From Mobula hypostoma (taxonomy: Eukaryota), in NCBI RefSeq assembly GCF_963921235.1, contig NC_086108.1, positions 39,372,001-39,436,000 of the forward strand: 64,000 nt of DNA, given 5' to 3'. A program made the position numbers and the translations under genes. Shown piece by piece: positions 1 to 64,000 of this stretch. Numbering within the stretch: position 1 is the first letter of the stretch; every line of letters starts with the position of its first letter. Under the pieces are notes generated by a model that saw only the letters and a program-made list of their open reading frames with translations, was not told the origin of the DNA and searched no databases.

Positions 1-201
1 TGGGAATAACAATGAAAGGGCCATTTCCAATAAATAAACAGGTCTAAGGAAGATATGATTCAGGTAAAGACAAAACAGAAAAGTTTGAATGTTTCTCCAA
101 ATGGAAAAATAAGACAATTACCTGGATGAAACACACCCATGCAAATTTACCATTCGCCAGGAAGGAATTATATATATCACTCCACAATGTGCACATAATC
201 A

Positions 202-3200
202 TTGGAGCTTATTGTTATACGACCAAGAGCTAGGATAAGAGGCTCTGAGTGTCCAGTGTGTTGGTGTGGGAGAGCATTTTCCAGCATTAAAGGTTTACAA
301 GTCCACCAAGCAAAGTTGAGGTGCTATTCCATCCCAGTGGATGAAGATGAGATTACGTCACCAAGCACAGATGATGTGGTCTTTTCAACCACTGATTCAC
401 AAGCCACAGCGATTCGCTCTGGAGAGAGTCATCATACTCCTGGTCAGACGAGAGATAACCCAGGTCAGGTTTCAGACCACAGCACCCAGGTAGATCCTTC
501 GCATGATGGCAGTGATGAGGAGGTAGAGAAGAAGAGGAAGGTCAAGTGGCCAGCAATGGCAGATGAGAAGGCTTGGCGTGTATTTGATGAGGATATCAGT
601 ATGATATTGGAGAACACTCTCAGGGGAACAACAAAGAGAAAGTTGGAAGTGATGGGCAATATGATTTACGATGTTGGAAAGTACAGGTTTGGTTTGCTTG
701 AATTGAAGAAAGCAAAGCCTACACAGCAACCAAGCAGGTGCCAGAAGGAGATTAGGAGGTTGAGGAGACAGCTTAGATCGTTGAGACAGAGGTGGAAGGT
801 AGCAAGTAAGAGTGACAAGCCAGGGCTTTCTGATCTCTGAGGGCATTTTGGAATAAAGTTAGCATCACTCCATCATGCAGAGTCACAACATAAAGAGAAA
901 GAAGAGAGAGAAGGCAAGAAAGTCGTTCTTTAAGAACCCTCATGAGTTCACAGAGAAACTGTTTGAACAAAGTAAGAGCGGGCAGATTAACATCTCTCAA
1001 CAAGAACTTGAGGATCACCTGGCAAGCACTTACTCTAACGAACAGCGGGAGGCTCCTTTGCTTGATATTTCAGGGCCTGTGAAGCCTACCAAGCCAGGAG
1101 TGAAGTTCAATCTGTCAGAACCCAAATTGGCAGAAGTCAAATGGTTTCATCAGAAAGGTAAGGTCAGGCTCAGTGCCAGGACTTAATGGAGTGCCGTATA
1201 AGGTGTTCAAGAAGTGTGAACAGCTGAGGAAGTACTTGTGGAGATTGTTAGAGGTGGTGTGGAGACAAGGTGTTTTTCCTTTGTTGTGGAGTGAGACTGA
1301 AGGAGTATACATCCCGAAGGAAGAGAATTCTTCTACATTGAATCAGTTCCGACCAATTTCACTCCTGAATATAGAGGGGAGGATTATGTTTGACATTCTG
1401 GCAGAAAGAATATCTTCATTTGTGATAGAGAATGGATTAGTAAATACGTCTGTGCAGAAGGCAGGAATACCAGGCTTCCCAGGATGCGTTGAACATTCTA
1501 GTATGATATGGCATACTATCCAGGAGTCAAAAAGGTTGAGAAGAAATCTGGCTGTAGTTTGGCCTGATCTGGCAAATGCTTATGGTTCTGTTCCCCATGT
1601 CCTGATTGAGTTTGTGATGGAATTCCTGTGGATTCCTGCTAAGGTGAGGAACTTTGTTATGCAGTACTACAACGATTTCCAGATGAGGTTTTCCACTCAG
1701 CAGTTTACAACTAGGTGGCAGAGCTTGGATGTTGGAATCCCAATGGGATGTGTGATTTCACCCATCCTTTTTGTGTTAGCCATGGAGGTCATTGTGAGGG
1801 CTGCAGAATCAGTGGGACCAGGTGTCGCACTTGATGGCAGAGAGGAATTACCACCAATATGAGCGTTCATGGCTGATCTTACCCTTTTGGGTTGCAGCAC
1901 GGAGGCAGTGGAAAATGTACTATCTAGACTCAAGAAGCTAATGGATTGGGGAAGAATGAAGTTCAAGACCAAGAAGTCAAGGAGCCTTGTTCTTAGGAGA
2001 GGAAAGCTGGTTGACTTTCATTTCACCCTTTGTGGAGAGGAGATTCCATCCATTCAAGACCAACCAGTTAAGAGCCTCGGGCGATGGTACACAGAGGAGC
2101 TGAGAGACACCAAGAGGGTTCAAGAGACAGGAGAACAGATCAGCAGAGGTCTGATGTCTGTTGACAAGTGTGGCTTGCCTGGCAAGTTGAAGTTGTGGTG
2201 CTTGCAATATGGACTGATGCCACGGATAATGTGGCCACAAACTGTCTATGAAGTGGCAATGCCCCATGTTGAGGCAATGGAACGGAAGATCAACAAGTAT
2301 GTGAAGAAGTGGCTTGGAGTACCGAGCAGCCTCACCAATGTTACAATCCACAGTAGCCAGACAAAGCTTACCATCCCAGTGCAATCCCTTGTGGAAGAGG
2401 TCAAGGTAGCCAAGGTAAGATCATCCTTGATGCTTCGAGACTCAAAAGACCCTGTCATCAAGAACACCCAGCCGGATGTGCAGTCAGGCAGGAAGTGGTC
2501 AGCCCGTGTAGCAGTTGATGAGGCAGAGTCTAGATTGAAGCACAAGGAGACGATTGAGGTTATCCAGCTGGGCCGCCAGGGCCTTGGATGGACAAACCAC
2601 AAGTGGTGGTCATTTTCTGCAGGTAAGGAGCGCCGTGAGCTTGTAACACAAGAAATACGAGAGGTAGAAGAGGAGAAGAGGTTAGCTAAAACAGCTGGCC
2701 TGGCCAAACAAGGGGCTTGGACCTGGTGGGAAAGTGTTGAACAATGACATCTATCTTGGAACGTTCTGTGGCAGATGGAACCGCTCCGCATTTCTTTTCT
2801 ATGCAGAGCAACATACGATCTGCTCCCAACACCTGCCAACCTCAGCACCTGGCATGAAGATAAGACAGACAGGTGTGTTGCTTGTGGCGAGAAGGGAACA
2901 CTTCAGCGTATTTTGAGTGCATGCAGAGTCAATCCTTCCAGCGGCATGTACACTTGGAGACATAACAATGTTCTCAAAGTTGTAACAGAAGCGGTTGAGC
3001 ACAGAGTACTGCAGCACAACTTATCTCATGCCCCATGCTGCACAGAACATCGTATATCATATGTGAAAGAAGGCTCCAAGTCAAGGGTGTACAGCACAGG
3101 CTCACGATCAGGCATACTTTCCTCAGCCAATGATTGGTGTGTCAAGGCTGACCTGGATGGGAAAGGCAGTTTCCCAGAGCAAATAGCTTTCACCACATTG

Positions 3201-3533
3201 CGTCCAGATATAATCGTATGGTCTGACACCAGTAGAGAAGTGGTTATTGGTGAACTCACAGTCTCCTGGGAAGACATCATTGATGAAGCCCATAAGTGCA
3301 AGTTAACCAAGTATGCAGAATTAAGATCAGAGTGCAGAGACAGAGGGTGGAAGGTCTCATGCTATCCATTCGAAGTAGGCTGCCGTGGGTTTATTGCGTT
3401 CACTTTCCAGAAGTGGCTGCGTGACCTTGGCTTCACTAGAAGAGAGATCAAGTTAACCAGCAGGGCTGTAGCTGAGGTAGCAGGGAAAAGATCAGCATGG
3501 GTGTGGACCAAGTATGTCCAGAAGGGCAGATAG
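202..3533 (+). pseudogene. Disrupted ZnF-RT-RLE polyprotein of the HERO-like element
   Basis: Pieces 202-840, 875-1186, 1173-1862, 1869-2747, 2775-3533; stops at 838-840, 1860-1862, 2745-2747; frameshifts near 870 and 1150. Confidence 0.9.
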
Positions 3534-3655
3534 TCAGACAGTGTATACATATCTTGCAAACCCTTCAGTAGTTGCATAGACACCTGAAGAGTAGACTATC
3601 TGTTGGATGGAAGTGACCAACAACTCTGATAGAGGCAGATGCCAAGTTTTTAAGC

Positions 3656-3774
3656 TCACCAGTGAGAGGTAGTGCTTTAGCACAGCTGGCCCACAACCTT
3701 GAGAGAGTCTTGCTCATAAGCGGGCCGAAACTCCTGAAGACAGGTGGTAGATCAACTGATGATCCCACTGGTGA
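3656..3774 (+). ncRNA. Structured RNA in the retrotransposon 3' UTR; candidate pseudoknotted hammerhead-like ribozyme
   Basis: Closing helix 3656-3667/3763-3774 (11/12 pairs); hairpin 3668-3687; GGCCC/GGGCC; GAGU-C with GAA-ACUC; UUGCUC with GAUCAA-CUGAUGA. See findings. Confidence 0.55.
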
Positions 3775-5549
3775 TACCACAGGACAGTTAACATCTTAGT
3801 CCACATGTATTTTTTTAACTCTTGCATAATAAATCCTGTTTGCTTCACTTTGTTTACTCACGGTACCGAAATAGTTTTTTGCTGAAGAACTAGTCCAAGG
3901 AAAAAATATTTATCAATGCAATATGCAAAGAAAAAGCATTGAACTTTCCCCAATGTTGTGTGCCAGCTGACTAACTGAAAGTTACTGTATCTGCACATTC
4001 TCCGTGAGACCATAATGTGCATGAGAATTTTCTGACATCTGTATCTGTTCATCCTAATTCGGTTCTGTTAGTGTTTTACCATGTTTTTCTACTATATTTG
4101 CTGCCTGTTTCCATCTCTGTCTTTCTCCTTCTTTCTTGAAACTTCTTTGATCCTGCACTCTGTTAAATAGCTACCCATTCTTTTTCCCACTCATCTTACT
4201 GGCCAAAATGTTAGGACAAATCCTATTGGCTAATTACAACAAGCCTAACTTTATCAACTGAATTTTTATTTTAAACGCCAAAAATGAAAAAACAAATTTT
4301 ATAATGTAATTAAAAGGACATTTTTATATAGATTTGCATTTTGAGAAAATCTTCAGAAAATAAAATAAAACATCGTCTTAAACCAGTGTATTACATATAA
4401 AACAACTAAGTCTGACCATGAGCTTGACGGACATCACAGCTCGATGCCATCTTCACCCCACTGGTAAATTACCATTTGTTACCATATCACTGACATCATA
4501 GAAACTTCTGAAATGTAAGGTCACAAGTTTTATTCATTGATGATATTCATTTCCCCTATCCCTTACTGTATCAATTAGTCAAAAAAAATGTTCTCTATTG
4601 CAATGTACTTTGATTTTGCCATCTGAAAACAATCTGATTTATTTTCCTATATGCTTTGATATTTCATCAAAATGATGTTATAATTTGATACATAGAGGTA
4701 GTAGTTCTTTCACATTAGTATTAATTTTGTCACATTAATGTGTGATCAGATGCAGAGGCTGCTATTAAATTTTACTCAATTTCCAGATAAAACAGTTAAA
4801 CTTGTCATTAATTAATATAACAGGCTTTTCCTACAAGGGGCAGTGAGATCTAAAAGGAAACACAGTTAGAAGATGTACAGCTAACCTAGCTCTCAGAATC
4901 AATGCTTCCTTGCCAAGCATTTCCACTCTGCATCCAAAAGGGACTCCTTTGCACAGCCCCAGTTTCTCCAACTACATCACAACTGTTTTAATGATGCCAT
5001 ACTTTATGCCCATGCTTTCAGTATATGTTCCATTTTCCTCAGTCCAGGATTTTCCTCCACCAGAGTTTACTGGAGTCTCTGGTCTGTCTCTCTCCCAATT
5101 TGCAGCCTTCTACTTTCATTCCTTCCTCTTCCTTCCAGAACACTTACAGGGGATCTTTTTGTCTTCATCTTCGGCCTCATCAGCTTTCACAGTCATTCTC
5201 CTCAATCTTTGCCCCTTTAAGCATGATATCACCTGCAAGTGCTACTTTCCTTTACATCCCCTTCAGGATTCTGAAGGAACAGCGCACTCTGTGATATTAG
5301 TCTACATCACAATCACCAACACCACTCCTTTCCAATGGAAACACATGAAGTGCAAAGCCTGTTCTTTTACTTGACAGGAATTTAACATTTTTACAGGATT
5401 CGTTTTCTTCTTCTTGTAAAGTTTAATAGCGGTTGGCAGAACAACATAAGGTGCATTACCGCCACCTACTGAGTTGGAGTATGGAGCAGAGAGGCAGGAA
5501 GTATTCCCACTAAATTCATCCCCCCCAAAAGTCACATCATATCAAAATG

Positions 5550-8500
5550 TCTAATGTTTTTCAGAAAGTCAAATACACAATTATATACATTAGAATGGCC
5601 ATGATATTCTAACAAACATTCCATGTTAAACTGTGTTTGTCCTAAGGATCTCAATTTACTAATTACAGTAGATGTTTCTTTTGCACCTCTTTGGAAATGC
5701 ATTTAAACAATATATGCCACACCATTTCTAGACAAGTACACTTGCTATAAATGCCTATATCATGCATAATAATTATGAACAAGAAATTATTCAACTCCAG
5801 TGTGCCCAATACGTAAATGTGTAAGCATAATTTCCCCCCTTTTATACCATCGCCCAGTTGTGTTCCTACCTTCCTTTGAATTTTATATAAAATGCCTTCC
5901 TTTATTTTCCTTCTCCCAATTTTGTTGCCATGAAGATCGAATAGAGGTTTTAAGTATTGCTTTCACTTCCCCTTTATGCAAAGGCACCACCATATTTCTA
6001 ACCTTAATGTTAAGTGATTCCTTGGCTAGAATGTCTGCCATCTTGTTTCCTTTAACCCCAACAGGGGGAGGGACCCATAAGAAATGTATACACAAGACTA
6101 GGCCCTGCAGCCTCAGCAGATGCTGTCCAATCTCAAGAAGAATGTCTGGTCTACATTTTGAAATACATGTTTTAATCAAAGTCAAAATCAAGAATAAATC
6201 AGAGGACAGAATTACATACATAATCAGAGCTTACTTCTTCAACATATTCCAAGGTTACTTAAACAACTCAAGATTTTGAGCCAATTCATTTCCCATACAC
6301 CCAAGATTGAAGATCTTATGAATACAGTGCACCAATAATGTTGCCAATATTGGATGACCAACTTCATGACCTCTTACGTTAACCCATTAAATTCACATAA
6401 TATCAAAAAGTTATTATGCTAACTGTAACCTACATAGATGTTCAAAGTTCAATATAAATTTATTATCAAAGTATTTATAGGTCACCATATACAACTCTAA
6501 GATTTATTTTTGTGTGGGAAAACTCAGTAAATCTATAGAATAATAACCATAACACCGCCCAACTAGGGCATTCAATGGAAGACTGTCCAAGTAGGGCATT
6601 TAACCAGAGTGCAGAAGACAATAAGCTGTGGAAGTAGAAGAAGAAGAAATAATAATAATAAATAAACAAACAATAAATATCATATGATACTTCACCCATT
6701 TCTACCAGTAATGCTGAAATTAGCAATGATGTAATAGCGCTACAAAATAATCTCACTGCTTGAGTTTGAATGTTATTTAGGGGGTTTAAGACTGCTGGTG
6801 AGGCTGATCCATAAGCAACATATCCATAATCAAAGACAAATCTGACTAAAGGAATATATATTTGTTTCAGTAACCTCCTACTCACACCCAACTAAGCACC
6901 TGAGCACATTAAGGGCTGTTTTATGTTTTTATTCATCTGAACCTTTCATGATAGCCTTGTGTCTCTCTGCAAACCTAGAAACTTTACCACTGACTCTTGT
7001 TTAAGAGATTTACTAGATAATTTGAGATCAATTGTGGGTGTCATGTTCCTTTTAGAAAAACAAATAAGTCTTTGCAATAGTAAAGTTAAACCCCCACCAT
7101 CGTCCCCATTCCTCTGCTTCATTAATAGCTGTCTGCATTTTCCTTACTATATAATTTATATTCATGCCTCTCTTCCACACTGCACCATCATTACCATATA
7201 ATGATATGGAAATATCTGGTCCAACATTTAAGAAAATATCATTAATCATTATATTAAAAAAGAGTGGGCTACACACAATCCCCTGGGGTGTCCCATTCTC
7301 TATCTGAGAGAATGTTTTTCTCACACTAAGTTGTATCTTCCTATCATATAAGAAATCTTGAATCCAAGTGAACATTCTACCACCTATTCCCATTTTTTTT
7401 CCATTTTAAGCAGGAACCGTTGTGTCCATAACATATCATAAGCTTTTCCTACATCAAAGAAAACTGCTACCACTGATTCTTTATTAACTGGGGCCTTATG
7501 AATATCGATTCCAAACTTAACACCGAGTCCATGGTCATTCTCCCTTTACTAAATCTAGATTGGTATACAACTAATTTTCCATTACTTTCCACAAAATAAG
7601 AAAGCCTTGCTATAACCATTCATTCCATTATCTTCTATACATGTGAAGTTAGTGAAATGGGTCTATAACTGGCAGGATCTGATTGATCCTTTACCAAGTT
7701 TCATTGTAGGGATAACAACTGCTAAATTCCAGGAAGTAGTAAGTCACCCTTCAACCCATATTGTATTAAAGAATTTCAAAACCAACATAAGTTTTGGATC
7801 CGATAACCATGTAAACATATAATATCAAATATCATCTTTCCCAGGTGATGTATGACCAGCACCATTAATAGCACTTTTAAGATCAGACACTATAAATTCA
7901 GCATCCAAGCAGGAACTGGCAAATTCTTTTTTCTCAGCAATCTGCCCGAGGATTGCTTGCCAAAATTATTTCTCTATAAGACCACTCTTCATTACTTAAA
8001 ATTGGCTGAACTATGTACACTGCCATATGTTTTTGCTAATAACTCAGCTTTTTCAGAGTCAGTAACTGCAATCTTCTCCCCACCATACAAAACACCATTA
8101 TGTTTTCTAATTCCCCCCAATCTCTGTATCATACCCACAAACTTCTCCTACCTGGATCTCTTTCCCAATGCTATCACAATATGTTCTCCAATACATTTTC
8201 TTTGCCCTTCTCATTTCTCTTCTAACTATAACTTGAGCTCATTTATATTGTATGTAAGATGAATAGGAGTAACAGTTTCCTAAAACCTTTATTCGGCTCC
8301 TTTACGCTCTCTTACATTCATCTGTCCACCAGGGAACAGCTCTCCTCTTATTATCTCCCAGTGATCTGGGAATTGATGCCTTAGCTGTTGAACTGAGTAC
8401 AGAACACAAGGTATTATTACTCAACTTGATTTCCTCAAAAACCAAATGATCAAGAAATCTACTTTCACACGAATCATCAAATACTTCCCGATTTGCCTTT

Positions 8501-8620
8501 TTAAAATTCCACCTGGAGATATGAGAACCTTTCCTTTGACGCACTTCTATTCCCATTATACAGATAATGGGAAAATGATAACTCCTAACTGTTGTATCAT
8601 TATACACTTCCCATTTACAC
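5550..8620 (-). mobile_element. Degraded I/Nimb-like LINE ORF2 (endonuclease end, RT, RNase H)
   Basis: SYHFPI (SDHFPI), WNFKKAN, VPWWTDEC (8302-8622); NGTPQGIVCSPLFFNIMIND..LYGND (7052-7393); RNase H end FLWVPPPVGVKGNKMADILAK (5883-6221). Confidence 0.8.
6440..6680 (-). mobile_element. Rex1/Babar-like LINE 3' tail inserted in the I-like LINE
   Basis: gttcaaagttcaa...gtcaccatatacaac...accagagtgcagaagacaa, closely similar to the tail at 20858-21050. Confidence 0.65.
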
Positions 8621-9440
8621 ACACGACTGGGGAGGCGGAGCTAAGTAGTTATGGTGCCCAACGGCGATACCTTTGCTTGCATCTTTGAAAACAGTCCAAT
8701 TTCCATCTTTAATATCTCTAATTTTCCCTTTCAGGGTTATTTTGAAGTTAAACACTGGAGTTAAACACTGACTATGGTTCTTTGCAGGAATGGGACCTGT
8801 TCTCGGGGTTCCACAATCGGCTGCTATTCGGCATGCCAAAGTCTCAGCCTAAGACTTCGGCACGGTTTTAGGAGCCTAGGATCTCGAGTAACTGGAGATG
8901 GGCGAGTCAAGGGTCGGTGTCGCCAGGAGATCCGTGTGTCATTGGGGAAGTTGGATCATCTGCTCTGTGCCTGGGGACCTGGGATTCTTGTGATCTCCAG
9001 GCACAGAGATCGAAAAAAGTGACATAACAGACTTTTAACATCATAAACCAGCAAGTTGTTTGTTATCTCTTCCCACTAGTTGGAAAATGGAGCCACCTCT
9101 TTCTCCTTATTAGGAGAGAGAGGGCCTGCAACATGTTGAGTTATCGGGTGAACAGCTTTGGAGTAACTGCAGGTCTGTGTCTTTGCTATTGCTTTGCTCA
9201 CGCTTGAGTGCTGGTAGCGGGTGTGCTTTATTTTTGCTGGTGGGGGGGAGGGGGATTGTTGTTCACTGCCACTTATGTGCGGGAGGGAGGGGAGTTGGGG
9301 GGGCACTTTGAGGTTCTAACTTTTAACTGTCATTCATTCTTTGGGGCACTCTGTTTTCGTAGATGGTTGCGAAGGAAAAGCATTTCAGGATGTATATTGT
9401 ATACATTTCTCTGACATTAAATGTACCATTGAACCTTTGC
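8620..9440 (+). mobile_element. Non-coding retroposon-like insertion ending in a LINE-type 3' tail
   Basis: GC-richer block that begins where the I-like LINE homology stops; ends catttcaggatgtatattgtatacatttctctgacattaaa..gaaccttg, resembling the Rex1-like tails elsewhere in the window. Confidence 0.5.
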
Positions 9441-9744
9441 TATATGCTCCGATACCAGTGTAAGGTAGAAAGCAGAAATAGTGTTGTTAAATAGATTAGT
9501 CCTTGTTCTCCTACCTTATGTTCGAGCACACCAAACGTTTCTCTTCGGGAAAGTCTTCCATCACTGTCCCATTCACATTTGTGTCACCACAATACACCAT
9601 AGTACTATGAACATTAAAATCCCTAAACCATATAACCTTATTTTTTCCATTTTCACTTGCACTTTCCATTATATCAGGTGCTAACCTTTCAGAAGGATTA
9701 TGAAAAATTTATTATCTATACTTTACTATTCTTTCTTCAAATTT

Positions 9745-12253
9745 CAGCCAGTCGGAACCAGAAGTGACATTGGTAAACAAGGACACACACGCGCTCTTGG
9801 CAGGCTAGAGAGTATCCAAAGTAAAATGTGGTCGAGCTGAAATCACTCTGTAAATCTGTAAATAAAATAGTTCTAGCATTTTTACCCATGCAAGTTTGGC
9901 TTTGTTAAAGAACAAACATAACACGGCGCCAGAAGTTGGCATGAGGTCTAAATATGAAGCATAACTGAATACTGTGAGTGACCAAGAAAGAGACACCAGG
10001 TTCCGCCCAGGAGAACACGTTGTGTCTTGAAGCTGCTGGAGTTTACTGGATTCATTAAGAGAACACCAAGTGAGAGACGCCCAAAAAATCCTGTTATGGA
10101 TAACCTAAGTCCACCCATACCTATGCAGCTTACCAGCAACCTAACTGATAATTGGAAATGCTTCAAACAGTGATTCAATATATAGTTAGCAATGAGTAGA
10201 GCTGGAGTATGGAGGAAAAATTGAAAGCATCTATCTGCTTGCATGTAACAGGCAAAGATGGACATCTCAAACAGTTTTCAAAATCATGAGACGGACTTTA
10301 AACTGAGCACTCTGATGATAAAATTGGAGGAGTATTGTCCCAAGTAAAAACAGCATGTTTGAAAGATGTAAGTTTTCCTCCTGTGAACAGAAACAAAGTG
10401 TTAGCTTTGACTAATGCTTAGCTGAACTTCACACAATCTGTAAGTCCTGTGAGCTTGGAGATTTGAGAAATTCACTCGTCAGAAACAAAATAGTTTGTGG
10501 AATCCCAGAAAATAGGCTCAGAAAAAGCTTGCCCCATGGAAAAGATTTAATGCCAGAAAAGGCTATGAGTATATGTAAGGCAGCAGAGACCACACAAGCT
10601 CAAGCTAAGGAGCTGCACAGAGCAGAAACAATAGTGCATGCTGTGAAAACAGGGACAGGGCTCAAGGTGTTTCACAAAGCAACTGGAAACCAAAGAGGTA
10701 GGCAGAAACAGTAAATGCAGCAAATGTGGAGGTATGTACATGCCAAAGAAGTGTCCTGCTGATGGAAAGTCCTGCAATATTGTGGGTAGAGGAATCATTT
10801 CACTAAGTGCTACAAGGCTACCAAGAGAAAGGTGCACTCACTTACTAAGGAAATGAAGGAAGTCTTTGTAGATTCTTTACAGACTGCTGGTGCTGGTGAG
10901 ATAGAACAGATCATCTCAGTGACTGTGAATGAGACAGTAATTCCACTCAAGCTTGACACCAGAGCCCAGGTGAATCTATTGTCTATGGATGATTATAAGA
11001 GTCTCAAAGTAAAGAGCAAGATTTGCCCAGTGAATTTAAAAGTGACGGGCTATATTGGAGAGAATGATCCATTAAAAGGAGGCTGTACAGTGACAAAGGG
11101 CAGCACCTAAGGACAGAGCTACTGATTGTTGAAAAGTGAGTACACCCAACATTAGGTCGGAGTGCATGTGAAAGGCTCAACCTAGTGGAAAGCGCTTTCG
11201 TTGTGGCCTCACAGACCAAAGGTGACCAAGCAACACTCAATAAAGAGTACACTGATATCTTTGAGGGGCTCGGATACTTAGCCGATAGAGCTCAAGAAAC
11301 TCGAAACAGCATCCATGAGAGAACCAGAGAGGTTATGCAAGAGAAGCACAAGAACTCCACCTTCCATAGACATCTGTACCAGCTACACCAGCATGACAGT
11401 CAGGATGCTAGTGCTGAACAGAGTGATCATGATGAAGAAGTCACCAGGCTTGCTTCCACATGATTTAGCTTTGGCTCAAAATCTGTCTCTCATCGACTTC
11501 CAGTAAAAGACTGAAAATCAAAATTATCTCCATGATCCTTTCTGAGGTTGAAAAGGAAAAATAAAAAGGAAGGTGGGGAGACCACACAAGATCCAAGGTC
11601 AGAACAACAGCAACAATTCAACACAAACTAACAAGAGGAGTTGCTATCTATGCTACGCAGACAACAGAATAAGCTCTGTAAATTGAGACAGACTCAAATG
11701 GAACTTGTACGAAGACTCACTGATCACATGGATGTAGTCAGAGCTCCATTACGAGACACGTGGAGCAAATAATGGCCACAGAGCAAGAACGAAAACAGAG
11801 ACTGAACATAGCAAATGAAAGCTCTACATCTGTGGAAACAAACAGCAGATTGAAAGAGACCATTAAACCACCACATAGGCAGATTGAAAGTAGATGAGTG
11901 AATAAGGGGCTGTACTTTCTCATTACAATTGAAGTTAACATAAATATCTTTGTTGGAAAGCATTATGTGTCTTGCAGGTTTATAAGGACATACTATTGTG
12001 TTTATTTTCTTTAAAGGGGGAAGACGTGTTATCAGGTGTCTACATAATAAAGAACTTCAGTTCCCTGCGTTGCTATGTAGCTGGTTCAGCTGGAGCTGGA
12101 AGTGACGTTGGTGAACAGCTCACACACGCTTGGCAGGCTGAAGGTCCCGAGTAAAATGTGGTTGAGCTGAGACCTTCTGTAAATCTGTATATAAAATAGT
12201 TCCAGCATTTTTACCCACTCAAGTTTGTCTTTATTAGAGAACAAGCATAATCA
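9745..12253 (+). mobile_element. Internally deleted Gypsy LTR retrotransposon (LTR, PBS, gag, protease, PPT, LTR)
   Basis: Direct repeats ~9745-9923 and 12027-12253 (TG..CA); PBS-like cggcgccagaagttgg at 9924; PPT aaagggggaag before 12027; gag RNKIVCGIPENRLRKSL..EKAMSICKAAE; protease LKLDTRAQVNLL; no RT or integrase seen. Confidence 0.85.
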
Positions 12254-12261
12254 GGGATACC

Positions 12262-12532
12262 ATGGGTGCCATGACAGCATAGTGGTTAGCACAACGCTAT
12301 TACAGCTCAGAGCATTGGAGTTTAGAGTTCAATCCAAGAGTTGTCTGTACAGAGTTTATACTTTCTCCTTGTGAACATGTGGGTTTCATATGCATCCTCC
12401 CACAGTCCAGGTAGTAGGTTAATTGGTCATTGTAAATTATTCTGTGATTAAGCTGGAGTTAAATCGATGGGTTGGAGGGCAGCATGTTGCATCGTAAGGG
12501 CCTGTTCCACACTGTATCTCTAAATAAATAGA
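12262..12532 (+). mobile_element. tRNA-derived SINE (HE1/V-SINE-like) with CR1-type tail
   Basis: A box tagtggttagc, B box gagttcaatcc, core ctcccacagtcc..ggttaattggtcattgtaaatt, tail gggcctgttccacactgtatctctaaata. Confidence 0.75.
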
Positions 12533-12544
12533 TAGATATGGTAA

Positions 12545-13960
12545 AGAAAGGGAAAGGGTACTTAGGTACGCTGCACTTATTTGATTGAGATTGATCAATT
12601 AAGGCAGATGATTTCAGAACATAGATTAGCTCTGAGGACTGGGATGTTACAGGCATACAGAAACATGGCTGACAGAAGGGCAGGACTGGCTGTTCAATAT
12701 TCTATGTTGTAGATACTACAGGTGTGACGGAGGAACAGGTAAAGGAGGAGAGAAATGTAGCCTTTAAGGGAGGACTAAGAACAGCATATAAAGATGACAT
12801 TCCTGGGGGATTGTCTCGTGCGGCCATATGGGTTGAACTTAGAAACCAAAAGGGGAGGGTCATGCTAGTGGGGCTGTATCATAGACACTGCCCTAATGGT
12901 CAACAGGAAGTTCAGGAGAAATAGCACATGGTTGTAAGAATGATAGGGTTGTGCTAGTGGGAGATTTTAATTTCCCTGGGCAGCAGAGAACTGATTAAAT
13001 GGATCCAGAAAAGTTTCCTGAGTCAATGCATACAGGTCCTACTTTGGAGGGTGCAATACCAGACATCTTGAATAATTAGATGAGGCACAACGGGTAACTG
13101 AAGTGATAGTCAGGGAGCACTTTGGATCTAGTGACCATAATTCTGTTAGGTTTAAGACAATGATGGGAAAGGATAGGGCATGCTCATAGGTTAGGGACCT
13201 AATCTGGAGGAGGGCTAATTTTTGTGCGGAGTGGGCAGGATTCATTGAGTTTGTCTGTGTGACTGGCAAGTGGGAGGTTTAAGGGGAGGCTTTTAAGAAC
13301 CTGATATAAAAAATCCAGGAACAGCATGTTCCTGTTAGTGTGAAGGGTAAACTTAGGAAGTTTAGAGTATCATAAGAGATAATGAGGCTCTGGTTAAGAA
13401 CAAGGAAACATACTGTACATTGGGTTTCAGAGGTTGGGAATCCCATGATGACTATAAAATGATTAAGGATACTCTTAAGAAGATAATCAGGCACACAAAG
13501 GATATATGAGATGGATCTGGCAGGTAAGGTTAAGGCAAATTCCAAGTTCCATAGTTATATTAGACGTAAAAGGATGGCTAGGGTGAAAGTAGGTTCCCCT
13601 TAGGGATCAGCAGGGCTATGTATATCCTGAGCTACAGGACACGAGTGGGATTTTAATGAATATTTCTTCTCAGTGCTAACAGAGGAAGAAAATGGTGGTT
13701 GCTTGAAAGAAGACGAAACAAGTGGAAATATTTTGGCGGACATTCATAATTACCAGGGAAATATCTGCAGCTTTATAGCACATTAAAATGAATAAATCCC
13801 CAGGACCTCACTGAATACATCCATATTGTTTGTGAGAGGCTAGAGGGGAAGTTTTGGAGATTTTCAAGGAGATACTCGTTTCATCATTAGCACCAGATGA
13901 AATTCTTGAAGACTGGAAAGTAGCTAATGTTGTTTCATAGTTTAAGAAAGGTTTTTGACT
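12545..13960 (+). mobile_element. Degraded CR1 LINE ORF2 (endonuclease to start of RT)
   Basis: AIWVELRNQKGRVMLVGLY; gggagattttaattt (GDFN); tctagtgaccataat (SDHN); aataaatccccaggacc (KSPGP). Confidence 0.8.
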
Positions 13961-13961
13961 G

Positions 13962-14172
13962 CAGACTGCTGCAGTAATGCTGTGGAGGCCAAGTCTCCGG
14001 ATGCTTTCAAGAAAGGAATGGATAGAGCTCTTAAAGATAGTGGAATCAAAGATTATGGGGATAAGGCAGGAACTGGAGACTGATTGTGGATGATCAGCCA
14101 TGATCACAGTGAATGGCGGTGCTGGCTCAAAGGGCCGAATGGCCTACTCCTTCATCTATTGTCTATTGTCTA
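13962..14172 (+). mobile_element. CR1 3' end
   Basis: gatcagccatgatc..gggccgaatggcctactcct tail as at 25360-25452, ending ctattgtctattgtcta. Confidence 0.8.
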
Positions 14173-14364
14173 TAATATTCATGGACTCAGGGCTTGGACT
14201 ATATATATGTGCTTACTACCTTACATGTTCAAGATGGGCTTTGTGCTGCGTGTGACTGCTGGTACTGTGTTTTGTACCTTGGCTCTGGAGCAACACTGTT
14301 TCATTTGGCTGTATTTATGGGTATTCATGTATGGTTGAATGACAATTAAACCTGAAATTGAATT

Positions 14365-15700
14365 TCCCTGGTAATGCTCCTAACTTTTTCTGCATGACAT
14401 TAATGACTGCGTTGGTGCTGTTTCCCGTACCCATGCTGAGCTTATCAAATTCATCAACTTTGCCTGCAACTGCCACCCTACCCTCAAATTTACGTGGTCC
14501 GTCTTGGAGATCTCTCTGCCCTTTCATGATCTCTCTGTCCCCTTCTCTGGAGAAAGATTATCTGCTGATAAAACTACTGACTCACCCAGTTATCTTGGCT
14601 ATACCTCTTCCTACCCTGTCACTTGTAAAAATGCTGTTGCCTTTCCTCAGTTTCTCCATCTTTGCCACAGCTGTTCTCAGGACTAGACTTTCCATTCTAG
14701 AACATCTGAGATGTCCGCCTTCTTCAAAGAACAGGGTTTCCCTTCAACTACTATCAATTCTGCCCTCACCTGCATATCCTCCGTTTCCTGCACGTCTGCC
14801 ATCTTTGTGCCACGTAACAGAAGTAGATTTGCACTTGTCGTTTGCCATCACCCCCTACAATCCTGCATATCCAGCACATCATTGTCCGTGACTTCCCCTA
14901 TCTTCAATGGGATCTTGACAGTAAACATGTTCCCCCATTCCCCGATTTCCACTGGGATCATCCTCTATTTGCCTCCCTTGTCCACTTGACTCTCTCCACT
15001 GTTCTCCCTCTTGGTACTTAACCCTGCAAGTGGCCGTGGTGCTACTAAACCTCCTCCCCCAGCATCATTATGGCCCCAAACTGTCCTTCCATGTGAGGCA
15101 AAACTTAAACTGCAAACCTGTTGGGTTCATTTTCCAGATCCACTGCACCTAGTGCAGACTCCTCTACATCAGTGAGACCTGTCATAGAGCATCGTAGCCT
15201 CATTTCCTGGTGCCCCCCACCCCCATTTCAATTTGATTTCTCATTCCCATTCCAAAGTGTCACAATGAGGCCACTCTCAGGTTGAAAGAGCAACACCTTC
15301 TTCTCACTCTATCCAAGACCTCTACATTTGGCCTCCTATACTCTTCATTCATATTTAATGGAATCAATTGAGATTTAATACAATGTCAGATCATAACCAC
15401 TTCTATTTTTTGCATAAGGCACCAATAAGTAATTATGTTGACACTCCTGTTAACATCTGCTCTTGAAACATTTGTTTCTTGAACTGTTTCCCTTTTACTT
15501 TTCACTCTCAATCTTGTATTTAAAGTCTTTTTCACCCGATCACTACTTAGTCTTTCATTCCTCACCATTTTCCCAATCTTTTTGCCTGCTTAAGATCTGC
15601 TTTTTCTCCATTCTCTTCTCATTCTAAGGAAAGGTCATTGACCAGAAATACTATCCTTGCTTCTCTCTCTCCCCCACCCTCTGCTGAGTATTTCCTTCAG
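14365..15700 (+). mobile_element. Old Penelope fragment (RT C-terminus, GIY-YIG, decayed tail)
   Basis: YTSSYPVTCKNAVAFPQFLHL and MSAFFKEQGFPSTTINSAL match the 640-aa ORF at 45464-47386; decayed tail at ~15620-15700. Confidence 0.8.
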
Positions 15701-16148
15701 AATTGAATTGACTTTATTACTTACAACCTTCATATACACAAGGAGTAATATTATGTTATGTCTCTGTTCAAATGTGTGATGTACAATTACAGTAAATTAT
15801 AATAAATATTATGTACAACATGGTAGTCAATATAACATAGAAATACAGCTGTGTCAGCATGAATTAAGCAGTCTGATGGCCTGGTGGAAGAAGCTATCCC
15901 AGAGCCTATTGGTCCTGGCTTTTATGCTGCTGTACCATTTCCTGGATGGTAGCAGCTGGAACAGTTTGTGGTTGGGGTGACTCAGGTCTCCAATCATCCT
16001 TCAGGTCTTTTTTACACACCTGTCCTTGTAAATGTCCTGAATAGTGGGAAGTTCACAACTACAGATGCGCTGGGCTGTCTGCACTACTCTCTGCAGGGTC
16101 CTGCGATTGAGGGAAGTAAAGTTCCCATACCAGGCAGTAATGCAGTCA

Positions 16149-16713
16149 ACACACATCAAAGTTGCTGGTGAACGCAGCAGGCCAAGCAGCATCTGTAGGA
16201 AGAGGTGCAGTCGGCGTTTCAGGCCGAGACCCTTCGTCAGGACTAACTGAAGGAAGAGTGAGTAAGGGATTTGAAAGTTAGAGGGGGAGGGGGAGGGGGA
16301 GATCCAAAATGATAGGAGAAGACAGGAGGGGGAAGGATAGAGCCAAGAGCTGGACAGGTGATAGGCAAAAGGGGATACAAGAGGATCATGGGACAGGAGG
16401 TCTGGGAAGAAAGACAAGGGGGGGGGACCCAGAGGATGGGCAAGAGGGTATATTCAGAGGGACAGAGGGAGAAAAAGGAGAGTGAGAGAAAGAATGTGTG
16501 CATAAAAAGATGGGGTACGAGGGGGAGGTGGGGCCTTAGCGGAAGTTAGAGAAGTCGATGTTCATGCCATCAGGTTGGAGGCTACCCAGACAGAATATAA
16601 GGTGTTGTTCCTCCAACCTGAGTGTGGCTTCATCTTTACAGTAGAGGAGGACGTGGATAGACATGTCAGAATGGGAATGGGATGTGGAATTAAAATGTGT
16701 GGCCACTGGGAGA
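16149..16713 (-). mobile_element. 5'-truncated young Penelope pseudo-LTR copy with 11-bp TSD
   Basis: Near-identical to ~44750-45320; TSD taatgcagtca at 16138-16148 and 16714-16724. Confidence 0.92.
16209..16244 (-). ncRNA. Minimal hammerhead ribozyme with cleavage triplet mutated GUC>GCC
   Basis: Minus strand reads AGUC CUGACGA AGG gucucgg CCU GAAA CGCC GACU. Confidence 0.75.
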
Positions 16714-18464
16714 TAATGCAGTCAGTCAGAATGTGCTCAATCATACCCCTACAGAAAGTTCTTTGAATTTGGAGGGCCATACCAAACTTCTTCAACCATC
16801 TGAGGTGAAAGAGGTGCTGTTGTGCCTTTTTCACCACACAGCCAGTATGTGCAGACCACGTGAGGTCTTCGGTGATGCTTATGCCAAGGAACTTAAAAGC
16901 TGTTCACCCTTTCAACCCCAGATCCATTGATGTCTATAGGGGTTAGCCTGTCTCCATTCTTCCCGTAGTCCACAACCAGCTCCTTTGTTTTTGCGACGTT
17001 GAGGGAGAGGTCATTTTCTTGACTGTGTCAGGGTAATGACTTCTTTGCTGTAGGCTGCTTCATTATTATTTGAGATTAGGCCAATCAGGGTAGTGTCATC
17101 AGCAAATTTAATTAGCAGATTGAAGCTATGGGTGGCGACACAGTTATAGGTATTCAGAGAGTAAGGGAGGGAGCATAATACACAGCCCTGAGGGCTGTTC
17201 ATTTCCTGTATTTTTAAAATCATCTGATACATAACTACAAGGTGTGGAAATGCTTGTTGTATTGGAGAGGTGACTTAACATGCAAGACATGATACTGAAA
17301 TGAGTACATGTTTTTGCTCATGGCCAGGTGGTACCAAGCAATGACACCACCACATTGCTCACACATCAGCTTTTCTTCCGCTGCCTTCAATTTCCAAATC
17401 CAGCTGCACTGCTCAACAAAGATGGCAAACCTTTGTATTGAAGGAATCTCTTTGCCAAAAAAGACACATCATTTATTTGTGGGATTTGGAAAGGAGTTGA
17501 AATCTCTCTCCAATTTCTGCAGCCTCTCAAAGTCTCATAACTTAGCCAAGGAACTTTACAAAACTGAAAAGTCACATGGGAGAATTTTTATTGTAGTATT
17601 GGATAGCCATGAATATCCATATCAGATTTTTATCAGAACTGGTGCTCCATCTAACCCTGCCATTCTCAAATAAAAATTGGTGAAAGGGAAGTGTTTTTTT
17701 CCAACTTCTTTAATTAATTAAGATGCTGTCAGCTGATAATCAGCACAGCTGGGACTACTGAACACTTTATTCTGAGGCTTTCCTGTTTCGTCACAACTAT
17801 TTCTGGTAGATTACTGTGTGAACTAAATTTAAATTGAAGATAATCTTCAATGCAGCATAATGTGAGGTTATTGTGACAATGTTCACCAAGTTATAGACAT
17901 CCAGTTTTGTGTTCAATGATTAGTCTGTGCTGACTGCTGAGTGGGTTGGCACAACTGACACCCAATTTAAACAAACTACCCAACAGGAATGGGTTGGGTT
18001 CAGATTAGACATCATGTTACACCCTAATAGACAATCTTATTTAATGTTGTTGACATGTATGATGGTCACCTGACTTGAACCACAGTTTAGTTTTGCTTAC
18101 CACAGTCTTAGAGATGAATATCAGAGGCTGCAGGTACGAATGTGGCAACCTGGACAGTGATTTTCAAATGAAAATGTATCAGGTACTCAGAAACATTTGT
18201 ATTTTCTGCACACCTAAGCTACTGCCTACCAGCTCCTGAATTGGGCTACCTGCTGGAGGAATTGTCAAATTTCATGAGAGGCAGGTTATGAGTAGATGGT
18301 GACAACAGACAATCCAGCACGTTTGCTTTCTTAAGGGACTGCAACAGGACTTGTATAGAACTGCACAGGAAGAGACCTTTGGCCTGTAATGAAGGAACCA
18401 GCCATGATAATCAAATAATCCTCTCAGCCTGCACAAGGTCCATTTCTCTCTGTTCCCTGCCTGT

Positions 18465-20110
18465 AAGATCATAACACATAGGCATATAATTAGTGATTCA
18501 GACCATCGAGTCTGCTTCACAAGTCCATCATGAATGATCTATTATCCCTCTCAACTGCATTCTCCTACCTTCTCCCCATAACCTTTCATGTCGTTACTAA
18601 TCAAGAAGCTATTAACCTCTGCTTTAAATATGCCTAATGACATGGCCTCCCCAGCCTTCTGTGGCAAAGAATTCCACAGATTCACCACCCTCTTGCTAAA
18701 GAAATTCCTCCTCATCTGTTCTAGAGGGAGGTCCTTGTGCTCTGGGAGTGTGCTGTCTCGTTGGAGACACCAGCATAATAAGAAATACTCCCTCCCTGTC
18801 CACACCATCTAGGCCTTTCAATATAGTTTTCAAAGAGATACCCTTCATTCTTCAAACACCTGCAAGTACATGGCCAAAGCCATTAAATGCTTCTCATATG
18901 TTAACCCTTTCATTCCCAGAATATTTCTTCTGAACCTCCAATGGACCTTCTCCAATGCCAGCTCATCCCTTCTTAGATAAGGGGGCCAAAACTACTCACA
19001 ATATTCAGTGTGGTCTGACAAATGCCTAATAAAGCCTTATTAAATCCTTGATTTTATATTCTGGTGCTCTTGAAATGATCACTAACATTGCATTTGCTTC
19101 CTATATCCGACTCATCCTGCAAATTAACCTTTGGAGTATCCTGCACGAGGACTCCCAAGCCCCTTTGCATCTCTGATTTCTGAATTTGCTTCCTGCTTAG
19201 AAAATAGATTATGGCTTCATTCCTTCTACCAAAGTGCATGACCATATACTTCCCCACACTGTATTCTATTTGCCACTTCTTTGCCCATCCTCCTAATCTG
19301 TCTAAACCCTTGTTCAAACTCCTCAACACTACCTGCCACTCCAGGTGTTCTGTATAATCTGTGAACCTGGCCACACAGTTATCAATTCCATCATCCAAAA
19401 CTTTGACCTATAATGTGAGAAGAAGCAACCAACTCCTGCGAAACACCACCAGTCATTGGCGGCCAACCAGAAATGACTCACTTTATTTCCACTCTTTGCC
19501 TCCTGCCAATCAGCTAATCTTAATGCTGGTATCTTTCCTTAATACCATGGGCTTTTATCTTGTTTAGTAGACTCATGTGACGCATCTTGTCAAAGGCCTT
19601 CTGGAAACCCAAGTAAGCCATCAATTTTCCTTTGTCTATCCTGCCTGTTACTTCCTGAAAGAATTCCAACAGATGTTTCAGGCAAGATTTTCTCCTTAAA
19701 GAAATAATGCTGACTTCAGCCTATTTTATTATGTTCCTCTAAGTACCCTGAATCCTCATCATTAATAAAGGACTCCAAAATCTTCCCAAACACTGAAGTC
19801 AGACTAACTGGCTGAAAAATTGCTGTCTTTTATCACCCTTTCTTCTTGAAGAATGGAATAAAAGATATAATTTTCCAGTCCTCCAGAATCATTCCAAATT
19901 CTAGTGACTCTTGAAAGATCACTACTAATGCCTCCACAATCTCATCAGCTACCCCTTTCAGAACCCTGGGGTGTAGTCCACCTAGTCCAGGTGACTTATC
20001 TAACTTCTCCTTAGCAATAGCAACTATACCCACTTCTGCCCCTGACACTTTCAAATTTCTGACATTCTGCCAGTGTCTTCCAGAGTGAAGACTGACACAA
20101 ATCTGGCTGC
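18465..20110 (-). mobile_element. Degraded CR1 LINE (RT to 3' end)
   Basis: DKSPGLGGLHPRVLK, WAKKWQIEYSVGK, RRNFFSKRVVNLWNSLP. Confidence 0.85.
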
Positions 20111-20364
20111 TGTTTGGAAGCCTTATACAACTATCATCAGAGTCTTTTTACCCTTGATTTCCTTAACTCTGTCCACAAGGATTCGATATCTTCTGACCCC
20201 ATGTGGATTTGATTTTATTTGTTACGAACAGAGCCACCCCATCCACTCTGAAGACCTGGTTCTTTGGCTATTCATGTCTGTTCAAGTGCTTCTTAAATAT
20301 TTCTATTGTATCTGCTTCTACTACTTCCCCTGGCAGTGGGGTCCAGGCCCCTACACAACAACAG

Positions 20365-20857
20365 CCTCTCACTCATCATCAGCAAAACCAAAGAGCAGAT
20401 TATTGACTACAGGAAGAAGAAACCTCAATAGGGGTTCAGAGGTGGAGAGGGTCAGTAACTAGAAACTCTTTGGCTTTATCATAAAATCTAAACTGGGACC
20501 TGCACCTAAATGCCATTACAAAGAAAGCATGGCTGTGGAAGTTTCCACAGATTCTGAATGTCACCCAAAGCTTTGACAAATTTCTATAGATGCACAGTGG
20601 AGAATATCCTAATTGGTTGCAGCACGGCCTGATATGGAAGCACCAATGCCGAAGAATGGGAAAAGCCTATACAAAATAGTGGATGCAGCCCAATCCATTA
20701 CAGGAAAAGCACTTCCCACCATTGAGCACATCTCAAGGAGAGCTGCCACAAGAAAGCAGCATTCATCATCAAGGCCATGTTCTCTTCTTACTGCTGCCAA
20801 AAGGAAGAAGGTATAGGATCCACCAGGTTCAGGTATAATTATTACCCTTCTACCATC
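20365..20857 (+). mobile_element. Rex1/Babar-like LINE fragment
   Basis: GSEVERVSN, KIVDAAQSITGKALPTIEHI; inverted relative to the adjacent copy. Confidence 0.75.
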
Positions 20858-22595
20858 AAAGTTCAAAGTTAACTTTATTATCAAAGTACTTATATGTCAC
20901 CATATACAACCTTGAGGTTCATTTTCTTGTGGGCATACTGACCAAATCTATAGAATAGTAATACAACAGGATCAATGAAAGATCAACCAGAGTGCAGAAA
21001 ACAACAAACTGTGCAAATACAAATGTAAATAAATAGCAGTAAATAACTAGAATATGAAGTACTGAGATAAAGAGTCCTGAAAGTGAGATCATTGCCGGTA
21101 GGAACATAACAATGATAGATGTGAGTGTGGTTATCCCCTTTTCTTCAAGAGCCTGATGGGTGAGGGGTAGTAACTGTGCTGGAACCTGGTGGTGTGAGTC
21201 CTGAGGCTCTTGTAGCTTCTACCTGATTTTAGCAGTGAGAAGAGACCTGGGTGGCGGGGATCTCTGATGATGGATGCTACTTTCCTATGACAACGTTTCA
21301 GGTAGATATGCTCAATGGTTGGGAGGGCTTTACCTGTGATATACTGGGTTGAATTCACGACCTTTTGTAGGATTTCCTGTTCAAAGGCACTGGTGTTTTT
21401 GTACCAGGCTATGATGCAGCCAGTCAATATATTCTCCACTGCACAGTTATAAAAGTTTGTCAAAGTTTTAGATGTGATGCCAAATCTCTGCAGATCCCTT
21501 AAGGAAATAGAGGTACTGCCATGCTTTCATCACAATCGCACTTACTCGTTGGGTCCAGGACAGGTCCTCTGAAATAGTAATACTCAGGAATCTAAAGTTA
21601 CTGACCCTCTCCGTCTCTGATCCTCCGATGAGGACTGGCTCATGGACCTCTGGTTTCCCTCTCTTGAAGTCTATCATCAGTTCCTTGGTCTTGCTGACAT
21701 TGAGTGAGAGGTTGCTGTTATGACACCAGTCAGCCAGATTCTCAGTCTCCCTCCTGTATGCTGTTTCTTCACTCCTTTGATGCGGCCCACAACAGCAAAC
21801 TTGAGTGTGGTGCTGGAGCTGAACGTGGCCACACAGTTACAGGTGTAAAGCGAGTAGAGCAGGGGGCTAAGCACACTGTCCTGTGGTGCACATGTACTGA
21901 TGGAGATCATGGAGGAGATGCTGCCAATCTGAATTGACTGAGGTCTATAATTAAGGAAATTCAGGATCCAATTGCATAAGGAGGTGCATTAGTTTTGAGG
22001 GGGTGATGGTATTGAATGCTGAGCTGTAGTCAATAAAGAGCATCCTGATGTATGCATCTTTGCTGTCCAGATGTTCCAGGATTGAGTGAAGAACCAATTA
22101 TATGGCTTCTGTGGACCTGATGCTCTGGTAGGCAAATTGGAGCGGATCCAAGTCACCTCTTGAGCAGGAACTGATATGTTTCATCATCAACCTCTCAAAA
22201 CACTTCATCACTGTGGATGTAGGTGCAACTGGTGATAGTCATTGAGGCAGACCATCATGCCCTGCTTGAAGCAGGTGTGCACCCAACAATGCTGAGGTGA
22301 GGTTAAAGACACCAGCCAGTTGGTCAGCACAGGCTTTAGTATGTGGCCAGTGACCCCGTCCAGTATAGATGCTTTCCATTGGTTCACCATCCTGAAGGCA
22401 GCCCACACATCAGCTTCAGAGACTTCAACCATAGGATCATCAGGGGATGTGGGGGTTCGCGATGGTTTCTCAATGTTCTGATGGTCAAAGCAAGCATAGA
22501 AGGCATTGAGCTCATCTGGAAGCGAAGGCCTGCTGCCTCCCATGTTGCTTGATTTAACTTTGCAGGAGGTGATAGCATTCAAGCCCTGCCACACC
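20858..22595 (-). mobile_element. Rex1/Babar-like LINE (RT to 3' tail)
   Basis: WQGLNAIT..LPDELNAFYA, APQDSVLSPLLYSLYT, VENILTGCIIAWY..TTRFQHSYYP. Confidence 0.85.
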
Positions 22596-22599
22596 TGTC

Positions 22600-23647
22600 A
22601 AGAATCCCTCCTCTGGAGGGAGAAGGGTCTAGTTTCTATTGAAGACCTGTACATAGAGGGACGGTTTGCAACATTTAGTCTGCTGAAAGAGAAATTTCAG
22701 CTGCCCCATTCGCACTTTTATCGTTACTTACAAATTAGACACTACATTCAATCTTTGTAATTTTGAAATCCTTCCAGGGAAACATATTTTTTGATATTTT
22801 AAAGAACCCTCCTGACTCCAGGCAACTCATTTCTAAGTTTGTACGTTTGTTTGATGATTGCACTGTAGAGTCTACTGTGAAGATTAGAGACGCCTGGAGA
22901 GAGGAGTTGGGCATTGAATTATCTGAAGCTGCCTGGGACAAGTGTTTGCTCTGTGAACAGCGGGCACCAACTGATCCAGTTTAAAGTTGTCCACCATCTC
23001 CACTACTCTAAACTTAAATTGCACGGGATTTACCCTTCTGTCTCGCCAATGTGTGCAAGATACCAAGGGTGGAGACCTCGTTGTCACACACCTTTTGGTT
23101 TTGCCCATTACTGACTGGATTTCGGTCCAAAATATGCGACTGGTACTCAAAGGCCTATAAAAGATCCTTCCCCTTGGAAGCTGGTCTCGCCATATTTCAC
23201 TGCTCGCAATCTACTATTTGTTTCCCTGCAGCCATACAACAGTCTCTGATGCTGGGGATGATTGTCGCCGAAATACTTACCTTGAAGGAATGGAAATCAC
23301 CCTCTCCCCCTTCCTTTCGGAAATGGATGGCTGATACGATCTTTGTCATACAGATGGAGAAACTTAGGTTCTTGAGAACCAATTCAATTAAAAAATTTTC
23401 GGCTATCTGGGATCCATTCCTTGCCTGCCTGGACGAGGCCGGGGGCAGATGAGCAATTTCCCCCCACGGCCCTCATTTGAGATTTAATGTTTAGTATTTT
23501 TGAGCACTTTGTACAATAGGCATCCCTCTAATGTTATGTTCCTTTTTTTTTGCCTATTTCATTTTTACAAATGTCTGAGCTGGTATGTTTTTGTTGATTT
23601 CATTGTTTTTTTTTGAAAATTTTGAAAATAAAGTATTAAAAAAAAAA
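22600..23647 (+). mobile_element. L1-clade LINE 3' end with poly(A)
   Basis: FYRYLQIRHY, LIQFKVVHHLHYS, knuckle remnant CARY..SLSHTFWFCP, ILTLKEWKS..FSAIWDPF; AATAAA at 23627 then A-tract 23638-23647. Confidence 0.85.
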
Positions 23648-23669
23648 GAACCCCTCATTGATTCATTGA

Positions 23670-24355
23670 TCAAGGATAATTGCCAGGATAATCAAGGACA
23701 CGACCCACCCAGCCAACACACTTTTCGTCCCTCTTCCCTCCAGGAGAAGGCTCAGGAGCTTGAAGACTTGTACGGCCAGATTTGGGAACAGTGTCTTTCC
23801 AACTGTGATCAGACTGCTGAACGGATCCTGACCCAGATCTGGGCTGTACCCTCCAAATATCCGGACCTGCCTTTCGGTTTTTTTGCACTACCTTACTTTC
23901 CATTTTTCTATTTTCTGATTAAGATTTATAATTTAAATTTTTAATATTTACTGTCAATTTATAATCCAGGAAGCGGGAAGCGCAGAATCAAATATCACTG
24001 TGATGATTGTACATTCTAGTATCAATTGTTTGGTGACAATAAAGTATAAAGTATGAAGTATCAAGGTTCCTAAACCAGCTTGGATAACTTTGCTCACCAC
24101 ACACCGAACTGACTCCACAACATATGGATTTATTTTGAAGAAACCTGCCCCCTCATGTTCTTGGTATAATATAAGTACTTATTTATTATTTTCCTTTGTC
24201 TTTTTATTTGTATTTGTAGTTTGTCACCTTTTCCACAGTGGTTGTTTCAGCCTTTGTAGTTTTTCAATGTTTTTATTGTATTTCTTTGTTCTACTGTAAA
24301 TGCCTGCAAGATAATTAATTAATTAATTAATCTCATGAAAATAAGTATAATAATA
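23670..24355 (+). mobile_element. Two consecutive Rex1/Babar-like 3' ends
   Basis: gacccacccagccaacacacttt..tttccaactgtgatcagactgctgaa, tail gacaataaagtataaagtat; second tail 24060-24355. Confidence 0.65.
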
Positions 24356-24359
24356 ATAC

Positions 24360-25452
24360 TTAAAATAATAAGCAAAGAGTGGGAATAAACGGGACCTTTT
24401 CAGAATGGCAGGCGGTGACTAGTGGGGTACCGCAAGGCTCAGTGCTGGGACCCCAGTTGTTTACAATATATATTAATGACTTGGATGAGGGAATTAAATG
24501 CAGCATCTCCAAGTTTGTGGATGACACAAAGCTGGGTGGCAGTGTTAGCTGTGAGGAGGATGCTAAGAGGATGCAGGGCGACTTGGATAGGTTGGGTGAG
24601 TGGGCAAACTCATGGCAGATGCAATTTAATGTGGATAAATGTGAAGTTATCCACTTTGGTGGCAAAAATAGGAAAACAGATTATTATCTGAATGGTGGCC
24701 GATTAGGAAAAGGGGAGGTGCAACGAGACCTGGGTGTCATTATACACCAGTCATTGAAAGTGGGCATGCAGGTACAGCAGGCGGTGAAAAAGGCGAATGG
24801 TATGCTAGCATTTATAGCGAGAGGATTCGAGTACAGGAGCAGGGAGGTACTACTACAGTTGTACAAGGCCTTGGTGAGACCACACCTGGAGTATTGTGTG
24901 CAGTTTTGGTCCCCTAATCTGAGGAAAGACATCTTTGCCATAGAGGGAGTACAAAGAAGGTTCACCAGATTGATTCCTGGGATGGCAGGACTTTCATATG
25001 AAGAAAGACTGGATGAACTGGGCTTGTACTCGTTGGAATTTAGAAGATTGAGGGGGGATCTGATTGAAACGTATAAGATCCTAAAGGGATTGGACAGGCT
25101 AGATGCAGGAAGATTGTTCCCGATGTTGGGGAAGTCCAGAACGAGGGGTCACAGTTTGAGGATAGAGGGGAAGCCTTTTAGGACCGAGATTAGGAAAAAC
25201 TTCTTCACACAGAGAGTGGTGAATCTGTGGAATTCTCTGCCACAGCAAACTGTTGAGGCCAGTTCATTGGCTATGTTTAAGAGGGAGTTAGATATGGCCC
25301 TTGTGGCTACAGGGGTCAGGGGGTATGGAGGGAAGGCTGGGGTGGGGTTCTGAGTTGGATGATCAGCCATGATCATAATAAATGGCAGTGCAGGCTCGAA
25401 GGGCCGAATGGCCTACTCCTGCACCTATTTTCTATATTTCTATGTTTCTATA
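24360..25452 (+). mobile_element. Young 5'-truncated CR1 LINE
   Basis: Uninterrupted RT C-terminal ORF plus 3' UTR ending in ttctatatttctatgtttcta repeats. Confidence 0.93.
24379..25353 (+). CDS. CR1 ORF2 C-terminal part (RT), 5'-truncated, probably not expressed as protein
   Basis: VTSGVPQGSVLGPQLFTIYIND, KFVDDTK (FADD), LVRPHLEYCVQFW, FFTQRVVNLWNSLP; 324 codons without a stop. Confidence 0.8.
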   Translation: MGINGTFSEWQAVTSGVPQGSVLGPQLFTIYINDLDEGIKCSISKFVDDTKLGGSVSCEEDAKRMQGDLDRLGEWANSWQMQFNVDKCEVIHFGGKNRKTDYYLNGGRLGKGEVQRDLGVIIHQSLKVGMQVQQAVKKANGMLAFIARGFEYRSREVLLQLYKALVRPHLEYCVQFWSPNLRKDIFAIEGVQRRFTRLIPGMAGLSYEERLDELGLYSLEFRRLRGDLIETYKILKGLDRLDAGRLFPMLGKSRTRGHSLRIEGKPFRTEIRKNFFTQRVVNLWNSLPQQTVEASSLAMFKRELDMALVATGVRGYGGKAGVGF

Positions 25453-25859
25453 TATACTGTACTTTGATAATAAAATTACTTTGACTATCTTCTGGAAGTT
25501 CTTTGCCTCTCATTATATATACTTCTATCAGGTTGCCCTCAGCATACACTCCAGAGGAAAAAAATACTTCTAAAGTTTGTCTAACCTCACGTTGTATTCA
25601 GGTCTCTTAGGGAAAAACTGCTCAGAATGTGGCTATGAGCCATTTGTCTGCTCTCCCACACGTCGTGACATCCGTGGTTGGCAGGGCCCTAAGGATGACA
25701 GATCAAAAGTGGAAATGGGAATCGTTTAGCATTCCATGCAATGTTTACGCTAAATTATATCTCATGATGTCAAGTGGACATGATGTTCATGTAAGCACCC
25801 TCACCTGTAGATTCCACTCAGCCATCTACCACACATAACTTGGAAATAACCGACCCTGC

Positions 25860-26045
25860 CCAACCCTTTCTTCACCAATGCATATAAATCCTGAAGCTCC
25901 ATGCCCAATAATATCGTGGGACGACTTTGACCAGAAAGGGAGCAGCAGTTTAGCAAGGAAGTACAGCACCATCTTTTTGAAGGCAGCTATTGATGGCCAA
26001 CTGATGCTGGCTTGCCAGTGTCACTAGCATGCTAGAAAATAAATA
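25860..26045 (+). mobile_element. Ancient LINE (L2/CR1-type) 3' end
   Basis: aaatcctgaagctcc..cagcagtttagcaagg..tgctggcttgccagtg..aaaataaa resembles a decayed LINE terminus (recognised from memory only). Confidence 0.45.
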
Positions 26046-26702
26046 GATAATTAAATGAGATGTGCATAGAAAGCACCGAGGGCTATGAAAGCAAAGCGAT
26101 GCTCAAGGTCAGTGATCGGCAAATACTGAAGCACATGTAGAAAAAGATGGCAGAATTTAAGAAAACATTGAAGTTGTTACATATCAAGCAGATCATCCAG
26201 AAAAGTATGCCACATATTTTTCTGTAAGTTAGTAAACGGAGAGAGATACCTTCCTGCCCGAATCACAACACTCACACTAACCTCCATTTGGTCTGTTTAG
26301 ATTCACTACTTCTCTGCTTAATTATTCTGCTACCTTTTGCCACTACAGAGGTTTCTCCCACAAACAGGACCTACCTACAAATATTGTGTGATATACTACA
26401 AAACAAGTGTTTTTTTGGAGCTGCAGTTAACAGCTGGAATTTTAACTGATGTGGCTCTTGTGATTGTAAGTCTAGTAGGATACTGTTGCTACTGTTGTCA
26501 GACCTTCAAAGCAAGGCAGCACACTGGAATGTTTTATCAAAGCTTGCAAACATCAACAAAGCAACAACATGCCAAAGATAAAATGAATGATATTGCACAG
26601 GGAGCCACAGTACATTGTTCGGGAAGGGAAAAATGATGATGTCAGAATACAGTAATAGTTACCAGATATGAATGATTAAGGTTTTAAGTATTTACCACAG
26701 TC

Positions 26703-28495
26703 TGTCAGGAAATGTAGAGGAGACTTGACCCAAAACCAGGGCAGCAGAGATGATTTAGCAGCAAACAATACTTTACTAATAGACTACAAAATAACAAGCC
26801 ATGAAGGGCCACAAAGCAAGAGAGAGCAGAAACTAAACACAACAGGCAACAAGCTAAACTTTAAACAGGGAGAGTAAAAGCTCAGAGCAAGTGTTTGAAA
26901 CCAGCTGGTTCAATGAGTAATCAAGGACTGTTGATGAAAATTGGGGTTAAATAGGCTACAGGTGATGAGTAGGGCATCAATGGCAGGTGAATCCTATTAG
27001 CTGGGTGGAGACTGGGAGGTGCTTACAGCTCCAGGCCAGACAGGGACTATGCCCCATGGCCAGCACCCAATGGCCCAGGAGAACATTGGGTGGAACTCAT
27101 TGATGCGCAATGGATCCAGGATTTAACTGGGTGGTGCCCAAGACCTCTCCTCTGGGCCATACCCTTCCCTGTCAACCAGTTATTGAACACCCCATCCATG
27201 GTAACCTGATTCCATCAGCCAGTGAACTTCCACCATCCTAGGATCTGGAGGTGCAGGCTCCACATGAAACAGATTGGCTCTTTCTGACTGGCTGTTGGTC
27301 TGCGGATGATGCCCAGAGGACAAACTCACTGGAGAAGGGGGCAGATGTTCTGCCTGAAATAGGAGACAAATTGTGGAACCCAGTCTGACATGGTGCCTTG
27401 AGGAGATGAGCTGCATGTTGGAGAACCAGGTCCGCTGCCTGAGCTGCTGATGCAAGCTCAGGGAGGGCACTAAAATGGGAGGCTGGGAAGGTGGCAAACC
27501 CATGATGAAGTCCATGGTGATGTGGGACCATGGATGTTGATGGGACGGGCAGGGGTCCCAGCAGCCCAGTGGCCCACTGGTTGGAGGAATTGGGCTGGGC
27601 ACACTGAAGGCAGGCAGCAATGAACTGGTGTACATCTGCGACCATGTTGGGCCACCAGAACTGGCGTTGCAAGAAACCCAGGGTCGGTCATAAGCCTGAA
27701 TGGCCGGAAAGGGGTGAGGAGTCGGCCCACAGAAATGCATCGGAGTGCATGGCCGTTGACACATATGTGCAGTTGTCTACTGTGTTGGCCCGAGCAGGCT
27801 TGTGCTGTAGGGCCTGGCAGTTCTGGTTCTCAAAATCCCAGACGATCAGGGTGAGGGGATCTGCAAGGGTGACAGGGCATCCACCTTAGTGTTCCTGGAG
27901 CCGAGTGGGTAGGAGATGGTAAAGTTAAATTGTTTGAAGTGCAAGACACAGTGGGACAGGAAGCTGCAGTATCAGGCTGGAGACCCATCGAAGCATTTGG
28001 GCATACGTCAGGAATTCAGGGCTCAGAGAAAGGAAGTTGATTGGTGTGGAATTTCTGCAACGCGGTGGAAAGTTGGATGATAGCGGCCGACAGTGGCCAG
28101 GCCTCTGCATCGTGTGTTCATGTGGCAGACAACTTCCTTTAGGTAAGCATACTCTGCTGGGGTCAATCAATGATTCACTCATTCTGTCAGGAAATGTAGA
28201 GGAGGCTTGACCCAAAAGCAGAACAGTAGAGATGATTTAGCAGTAAAAATAGACCACAAAATAACAAGATACAAAGGGCCACAAAACAAGCAGAAACTAA
28301 ACACAACAAGTAACAAGGTAAACTTTAGGCAGAGAAAATGAAGGTTCGGAGCATCTGGCTGAAGCCAGCTGGTTCAAGAGTATGTCGATGTGAATCGGGG
28401 TTAAACAGGCTGCCGGTGATGAGTCTGGAATAAGTGGCAAGTGAATCCTATTAGCTAGGTGGAACTGGGAGGTGTCTGCATGTGCAGGCCTGACA
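26703..28495 (-). mobile_element. Internally deleted chromoviral Gypsy (sushi-like) element with both LTRs and 5-bp TSD
   Basis: LTRs 26703-27042 and 28185-28495 (TGTCAGG..CCTGACA); TSD cagtc at 26698-26702 and 28496-28500; integrase FWWPNM..CLQCAQ, PWSHITMDFIMGLP, HPQTNSQSERAN; chromodomain Q*LVDREGYGPEERSW (~27135-27185). Confidence 0.9.
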
Positions 28496-29521
28496 CAGTC
28501 TGAAAGCTTTCTAATTGAGCACCATTTATATTATTTTCATCCTCCCAAAATGCCTCAGTGAGATACAACACGTGCATGCTGGATTAGTAGTCTTGCCGCA
28601 CTACAGACGCTTTAGGAGATAGATTTTATAATAGTTCAGTAGTTCCATGTAATATCAGAGAAATGTATATAATGTACACCCTGAAATTCTTGTTCTTTGC
28701 AGACATCCACAAAAGCAGAAGAGTGCTCCAAGGAATGAGAGACAGGTAAAATCTTAGAATCCTAAAGCCCCCCACTTCCTCCTCCTACACACAAACAACA
28801 GCAAACCAATGACATGCCCATCCTCACCCACTTCCACAAAAACCATCAGCACCCCCCACCCACCAAGCATGCAATAGCAAAGCCCACAATAATATGCATA
28901 TTATAAATTACTGAATTTGAAATGTTTTCGTGCATAAGTAATTAAATACCCTGGATGAAACTTCAAAAATAAATTCACAATTGGAGAAACAAAATGGTAT
29001 ATTTTAACTCTTACTCGAGAAGAAACCTAAAACAGGTCTTGTGGAAATTCTTGATGCTTCAGCGAGATTATTAAGCAAGCAGAAGCTTTGCTGGTAATGA
29101 TGGAATGCATTGATCTCAGCTCAGGAAGAAGGGAAATCTGTCTAACTGGTTTTATTGTTGTTATGTTAGTGAATGCCGAGTTAACCCTGTTTCCTAACTA
29201 ACAAACCACTCTGGAAGGGCACGTATTGAAGGGTACGTGATGGAAGGATTAGGGTTAGGCTCAAGATTGGGTTTGGGGACAATGTTAGAATAAGTATGCA
29301 GATAGGTTCAGGCCCAAGTTAAGAACTGTTACTGAGCTGAAACATGGACTCAGCATTAATCCCTGATTCAGAATTGGCATGGGGTTGGGCTCAGATAGTT
29401 GTATCTATATGGATAAATATCAGGTTCTATCATAAGGGAATTGTCAGGCTTGGCATTGGATTGGGTTTCGTTCAGGCACTAAATTGGAATCAAACCCAGA
29501 ATCAATCAGCTGGTACTCATA

Positions 29522-29703
29522 TACAGAAGATTCTGCAGATGCTGGAAATCTTGAGCAATTCATACAAAATGCTGAAGGCACTCAACATCTATGGAGGTGA
29601 ATAAACAGTCAATATTTTAGAAGGGTCTTCGCCTGAAATGTCAATTGTTTATTCCCCTCCACAGATGTTGCTCGACTTGTTGATTTCCTCCAATGTTTTG
29701 TGT
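29522..29703. mobile_element. Palindromic Penelope-tail derivative
   Basis: ctgcagatgctggaaatc..catctatggag..aataaacagtcaa followed by its inverse gaagggtcttcgcctgaaatgtcaattgtttatt..cagatgttg. Confidence 0.7.
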
Positions 29704-31399
29704 AGGGTGAGCAATCGCCTGCTGGTTGTGCTTGGATATGGACCGGATACAGTTTTTGGGCATTAGTTTGGGATCAGACTGTGGTTTGGCCCAAATGGGC
29801 TAAGGGGCATAAGGTCATGAGCATAGTTGGGAATGGTTCCGTTTCAGGATTAGGATGGGACTCAAATCATCAGGATCAGGCTCAGATAAAGTTCAGTTGT
29901 CATTCTCAGTGTTATAGGCTGGCTTGCTGCCAGTCTTGTTATAATATTGGTTTTGGGATGAGGACTTGCTTTTGACACTTAAGCTCAAGGACGGATGGGG
30001 TCAGATTCATGGTCAATGATCTGAGTCAAAGAAACCAGTATCAGTGTAGGAGTTGTAGATGGAACCAAAAGAGGGAGTCCCTCCAATGTGAACTCGGACG
30101 TGGTGCTGTATGGCATCCTTTCATGTCAATTTACTCTTCTAAATGATTGTCCCTTTGACAAATTACTGATGATCATATGCAATACCTCAGAAAGGAATCA
30201 ACATCAGAGGAAGGGAATGCACATTCAAGTAGAAGCCAAGAAAAAAAAATGTAAAATCAGAAAAATCTTTTTGGCGTAGAACCTTATTTCCATGATGTCT
30301 CCATTTATGAATGTGGAAGCTCATCTGATAGTATTCTCAGGTTATTCCAGTTTTGGAAATCTAGATCCCGTGGAAGAGGGGAAGACCAACTGGTCAAAGC
30401 TGTCTCTTAGAGCTTCATCTGGTACACACAGTGGAACTGTAGTATGGTACATGGTCTAATTTTAAAAGTTGCTGGACATTTGATGAAATCTGCATCACTT
30501 TAGACACTGAGATCATGACAAAGAAAAGAATGGATTGCACTTGGAAAGCATCTTCCATATTTTCAGCTCATCCAATGGCATCTTATGATCAGGAATTGGG
30601 TGTGGGTCAATAACTTGAGCTGATGGTTCAAGGCAGAAAGTTGTAGTTTGCAATCCTACACCAAATATCAGAACACAAATATACCAGCTGTCTTTCCAGT
30701 GCATTGCTGAGGTGGTGCTGCACCTATGTTCTCGCCATTGTTTCTTTTACAGCTGCAAAAACAACCTGTGCTCTGAGTAGGAAATCTTTACACTGTCTGA
30801 AAATTATGCAGCACTTTAACTTTTTTTTGTAAGATGCACATCAAACCAAATACAAAGTACAACTCATAACACAAGTAAACAATTTCATCCAGTCAAAACA
30901 ACTGAAAAGGCACAATGGCAAAAAGAAAATGTTTTGACTACATAGAGTTGGTGTTCAGTTGGCCAGCGGTTCACTGACAATGAGCTACTGACTTCCATTC
31001 TGTTTTCACTGTTACAATTTGTAACAGTGCTGTAACTTGAAACACTGACAATGTAAATACATTGAACTCTAAAATGTTCCAAAGCAAAGGCTGTATTACA
31101 TTTATTATTTAGAAAATTTATGGGTTATATTCATTAACACATGCAGTAATTAATTACAGGGTATTTCACAATTATATTAACATAGGTTTCAAAGTTATAT
31201 TAACATTATATTAAAGAAAATTCCAGCTGTGTGGCAACAAAGGCTATGTGCACAGGAACATTTCAGTTACTGCATGGCCGCACGCCCGAGCAGCATGGAG
31301 AGAACAGTGTGCTGCACTCAGAAAATGTTACCTTTCAGATATCTGTAAAACTGATGTCTAGTCTGCTTCTTCATGACGCAGTTTGGAAAAGATGTGCTG

Positions 31400-31830
31400 T
31401 TCCCACTGCTCCATTTCACACATTGTCATTCTATACCTGCCCATTCCATTCTGTGACGTTACACTTCATTCCATACCCACCTAGTCCCCTCAGGCCCTTT
31501 GCATGCATCTGTGCATTCTGTTCTGTGCCTCAGCACTCCACCTTGTGCCCATCCCTGCTGCATTCTGCATCTGCTCACTCCATTCTTCTCCTCTGCACTC
31601 CATTCCACACGCTTGCTTTCCATTCCATGTCTGTTCACTCCATCCCCCATCCTTCTGCTCTATCCCATACTAATCTGCTCCATTTTGTGATTCCCTGCTC
31701 CATTCTGCATCATTGCACTCCATTCCACCTATACCTGCCCGATCCCACACCTCTTCACTCATTTCCATGGCAACAACTCTACTCCTCCTTCAGTCCTCAA
31801 CTTCCAGCTTGTTCCATTCTACACGCGTCT
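31400..31830 (+). repeat. Degenerate CCATT/CATTC-rich low-complexity repeat
   Basis: Recurrent tccattccat, ctccattct and ccattccac units. Confidence 0.7.
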
Positions 31831-32029
31831 GCTCCAGATCTCTTGGTAATGATCACAAATATAGATTATTTTGTCATTGTCATTTCTGGAATATTCCTGA
31901 TACATATTAGCTGCTGTGATCAGTATGTACTTCAGAGTCTTTAAAGTGCTTTAGATTATGCTGGGAAAAAAACATGGAAGTCAGGATAGAAATGCATGTC
32001 TTCTTACTTTTTACACATTTTAGTGTAGA

Positions 32030-32402
32030 TAGGCAAATGAGGCTGAGGGGTTACCTGATAGAAAATCAAGAGAGGCACAGGTATGGTAGATAGTCATAAG
32101 TATTTTGATATTTAGGGATACCCAAACCAAGAGAGCTTGGGCTTAAGGTGAGAGGGAGTTTTAGAGTTTTTGAAAGGAAAGTTTTTCCACACGGTCATTT
32201 TTTTTTCAATGAGCTGCCAGTGGGAGTGACAGAATCATATGTAATGACAGTTTAAGAGATGTTTAACCAGGAACGTAAATAGGCAAGATATAGAATACAG
32301 TCGTAATGCAGGTAACTGAGGTAGGTGGAGATGGACAAAACTGTTAGCATGGACATGGTGGGCTGGAATGCCTGTTTCTATGTTGTACATCTTTATGACT
32401 CT
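32030..32402 (+). mobile_element. Old CR1 3' end
   Basis: aggctgaggggttacctgataga..aatgagctgcca..gggctggaatgcctgtttctatgttgta. Confidence 0.7.
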
Positions 32403-32441
32403 TAGTAATGTAACATCAATTCAGCCAAAGGAGACGTAAGT

Positions 32442-32580
32442 GACTGCAGATGCTGGAATCAGCAGCTTCAAACAATCTGCTACTCTGAGCAGCATCTACT
32501 GGAAAACAATTGTTAAAGCTTCGAGTCAAAACCCTGCATCAGGTCCTGCTGAGTTCCTCCAGCAGATTGGTTATTGCTCC
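32442..32580. mobile_element. Palindromic Penelope-tail derivative
   Basis: ctgcagatgctggaatc..aacaatctgct..accctgcatcagg then cctgctgagttcctccagcagattg (aatctgct/agcagatt inverted). Confidence 0.65.
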
Positions 32581-34624
32581 ATAAGTTCAGTAATCAGTAC
32601 AGCTCAGCTATATTAATTTATTATAGCCATTCTCTTAGACCAACCCAGGACTAATTTGGCAATACATTTGCACCTGAGGTTATAAAACCAACAGAAAATT
32701 TAGTACTTTGTATCTAAAATAAACTCTTTCTAAAACAATTCTTGGATGTTGAATATTGATTGTGCACTCACCTTTAAATAACGAGTAACAATTGCCTAAT
32801 GCTGATGCTGTAAACTGTTGCAGATTCTTTTTATTAGTTACTACTACTAACATATGCATGTACTAAAAATCTGGTTCAGCTGTCTGGTCTCCGCCTCAAA
32901 ACTGTTGCCAGGAGCTGTCCAAAACAGGGACTCAAACATTAAAATGAATAAGCTATGTGACAGAAGGGCAGCAGTGTCGGTCTGTCCTGCCCAAATGACA
33001 TGCAAATAAATTCACCCCTCTCTTACTTAAGGTACATTACTCAAAACCGCAACCGTCTTAGACAGAAAGTGGATTTCAAGGCGACTGGTTTCTGGGAGTT
33101 TGAACAGGGTTGGCAGAAGTACAGACAGTACTGTTTTAAAATACCCAGAAGTCTGATGAAAAATAATTTCCATATTTCCACAGCAATAAAAGATGGTAAG
33201 TACAAAAGTAGTCCAGACATTAAAATTAAAGTAGGTCCTCACTGGAATAAACTTTAAGTTCTAGAAGGTATCATGGTTTCCAAAGTATATTGTTTTATAA
33301 TTTGATTTTATTACATTTTCTTCACTAGTTTTTCCCAATTGCTTCCCAATCCAGTACTGTTCAATACTTCATGACTACACCTCTTCCATCTACAATGTTA
33401 AACCTATTATGAAAACATCACAGAAGAGCATACGGATGCTTCATGTTCTAGTATCAATAGAGAAATAAACTTCTGGGAAAATCAGACAACAGATTCTGGA
33501 CGTGGAGGAGAGGATAGACAACTGTGTGCATGTAGACGTCAATTTACTGTGGCTTGCATTTCACTTACAGTGGGATTTAATAATGGAATGAAAACATGAT
33601 TCAGTTTACGAAAGGAGGAACCATGCTGATGCTGTTCACACTTTAGATCTTTCTATTAAGGAAATCAATGCTCATTTATAGGTGCCACTGAAACCTAAGG
33701 TAATGGACTCTCATCAGACTTAATGGATTTTAAATGGCTCATGTCTCATAGACCAAAGTGTTACTTAAGGACTGGTTCTTCTTTTAGAACAAGTTATTTG
33801 CACGCTCGCTCTGCTCATTAGCAAGATTTGTTCGAATAATTCAGATTTTGCAATAATTCAGCATTGCACTAACTCAGACAGGAAAGGTAGTCAGCAGATG
33901 GGAAATTCAAATACTGAGATATATCTTAGATATTTTTAAATAATTATTTTTACTTCTTCTGTCACTTCCTTCCTATTTTTCTAACCCATTTGTATTTTCC
34001 AAACTCCATTTGATTATTGAAATTGTATATTCTAACCTCATTCTTTGTTCAGGAAGTCTCTAATATAGAAGAAATATCTGAAAATGGATTTGACTAAATC
34101 CATTTGCAACTTTTATGCACAAATAGGGCACTAGAATGACTTTGCACTTATTTAGAAGTGATTGTGTTAAGTTCCTGTTGAAGTCTCGTCTTTCTAGGAA
34201 TTGGATAGGGCAGGTCCTGTCACAATTTCCTTAAATTATTCCTGTTCTGTGCCAACAGACGACGACGTTATTAATGGTCCTGTGCCCATTAATAGGTTAT
34301 TGGCAGAAATTAAAGCAAAGGGTTATGTTTACAGAGCCTGTTACTTAATTCTCAGTTCAATAAAGGGTAAGGACATGCAGGAGATGGTGAAAGATGTGTG
34401 ACTTGCAAAGACTTTGCTAGAAATCAATTTAAATTTTATAAATGACCTCCATTCCAACAAAGTTATTGATTATAAATATCAGGCTCTGAGATAAATTGCA
34501 ACCACAGTTCCATGATTTTTCCCATTCTAATCATATGTCACAGCTTATTTCTGGTCTGACAACAATTCCCATCTTCTCCCTATCCAGACCATAATCCTTT
34601 CCATCCATACCATTCCTTCTGCTT

Positions 34625-36432
34625 CCATAAGACCATAAGAACATAAAATATAAGAGCAGAATTAGGCCATTTGGCCCATTGAGTCTGCTCCGGCATTTCA
34701 TCATGGCGGATCCATTTTTCCATAGCCCCAACCTTCCCCCTGTATCTCTTCATGCCCTGGCTAATTAAGAATCTATCAACCTCTGCCTGAAATATACCCA
34801 ATGACTTGGCCTCCACAGCTGCCTGTGACAATGAATTCCACAGATTCACAACTCCCTGGCTAAAGAAATTCCTTCTCATCTCCATTCTAAAAGAATGCCC
34901 CTCTATTCTGAAACTGGGTCCTTTGGTCTTAGACTCCCTCACCAGAAAAAAAATATCCTCTCCACATTCACTCTATCAAGGCCGTTCAACATTCAACAGA
35001 TTTCAATGAGGTCATCCCTCATTCTTCTGAATTCCAGTGAGTAGAGGCCCAGAGCCATCAAATGTTCCTCATATGATAACTCATTCAATCCTGGAATCAT
35101 TTTCATGAACTTCCTCTGGACCCTCTCCAACATCAGCACATCCTTTCTTAGATAAGGTGCCCAAAACAACTCACAATACTCCAAGTACAGTCTGGCAAAT
35201 GCCATGTAAAGCCTTAAGATTACATCCTTGCATTGATATTCTAGTCCTCTCGAAATGAATGTCAACATTGCATTTGCTTTCCTCACCACTGACTCAACCT
35301 GCCAATTACCTTTTGGGAATCCTGCACGAGGTCTCCCAAGTCCCTTTGCACCTCAGATTTTTAAATTTTCTCTCCAGTTAGAAAATAGTCTACGCTTCTA
35401 TTTCTTCTACCAAAGTGCATGACCATACACTTCTCTACACTGTATTCTATCTTCCACTTCTTTACCTAGTCTCCTAATATATTTAAGTCTTTTTTTAGTC
35501 TCTCTACTTCCTCAAAACTACCTGCCACTCCATCTATTTTCATATCATCTGCAAACTTGGCAACAACACCATCAAATCCATCGTCCAAATCATTGACTTA
35601 CAACTTAAAAAGATGTGGTCGCAACACTGACCCTGTGAAACACCACTAGTAACTGGCTCCCTGTCCACCCTTTGCCTCCTGCCAATCAGCCAACGCTCTA
35701 TCCATGCTTGTATCTTTCCTGTAATACCATGACCTCTTACCTTGTTAAGCGGCCTTTGTGTGGCACCTTGTCAAACGCATTCTGAAAATCCAAATACACA
35801 AATCAACGATCTGCCTTTGTCTGTTGTGCTTGCTATTTCTTCAAAGAATTCCAACAGACTTGTTAGGCAGAATTTTCTTTAAAGAGACTATGCTGAGTAC
35901 GGCCTCTTTGATCATGTGCCTCCAAGTAACCTGAAACCATATCCCTAAGAATCAACTCCAACATCTTCCCAACCACTAAGGTCAGAGTAACTGGCCTATA
36001 ATTTCCTTTCTTCTGCCTCTCCCTCTTCTTGAAAGTGGAGTGACATTTGCAATTTTCTGATCCTCCAGAACCATTCCAGAGTCTAATAATTCTTGAAAGA
36101 TCATTACTGATGTCTCCACTATCTCTTCAGCCACGCCTTTCAGAATGCTGGGGTGTCTACCACCTGGTCCAGGTAACTTATCTACCTTCAAACCTTTTAG
36201 TTTTCCAAGAACCTTCTGCCTAGTAATGGCAACTTCACACACTTCTGTCCCCTGACACTCTCGAGCTCCCAGCATACTGCTAGTGTCTTCCACTGTGATG
36301 AAAAGTACTGATACAATTTGTCTGCTATTTCCTTGTACCCTATAACTACCTCTCCAGCATCATTTTCCAGTGGTCCAATATCTACTCTGTCTCTCTTTTA
36401 CTCTTTATGTATCTGAAGAAACTTTTGGTAGC
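34625..36432 (-). mobile_element. CR1 LINE fragment
   Basis: LKVDKLPGPGGRHPSILK, RKANAMLTFISRG, RRNFFSQGVVNLWNSL; tail cataagaccataaga. Confidence 0.88.
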
Positions 36433-36596
36433 TTTTGGTTCCTTCTAGTCCTGACCACAGACCATCCATCCAAGTCCATCCCTGTTCAGACCCAAGCTCC
36501 CAGCTCAGATCCATCCTAACCACCACCACCAGCCTATTCTCTGCATTGACCACAGACCCTAGTTCCACTCAGCCCTGTCCACCACCTCAGGCTCAG

Positions 36597-36708
36597 TCAG
36601 AATCAGAATCAGGTTTATTATCATCGGCACGTGTCATGAAATTTGCTACTTTAGTAGCAGCAGTACAATGCAATACATAATATAGAAAGGAAAATAAATA
36701 AATCGATT

Positions 36709-36744
<36 letters not shown>

Positions 36745-37100
36745 AGATTTAAAATAGTGCAAAAGCAGAAATAATAGTATATTAAAAAAGTGAGGTAGTG
36801 TTCAATGTACACTTAGGAATCGTATGGCAGAAGCTGTTCCTGAATCGCTGAGTGTGTGCCTTCAGGCTTCTGTACTTCCTAATGATAGCAATGAGAAGAG
36901 GGCAAGCCCTGGGTGATGGGAGTCCTTAATAATGGACGTCACCCTTCTGAGGCACCGCTCCTTGAAGATGTCTACTACAGAGGCTGGTACCCAAGATGGA
37001 ACTGACTAATTTTATAACTTTCTGTAGCTTCTTTCAGTCCCATGCAGTGATGCAGCCAGTCAGAATGCTCTCCATGGTACGTCTTTAGAAGTTTTCAAGT
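36597..37100 (-). mobile_element. Rex1/Babar-like 3' end containing a (TA)n microsatellite (~36713-36740)
   Basis: tcagaatcagaatcagg tail; related to 56125-57000. Confidence 0.7.
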
Positions 37101-37287
37101 CACAGATGACTGCCACCAGCAAAAGCTTGCCCAATCACTTTCTTTGCTTATATCCAGTCTTTTGATAGCACCTAGTTCATCCGCTGCTGGATGTAAACCC
37201 TTGGCTTATCCACAGATGTCGTGGCTGTGAAACACACAGGTCAGGCCTGCACTTCTCTTAATGGGTAACCTACATTAAAAATCTCTT

Positions 37288-37641
37288 TTTATTTTGGCGT
37301 GTGCCTGCATGCCTGCGAGTCTGTATGTGTGTGTCTGCGTGTGCATGCGTGCATGTCTGTTCGTGTGCGTCTACGTGTGCGTGCGTGCGTCCATCTGGAA
37401 TGATATCTTTTTCATGGCATTTACAAGGCGCGGAGCGAGAGAGAGAGACTGCGTGGTCGACACTCCTCACACAGACATTTTCACAGTATTTTTCCCTTTA
37501 TTTTACAAGGTCGAGTTGTGATCTCAACACTCAACCTGGCACGGATGGAAAGCGTACTCACGAGTGGACCCGACTGGTTTCGAACCCGGGAACCACCGCT
37601 CCCGGGTCTGGCGCCGATGTCATTGCACCACCAGCCGACCC
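37288..37641 (-). mobile_element. Young tRNA-derived SINE with 19-bp TSD
   Basis: TSD cctacattaaaaatctctt at 37269-37287 and 37642-37660; minus-strand head GGGTCGGCTGGTGGTGCAATG (A box) and GGTTCGAAACC (B box); CA/CG-rich repeat and A-rich end. Confidence 0.88.
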
Positions 37642-38949
37642 CCTACATTAAAAATCTCTTAAAGCAAGGATATTCAAATTTCATGTTTTTGAGTTGCCGT
37701 GGATTTCATGCAAGAGCAAAGCCTAGTGTCCATTTAGCACTTAAAAATAGAAGCAATCCAATTTCTTCATTAAAGTGTACAATGCCTTGCAAATGAGTAT
37801 CATCTGAAACACAGTAATGACAGAGAGTAGACCTGAACGGTGATAGCCCAGTGGAGCATATAGGGTGAATCAGCTCTGTGTAGTGTGAATGGCTACAGGG
37901 TAACAAACCATCCCACCAGGTAGAAGGAAGCATGAACACACTGAGAAGGCAGAGTCAGCAGCCCACAGGGAGAAGCAGGTCTGGTAATGCTGGGTTGCCC
38001 CAGCTGAGTGGGACCCAAGCAGAGCAGGAAGAATGATTTCACAGTGAACTGTGCAGGCCGAACTTGGAGGAGGACAGTGTGAAAAGGGAAACTGACCAAG
38101 GAGTGTGCCACAGAAATTGGCCTTTGGGTGAAACATGGCAAACAGGATGATTGGAAGTGGACAGTGAAATGTGAAGAGGGTGTGGAAGTCACAGACTGAA
38201 ACAGAACCAATGAGGTTGAATAGGGAGAGTGTAGATAGAACAGGGAGCACATATCGTTTGTACATAGCGAGCTGAGGGGAATGTTTCCATACTATGGGGC
38301 AGATCCTGGGTGTAAAAGAGGAGAACATGATAGCCCGAGGTGATTCAATGACTCTATGACAACCAGTGAATGAAATTGAATGCTGTACACATGCAATCAC
38401 TGCGCCATTTTCAACATGAGACTGGGTAGGAGCAGTGATATAAGTTAACATAGAAAACAGAACTGAAGAAATGGTATGAAATTCCACTGTGCACAAGAGA
38501 CAAATGTAGTATGGGTCTGGAATATTGAAACAGATCTTAATTACAGGGTCCATGTCTTTATTGGGTTTAACTGATGGCCCAACCCATCCTGGGGCACTGC
38601 GAAGGAGTCTGAGGTCCGCATAGTCCTCAAGGCAAGTTTTTCTTTATATTCTCAATCTTAATGATGGCACCTTCACCCCAACACTGACTACATAGACTCT
38701 TCCCAATCTTCCGAATGCATGGAAGACCTCAGATTAGCCCATGAACCTCTCCTCGAATTATCCTCCCTCCACCACCTCCCCTGCCAGTCATCTGGTCAAT
38801 CCCACATCAAATTTGGTGATTTAATAAACATGATGGCTACAAAGGCAAATAAAAAAAATAACAGTATTGTGGATCAATGTTAGAGACAAAAAATACCAAC
38901 TAATGAAAGAGATGTTCAACTGCGAATTTCAGACTCTCATGAAAAGATG

Positions 38950-39058
38950 GCATGTGATTGCTCAGATGGTCTTTTGCAGGGATTTCAACATTTTTTTTAA
39001 TGTCATAGTCCAATACCATGAAGTAATTGGTCCATGGACCATAGGTTGGGAACCCCTG
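38950..39058. mobile_element. hAT-like MITE end
   Basis: Ends ggttgggaacccctg, similar to the TIR at 59500/60711; the other end was not found. Confidence 0.4.
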
Positions 39059-39090
39059 GTCTTTCATTTAAAAATGGTAGATAGAAAGAG

Positions 39091-40760
39091 CTAACTACTA
39101 CTACTATGTTGACTCAGGCCTAGAGGGCCAGCATCGGGCACGATGATGGACTCTCCACTTCCCCCTCATCAGTGTGTTCAGTTCATCTACATTAGCCGCG
39201 CCGCTGTCTTCTAGGGGCGTGTTGACCATAGTCTTGGGAAGGCGCCCACGCTTCATCCTCCTGTGCTTGGGCTCCCATATGATGACTAGGCTGGCAGGTA
39301 GCTCGGGGTGGCATAGACAGTGCCCCGCTAGTTGCAGTCTTCTCACCTCGATTTTAGTGGAGAGCATAGGTAGATCGTTATAGAGCTCAACGTTCATCAT
39401 GTGCTGTTGCCAACTCACATCAAGAGCCATCCAGAGCATTCGTGTATAGCAACCATCTCGACACTTCCGCATAGTCTTGGGGAGTGTCCACGTGTCACAT
39501 CATTACGTGAGAATGGACTGTATGACTGCTATGAAAATCCTCTTTTCAAGCCCTCTGGTCAGGTTCGACTTCCAGATTTCCTTCATGTCATTCATAGCCC
39601 TCCACGCCAGCACCTTCCGTATCTTTATGTTCTTCTCCGAACTCATCATTCTTGACCCAAGGTACTTGTAGTCAAAGACTTTCTTAATGGTATCATTCTT
39701 TACGGTCCTTAATGGTATCATTCTTTACGGTCCTGAGATTACCTTCGTCGCAGTTAAATGCTTTTTAGCGTCCAACTTTATTGCACTCAATTTCCACTTT
39801 TGTCAGTAGCTGCTGTGCTTCCTCCATCTGGTCAGAGAGCAGGAGTATGTCATCTGCTAAAATCGAGATCTGTGAGCGTAACTGGTCTGACCCTATTGAT
39901 TCGTCCTGGATTTATGGTAAAACCAAGCTTGTCATGATCTTTGGTAGCTTGACGTAGAGTGTAATCAGGACGATTATAAAGATGTCGGGTGCCAGAGTGT
40001 CTCCTTGCAGCACACCAGCTAGGAGCTCGAACACTGCTGTTTCTCCGTCTGGTGATACAACTTTCGCCATGGTTTTGGTATAGCTGGACTCTATTGCTCT
40101 CAGTAGATGGTCTGGCACTCCATAAGCTTTCAGGATCTTCAGCATTTTACCTCAGTGAATGGAGTCAAAAGCTTTGCGAAAATCGATGTAAGTAAGCACG
40201 GCTGGTAGGTTGTTCTTCTTGACTTCCTCGATGATCCTACGGAGAGAAAGTATTGGCATCACTATTGTGTGCTTCTGCCGTAAACCATTCTGATTGAATC
40301 TTAGCTTAGGGTCAATGGCAGTGCAAATCCTGTTCAAGATCATCCAATTGTATAACTTTGCTAAGGTGCAGGTCAAGCTGATACTTCGGTAGTTATCTGT
40401 CTTCGTGAGGGATCCAGACTTGGGGATTGGGATAATGTTTGAGAGTGACCACTGTTCTGGTATGTCGCCTTTCATCAGTGCCGTATTACATACGTCCAGC
40501 AAGATGTCGTCCAGGTCGCAGTTCTTCAGGGCATCTGGTGGTATCCCATCTGGTCCAGCGCTCCTGCCCCGTTTGAGTGCATATTTGGCCTTCTTCAGTT
40601 CCTCAATGGTGAATGGGCCGTCATCGATGTCGACTTGAGTTAGTATCGTGGGTATATCCTCTTCTTGACCTGATGGGGACATCTTCCGTCTACTGATCTC
40701 ATTGACTAGGCGCCATGCCTCTCCATGCTGCATGTCTTCATTAGCAGCCTCTATCTCTCT
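39091..40760 (-). mobile_element. RTE-type (RTEX-like) LINE, 5'-truncated, (TAG)n tail
   Basis: SAGPDGIPP, DNYRSISLTC, YIDFRKAFDSIH, GVLQGDTLAP, DYKYLGS, RRLQLAGHC; ctactactacta directly after the stop codon. Confidence 0.85.
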
Positions 40761-40939
40761 AATCCATGAGTAAAAGGAGTGAAATTTTGTTTCAGTGATC
40801 CCCACACAGAGGAATGATGTTATAAAATAACTATGGGATAATCTGAAAGGAAAGGTTGAAAAGGGTTATTGTGGACACCACTAAGCAATCCTTTTTACCA
40901 CTGTTACTAAATTACACACAAACTGCTGTTGTTTATTCC

Positions 40940-43165
40940 AGAACATAGAAACATAGAAAACCTACAGCACAATACAGACCCTTCGGCCCACAAAGCTGTG
41001 CTGAACATGTCCCTACATTAGAACTACTGAGGCTTTACCCATAGCCCTCTATTTTTCTAAGCTCCATGTAGCCATCCAGGTGTCTCTTAAAAGACCCTAT
41101 CGTTTCCGCCTCCACCACCGCCTCCGGCAGCTCATTCCACGCACTCACCACTCTCTGAGTAAAAAACTTACTCCTGACATCTCCTCCGTACCTACTTCCA
41201 AGCACCTTAAAACTATGCCCTCTTGTGCTAACCATTTCAGCCCTGGGGAAAAGCCTCTGACTATCCACACGATCAATGCCTCTCATCATCTTATACACCT
41301 CTATCAGGTCACCTCTCATCCTCTGTCGCTCCAAGGAGAAAAGGCCGAGTTCACTGAACCTATTCTTATAAGGCATGCTCCCCAATCTAGGCAACATCCT
41401 TGTAAATCTCCTCTGCACCCTTTCTATGGTTTCCATGTCCTTCCTGTAGTGAGGTGACCAGAATTGAGCACAGTACTCCAAGTGGGATCTGACCAGGGTC
41501 CTATAAAGCTGCAACATTACCTCTCGGCTCTTAAACTCAGTCTTACAATTGATGAAGGCCAATGCACCATATGCCTTCTTAACCACAGAATCAACCTGCA
41601 TAGCAGCTTTGAATGTCCTATGGACTCAGATCCCAAGATCCCTCTGATTCTCCACACTGCCAAGAGTCTTACCATTAATGTTTTATTCTGCCGTCATATT
41701 TGACCTACCAAAATAAACCACCTCGCACTTATCTGGGATGAACTCCATCTGCCACTTCTCAGCCCAGTTTTGCATCCTATCAATGTCCTGTTGTAACCTC
41801 TGACAGCCCTCCACACTATCCACAACACCCCCAACCTTTGTGTCATCAGCAAATTTACTAACCCATCCCTCCACTTCCTCATCCAGGTCATTTATAAAAA
41901 TCACAAAGAGTAGGGGTCCCAGAACAGATCCCTGAGACACACCACTGGTCACCAGCCTCCATGCAGAATATGACCCGTCTACAACCACTCTTTGCCCTCT
42001 GTGGGCAAACCAGTTCTAGATCCACAAAGCAATGTCCCCTTGGATCCCATGCCTCCTTACTTTCTCAATAAGCATTGCATGGGGTACCTTATCAAATGCC
42101 TTGCTAAAATCCATATACACCACATCTACTGCTCTACCTTCATCAATGTGTTTAGTCACATCCTCAAAAAATTCAATCAGGCTCGTAAGATAAAACCTGC
42201 CTTTGACAAAGCTATGCTGACTATCCCTAATCATATTATGCCTCTCCAAAAGTTCATAAATCCTGCTTCTCAGGATCTTCTCCATCAATTTACCAACCAC
42301 TGAAGTAAATCTCACTGGATTATAATTTCCTGGACTATCCCTACTCCCTTTCTTGAATAAAGGAACAACATCCGCAACCCTCCAATCCTCTGGAACCTCT
42401 CCCGTCCCCATTGAAGATGCAAAGATCATTGCCAGAGGCTCAGCAATCCCCTCCCTTGCTTCCCACAGTAGCCTGGGGTACATCCTGTCCGGTCCCGTTG
42501 ATTTATTCATCTTGAGGCTTTCCAAAAGCTCCAGCACATCCTCTTCCTTATATCTACATGCTCAAGCTTTTCGGTCCACTGCAAATCATCCCTACAATCG
42601 CCAAGATCCTTTTCTGTAGTGAATACTGAAGCAAAGTGTTCAATAAGTACCTCTGCTATCTCCTGTGGTTCCAAACGCACTTTTCCACTGTCACACTTGA
42701 TTGATCCTGTTCTCTCATGTCTTATCCTCTTGCTCTTCACATACTTGTAGAATGCCTTGGGGTTTTCCTTAATCCTGTACACCAAGGCCTCCTCATGGCC
42801 CCTTCTGGCTCTCCTAATTTCATCTTAAGCTCCTTCTTGCTAGCCTTATAATCTTCTAGATTCCTAACATTACCTAGTTTTTGAACCTTTCGTAAGCTCT
42901 TCTTTTCTTCTTGACTAGATTTACAACAGTCTTTGTACACCATGGATCTTGTACCTTACCATCCTTTCCATGTCTCATTGAAACATACTTATGCAGAACC
43001 CCATGCAAATATCCCCTGAACATTTGCCACATTTCTTCCTTACGTTTCCCTGAGAATATCTGTTTCCAATTTATGCTTCCAAGTTCCTGTCCGATAGCCT
43101 CATATTTCCCCTAACTCCAATTAAACATTTCCCTAACTTGTCTGTTCCTATCCCTCTCCAATGCA
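40940..43165 (-). mobile_element. CR1 LINE, 2.2-kb 3' portion
   Basis: ENPKAFYKY, YMDFSKAFDKVPH, KFADDTK, FFTQRVVSAWNELP; tail agaacatagaaacataga. Confidence 0.92.
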
Positions 43166-43317
43166 ATTACATGGGATTGTTACTTCCTAGGAATGGCTCA
43201 GAGTATTTAATTTGAGGAGACTTTGAGGAGTGAGGAACAAGGGGCAATTTTGGAGTTCTTCTTGCGGCTCTGCCTTATGCATAAGCCCTCACTGTAACTT
43301 TGGAGTATTGACTACTT

Positions 43318-44060
43318 AGAGTCATAGAGTAACACAGCTTGCAAAGAGGCTGTTTGGCCCAACTGGTTTAAGCAAACCACGGGTTCCCCCCCCTACTCCC
43401 AACTGCCCATTTAATGCTCCAAGCCCTTCCCCTCCATAAACCTATCCAAAAGCCTCTTAAATGTTGCAATTGTACGCGGCTGAACTATTTCCTCAGACAG
43501 CTCATTCCAGGTACTCACTACCCTCGGTGCAAAGAAGCTACCTCCCTTTTAAATCTCTCCCCTCTTACAAGATAATAAGACAGAGGAACAGAATTAAACC
43601 ATTAAACCCATTGAGTCTGCTCTGCCATTTTATCATGGTTGATTTATTTTAACTCTTAACCTCATTCCTCTGTCTTCTCCCGTAACCACTGATGCTCTTA
43701 CTGATAAGAAACATCAATCTCTGCTTTAAATATATCTAATAACTTCGCCTCCCCAGCTATCTGTGGCAATGATTCCACAATTCACCACCCTCCTCATCTA
43801 TGTTTTATTATCAGCAAACTTGCTAATCATGCCAGGTATATTTACATAAATAATGACTAACAGAGACACTGACACTGACCCCAGGGGCACTGTTCTAGAC
43901 ACAGGCCTCCATTTGGAGAATCAACTTTCAATCATCACCCTCTGCTTCCTATCACTGAGCCATTTTTCAATCCACTTTGCTAACTCCTGCTGAATCCCAT
44001 GCAATCTAACTTTACAGATCAGCCTGGCATGTGGGAACGAGTCAAAGGCCTTACTTATGT
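43318..44060 (-). mobile_element. Several old CR1 fragments
   Basis: Tail agagtcatagag; second tail aagataataaga; ctgtggcaatgattccaca; RT piece cagcaaactt..tcaaaggcctt. Confidence 0.65.
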
Positions 44061-44811
44061 CTTACAGTCGGCTATATCCTGAGAAACTAACACTTGGTTT
44101 AAATTGTACGCAACCAATCAATGTTTGTAGCCTGTGACATAGCAACATGCTCTTGCATGGAGAGTTCCTTCAGATAAAATGAAGTGGAGCTGAAGGAAAA
44201 ATATTTTGATGCATCACATGAATTTAGAGAAAGAATTTTTGAAGCACAGGATTTGCATTTCACTACTGTAACACTGGAAGTGTAGTAATATTCACATGTA
44301 TTTTCATTTTTTTAAAATACCATGTAAAATAAATACGATTTGGAACCTGGCCACTTATAAATTCTCTATATGCCATACACACGGCAGTACAGAATGATAA
44401 TTTCACTGCAACATTTGACAGGATGCATCTCTCAGTGGAAGTCCTCTACTAACATGCCTCTGCCTCTACCACCATTTCAAGCAGTGAGTTTCAAATTCCG
44501 ACCATTTTTATCTGATTTTCAAAAACGTTTCTACCGTTCCACAACCTCTTAAAGTCAAATTGGGAAAATACGACAGATTTTAAGATTGATTTAAACCAAT
44601 TAAATACATCAAGAAGAACTAATGACCTTTTCTCTGTTGAGCAATACTAGTAAGAGTGGCTAACTGTGAGAACGTACACTCTATGACAGGAACACGTATC
44701 TGAATAAATCTGTAAACAACAGGAATTCTGCAGATGCTGGAAATTCAAGCAACACACATCAAAGTTGCTGGTGAACGCAGCAGGCCAAGCAGCATCTGTA
44801 GGAAGAGGTGC

Positions 44812-44847
44812 AGTCGACGTTTCAGGCCGAGACCCTTCGTCAGGACT
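44812..44847 (-). ncRNA. Minimal type I hammerhead ribozyme (Penelope-associated), intact
   Basis: AGUC CUGACGA AGG gucucgg CCU GAAA CGUC GACU; stem I AGUC/GACU, stem II AGG/CCU, palindromic ACGU in place of stem III. Confidence 0.88.
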
Positions 44848-45140
44848 AACTGAAGGAAGAGTGAGTAAGGGATTTGAAAGTTGGAAGGGGAGGGGGAGAT
44901 CCAAAATGATAGGAGAAGACAGGAGGGGGAGGGATAGAGCCAAGAGCTGGACAGGTGATAGGCAAAAGGGGATACGAGAGGATCATGGGACAGGAGGTCC
45001 GGGAAGAAAGACAAGGGGGGGTGACCCAGAGGATGGGCAAGAGGTATATTCAGAGGGACAGAGGGAGAAAAAGGAGAGTGAGAGAAAGAATGTGTGCATA
45101 AAAATGAGTAACAGATGGGGTACGAGGGGGAGGTGGGGCC

Positions 45141-48100
45141 TTAGCGGAAGTTAGAGAAGTCGATGTTCGTGCCGTCAGGTTGGAGGCTACCCAGACGGAA
45201 TATAAGGTGTTGTTCCTCCAACCTGAGTGTGGCTTCATCTTTACAGTAGAGGAGGCCGTGGATAGACATGTCAGAATGGGAATGGGATGTGGAATTAAAA
45301 TGTGTGGCCACTGGGAGATCCCGCTTTCTCTGGCGGACAGAGCGTAGATGTTCAGCAAAGCGGTCTCCCAGTCTGCGTTGGGTCTCGCCAATATATAAAA
45401 GGCCACATCGGGAGCACCTGACGCAGTATATCACCCCAGTCGACTCACAGGTGAAGTGTAGCCTCACCTGGAAGGACTGTTTGGGGCCCTGAATGGTGGT
45501 AAGGGAGGAAGTGTAAGGGCATGTGTAACACTTGTTCCGCTTACACGGGTAAGTGCCAGGAGGGAGATCAGTGGGGAGGGATGGGGGGGACAAATGGACA
45601 AGGGAGTTGTGTAGGGAGCGATCACTGCGGAATGCAGAGAGAGGGGGGAGGGAAAGATGTGCTTAGTGGTGGGATCCCGTTGGAGGTGGTGGAAGTTACG
45701 GAGAATAATATATTGGACCCGGAGGCTGGTGGGGTGGTAGGTGAGGACCAGGGAAACCCTATTCCTAGTGGGGTGGCGGGAGGATAGAGTGAGAGCACAT
45801 GTACGTGAAATGGGGGAGATGCGTTTAAGAGCAGAGTTGATAGTGGAGGAAGGGAAGCCCCTTTCTTTAAAAAAGGAAGACATCTCCCTCGTCCTAGAAT
45901 GAAAAGCCTCATCCTGAGAGCAGATGAGGCGGAGACGGAGGAACTGCGAGAAGGGGATGGCGTTTTTGCAAGAGACAGGGTGAGAAGAGGAATAGTCCAG
46001 ATAGCTGTGAGAGTCAGTAGGCTTATAGTAGACATCAGTGGATAAGCTGTCTCCAGAGACAGAGACAGAAAGATCTAGAAAGGGGAGGGAGGTGTCGGAA
46101 ATGGACCAGGTAAACTTGAGGGCAGGGTGAAAGTTGGAGGCAAAGTTAATAAAGTCAACGAGTTCTGCATGCGTGCAGGAAGCAGCGCCAATGCAGTCGT
46201 CGATGTAGCGAAGGAAAAGTGGGGGACAGATACCAGAATAGGCACGGAACATAGATTGTTCCACAAACCCAACAAAAAGGCAGGCATAGCTAGGACCCAT
46301 ACGGGTGCCCATAGCTACACCTTTAGTTTGGAGGAAGTGGGAGGAGCCAAAGGAGAAATTATTAAGAGTAAGGACTAATTCCGCTAGACGGAGCAGAGTG
46401 GTGGTAGAGGGGAACTGATTAGGTCTGGAATCCAAAAAGAAGCGTAGAGCTTTGAGACCTTCCTGATGGGGGATGCAAGTATATAAGGACTGGACATCCA
46501 TGGTGAAAATAAAGTGGTGGGGGCCAGGGAACTTAAAATCATCGAAAAGTTTAAGAGCGTGAGAAGTGTCACGAACATAGGTCGGAAGGGATTGAACAAG
46601 GGGTGATAAAACAGTGTCGAGGTATGCAGAAATGAGTTCGGTGGGGCAGGAGCAAGTTGAGACAATAGGTCGGCCAGGACAGGCAGGTTTGTGGATCTTG
46701 GGTAGGAGGTAGAAACGGGAAGTGCGGGGTGTGGGAACTATAAGGTTGGTAGCAGTGGACGGGAGATCCCCTGAGTGGATAAAGTCAGTGATGGTGTGGG
46801 AGACAATGGCCTGGTGCTCCTTAGTGGGGTCACGATCAAGGGGTAAATAAGAGGAGGTATCCGCGAGTTGTCGCTGTGCCTCGGCAAGGTAGAGGTCAGT
46901 ACGCCAGACTACAACAGCACCCCCCTTATCGGCGGGTTTAATAATAAGGTTAGGATTAGTGTGGAGGGAGTGGAGAGAAGAGCGTTCCGAAGGAGTGAGG
47001 TTGGAATGGGAACAAGGTGCGGTGAAGTCGAGACGGTTGATGTCCCGTCGGCAATTAGCGATAAAGAGATCCAGAGCAGGCAGAAGACCAGAGCGGGGTG
47101 TCCATGAAGAAGAGGAGGGTTGAAGACGGGAGAAGGGGGTCATCGGTGGGGGTGGAAGAGTCCTTGCCGAAGAAGTAGGCTCGGAGACGGAGACGGCGGA
47201 AGAAAAGTTCCGCATCGTGGCGAACACGGAACTCGCTGAGGTGTGGGCGAAGGGGGACCAAGGTGAGGCCCTTACTGAGAACAAAGAGTTCTGCCTCCGA
47301 CAGTTGAAGGTTGGAGGGGATGGTAAAGACCCGGCACGGATGAGAGCTGGGATCAGAGGGGGGAGGGGGGAGGCTGGGGGTGTCAATGGAGAGGGGAGGG
47401 TTGGGGTGAGAGGAAGGTGGAGCCTCTGAGGGCCCAGGAGTTGACGGTGGGATCTGAGGAAGACGGGGCTGCGGAGTGGTGGTGGGGGGAGGGGAGACGG
47501 GAGTCACAACAGCAGCACTTGAAGACCCGGCCTGGAGTTCAAGGCTGGAGTCGCAGTTGGTGGTTGTGCAATCGCTGTGAAGGTGTCCATGGTCGTTGCT
47601 GGAGTCCGGGTTTTGAATATGCCCTGAGGTGTTGGAGCCGGCGAGATCAATGGCAGGAGCCGCAATCTGAAGTTCATGCCTGCTAGTTTCAGGGCCAGCA
47701 GGCTCTGGAGTCCATGGATGTAGGATCTTGCGATCTTTGCCTAACATGACAAAGTCAAAAAAATGGCGATTGCAGGCGTGAATCCGACGGAGGATGAAAT
47801 AACGGGTAGGACCATTACAGATGGCGAAGATAGTGTCCCGAAGGTGTGGAAGGGTCTTGGATAGGGACACCAAGTACCTCCTCATGGCGGAGAGAGTCGC
47901 CTTCAGAGCTTGACGGGAGAAGCGGCGAGAGGCAGAGTCAATAAAATGTGAGTACCTGGGATCCTCAGAAGGTCCAAATTGAGAGGCTTGGAAACGAATC
48001 CTAAAGCCAACTGGAGTAAGTTGGCGACGGAGGCACGTTTCGAGAAAGGATATATGGCTGTGATAGCGAGTCTGAGTCAAAGTGTGGTCGAAAAGTTGAA

Positions 48101-48191
48101 GAGCCGAAGAAATTACAGATGGGGAGCAGTGAGAGATGGTTTCACTGAACTCCCGTTCAAGAGAGGATCTAAACTTCTTCGGTGTAGGCAT
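45141..48191 (-). CDS. Penelope RT/GIY-YIG endonuclease polyprotein with two frameshifts
   Basis: Likely start MPTPKK; KPADKGG, YLLPKIHK, MDVQSLYT, GVAMGTRMGP, RYIDD; GVIYCVRCSRCGLLYIGET..RFAEH..LEEQHLI; frame changes at G-runs 47135-47139 and 45643-45648. Confidence 0.9.
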
Positions 48192-48325
48192 CACCGGAAG
48201 AGGCTTCGCAGTAGTGAATTTAAACGCAAACAACAGGAATTCAGCAGATGCTGGAAATTCAAGCAACACACAACAAAGTTGCTGGTGAACGCCGCAGGCC
48301 AGGCAGCATCTCTAGGAAGAGGTGC

Positions 48326-48361
48326 AGTCGACGTTTCAGGCCGAGACCCTTCGTCAGGGCT
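48326..48361 (-). ncRNA. Minimal hammerhead ribozyme with one stem I mismatch
   Basis: Same motif with AGCC instead of AGUC in the 5' strand of stem I (position 48359). Confidence 0.8.
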
Positions 48362-49375
48362 AACTGAAGGAAGAGTGAGTAAGGGATTTGAAAGTTGGAG
48401 GGGGAGGGGGAGATCCAAAATGATAGGAGAAGACAGGAGGAGGAGGGATAGAGCCGAGAGCTGGACAGGTGATAAGCAAAAGGGGATACGAGAGGATCAT
48501 GGGACAGGAGGTCCGGAAAGAAAGACAAGTGGGGGGGACCCAGAGGATGGGCAAGAGGTATATTCAGAGGGACAGAGGGAGAAAAAGGAGAGTGAGAGAA
48601 AGAATGTGTGCATAAAAATGAGTAACAGATGGGGTACGAGGGGGAGGTGGGTCCTTAGCGGAAGTTAGAGAAGTCGATGTTCATGCTATCAGGTTGGAGG
48701 CTACCCAGACGGAATATAAGGTGTTGTTCCTCCAACCTGAGTGTCTGAGTCCTTCCAGGTGAGGCTACACTTCACCTGTGAGTCGACTGGGGTGATATAC
48801 TGCGTCCGGTGCTCCCGATGTGGCCTTTTATATATTGGCGAGACCCGACGCAGACTGGGAAACCGCTTTGCTGAACATCTACGCTCTGTCCGCCAGAGCA
48901 AGCAGGATCTCCCAGTGGCCACACATTTTAATTCCACATCCCATTCCCATTCTGACATGTCTATCCACGGCCTCCTCTACTGTAAAGATGAAGCCACACT
49001 CAGGTTGGAGGAACAACTATATTCTGTCTGGGTAGCCTCCAACCTGATGGCATGAACATCGACTTCTCTAACATCCGCTAAGGCCCCACTTCCCCCTCGT
49101 ACCCCATCTGTTACTAATTTTTATGCACACATTCTTTCTCTCACTCTCCTTTTTCTCCCTCTGTCCCTCTGAATATACCTCTTGCCCATCCTGTGGGTCC
49201 CCCCCCCCTTGTCTTTCTTCCTGGACCTCCTGTCCCATGATCCTCTCGTATCCCCTTTTGCCTATCACCTGTCCAGCTCTTGGCTCTATCCCTCCCCCTC
49301 CTGTCTTCTCCTATCATTTTGCATCTCCCCCTCCCCCTCCAGCTTTCAAATCCCTTACTCACTCTTCCTTCAGTT

Positions 49376-49411
49376 AGTCCTGACGAAGGGTCTCGGCCTG
49401 AAACGTCGACT
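49376..49411 (+). ncRNA. Minimal hammerhead ribozyme at the outer end of the inverted pseudo-LTR
   Basis: agtc ctgacga agg gtctcgg cct gaaa cgtc gact; predicted cleavage after C49407. Confidence 0.88.
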
Positions 49412-49554
49412 GAATAAATCTGTTTTATTCCCCATCTGTAATGGAACTGTGATGCCCTGAACTGTCTTCTCACCAGAAATGTTATTGAGGGGAGTGCACT
49501 CCAATGTACTTATTGAAATTGTGTACATTCACCTGGAACGTAATAAGATTGTTA

Positions 49555-49815
49555 TTTTATTGAGATACAGTGCCCTTCGAGCCACGCCAACCAGCAATCC
49601 CGCAAATTTAATCCTAGCCTAATCATGGGACAATTTACAACGATCAATTAATCTGCCAACTGGTACGTGTTTGGACTGTGGGAGGAAACCGGAGCACTTG
49701 GAGAAAAGCCATGTGGTCACAGGGAGAACGTACAAACTCCTGACAGGCACTGGCAGGAATTGAACCGGGGTCACAGGTGCTGTAAAGCATTGTGCTAACC
49801 ACTATGGTACTGACC
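49555..49815 (-). mobile_element. HE1/V-SINE-like SINE
   Basis: tttggactgtgggaggaaaccggag; B box complement ggaattgaacc; A box complement gctaaccacta. Confidence 0.8.
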
Positions 49816-50254
49816 CACCCGTTATGCCTCTATAATAGTAAAAATGGAATCAAGCTGCTGAGAAGGATACTGCACAAGGGATGGAGTGAGAGCTGAAGTC
49901 TTATTCAATTTGGCCCACAGTGAATCTCGCAAACTGAAATCAAAAGGAAGGGTTTGCGATTCCTGTTGTTTATCAGCTGCAAAAGGCACAGCAGTCAGAA
50001 AAGATGACCTTGTCCATCACCAAAACCCATACCTCATCAGGTGAATTGACAAATGGGATAGTTCAGAGTTTTTGCAGGGCTTAGCTCATAGCAGAGAATA
50101 GAGAAAAAGGAAAGGGTATCCTGGTGTTAACTATTCTGTGAAGAATCTCTCAACCTCAAGTAAAGGTATTTCACCATAGATATTTTTTATTTACTAAAAA
50201 TTCCTTGTTAGGACATCTGCATAGATGACTGCAATTCAATTACTCAGCATCCCT

Positions 50255-51930
50255 ACCAAATGAGCACAATACATACGAACAGAAGTTCTGTGAACCGACA
50301 CCATCTACCCCGAGAGCTTTGGATGGACCTAAACTCATGGTCACTGTGCCAGAGGTCAGATTAGCCTCTCCGAGCATGAATCCATGGAAAATGACTGGAT
50401 CAGCCATGTTCTCATAGCCTGCGCTGACCAGCTGCTGAGAGAGTTCACAGCAACTTTAAACTTTTAAAATATGAACTTCCCACGAGCTTTAAGACATATA
50501 TCACCCCAATGTGAAAAAAATATAAGGTCATGTGCCTTAATGGCTATTGTCCAGTGGCTCTGATATCCATCATTGTGATGTGATTTGAGAGACTGAACAT
50601 GGGACACATCAACTCTAGAATCCCAGATAACCTCTTCCTACCTCATTCACCCACCACTGAACCTGGTCCATGGTGGATGCCAGCTCACTGGCCTGGAGCA
50701 TCTGGACAATAAAGACACCTATGTTAGAGTGTTGTTTATTGACTATAGCTCCACTTTCAATATTATAATTCCAAACAAACTCATCTCCTGGGACTTGGCA
50801 CATCCCTCTGAAGCTGGATCCTTCATTTCCTGACCATCAGACCACAATCAATAAGAATAAGCAACAACATTTTACAATTATCCTCAACACTGGGGTCCTA
50901 AAAGGCTGTATGTTTAGCCCCTTACTATACTCCCTATAAAGTATGCTCTCTATAAACTCCATTTACAAGTTTTCAGATGACACAACAGTTATCTGTAACA
51001 GTATATTCTGTATTCTTTTCTTTTCATTTTGTCCTACCTCATAATGGGCCTGATCTCTGACAATGATGAGATGAAGTGCAGGAAGGAGATGAGAGGCTGG
51101 TGTCATGCTGTCACAACAACAAACTTTCCCTCACTATCAACAAAACAAAAAAGCTGGTCACTGAATTCAGAAGGTGAGGCAGCACACACACCCTTGTATG
51201 TATTAATGATCTTGAGGTGGAGATAGCTGAGAGTTTCAAAGTCTGAGGTGAAAATATCACCAACAATTTGCTCTGGTCCAATCATGTGGAAGCTATTGCC
51301 AAGAAAGCACACCTATGCTTTCACTTCCTCAGAAAGCTGAAGACGTTTGTCATTTTTCCACTGATCCTTGCCAAATTTAACAGATGCACCATGGAACGTG
51401 TCCTATCTGATTGCTTCACAGCTTGATACAGCATCTGGTCTGCGCAGGACGACAGAAATTGGAGAGTTGTGAATGCAGTCCAGTTCATCACTGTAACATG
51501 CCTCCTCTGGATCAACACTTCTCATTGCTTTGGGAATCAAGAACTTCATCCATACTAGTCATTTGCTCTTCTCTCCCCTCCTACTGGGTTGTAGATTCAA
51601 AAGTTTGAGAACATGATACAGCACCTTGACTACCACCAAGCTCAAGAACAAATTCAATCCCAATGTTATCAGGGTTTTGAATTGACTTCTTATATGCTAA
51701 AGATGAACACCTAATCTCTCAATCTACCTCTTCTTGTTCTTGCACTTTATTTGTTTACCTGCATTGCTATACCTGTAACTGTAACTGTATATTCTGTGGT
51801 TTGCTTTTTTCCCCCCATTTTGTACTAATTCAATGTACTTGCATATGGAATGATCTGTCTGGATGATGTACAAACAAAAGATTTTCACTTCATCTTGGAA
51901 CACATGGAAAAAATAAACCAATATCAATTA
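50255..51930 (+). mobile_element. Degraded Rex1/Babar-like LINE
   Basis: tgtttattgactatagctccactttcaa (FIDYSSTFN), aagttttcagatgacacaac (KFSDDT), typical 3' tail ~51780-51930. Confidence 0.8.
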
Positions 51931-52569
51931 CCAATGACCAATAATTAACAGAGAATGCACTGGTTCTACATTGTATTTTCCTCAGGAAATGCTGGCATTC
52001 ATAATGCATATTAATGGCCATTGGATTTGGAATGGCTGCCAATTACACGTCAATTCTAATATACTATTTTATTTGAACCACCTCATAGCTTCCTTTATTA
52101 CACATTGATTGAAGAGCTTACCCAACAGATATTCCCATTCATAAATGAATTTGAAAGAAAATCTTTGCAATACTAAAAGTAAGCAGCAACAATGCCAATA
52201 ATTATACTGTGAAAATTATTCAGTGTATTAATCAATATGATGCTCATTAGCAAGTAGGTTTAAAGATGTCTACACTACTGAGACTAAAATGACATTTCGA
52301 ATACAACTAAAAACTGGCTAGCATATAAGTAAACATGTCCTCAATTAAACTGTCTGTCATAGAAGGTCAGTAAATAGCTATATTGCTCATCTGAATTTTA
52401 TTGTCTGTGGTTTTCAGACTTTCACACATTCAACAAAGGCGCAAGGAAGTTACTGGCAATATATTAACAATACTGAGAAAATCATAATTTTGAATTTGCC
52501 AAATTAAGGCAAATAATCACGAGGACTTTAATGATTCGTGCATAAAGTTTGAAAACAAAGTAAACAAAT

Positions 52570-53094
52570 ATTGTAGCAAAGCAGTTAGCGCGGCGCTAAT
52601 AGAATCCAGGGCGTTCCGGAGTTGGATGTTCATTTCTGGTGCTGTTCTGTATGGAGTCTTTGTATGTTCTCCCTGTGGAAATCATGCGGTTTCTCCGGGT
52701 CTTCTGGTTTCCTCCCACAGTCCAAAGATGTACTGGGTAGGTTTACTGGTCATTGTAAAATTGTCCTGAGATTAGGTTAGGGTCAAAGACAAGAAAATCC
52801 GCAGATGCTGGAAATCCAAGTAACACACACAAAGTGTTGGAGGACGTCAACAGGCCAAGCAGCATCTATGGAATAGAGTAAACCTTCATCAGGTCCTGAT
52901 GCAGGGTCTTGGCCTGAAACATCAATTGTTTACTCTTTTGCATAGATACTGCTTGGCCTGCTGAGTTCCTCCAGAATGTTATGTGTGTTGTTTGGTTCGG
53001 GTTAATCGGGTTTGTCAGGGTTGCTGGGACGGCGTGGCTCAGAGAACTGCAAGAGCCTACTCCACACTATATCACTACATAAATAAATAAATAC
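52570..53094 (+). mobile_element. HE1/V-SINE-like SINE interrupted by a Penelope-tail palindrome
   Basis: ggtttcctcccacagtccaaaga core; tail cctactccacactatatc..aaataaataaata. Confidence 0.78.
52784..52993. mobile_element. Palindromic Penelope-tail derivative centred on a decayed hammerhead
   Basis: Arms caggccaagcagcatctatg/catagatactgcttggcctg; centre catcagg-t-cctgatg; imperfect TSD ggttagggt 52775-52783 / ggttcgggt 52994-53002. Confidence 0.8.
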
Positions 53095-54725
53095 CTGCTT
53101 CATGTCTTACAAACATATCAATAAAGTATAAACTACATGGATTAACTTGGTAATGAAACATGTATTCTTTGAAATGGAACAACACCTTCTTCCCCAGCAG
53201 ACTGTCAAGTGATACTATTTTCCAATTTTAATCTTCAAAATATCTCCCCTTATAGATATTTTTTTCATTGCAGACTCAATCCAATCTAAGTCCTTTTCTT
53301 TCAGAAAGATCTATATTAAGGTTAATGCATCCATGAAAATATATATGATCTGATGTAAGATCAACCTGAATCATTAACTCTATTTTTCTATCCTCGAATG
53401 CTACATGACCTACTGAATATTTCAGACTTCCAACATCTGCATCATTTTCTTTTTAGCATGTATTGTTGTGAATCTTTGGAGCAGCAGAATTAAGACTTTC
53501 TTGTCTATCAATCTCATATGGGTTATTTATGAACTAAAGCCAGGTTTTATTGCACAGAGTCAGTGACCAAATGTTTTCAAAAGGCCCATTCTGATTGTGC
53601 TGATAGGATGTTTGTTTAATTGTAAACAGACAAATAGTTATTGGATGGATACCATTATTTTTTTCAAAATTCTTCTCTTTTTGTCAAGGATTCTCACTTC
53701 CAAGATTTCTAGTTCTAGGTTCTTATCTTCACGCATACAGAGACTATTGTCTTCTTACTCATTAAGTCATGTGGGAACTAAGAAATGGACAGGCCCAAGA
53801 TCAAATAAATGTGTTCTCTCTTTTACCACATACGTCTCAACCTCCAAGGGAGTTCCATCTCTCACAGCCTCTAGCGTGGCCCTTCTATTCTAAAGTTCAC
53901 AGATGCCTTCTGAGTAGCTGTCAAAAACTTGCATATTCCAAAGATTCTTCAAAAGGGTCAGATCAGTTTTTTTCACTCACCTTGCCACAGGCATTGGGAA
54001 AAATGCACAACGCATATCCATATACTCTGCCAATGATTCAATGAGGCTTAACTATTCTGAGCCCCAGTTTTGACTGAGAATAGTCTCCAGAGCCGACAAA
54101 ATGATTACTCAGCCAAAAGAAACAGAATCTACAATTATCTAATACACAGTCATAGAGTCAATGAATACTAAAGCACAGAAACAGGCCCTCTGGCCCAGCA
54201 TTGTGCTGAACTGTTAGTCTCCCTAGTTTCATCGACCTGCACTTGGACTATAGTCCTCCATTCCCTTCCTACCCATTAAATATCCAAATTTCTTTAAACG
54301 TTCTTCATCTTCTGTAATTCATAAGTGGTCCTTGCTGTTTGCCTCAGATCTATAGACTCTGTGTCCATCTTCTGAGAAAGTACAGATGCAAATAAAAATC
54401 TAGTTCAGATCTCCCCCATCTCTTTTGGCTCCATGCATAGAAGACCACTCTGATTTTCAAGAGGACCAATTTTGTTCCTTACAATCCTTTTGCTCTTAAT
54501 ATATCTGCTTGATATAAATACCAAGAAACCCTTGGCACTTCCTCTTCATCTTATCTGCTAGAACAACCTCATGTTTTCTTTTAGTCCTCCGATTTCCCTC
54601 TTGTGTTCTCTTCAATTTCCTATACTGCTCGAGAGCCTCATTTGTTCTTGCTGCCTATACCTGCTATGCAATTCCTTCTTTGCCTTAACCACAACATTTC
54701 TTGAAAACCAGGGTACCCTAAACTT

Positions 54726-54761
54726 AGTCCTGACGAAGGGTCTCGGCCTGAAACGTCGACT
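54726..54761 (+). ncRNA. Minimal hammerhead ribozyme, intact
   Basis: agtc ctgacga agg gtctcgg cct gaaa cgtc gact; predicted cleavage after C54757. Confidence 0.88.
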
Positions 54762-54857
54762 GCACCTCTTCCTAGAGATGCTGCCTGGCCTGCTGCGTTC
54801 ACCAGCAACTTTTATGTGTGTTGCTTGAATTTCCAGCATCTGCAGAATTCCTGTTGT
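54726..54857 (+). mobile_element. 132-bp Penelope mini-insertion (hammerhead plus 3' tail) with 13-bp TSD
   Basis: TSD gtaccctaaactt at 54713-54725 and 54858-54870; near-identical to the reverse complement of ~44717-44847. Confidence 0.92.
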
Positions 54858-55259
54858 GTACCCTAAACTTCTTAGCCACCCTAACAGGTTTATTTGATTT
54901 AATTTGATGGAAGCAACATATTTTGATGTACATGTGACAAATAAATTTAACCTTTAATTATACAAAACCCCTCAAAAATAGGAAACATGAAGGAGGCACA
55001 GACATGACAGACTGCCAAACGTCAATTTTTTTTGATTCTATAAAATCTAATCCATTTTGGAAAGGGAAGCAAAGCAAGAGAGTATGCAATAAGTAACAGG
55101 ATACTAAGAGCACAGAGGAATAAAAGAATCTTGGAAGTGAAAAGGAAACACAGTCAAAAATATAAATAGCAATTGCTAAGTGTTTTTCAATTAATAGGTC
55201 TGAAAGTTTAGCTCTGCATATCTCTCCGCAATCACTGTATGAGCTGGTGAATATTTCCA

Positions 55260-55830
55260 AAAGCCTTGTGGTTATGAAGGGATATTGGAATACTTCCCTT
55301 TATTAGCCAATGCATATAACAGAGAGATCACTTTGAGTAAACTTAAAAGGATGTGCCTGCTCTGAGGAGATTTGGAGGAAATTTCTGAGGATGTTGCATG
55401 GGCTGAAGAATTATAGTTGCTAGGAGAAACTGAACAACATGAGCTGCCCTTTGGACCAGAGAGGAGATTTAATGAAGTGCATTAGATAATGAGAGACCCA
55501 GACTTAACAAACTGTATGAAGCAATTTCCCAGCAGAATGAACAGCAAGAAGGAGCTACAGATTTAAGGTGAAGAATTAGAAGGGAGTTAAAGGAAACATA
55601 TTTTCAATCCAGTAATGGGGAAGGGAGGTGGGTTCTAGAATAATGTCTGGAAGATGGATGCAGATATCTTGAACCTGAACCAGCACTTGAGAAATCAAAT
55701 TCCACAGGGGTGTGGATCCAGGTCTGGTGAGTGGAAGAAATCTATCTGCTCGCTTTCATCTATCTTGAACAGTGAACCAAGTGGCCTCTTTCTGTGCCTT
55801 GAAATCTCTTTGTATCTTTAATTCTATGAT
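55260..55830 (+). mobile_element. Highly decayed CR1 3' portion
   Basis: aggatgttgcatgggctg..gaggagatttaatgaagtgc..ggcctctttctgtgcc..ttctatgat. Confidence 0.55.
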
Positions 55831-56124
55831 CACTTCAAGCTTTCCAAGCAGGTTTTTTAATCTTTCATGTCATAGTGTACTCGTTATAGAAATAAAACTT
55901 ATAATAACCTTAGTAGAATATGGTGCGTGTTTGGCTTTATTCTCAACACTGAGATTGAATGGGTTCTAAGCTATTTTTATCCTATTGCACTAACCTCCCA
56001 AACACTACCCATTGGTTTCCTTAGGTGCTTAAGCACCTGCATGAGTTCCATATCTGGTATTTTATTCATCATTCACTTACCTCTTAAAAAACAGAACAGC
56101 CATCAATAGAGCTATCTACTGTTC

Positions 56125-57005
56125 TGAATCAGAATCAGTTTATCATCACTGACACACTATGTCGAGAAACTTGTTGTTTTGCAGCAGCAGTACAGTGCAA
56201 TACATTAAAAAGTTAGTATACGAGGGGTGATTGATAAGTTCGTGGCCTACGGTAGAAGGAGTCAATTTTAGAAAACCTAGCACATTTATTTTTCAACATA
56301 GTCCCCTCCTGCATTTACACACTTAGTCCAGCGGTCGTGGAGCATACGGATCTTGGACCTCCAGAAAGTGTCCACAGCAGGGGTGATTGGTAAGTTTGTG
56401 GCCTAAGGTAGAAGGAGATGAGTTATTAACTTCAAACTTTCTGCATAATCACTCAAAGTGTTGACCTGCATGTGCATGTAACGAGAGCTGTATAACTCAT
56501 CTCCTTCTAACTTAGGCCACGAACTTATCAATCACCCCTGCTGTGGACACTTTCTGGAGGTCCAAGATCCGTATGCTCCACGACCGCTGGACTAAGTGTG
56601 TAAATGTAGAAGGGGACTATGTTGAAAAATAAATGTGCTAGGCTTTCTAAAATTGACTCCTTCCACCTTCGGCCTCAAACTTATCAATCACCCCTCGTAA
56701 GTTACAAAAAAAATTAAAAATGCAAAAAGAGAGCAAAGTAATCAGGTAGTATTCTTAAGTTCATGGACTGTTCATAAATCTGATGGCAGAGGGGAAGAAG
56801 CTATCCCCAAAATATTGACTGTATGTCTTCAGACACCTGTACCTCCTCCCTGATGGTTGTGATGAGAACGGGGCATGTCCTGGGTGGTAAGGTCCTTCAT
56901 GATGGATACCACCTTACTGAGGCACTGCCTTTTGGAGATGTCCTAGTGGTGGGAGGCATTTGCCCATGATGGAGCTGTCTGAGTCTGCAAACCTCTACGG
57001 CTTTT
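56125..57005 (-). mobile_element. Rex1/Babar-like 3' end split by a mariner MITE
   Basis: gaatcagaatcag tail; continues after the MITE with ctgatggcagaggggaagaagct..cctcctccctgatgg. Confidence 0.72.
56221..56697. mobile_element. Tc1/mariner-type MITE with ~200-bp inverted arms and TA TSD
   Basis: ta|cgaggggtgattgataagtt ... aacttatcaatcacccctcg|ta; arms nearly perfectly complementary. Confidence 0.92.
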
Positions 57006-57764
57006 TTCAATATAGCTTTCACATTTTGAAAAGCACAGCCTTAGCTCTGCAAATTTAGCAGGTCTGTTCTGAATGTCTACAGATATAAAGCACATTTCTT
57101 TATGGAGTTGCAACTCCAATTTTATCAACTACAAAAAGACTACTTTGGTGATGCAAAATAGTTTTGAACCAAAAAATGTGTTCAGACTTTGATAGTTGGT
57201 ATCACAGTTACTGACATTTCTGACATTTATTAAGTGAAGTGCTGGCAATTGCATAATGGAACTTCAACTACTAAATATAGTTCTTGGACACTAATTTAGT
57301 ACTCAATAAAAGCTCCATTTAAGCAATACTTTCTCTACATAACATAGAGAATCATTTGAACTGTTCCTTCCAATGGTGTTGACTGCCTCCCTGTCCTTGA
57401 TGAGTTTGCTCCTAGCCTTGCTTCTCAGTGGAGTAGATCCAAAGGTACAGTAATTGGGCCGTCAGTGTAATCTGCAGAAGTCAAGGTTAACAGCAAGTTG
57501 TTGCACCTAACTTGCTTTTTTCCACCCATCATCTGTTCTTCACAATAAAGATTATTTTGTTCTACCTTTAATTTCATTGGACTGTAAAGCTGATCCTGCT
57601 CAGGCCAAGGCATACTGCTATCTATTAAAATGGCACAGACAGTGGTAAAGTAAAGAAAACCTTGAGAGCACTGAGAACTGGTTAAGTATTGCTCTAAATT
57701 TGTCAATTTTCAAAATTGTCGAATGCAATTCTTTCTGAAATTCCCTACCATTCTGAGATTATTT

Positions 57765-58025
57765 ATTTATTTATTTACGTACTTACTTTTAGCTTCCAGA
57801 GATACAGCATGGTAATAGACCCTTCCAACACAACTAGCATGCACTGCTCAATGACACTCGCCCAATTAACCCATATGTTTTCGGAAAATGGGAGGACATT
57901 GGAATACCCTGAGGAAATGCATGAGGTCATGGTGAAACCATACAAACTTCTTGTAGACAGCAGCAGAATCAAACCTGGATTGCTAGCACTGTATGAGTAC
58001 TATGCTAACAGCTATGCTACCATGC
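57765..58025 (-). mobile_element. Decayed SINE (HE1-like), followed by a CR1 tail (58030-58170)
   Basis: tttatttatttattt tail, gggaggacattggaataccctgaggaaa core, gctaacagcta head. Confidence 0.65.
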
Positions 58026-59499
58026 TTTTACACAGAACATAGAACATATAATAGTACAGCACAGTACAGGCCCTTCAGCCCACAATGTTGTGCCGACCCT
58101 CAAACCCTGCCTCCCATATAACCTGCCACCTTAAATTCCTCCATATACCTGTCCAATAGTCTCTTAAATTTTATTGAGTGATAACTTATTCTTCAGAAAC
58201 TATATACAGTGTATAAAGATCCATATTTAAAAAACAAGTAAACAATTGAAACAATTCAAATTTCCGATGAGCTAAGGCACATAGAGATGAAAGTAATTAA
58301 TAAAATAAACTTAAATGAAAAAATTGTTTAAAATGGTAATTAACTTTATCCATTGCTTTTGGCTGCACACTTCAATACCCACTGAATTCAGTGGCTGGAG
58401 TATGGGTTTTTGGAGTAGGGAGAATGCAGATCTTGGGGTTCTAACCTGATAAGTGATCTTAGAGACAATTTCCAAAGGTTAAAAACTGGGGAGCTCCTGC
58501 AGTGAAGTAACAGAACAAATTGTTAATTGAACATTCCAAGTTGGCATGGAATTTCAGGATTTCTGCTTTCAAAATCCAATGTGTAAAACATCATTATTTA
58601 TTCCCATTTAAACAGGTAGATGCAGGTGGTCCTCAAGATGGGGACCAACATCTCTTCTGAAAGTTCTAGCCTTTGAAAGTTCTTGAAATTGTACCAGCCT
58701 TTCAACCATGGGACGCCTGTAGTGATTGAAGGTTTTGAGTGTTATTGCAGAAAATAACAATATTTATAGTGTCTGATGGAAGCCAAGGGGTCTGAGAGTA
58801 AGCGTTTTAGGCCCAGCATTAATTAGTGAGGAGTATGAAATAACTCCACCACTAATTGTAGGCCTCTGTGATTCCTGGAATGTGATGGAAATGTTGTGAC
58901 TGATCCCAGACTTTATTATTACTTCACATGCTTTTTAATCTTTTTCTCTTGTTGAAACTTTATTTTGAAAGGAAAAGTTTCAGATGTTGGTGGGAAAAAT
59001 AATGGATCACGATTAGTGTTTTGCCAAGTGGAGAGGCAGAAACAGCTGTTCTTTAAAATATTTTTAAAAATCAGATACAGTGGATTCCAGTTAATTGGGC
59101 CATTGGTTAATTGGGACAGCTGCTTATTTGGGACAACTCTTAAAGAACAAAAAACAATCGAGAAAATAGTCAAGATTCACTTCCGTTATTTGGGAAACTA
59201 TGCCACTTAATTGAAAAAGAGAGATATCTACAATAAATATAGGCAGCATGGAGTAAATGAGGTGCTCGAGGAATATAAAGAATGTAAAAAGAATCTTAAG
59301 AAAGAAATTAGAAAAGCTAAAAGAAGATACAAGGTCGCTTTGGCAAGTAAGGTGAAAATAAATCCAAAGGTTTTCTACAGCAAAAGGATAGTGAGGGATA
59401 AAATTGGTCCCTTAGAGAATCAGAATGGACAGCTATGTGTGGCGCCAAAAGAGATGAGGGAGATTTTAAATGATTTATTTTCTTCGGTGTTCACTAAGG

Positions 59500-60711
59500 C
59501 AGGGGTCCCCAACCTTTTTTGCATTGTGGACCGGTTTCATATTGACAATATTCTTGCGGACCGGCCGACCCGGGGGCGGGGGTGGGGTGCGGGGTAGGGT
59601 TGCCAACGGACAAGAGTAGCAGTCAAATACGTTGTTTACCCTGAGAAAGACTACAATGACCATGAAGCCTTGCGCGGGCACCAGTGCGCATGCGTGTACG
59701 TGCCGATCTTCAAATCATTTCTGGCAATTCTGTTCGGCGGGTGGGGGGGGGTAATCACGACCGGAATATAGGTGATATGTGGCTAATACACTCAATTTTG
59801 TTTCTAAAAGGGTTTATCTGATGAATTTAATATTAAACACACACCGCATATTTTCCTCGCATGAATATAGTGATAAGTCAATTATCAGGGGAGGACAGGG
59901 GAGCTTGAAGTAAGTGTTGAATGAGCTTCCAGTAGAAGTGGTAGAGGCAGGTTTGATATTATCATTTAAATAAAAATTGGATAGGCATATGCACAGGAAA
60001 GGAATGGAGGGTTATGGGCTGAGTGCAGGTCGGTGGGACTACGTGAGAGTAGCATTTGGCATGGACTAGAAGGGCAGAGATGGCCTGTTTCCGCGCTGTA
60101 ATTGTTATATAGTTATATAGGTCACTTACAAGTCAATAGCATCATAACATTTTAAGTAACATTTGGATATTAAACACACAGCACATATTTTCCCCGTATG
60201 AACATATAAAATCATTGCAGCACACCAATATCGCTGAATCAGTGGGAGCCCTGGGCTTGTTTCCCTGCAACAAGACGGTCTTATCAAGGGGTGATGGGAG
60301 ACGGCGATACTCGAAGGGGGTTCCTTATATCCAGTCTATTCCGCAATTTAGTTTTCATTGTATTCATTGCAGAGATACATTGGAAATGGAAGTAACATTT
60401 TCAGTGCATTTGTGGCTATCTCAGGATATTTAACCTTGACTTTGATCCAGAATGCTGGCAGATATGTTATGTCAAACATACTTTTCAGCCTGCTGTCATT
60501 CGCAAGCTCGAGGAGTTGATCTCCTTCCCACGCTGACGTGGATGACGTGTGGGTTGACCTCGCATGCGTAATGGCTCAATAGTGGGCGTGACAGGGAATG
60601 AGGAAAGGTGCAGCTGACTCCTATCGCCAAATCATATCGTTTCCTCGCGGCCCGGTAGCACATGCTTTGCGGCCCGGCACCGGTCTGCAGCCCGGTGGTT
60701 GGGGTCCGCTG
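59500..60711 (-). mobile_element. hAT (Charlie/Buster-type) deletion derivative with 8-bp TSD
   Basis: TSD cactaagg at 59492-59499 and 60712-60719; TIRs caggggtccccaacc / ggttggggtccgctg; minus-strand transposase C-terminus ~60490-60239: FWIKVKVKYPEIATNALKMLLPFP..KTKLRNRLD..KQAQGSH*. Confidence 0.92.
59905..60120 (+). mobile_element. CR1 3' end inside the hAT element
   Basis: Closely similar to 62180-62376; ends gttatatagttatatag. Confidence 0.85.
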
Positions 60712-63700
60712 CACTAAGGAGAAGGATATTGAATTGTGTAAGGTAAGGGAAACAGATAGGGAAGTTATGGAAACTATGATGATTAAAGAGCAAGTACTGG
60801 CGCTTTTAAGGAATATAAAAGTGGATAAATCTCCGGGTCCTGACAGGATATTCCCTAGGACCTTGAGGGAAGTTAGTGTGGAAATAGCAGGGGCTCTGAC
60901 AGAAATATTTCAAATGTCATTAGAAACGGGGATGGTGCCGGAGGATTGGCGTATTGCTCATGTTGTTCCATTGTTTAAAAAGGGTTCTAAGAGTAAACCT
61001 AGCAATTATCGGCCTGTGAGTTTGATGTCAGTGGTGGGTAAATTGATGGAAAGTATTCTTAGAGAGGGTATGTATAAGTATCTGGATAGACAGGCCCTGA
61101 TTAGGAACAGTCAACATGGATTTGTGCATGGAAAGTCATGTTTGACAAATCTTATTGAATTTTTTGAAGAGGTTACTAGGAAAGTTGACAAAGGTAAAGC
61201 GGTGGATGTTGTCTATATGGACTTCAGTAAGGCCTTTGACAAGGTTCCACACGAAAGCTTAGTTAGGGAGGTCCAATCTTTAAGTATTAATATTGAAGCA
61301 GTAAAATGGATTCAGCAGTGTCTGGATGCGAGACGCGAGAGAGTAGTGGTGGATAACTGTTTGACAGGTTGGAGGCCGGTGACTAGTGGTGTGCCTCAGG
61401 GATCTGTACTGGGTTCAAAGTTGTTTGTCATATACATAATGATTTGGATGATGGGGTGGTAAATTGGATGAGTAATATGCAGATGATACTAAGTTAGGTG
61501 GAGTTGTGGATAATGAAGTAGGTTTTCAAAGCTTGCAGAGAGATTTAGGCCAGTTAGAAGAGTGGGCTGAAAGATGGCAGATGGAGTTTAATGCTGATAA
61601 ATGTGAGTTGCTTCATTTTGGTAGGACTAATCAAAATAGGACATACATGGTAAATGGTAGGGCATTGAAGAATGCAGTAGAACAGAGGGATCTAGGAATA
61701 ATGGTGCTTAGTTCCTTGAAGTTGGAATCTCACGTGGATAGGGTGATGAACAAAGCTTTTGGTATGCTGACCTTTATAAATCAGAGCATTGAGTATAGGA
61801 GTTGGGATGTAATGTTAAAATTGTACAAGGCATTGGTAAGGCCAAATTTGGAGTATTGTGTACAGTTCTGGTCACTGAATTATAGGAAATATGTCAACAA
61901 AATAGAGAGAGTGCAGAGAAGATTCACTAGAATGTTACCTGGGTTTCATCACCTAAGTTACAGAGAAAGATTGAACAAGTTGGGTCTTTATTCTTTGGAG
62001 CGTAGAAAGTTGAGGGGGGACTTGATAGAGGTATTTAAAATTATGAGGGGGATAGAGAGAGTTGACGTGGATAGGCTTTTTCCATTGAGAGTAGGGGAGA
62101 TTCAACAAGAGGACATGAGTTGAGTGTTTAAGGGCAAAAGTTTAGGGGGAACTTCTTTACTTAGAGAGTGGTGGCTGTGTGGAACGAGCTTCCAGCAGAA
62201 GTGGTTGAGGCAGGTTCGATATTGTCATTTAAAGTTAAATTGGATAGCTATATGGACAGGAAAGGAATGGAAGGTTATGGGCTGAGTGCAGGTCAGTGGG
62301 TCTAGGTGAGAGTAAGCGTTCAGCACGGACTAGAAGGGCCGAGATGGCCTGTTTCTGTGCTGTAATTGTTATATAGTTAATTGGGGCAGGAGTCTTGTTA
62401 AACAGTTTCTATCTAGTGTCAGTCATGTGCACTTGTGTGGCATTAGACACTACACTGTGCTTAGAGCAATCAGTTTTTAAATAGCATCAGTTGTTTGTGT
62501 TTATGTTCAAAAAGCTGTGACTTTTGTCACTGGTAGTTGTCGAGAAATAAGCAGTAAGACAATTCAGAACTGATTTGCTCACTGCGGTTTTAAGCATTCA
62601 AACTTCAAGATGCCAGACATGGCTGGGAGTGAAAATAAAACAATTCCAATACTTCAACATGTTAGGAACTACAAAGAATTTGTTGATATCGACAATCATC
62701 TTGAATATTACAATGAAACTGCAGAATGGTAAGATAAAATTTTCGAAAGCATGCTATGAAGACTGTCCATTATCTGCACTGATTTGTTCAATCAAAAAAA
62801 CCTGGCAGTGTACACTGAATGAATTAGTTCGTCGATAACTTAAGGAACTAGTACACAGTATTATAGTACTGTAGTTGTATTGGTAATGTTCTACTTTGTT
62901 CTGTATTTCAGTTAAATACATAATTTGTCACCTTTAAATGGTAGTATGTCTTTTTATACCTTTTTAACTATTTCGATGAAACTTCGGCTAATTGGGGCAG
63001 CTGCTTAATTGGGCCAAAATGTATTGGTCACGATGTGTCCCAATTAACCAGGATGCACTTTACTGAACGTAATATATACTCAGAATTCATTGGCTAAAGG
63101 AAACAGAAGGTACTTTGATATCTGGGACATGTCTGTCTCCAGTATTTATCAGAAATATTGTTTACTGTGACAAAGGGATCTCTTAAAAACATGTTGAATG
63201 TTGTTATGGAACTATATTTCTGTCCACTTTAATTGAATTAGTAATTTATGTCTTATGCAGAATAAAAAGCACTTGATAGCTCATTTAAACAATTTGAAGT
63301 GAGATCTGGGGCCCTGTCACACTCAGTGAACAACATTGTCATTGATTCCATTGTCTTTGCCAAATTTGTAGATGAAATATGTGTTTCCTTTTGTTCTTTA
63401 AATGTGTTGTATACCACCCATCTGAAAACAAAGGAGCCGCTATTTCATCAGAACAGTCTGTTTTACAGAGCAGCTTATCCGTCTGGTGCCTGCAGATTAT
63501 CATTTTCCCCTTGAGATATGAAGGAACTTGCAATCCAAGAATGCTTTGTGTTTATGGAAAATGAGCTCCAGGATCTCCGGTTCACATTGAAGTCGTTCTA
63601 GTGTCTTCTGGTGAAGAAACCAAGAGCCTCTTCACAGCTGCTCCTTCTGGCAAAGTTTCAAGGCAGTCCAGCCACAACGGGGTCCTCAGGTTAGTTGTGA

Positions 63701-64000
63701 GCGAAGTCTGAAAAGAGCTTTCTTGTGGGGTCCTGAAACCTTAAACATCATTTGGCTGGTGCAGAAGTTTCAGTTTCCAACCAGAATGTTTGGACCAAGC
63801 TGTCTGAGGTGACAGTGCATGAAGAATGCTTTAGTAATGATTAATTTCTTTTATAGTATGGTACGTTCTTTTCTGTGCTGTCACAGTCAAGGACATCCCT
63901 CTGAAAGTAAAGATCGGAGGACTTATCATGGATGGAGAGACAGTTAGTACCCATTTTGAGGAATTCATCAGCTAAAAGACTATCTTTAAGGTGAGTGCCC

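What the first reader, a model, noticed from the sequence alone, without database searches (positions are those of the whole stretch)
3656..3774. Candidate new-topology (pseudoknotted, caged) hammerhead ribozyme in the 3' UTR of a HERO-like retrotransposon
Seen: all hammerhead core pieces with correctly registered stem partners. Stem III is GAGU 3705-3708 with ACUC 3730-3733, which follows GAA 3727-3729, giving a GUC triplet at 3707-3709. Stem I is UUGCUC 3710-3715 with GAUCAA 3750-3755 (5/6 pairs), directly followed by CUGAUGA 3756-3762. Stem II is GGCCC 3688-3692 with GGGCC 3722-3726, directly before GAAA and starting with the canonical G-C pair. The gap between CUGAUGA and stem II is filled exactly by two abutting helices (3656-3667/3763-3774, 11/12 pairs; hairpin 3668-3687). 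Stem III is extended by a UGA/GAAGA loop (kink-turn-like) and ACCU/AGGU (3696-3699/3742-3745). Established: types I-III are circular permutations with hairpin-closed stems, and stems I and II lie side by side. Inference: the order II5'-III-GUC-I-(6 nt)-II3'-GAAA-III-I-CUGAUGA fits none of these types, and the 6-nt linker would join the distal ends of stems I and II. Ribozymes I know in R2-group elements are 5' HDV-like, and I know of no report of this motif. Caveats: this copy is decayed, the stems are short, and a cut at 3709 would remove downstream sequence that the element evidently retains.
Basis: partly seen in the sequence, partly recalled or inferred. Interest (0 to 1): 0.88.

Follow-up and report, generated by a model that had tools for sequence, protein, structure and literature searches.

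The report
Split-core permuted hammerhead in retrotransposon tails
The hammerhead-like RNA is real: the same rearranged hammerhead ribozyme core, with matching paired changes in every stem, lies after the gene of many distantly related jumping genes of this type, in a strand order close to but not among the published ones, though this copy is decayed and cutting is untested.

Summary
The window copy alone is not significant: a scanner with the same thresholds finds such an arrangement in 0.10 of random 64-kb windows.

Comparison settles it. I fetched 80 metagenome loci whose endonuclease domain is 35-45% identical to the window's. Of 68 with at least 150 nt after the stop codon, 33 carry the full motif, 32 in the same strand order. 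Reverse complements and coding controls gave 0 hits.

A covariance model fitted only to helices P, H1, E and III found 48 sense-strand matches. On its alignment, stems I and II are 91.9% and 89.0% paired with many two-sided changes. CUGANGA, CGAAA and G10.1 are kept, N7 varies freely and position 17 is never G.

Non-circular hammerhead permutations were published in 2023 (Eckert et al., PMC10085705). This RNA has their C>S>G cyclic order but is opened inside block C, between A9 and G10.1. Helix P and hairpin H1 bridge the gap, and a kink-turn joins stem III to helix E. I found no description of this form.

Self-cleavage is untested, and its role is unknown.

The parts
199..3533 (+). Decayed ORF of the retrotransposon: reverse transcriptase and a conserved C-terminal domain, read in three frames interrupted by stops. 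The stop codon is at 3531-3533.
   Evidence: ORF list. Pfam RVT_1 E 6e-13 on 1104-1862. Residues from 2748-3530 have 81 homologues at E <= 1e-5, including Branchiostoma at 59% and Lytechinus at 57-58% identity.
3656..3667 (+). Helix P, 5' strand (clamp). It pairs with 3763-3774.
   Evidence: 11 of 12 pairs here and 12 of 12 in natural copy L003. In relatives 95% of cells are paired, and all 10 pairs show two-sided changes.
3668..3687 (+). Hairpin H1. It fills exactly the space between helix P and G10.1.
   Evidence: 8 bp in L003. It closes flush from its first and last nucleotide in 25 of 29 relatives. 95.3% of cells are paired, and 8 of 8 pairs show two-sided changes.
3688..3692 (+). Stem II, 5' strand (G10.1 = 3688). 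It pairs with 3722-3726.
   Evidence: G10.1 is kept in 42 of 44 relatives and C11.1 in 41 of 44. 89.0% of cells are paired on an alignment that was not fitted to this stem.
3694..3699 (+). Helix E, 5' strand. It pairs with 3742-3747: 4 bp in this copy and 6 bp in L003.
   Evidence: The self-partner helix averages 6.5 bp against 4.1 bp for partners taken from other sequences.
3701..3702 (+). The GA of the kink-turn's non-bulged strand, directly 5' of stem III.
   Evidence: GA at this place in 36 of 44 aligned relatives.
3703..3708 (+). Stem III, 3' strand (U16.1 = 3708). 3705-3708 pair in this copy; 3703-3708 pair in L003.
   Evidence: 97.2% of cells are paired. The 15.2-16.2 pair is C-G in 42 of 44.
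3709..3709 (+). C17. The predicted scissile bond lies between 3709 and 3710.
   Evidence: By analogy with the hammerhead numbering. In relatives the triplet is GUU 17, GUC 16, GUA 9, AUA 1 and UUC 1, never with G at position 17, although the parse did not forbid G.
3710..3715 (+). Stem I, 3' strand. It pairs with 3750-3755.
   Evidence: 5 of 6 pairs here and 6 of 6 in L003. 91.9% of cells are paired and 6 of 6 pairs show two-sided changes, on an alignment not fitted to this stem.
3716..3721 (+). Linker joining the distal ends of stems I and II.
   Evidence: 0-8 nt in 29 relatives.
3722..3729 (+). Stem II 3' strand (C11.1 = 3726), followed by G12 A13 A14.
   Evidence: CGAAA is kept in 41 of 44 relatives.
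3730..3735 (+). Stem III, 5' strand (A15.1 = 3730).
3736..3740 (+). Kink-turn bulged strand: a three-nucleotide bulge followed by GA.
   Evidence: NNNGA follows stem III in 37 of 44 relatives. Both halves of the signature are present in 33 of 44.
3742..3747 (+). Helix E, 3' strand.
3750..3762 (+). Stem I 5' strand (3750-3755), followed by C3-A9, CUGAUGA (3756-3762).
   Evidence: N7 in relatives is U 28, C 8, A 5 and G 3.
3763..3774 (+). Helix P, 3' strand. It starts directly after A9.
   Evidence: It starts 0 nt after A9 with at least 7 bp in 29 of 44 relatives.
3775..3822 (+). 3' tail of the element, with UGUAU at 3806-3810. The element ends at about 3822, without a poly(A) tail.
   Evidence: Family alignments lose similarity there. 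A 16-nt target-site duplication flanks the truncated copy L046. By my eye, a hairpin plus UGUAU recurs downstream in many of the relatives printed; I did not count it.

Best explanation
The region is one decayed copy of a conserved RNA module of about 105-120 nt. The module sits in the 3' UTR of a clade of endonuclease-bearing non-LTR retrotransposons.

The fold. The module folds into a hammerhead ribozyme core with an unusual strand order: P5' - H1 - II5' - E5' - GA - III3' - U-H(17) - I3' - linker - II3' - GAAA - III5' - NNNGA - E3' - I5' - CUGANGA - P3'. In the block terms of Eckert et al. 2023 this is the non-classic cyclic order C>S>G, as in their types SGC, CSG and GCS. Here, however, the chain is opened inside block C, between A9 and G10.1.

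Inferred geometry (inference, not shown):
- Helix P starts right after A9, and hairpin H1 ends right before G10.1. Together with stem II and the core they would form a perfect four-way junction that re-creates block C.
- A kink-turn would fold helix E back from stem III, so that it ties the distal ends of stems I and II. This is the 'cage'.

Inferred chemistry. When P closes, the core most likely catalyses self-cleavage after position 17, between 3709 and 3710 in window numbering. The two products would stay held together by P, II, E and III (29 bp in copy L003). So the cut need not release the tail and may be readily reversed.

Shown: the conserved core, the six covarying helices, and the location and strand.
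Inferred: the four-way junction and kink geometry, catalysis, and reversibility.

The biological role is open. My leading guess is a gated switch on the coding RNA, acting upstream of the short 3' tail that primes reverse transcription.
For: Recurrence in distant relatives:
- 33 of 68 UTRs from relatives with 35-45% protein identity pass the strict scanner, 32 of them in the same order. Their reverse complements gave 0 hits and coding controls gave 0 hits. Chance expectation is 0.10 per 128 kb.
- Model R1 found 48 matches at E <= 1, all on the sense strand. They include the window at 3658-3772 (51.2 bits, E 8e-11).

Covariation:
- 92.7% of cells are paired against 58.7% in shuffles (0 of 500 shuffles reach it).
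- The covariation score is 0.742 against 0.185.
- Sliding the 3' partners by 1-3 columns gives 35-43% paired.
- Stems I and II were not in the model and still pair at 91.9% and 89.0%.

Core letters as in active hammerheads:
- N7 takes all four letters.
- Position 17 is C, A or U.
- G10.1 is kept in 42 of 44 and C11.1 in 41 of 44.
- The 15.2-16.2 pair is C-G in 42 of 44.

Peripheral features:
- P starts 0 nt after A9 in 29 of 44. H1 is flush in 25 of 29.
- The kink-turn signature is present in 33 of 44.
- An intact block C is possible, weakly, in only 4 of 44.

Precedent:
- Type-SGC and type-CSG hammerheads with the same cyclic order cleave in vitro at the predicted site (PMC10085705, sections 14 and 15).
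Against: - No cleavage data exist for this form, and only assembled contigs were available, no raw reads.
- Eckert et al. state that known hammerheads have no insertions of more than 1-2 nt between CUGAnGA and its stems. The split may therefore cost activity.
- All genomic copies keep the roughly 113 nt downstream of the predicted cut. Of 15 copies with a non-C letter before the exact 25-mer that follows the site, all are point mutants and 0 start at the site. So cleaved RNA is not a common template.
- Another repeat family shares only the last ~92 nt (from about 3731) and lacks the rest of the core. The hammerhead is therefore probably not what the reverse transcriptase needs.
- Contigs from two other organisms carry a variant with uncompensated changes at both ends of stem II and, in one, at G12.
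- RNAfold's nested minimum-energy fold of this copy buries CUGAUGA in a local hairpin.
- In a Penelope-like element, hammerhead mutants did not affect insertion in vitro (PMC11167929 passages).
- Pairs 1-3 of each stem in my anchored parse are paired by construction.
Confidence: 0.6

Rival explanations
1. The RNA has the hammerhead fold but does not cleave in the cell. The cage would serve as a rigid scaffold that binds the element's own protein or a host protein, for example a kink-turn binder, or that mediates RNA dimerisation. The core letters would then be kept for folding rather than for catalysis.
For: - Genomic copies always retain the sequence beyond the predicted cut, and none of the 15 tested starts at it.
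- The split block C departs from all hammerheads known to cleave.
- H1 loops carry 6-nt palindromes in 31 of 44 relatives, which suggests a dimer interface.
- The kink-turn signature is present in 33 of 44.
- In R2 elements a small 3' UTR RNA fold is what the protein recognises (PMC12222951 passages).
Against: - Keeping exactly the catalytic consensus over this much divergence is the pattern of working hammerheads. N7 is free, G is excluded at position 17, and G12, G8, G5, C3, G10.1-C11.1 and C15.2-G16.2 are all kept.
- Another family uses the tail without the cage, which argues against the cage being the priming signal.
Confidence: 0.3
2. The functional structure is the ordinary nested fold: closing helix P with several local hairpins. 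The hammerhead words would be conserved for other reasons.
For: - RNAfold gives a nested minimum-energy fold of -43.8 kcal/mol (z = -2.6) for the window copy.
- For L003 it gives -51.4, against -44.7 for P+H1+E+III alone.
Against: - RNAfold cannot score pseudoknots. Adding stems II (about -9) and I (about -4) makes the cage comparable in energy.
- The local hairpin around CUGAUGA is specific to a few families, whereas stems I and II covary across all lineages.
Confidence: 0.04
3. It is simply a published type (type SGC) read wrongly: stem II would be formed by the nucleotides directly after CUGANGA, so block C would be intact.
For: 4 of 44 relatives can form 4-5 pairs, counting G-U, between the 0-2 nt after A9 and the strand before GAAA.
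Against: - 40 of 44 cannot.
- The upstream II5' strand covaries with II3'.
- The nucleotides after A9 covary with the far-upstream P5' strand instead.
Confidence: 0.03
4. It is a chance assembly of short complementary words in a structured UTR.
For: Thresholds matched to the window copy are met by chance in 0.10 of random 64-kb windows.
Against: The motif recurs in 33 of 68 distant UTRs, with 0 hits in the reverse complements and 0 in coding controls, and it shows covariation.
Confidence: 0.01

Closest known systems
Non-circularly permuted hammerhead ribozymes, types SGC, CSG and GCS (Eckert, Friedrich, Weinberg & Weinberg 2023, PMC10085705; sections 13, 14, 15 and 18 read; one supplementary file searched by words)
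   Same: - The same conserved core and three stems.
- The same non-classic cyclic block order C>S>G, so the stems cross as pseudoknots.
- A short linker joins stem I to stem II.
- A fourth helix ties the other sides of stems I and II; this is helix E here.
   Different: - Their scheme assumes that blocks are never interrupted. Here block C is split between A9 and G10.1, and II5' with E5' lies 5' of block S.
- Helix P plus hairpin H1 bridge the gap.
- Helix E is continuous with stem III through a kink-turn.
- Their examples came from metatranscriptomes associated with hairpin ribozymes; these sit in retrotransposon 3' UTRs.
- Theirs were shown to cleave; these were not tested.
Classic type I, II and III hammerheads (Rfam hammerhead families)
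   Same: The core consensus CUGANGA, GAAA and UH, the G10.1-C11.1 pair, the A15.1-U16.1 pair, and three flanking helices.
   Different: - The strand connectivity is not a circular permutation of the classic form.
- No Rfam family reaches its threshold in the window or in 20 relatives. With E up to 10, the only match in 3534-3830 is an unrelated snoRNA model at E 9.9.
Minimal hammerheads of Penelope-like retrotransposons (PMC4209133, search listing only; PMC11167929, passages)
   Same: A hammerhead core carried in the non-coding end of a retrotransposon. In the one element tested, cleavage was not needed for insertion in vitro.
   Different: Those are type I, lack a stable stem III and act as dimers (recalled from Lunse et al. 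2017, not read). Their hosts are Penelope-like elements with a GIY-YIG endonuclease, not this element class.
3' UTR RNA element recognised by R2 reverse transcriptase (PMC12222951, passages)
   Same: A compact, partly pseudoknotted RNA in the 3' UTR of a related class of site-specific non-LTR elements. The last ~67 nt suffice for priming, much as the ~92-nt tail here is shared with another family.
   Different: No hammerhead core is reported there. Sequence or structural homology with it was not tested here.
Discontinuous hammerhead in mammalian CLEC2 3' UTRs (Martick et al. 2008; recalled, not read)
   Same: A hammerhead in a 3' UTR whose parts are brought together by long-range pairing.
   Different: That one is a classic topology with a very long loop. 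Its core strands are not reordered, and block C is intact.
Kink-turn (Kt-7 type; recalled)
   Same: C-stem, then a 3-nt bulge, then GA on one strand, with GA directly before the C-stem on the other. The window family even has the bulge GAA followed by GA.
   Different: A search for 'hammerhead ribozyme', 'k-turn' and 'stem III' together found 0 papers. The kink itself is inferred from sequence only.

Membership tests
Hammerhead ribozyme (fold and core) | Conserved C3 U4 G5 A6 N7 G8 A9, with N7 free | tested here: met
   CUGAUGA at 3756-3762. CUGANGA was used as the search anchor, so only N7 is informative: U 28, C 8, A 5 and G 3 in 44 non-redundant relatives. 59 of 68 UTRs contain CUGANGA.
Hammerhead ribozyme (fold and core) | G12 A13 A14 followed by A15.1, which pairs with U16.1; position 17 is not G | tested here: met
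   GAAA was an anchor and U16.1 was required. Position 17 was left free and is C, A or U in 44 of 44.
Hammerhead ribozyme (fold and core) | Three helices I, II and III abutting the core in register, supported by covariation | tested here: met
   stem I 91.9% paired with 6 of 6 pairs changed on both sides; stem II 89.0% with 4 of 5; stem III 97.2% with 4 of 6. Stems I and II were not part of the model that made the alignment.
Hammerhead ribozyme (fold and core) | G10.1-C11.1 pair closing stem II | tested here: met
   G10.1 in 42 of 44 and C11.1 in 41 of 44.
Hammerhead ribozyme (fold and core) | A9 joined directly (0-2 nt) to G10.1 | tested here: not met
   A9 runs into helix P, and G10.1 follows hairpin H1. 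Only 4 of 44 could form a weak contiguous alternative.
Hammerhead ribozyme (fold and core) | Site-specific self-cleavage 3' of position 17 | not testable with these tools
   No raw RNA reads were offered. Contigs cannot show RNA ends.
Type-SGC hammerhead (Eckert et al. 2023) | Block order S, G, C with each block uninterrupted | tested here: not met
   II5' lies 5' of block S in 32 of the 33 strict hits. Block C is split.
Type-SGC hammerhead (Eckert et al. 2023) | A helix linking the free sides of stems I and II, and a short linker from I3' to II3' | tested here: met
   Helix E reaches at least 6 bp in 35 of 44, against 15% of non-self pairings. The linker is 0-8 nt.
Kink-turn | C-stem, 3-nt bulge, then tandem G.A pairs opposite a GA adjacent to the C-stem | tested here: inconclusive
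   The sequence signature is present in 33 of 44 aligned relatives. The geometry was not tested, and lineages such as L071, L081 and L107 appear to lack it.
HERO clade of non-LTR retrotransposons | Placement of the reverse transcriptase within the HERO clade | not tested
   No reference set was available. The nearest named proteins are uncharacterised proteins of Branchiostoma, Lytechinus and Dreissena.

The most novel reading that the evidence does not exclude
This would be a seventh natural hammerhead connectivity, one that the published six-permutation scheme excludes by assumption. The conserved block C is itself cut and re-joined by a four-way junction (P/H1), and a kink-turn closes a helical cage. 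On this reading it is an ancient, obligatory module of a whole clade of animal non-LTR retrotransposons. It would work as a gated, reversible cleave-and-religate switch, with helix P, bound protein or loop-loop dimerisation as the gate. The switch would decide whether a transcript keeps its priming tail.
Probability: 0.4. Interest if true: 0.92.

Novelty: new variant of a known kind. Interest (0 to 1): 0.84.

Why it matters
- It would show that the hammerhead core tolerates a break inside a conserved strand when a helical junction replaces the backbone. That would widen the search space for ribozymes that block-based descriptors miss.
[quoted passage not shown] Here a kink-turn connects them.
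- As far as my searches reach, it is the first link between non-circularly permuted hammerheads and autonomous retrotransposons of animals.
- It poses a sharp biological question: why would a mobile element conserve a ribozyme that would cut off the very tail it needs for reverse transcription?
- The roughly 115-nt module is small enough for direct kinetic, probing and structural work.

Tried and rejected
- RNA ends at the predicted site. All 24 runs offered were assembled contigs, none raw reads. The four I laid cannot show starts or ends, so nothing can be said either way.
- The depth jump and loose ends at L003:1698. I first read them as a SINE-like partner. Searches show another repeat family that shares only the last ~92 nt after a (TC)n run, often in pairs about 4.1 kb apart. 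I did not establish its nature.
- Truncated copies starting at the cleavage site. 0 of the 15 copies with a non-C letter before the exact 25-mer start there. I did not count the copies that keep C.
- Tail search of the own genome. It returned mainly ordinary 5'-truncated copies, three of them starting 8-12 nt from the site but none at it.
- MAFFT alignment of 29 modules (A2). It misaligned several lineages and was not used for counts.
- Seed A3. It carries a one-column shift in two rows, which lowers the stem II figures.
- Model R1 misses lineages without the kink-turn, for example L067, L071, L081 and L107, which my anchored parse finds. By one criterion or the other, 60 of the 80 loci carry the module. 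Nine of the other 20 have fewer than 120 nt after the stop, or no stop before the contig end.
- Rfam: no family at gathering score in the window or in 20 relatives, and nothing relevant at E <= 10.
- Earlier notes of this scan: nothing on this motif. Eight listed notes concern Penelope-like elements, mostly their minimal hammerheads.
- Clade assignment (HERO) and a named-species example could not be obtained with the collections on hand.

Full report
**1. The observation**

- CUGAUGA at 3756-3762.
- GAA at 3727-3729, followed by A3730.
- GUC at 3707-3709.
- Stem I, 3710-3715 with 3750-3755, 5 of 6 pairs.
- Stem II, 3688-3692 with 3722-3726, 5 of 5, opening with G-C.
- Stem III, 3705-3708 with 3730-3733.
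- The closing helix (P here), 3656-3667 with 3763-3774, 11 of 12.
- The hairpin (H1 here), 3668-3687.
- The ACCU/AGGU extension (helix E here), 3696-3699 with 3742-3745.

Upstream lie three stop-interrupted frames of a reverse-transcriptase element that end at 3533. Pfam RVT_1 matches with E 6e-13. Rfam finds nothing at gathering score in the whole window and nothing relevant at E up to 10 in 3534-3830.

**2. Is the window copy more than chance?**

Not by itself. I wrote a scanner that accepts any strand order. It requires CUGANGA; stem I with at least 5 of 6 pairs; CGAAA; stem III of at least 4 pairs; and stem II of at least 5 Watson-Crick pairs starting G-C; all within 150 nt.
- It finds only this site in the window, on either strand.
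- It also finds 103 sites in 997 simulated 64-kb windows, or 0.10 per window.
- RNAfold's nested minimum-energy fold keeps helix P but buries CUGAUGA in a local hairpin.

**3. The family in the same genome**

The 3' UTR has more than 1,719 candidate copies in the 3.5-Gb genome. The best 40 are 94-100% identical. The family ends at about window 3822 without a poly(A) tail. A truncated copy is flanked by a 16-nt target-site duplication.

Within 3656-3774 the window copy departs from the majority of 30 aligned copies at 8 positions.
- The other two (3700, 3748) are unpaired in the model.

The natural copy L003:1625-1739 has all helices intact: P 12, H1 8, II 5, E 6, III 6 and I 6 bp. Copies of one young family decay neutrally, so this shows what the active element carried but does not prove selection.

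**4. Distant relatives**

The C-terminal domain (window 2748-3530) has 81 homologues at E <= 1e-5. They include uncharacterised proteins of Branchiostoma, Lytechinus and Dreissena. With an alignment of 16 of them (A1) I scanned the metagenome contigs. 282 of 377 candidate stretches encode a relative, and 80 loci at 35-45% identity were kept. I took the sequence after each ORF's stop codon.

Results on the 68 UTRs of at least 150 nt (27.4 kb in all):
- 59 contain CUGANGA.
- 33 pass the strict scanner. 32 of these have the window's order: II5' before UH, before GAAA, before CUGANGA.
- The reverse complements gave 0 hits, and 30.6 kb of upstream coding sequence gave 0 hits.

The spacings are nearly constant in 29 clean examples:
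- II5' to site: mostly 20-21 nt.
- Site to GAAA: 12-18 nt.
- GAAA to CUGANGA: mostly 26-29 nt.

**5. Core and stems**

An anchored parse gave 44 non-redundant examples. Caveat: the parse demands three pairs per stem, so pairs 1-3 are paired by construction.

| Feature | Count in 44 |
|---|---|
| N7 | U 28, C 8, A 5, G 3 |
| C11.1 | 41 |
| G10.1 | 42 |
| Cleavage triplet | GUU 17, GUC 16, GUA 9, AUA 1, UUC 1 |
| 15.2-16.2 as C-G | 42 |

Position 17 is never G, although the parse allowed it.

For an independent count I built a covariance model from six relatives, using only the nested helices P, H1, E and III (R1).
- It finds 48 matches at E <= 1 in 82 sources, all on the sense strand.
- These include the window at 3658-3772 (51.2 bits, E 8e-11) and L003 (66.7 bits).

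On its alignment, with stems I and II added as pseudoknots:
- 92.7% of 1,765 cells are standard pairs, against 58.7% in shuffles (0 of 500 reach it).
- The covariation score is 0.742 against 0.185.
- Sliding the partners by 1-3 columns gives 35-43% paired.
- Stems I and II, to which the alignment was not fitted, are 91.9% and 89.0% paired. They show two-sided changes in 6 of 6 and 4 of 5 pairs.
- The figures for P, H1, E and III lean towards the model that made the alignment.

**6. The peripheral architecture**

- Helix P's 3' strand starts directly after A9, with at least 7 pairs, in 29 of 44.
- H1 closes flush from its first to its last nucleotide in 25 of those 29. It therefore fills exactly the space between P5' and G10.1.
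- Together with stem II and the core stack this is the strand pattern of a perfect four-way junction. That is my inference; the geometry was not tested.
- Helix E reaches at least 6 bp in 35 of 44, against 15% when the partner strand comes from another sequence.
- Helix E lies 0-2 nt from the distal end of stem II in most examples, and 0-3 nt from that of stem I.
- Between E and stem III, 33 of 44 aligned relatives carry GA directly before III3' and NNNGA directly after III5'. From recalled knowledge of Kt-7, this is the sequence signature of a kink-turn, with stem III as the C-stem. Some lineages lack it.
- Only 4 of 44 could form even a weak stem II with the nucleotides right after A9.

**7. 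What is known**

Eckert, Friedrich, Weinberg and Weinberg (2023, PMC10085705; I read sections 13, 14, 15 and 18 and searched the one supplementary file held) described non-circular permutations of hammerheads.
- They define three blocks: C (I5'-CUGAnGA-II5'), G (II3'-GAAA-III5') and S (III3'-site-I3').
- They validated types SGC and CSG by cleavage assays and compensatory mutants.
- They noted a fourth helix tying stems I and II.
- They assumed that blocks cannot be interrupted.

The present RNA has their cyclic order C>S>G and their fourth helix (E). But its ends lie inside block C, and II5' with E5' is fused to block S through the kink-turn. So it is not one of their six types. It can be described as type SGC circularly permuted through the core.

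In that paper and the file held, 'retrotransposon' occurs only in reference titles. Seven full-text searches turned up no description of a hammerhead in HERO-like or R2-like 3' UTRs, of a split block C, or of a kink-turn on stem III. The library lacks most subscription journals, so an existing report cannot be excluded.

**8. How it probably works, and what argues against it**

The exact catalytic consensus, kept over this much divergence, makes a working ribozyme the most likely reading. My odds are about 0.6. The predicted cut lies between 3709 and 3710.

After a cut the two products would still share P, II, E and III, which is 29 bp in L003. Release of the tail is therefore not automatic and religation is plausible. 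This is inference.

Against a simple 'cut and release' role:
- All copies keep the roughly 113 nt beyond the site.
- Of 15 genomic copies with a non-C letter before the exact 25-mer that follows the site, all are point mutants and none starts there.
- A second repeat family shares only the last ~92 nt, from about 3731, after a (TC)n run, and lacks the rest of the core.
- In R2 of zebra finch the last 67 nt of the UTR suffice for priming (PMC12222951 passages).
- In a Penelope-like element, hammerhead mutants did not change insertion in vitro (PMC11167929 passages).
- Contigs of two other organisms show a variant with uncompensated changes at both ends of stem II and, in one, at G12. I take these to be dead copies but did not show it.
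- No raw RNA reads were available, so ends could not be examined.

A non-catalytic scaffold therefore remains a serious rival, at odds of about 0.3.

**9. Verdict**

The structural interpretation is strongly supported by comparative evidence. Catalysis and biological role are open.

Relative to the 2023 work this is a new variant of a known kind. It is unusual in that a conserved core strand is split, in its kink-turn cage, and in its setting in autonomous retrotransposons.

Noticed in passing
Relatives L068-L070, L072, L073, L075, L077, L079, L083, L088, L090, L098, L109, L120, L121, L124 and others: apical loop of hairpin H1. The window's own H1 (3668-3687) has a plain tetraloop.: In 31 of 44 aligned relatives the H1 loop holds a 6-nt palindrome: UGAUCA 18, UGGCCA 8, GACGUC 3, UGUACA 1 and GGAUCC 1. 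The letters change but the self-complementarity is kept, which suggests loop-loop (kissing) dimerisation of the RNA. The seed of the model carried UGAUCA loops, so the count leans towards that subclade.
   Followed up: partly
Window 3731-3822; L156:708-800; own-genome sites listed: Another repeat family shares only the last ~92 nt of this 3' UTR, directly after a (TC)n run. There are 89 exact 32-mer sites whose preceding base is not A, many of them in same-strand pairs about 4.1 kb apart. In contigs of other organisms this part reaches up to about 60 times the depth of the upstream UTR. I did not determine its nature (partner element, tandem unit or terminal repeat).
   Followed up: partly
Window 3806-3810 and the regions downstream of helix P in the relatives: A short hairpin followed by UGUAU recurs some 25-45 nt after helix P in many lineages, close to the element's 3' end. 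It may be the priming or recognition signal. I saw it by eye and did not count it.
   Followed up: no
Relatives L072, L079, L090, L103, L112, L114, L120-L122, L128 and L129: In these lineages stem II begins only 5-18 nt after the stop codon. Helix P's 5' strand and part of H1 therefore lie inside the last codons of the ORF, and a terminating ribosome would melt the clamp.
   Followed up: no
L046:1360-1420 (own genome, upstream of a truncated copy): A different hammerhead-like word string, CUGAUGA followed by a short GC hairpin and AAAA, in another repeat. It resembles the decayed minimal hammerheads of Penelope-like elements.
   Followed up: no
L149-L152 (own genome contig C36, four sites within about 5 kb): Several copies of the UTR lie 1.2-2.2 kb apart on one strand and share the same C-to-U change at position 17. 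This looks like a local tandem amplification of a dead copy.
   Followed up: no
L003:1651-1694, equivalent to window 3684-3727; contigs of runs X19 and X2: A variant form has changes at both ends of the stem II 3' strand and, in one run, at G12. It would break the hammerhead but would allow a shifted 6-bp helix, 3685-3690 with 3720-3725.
   Followed up: no
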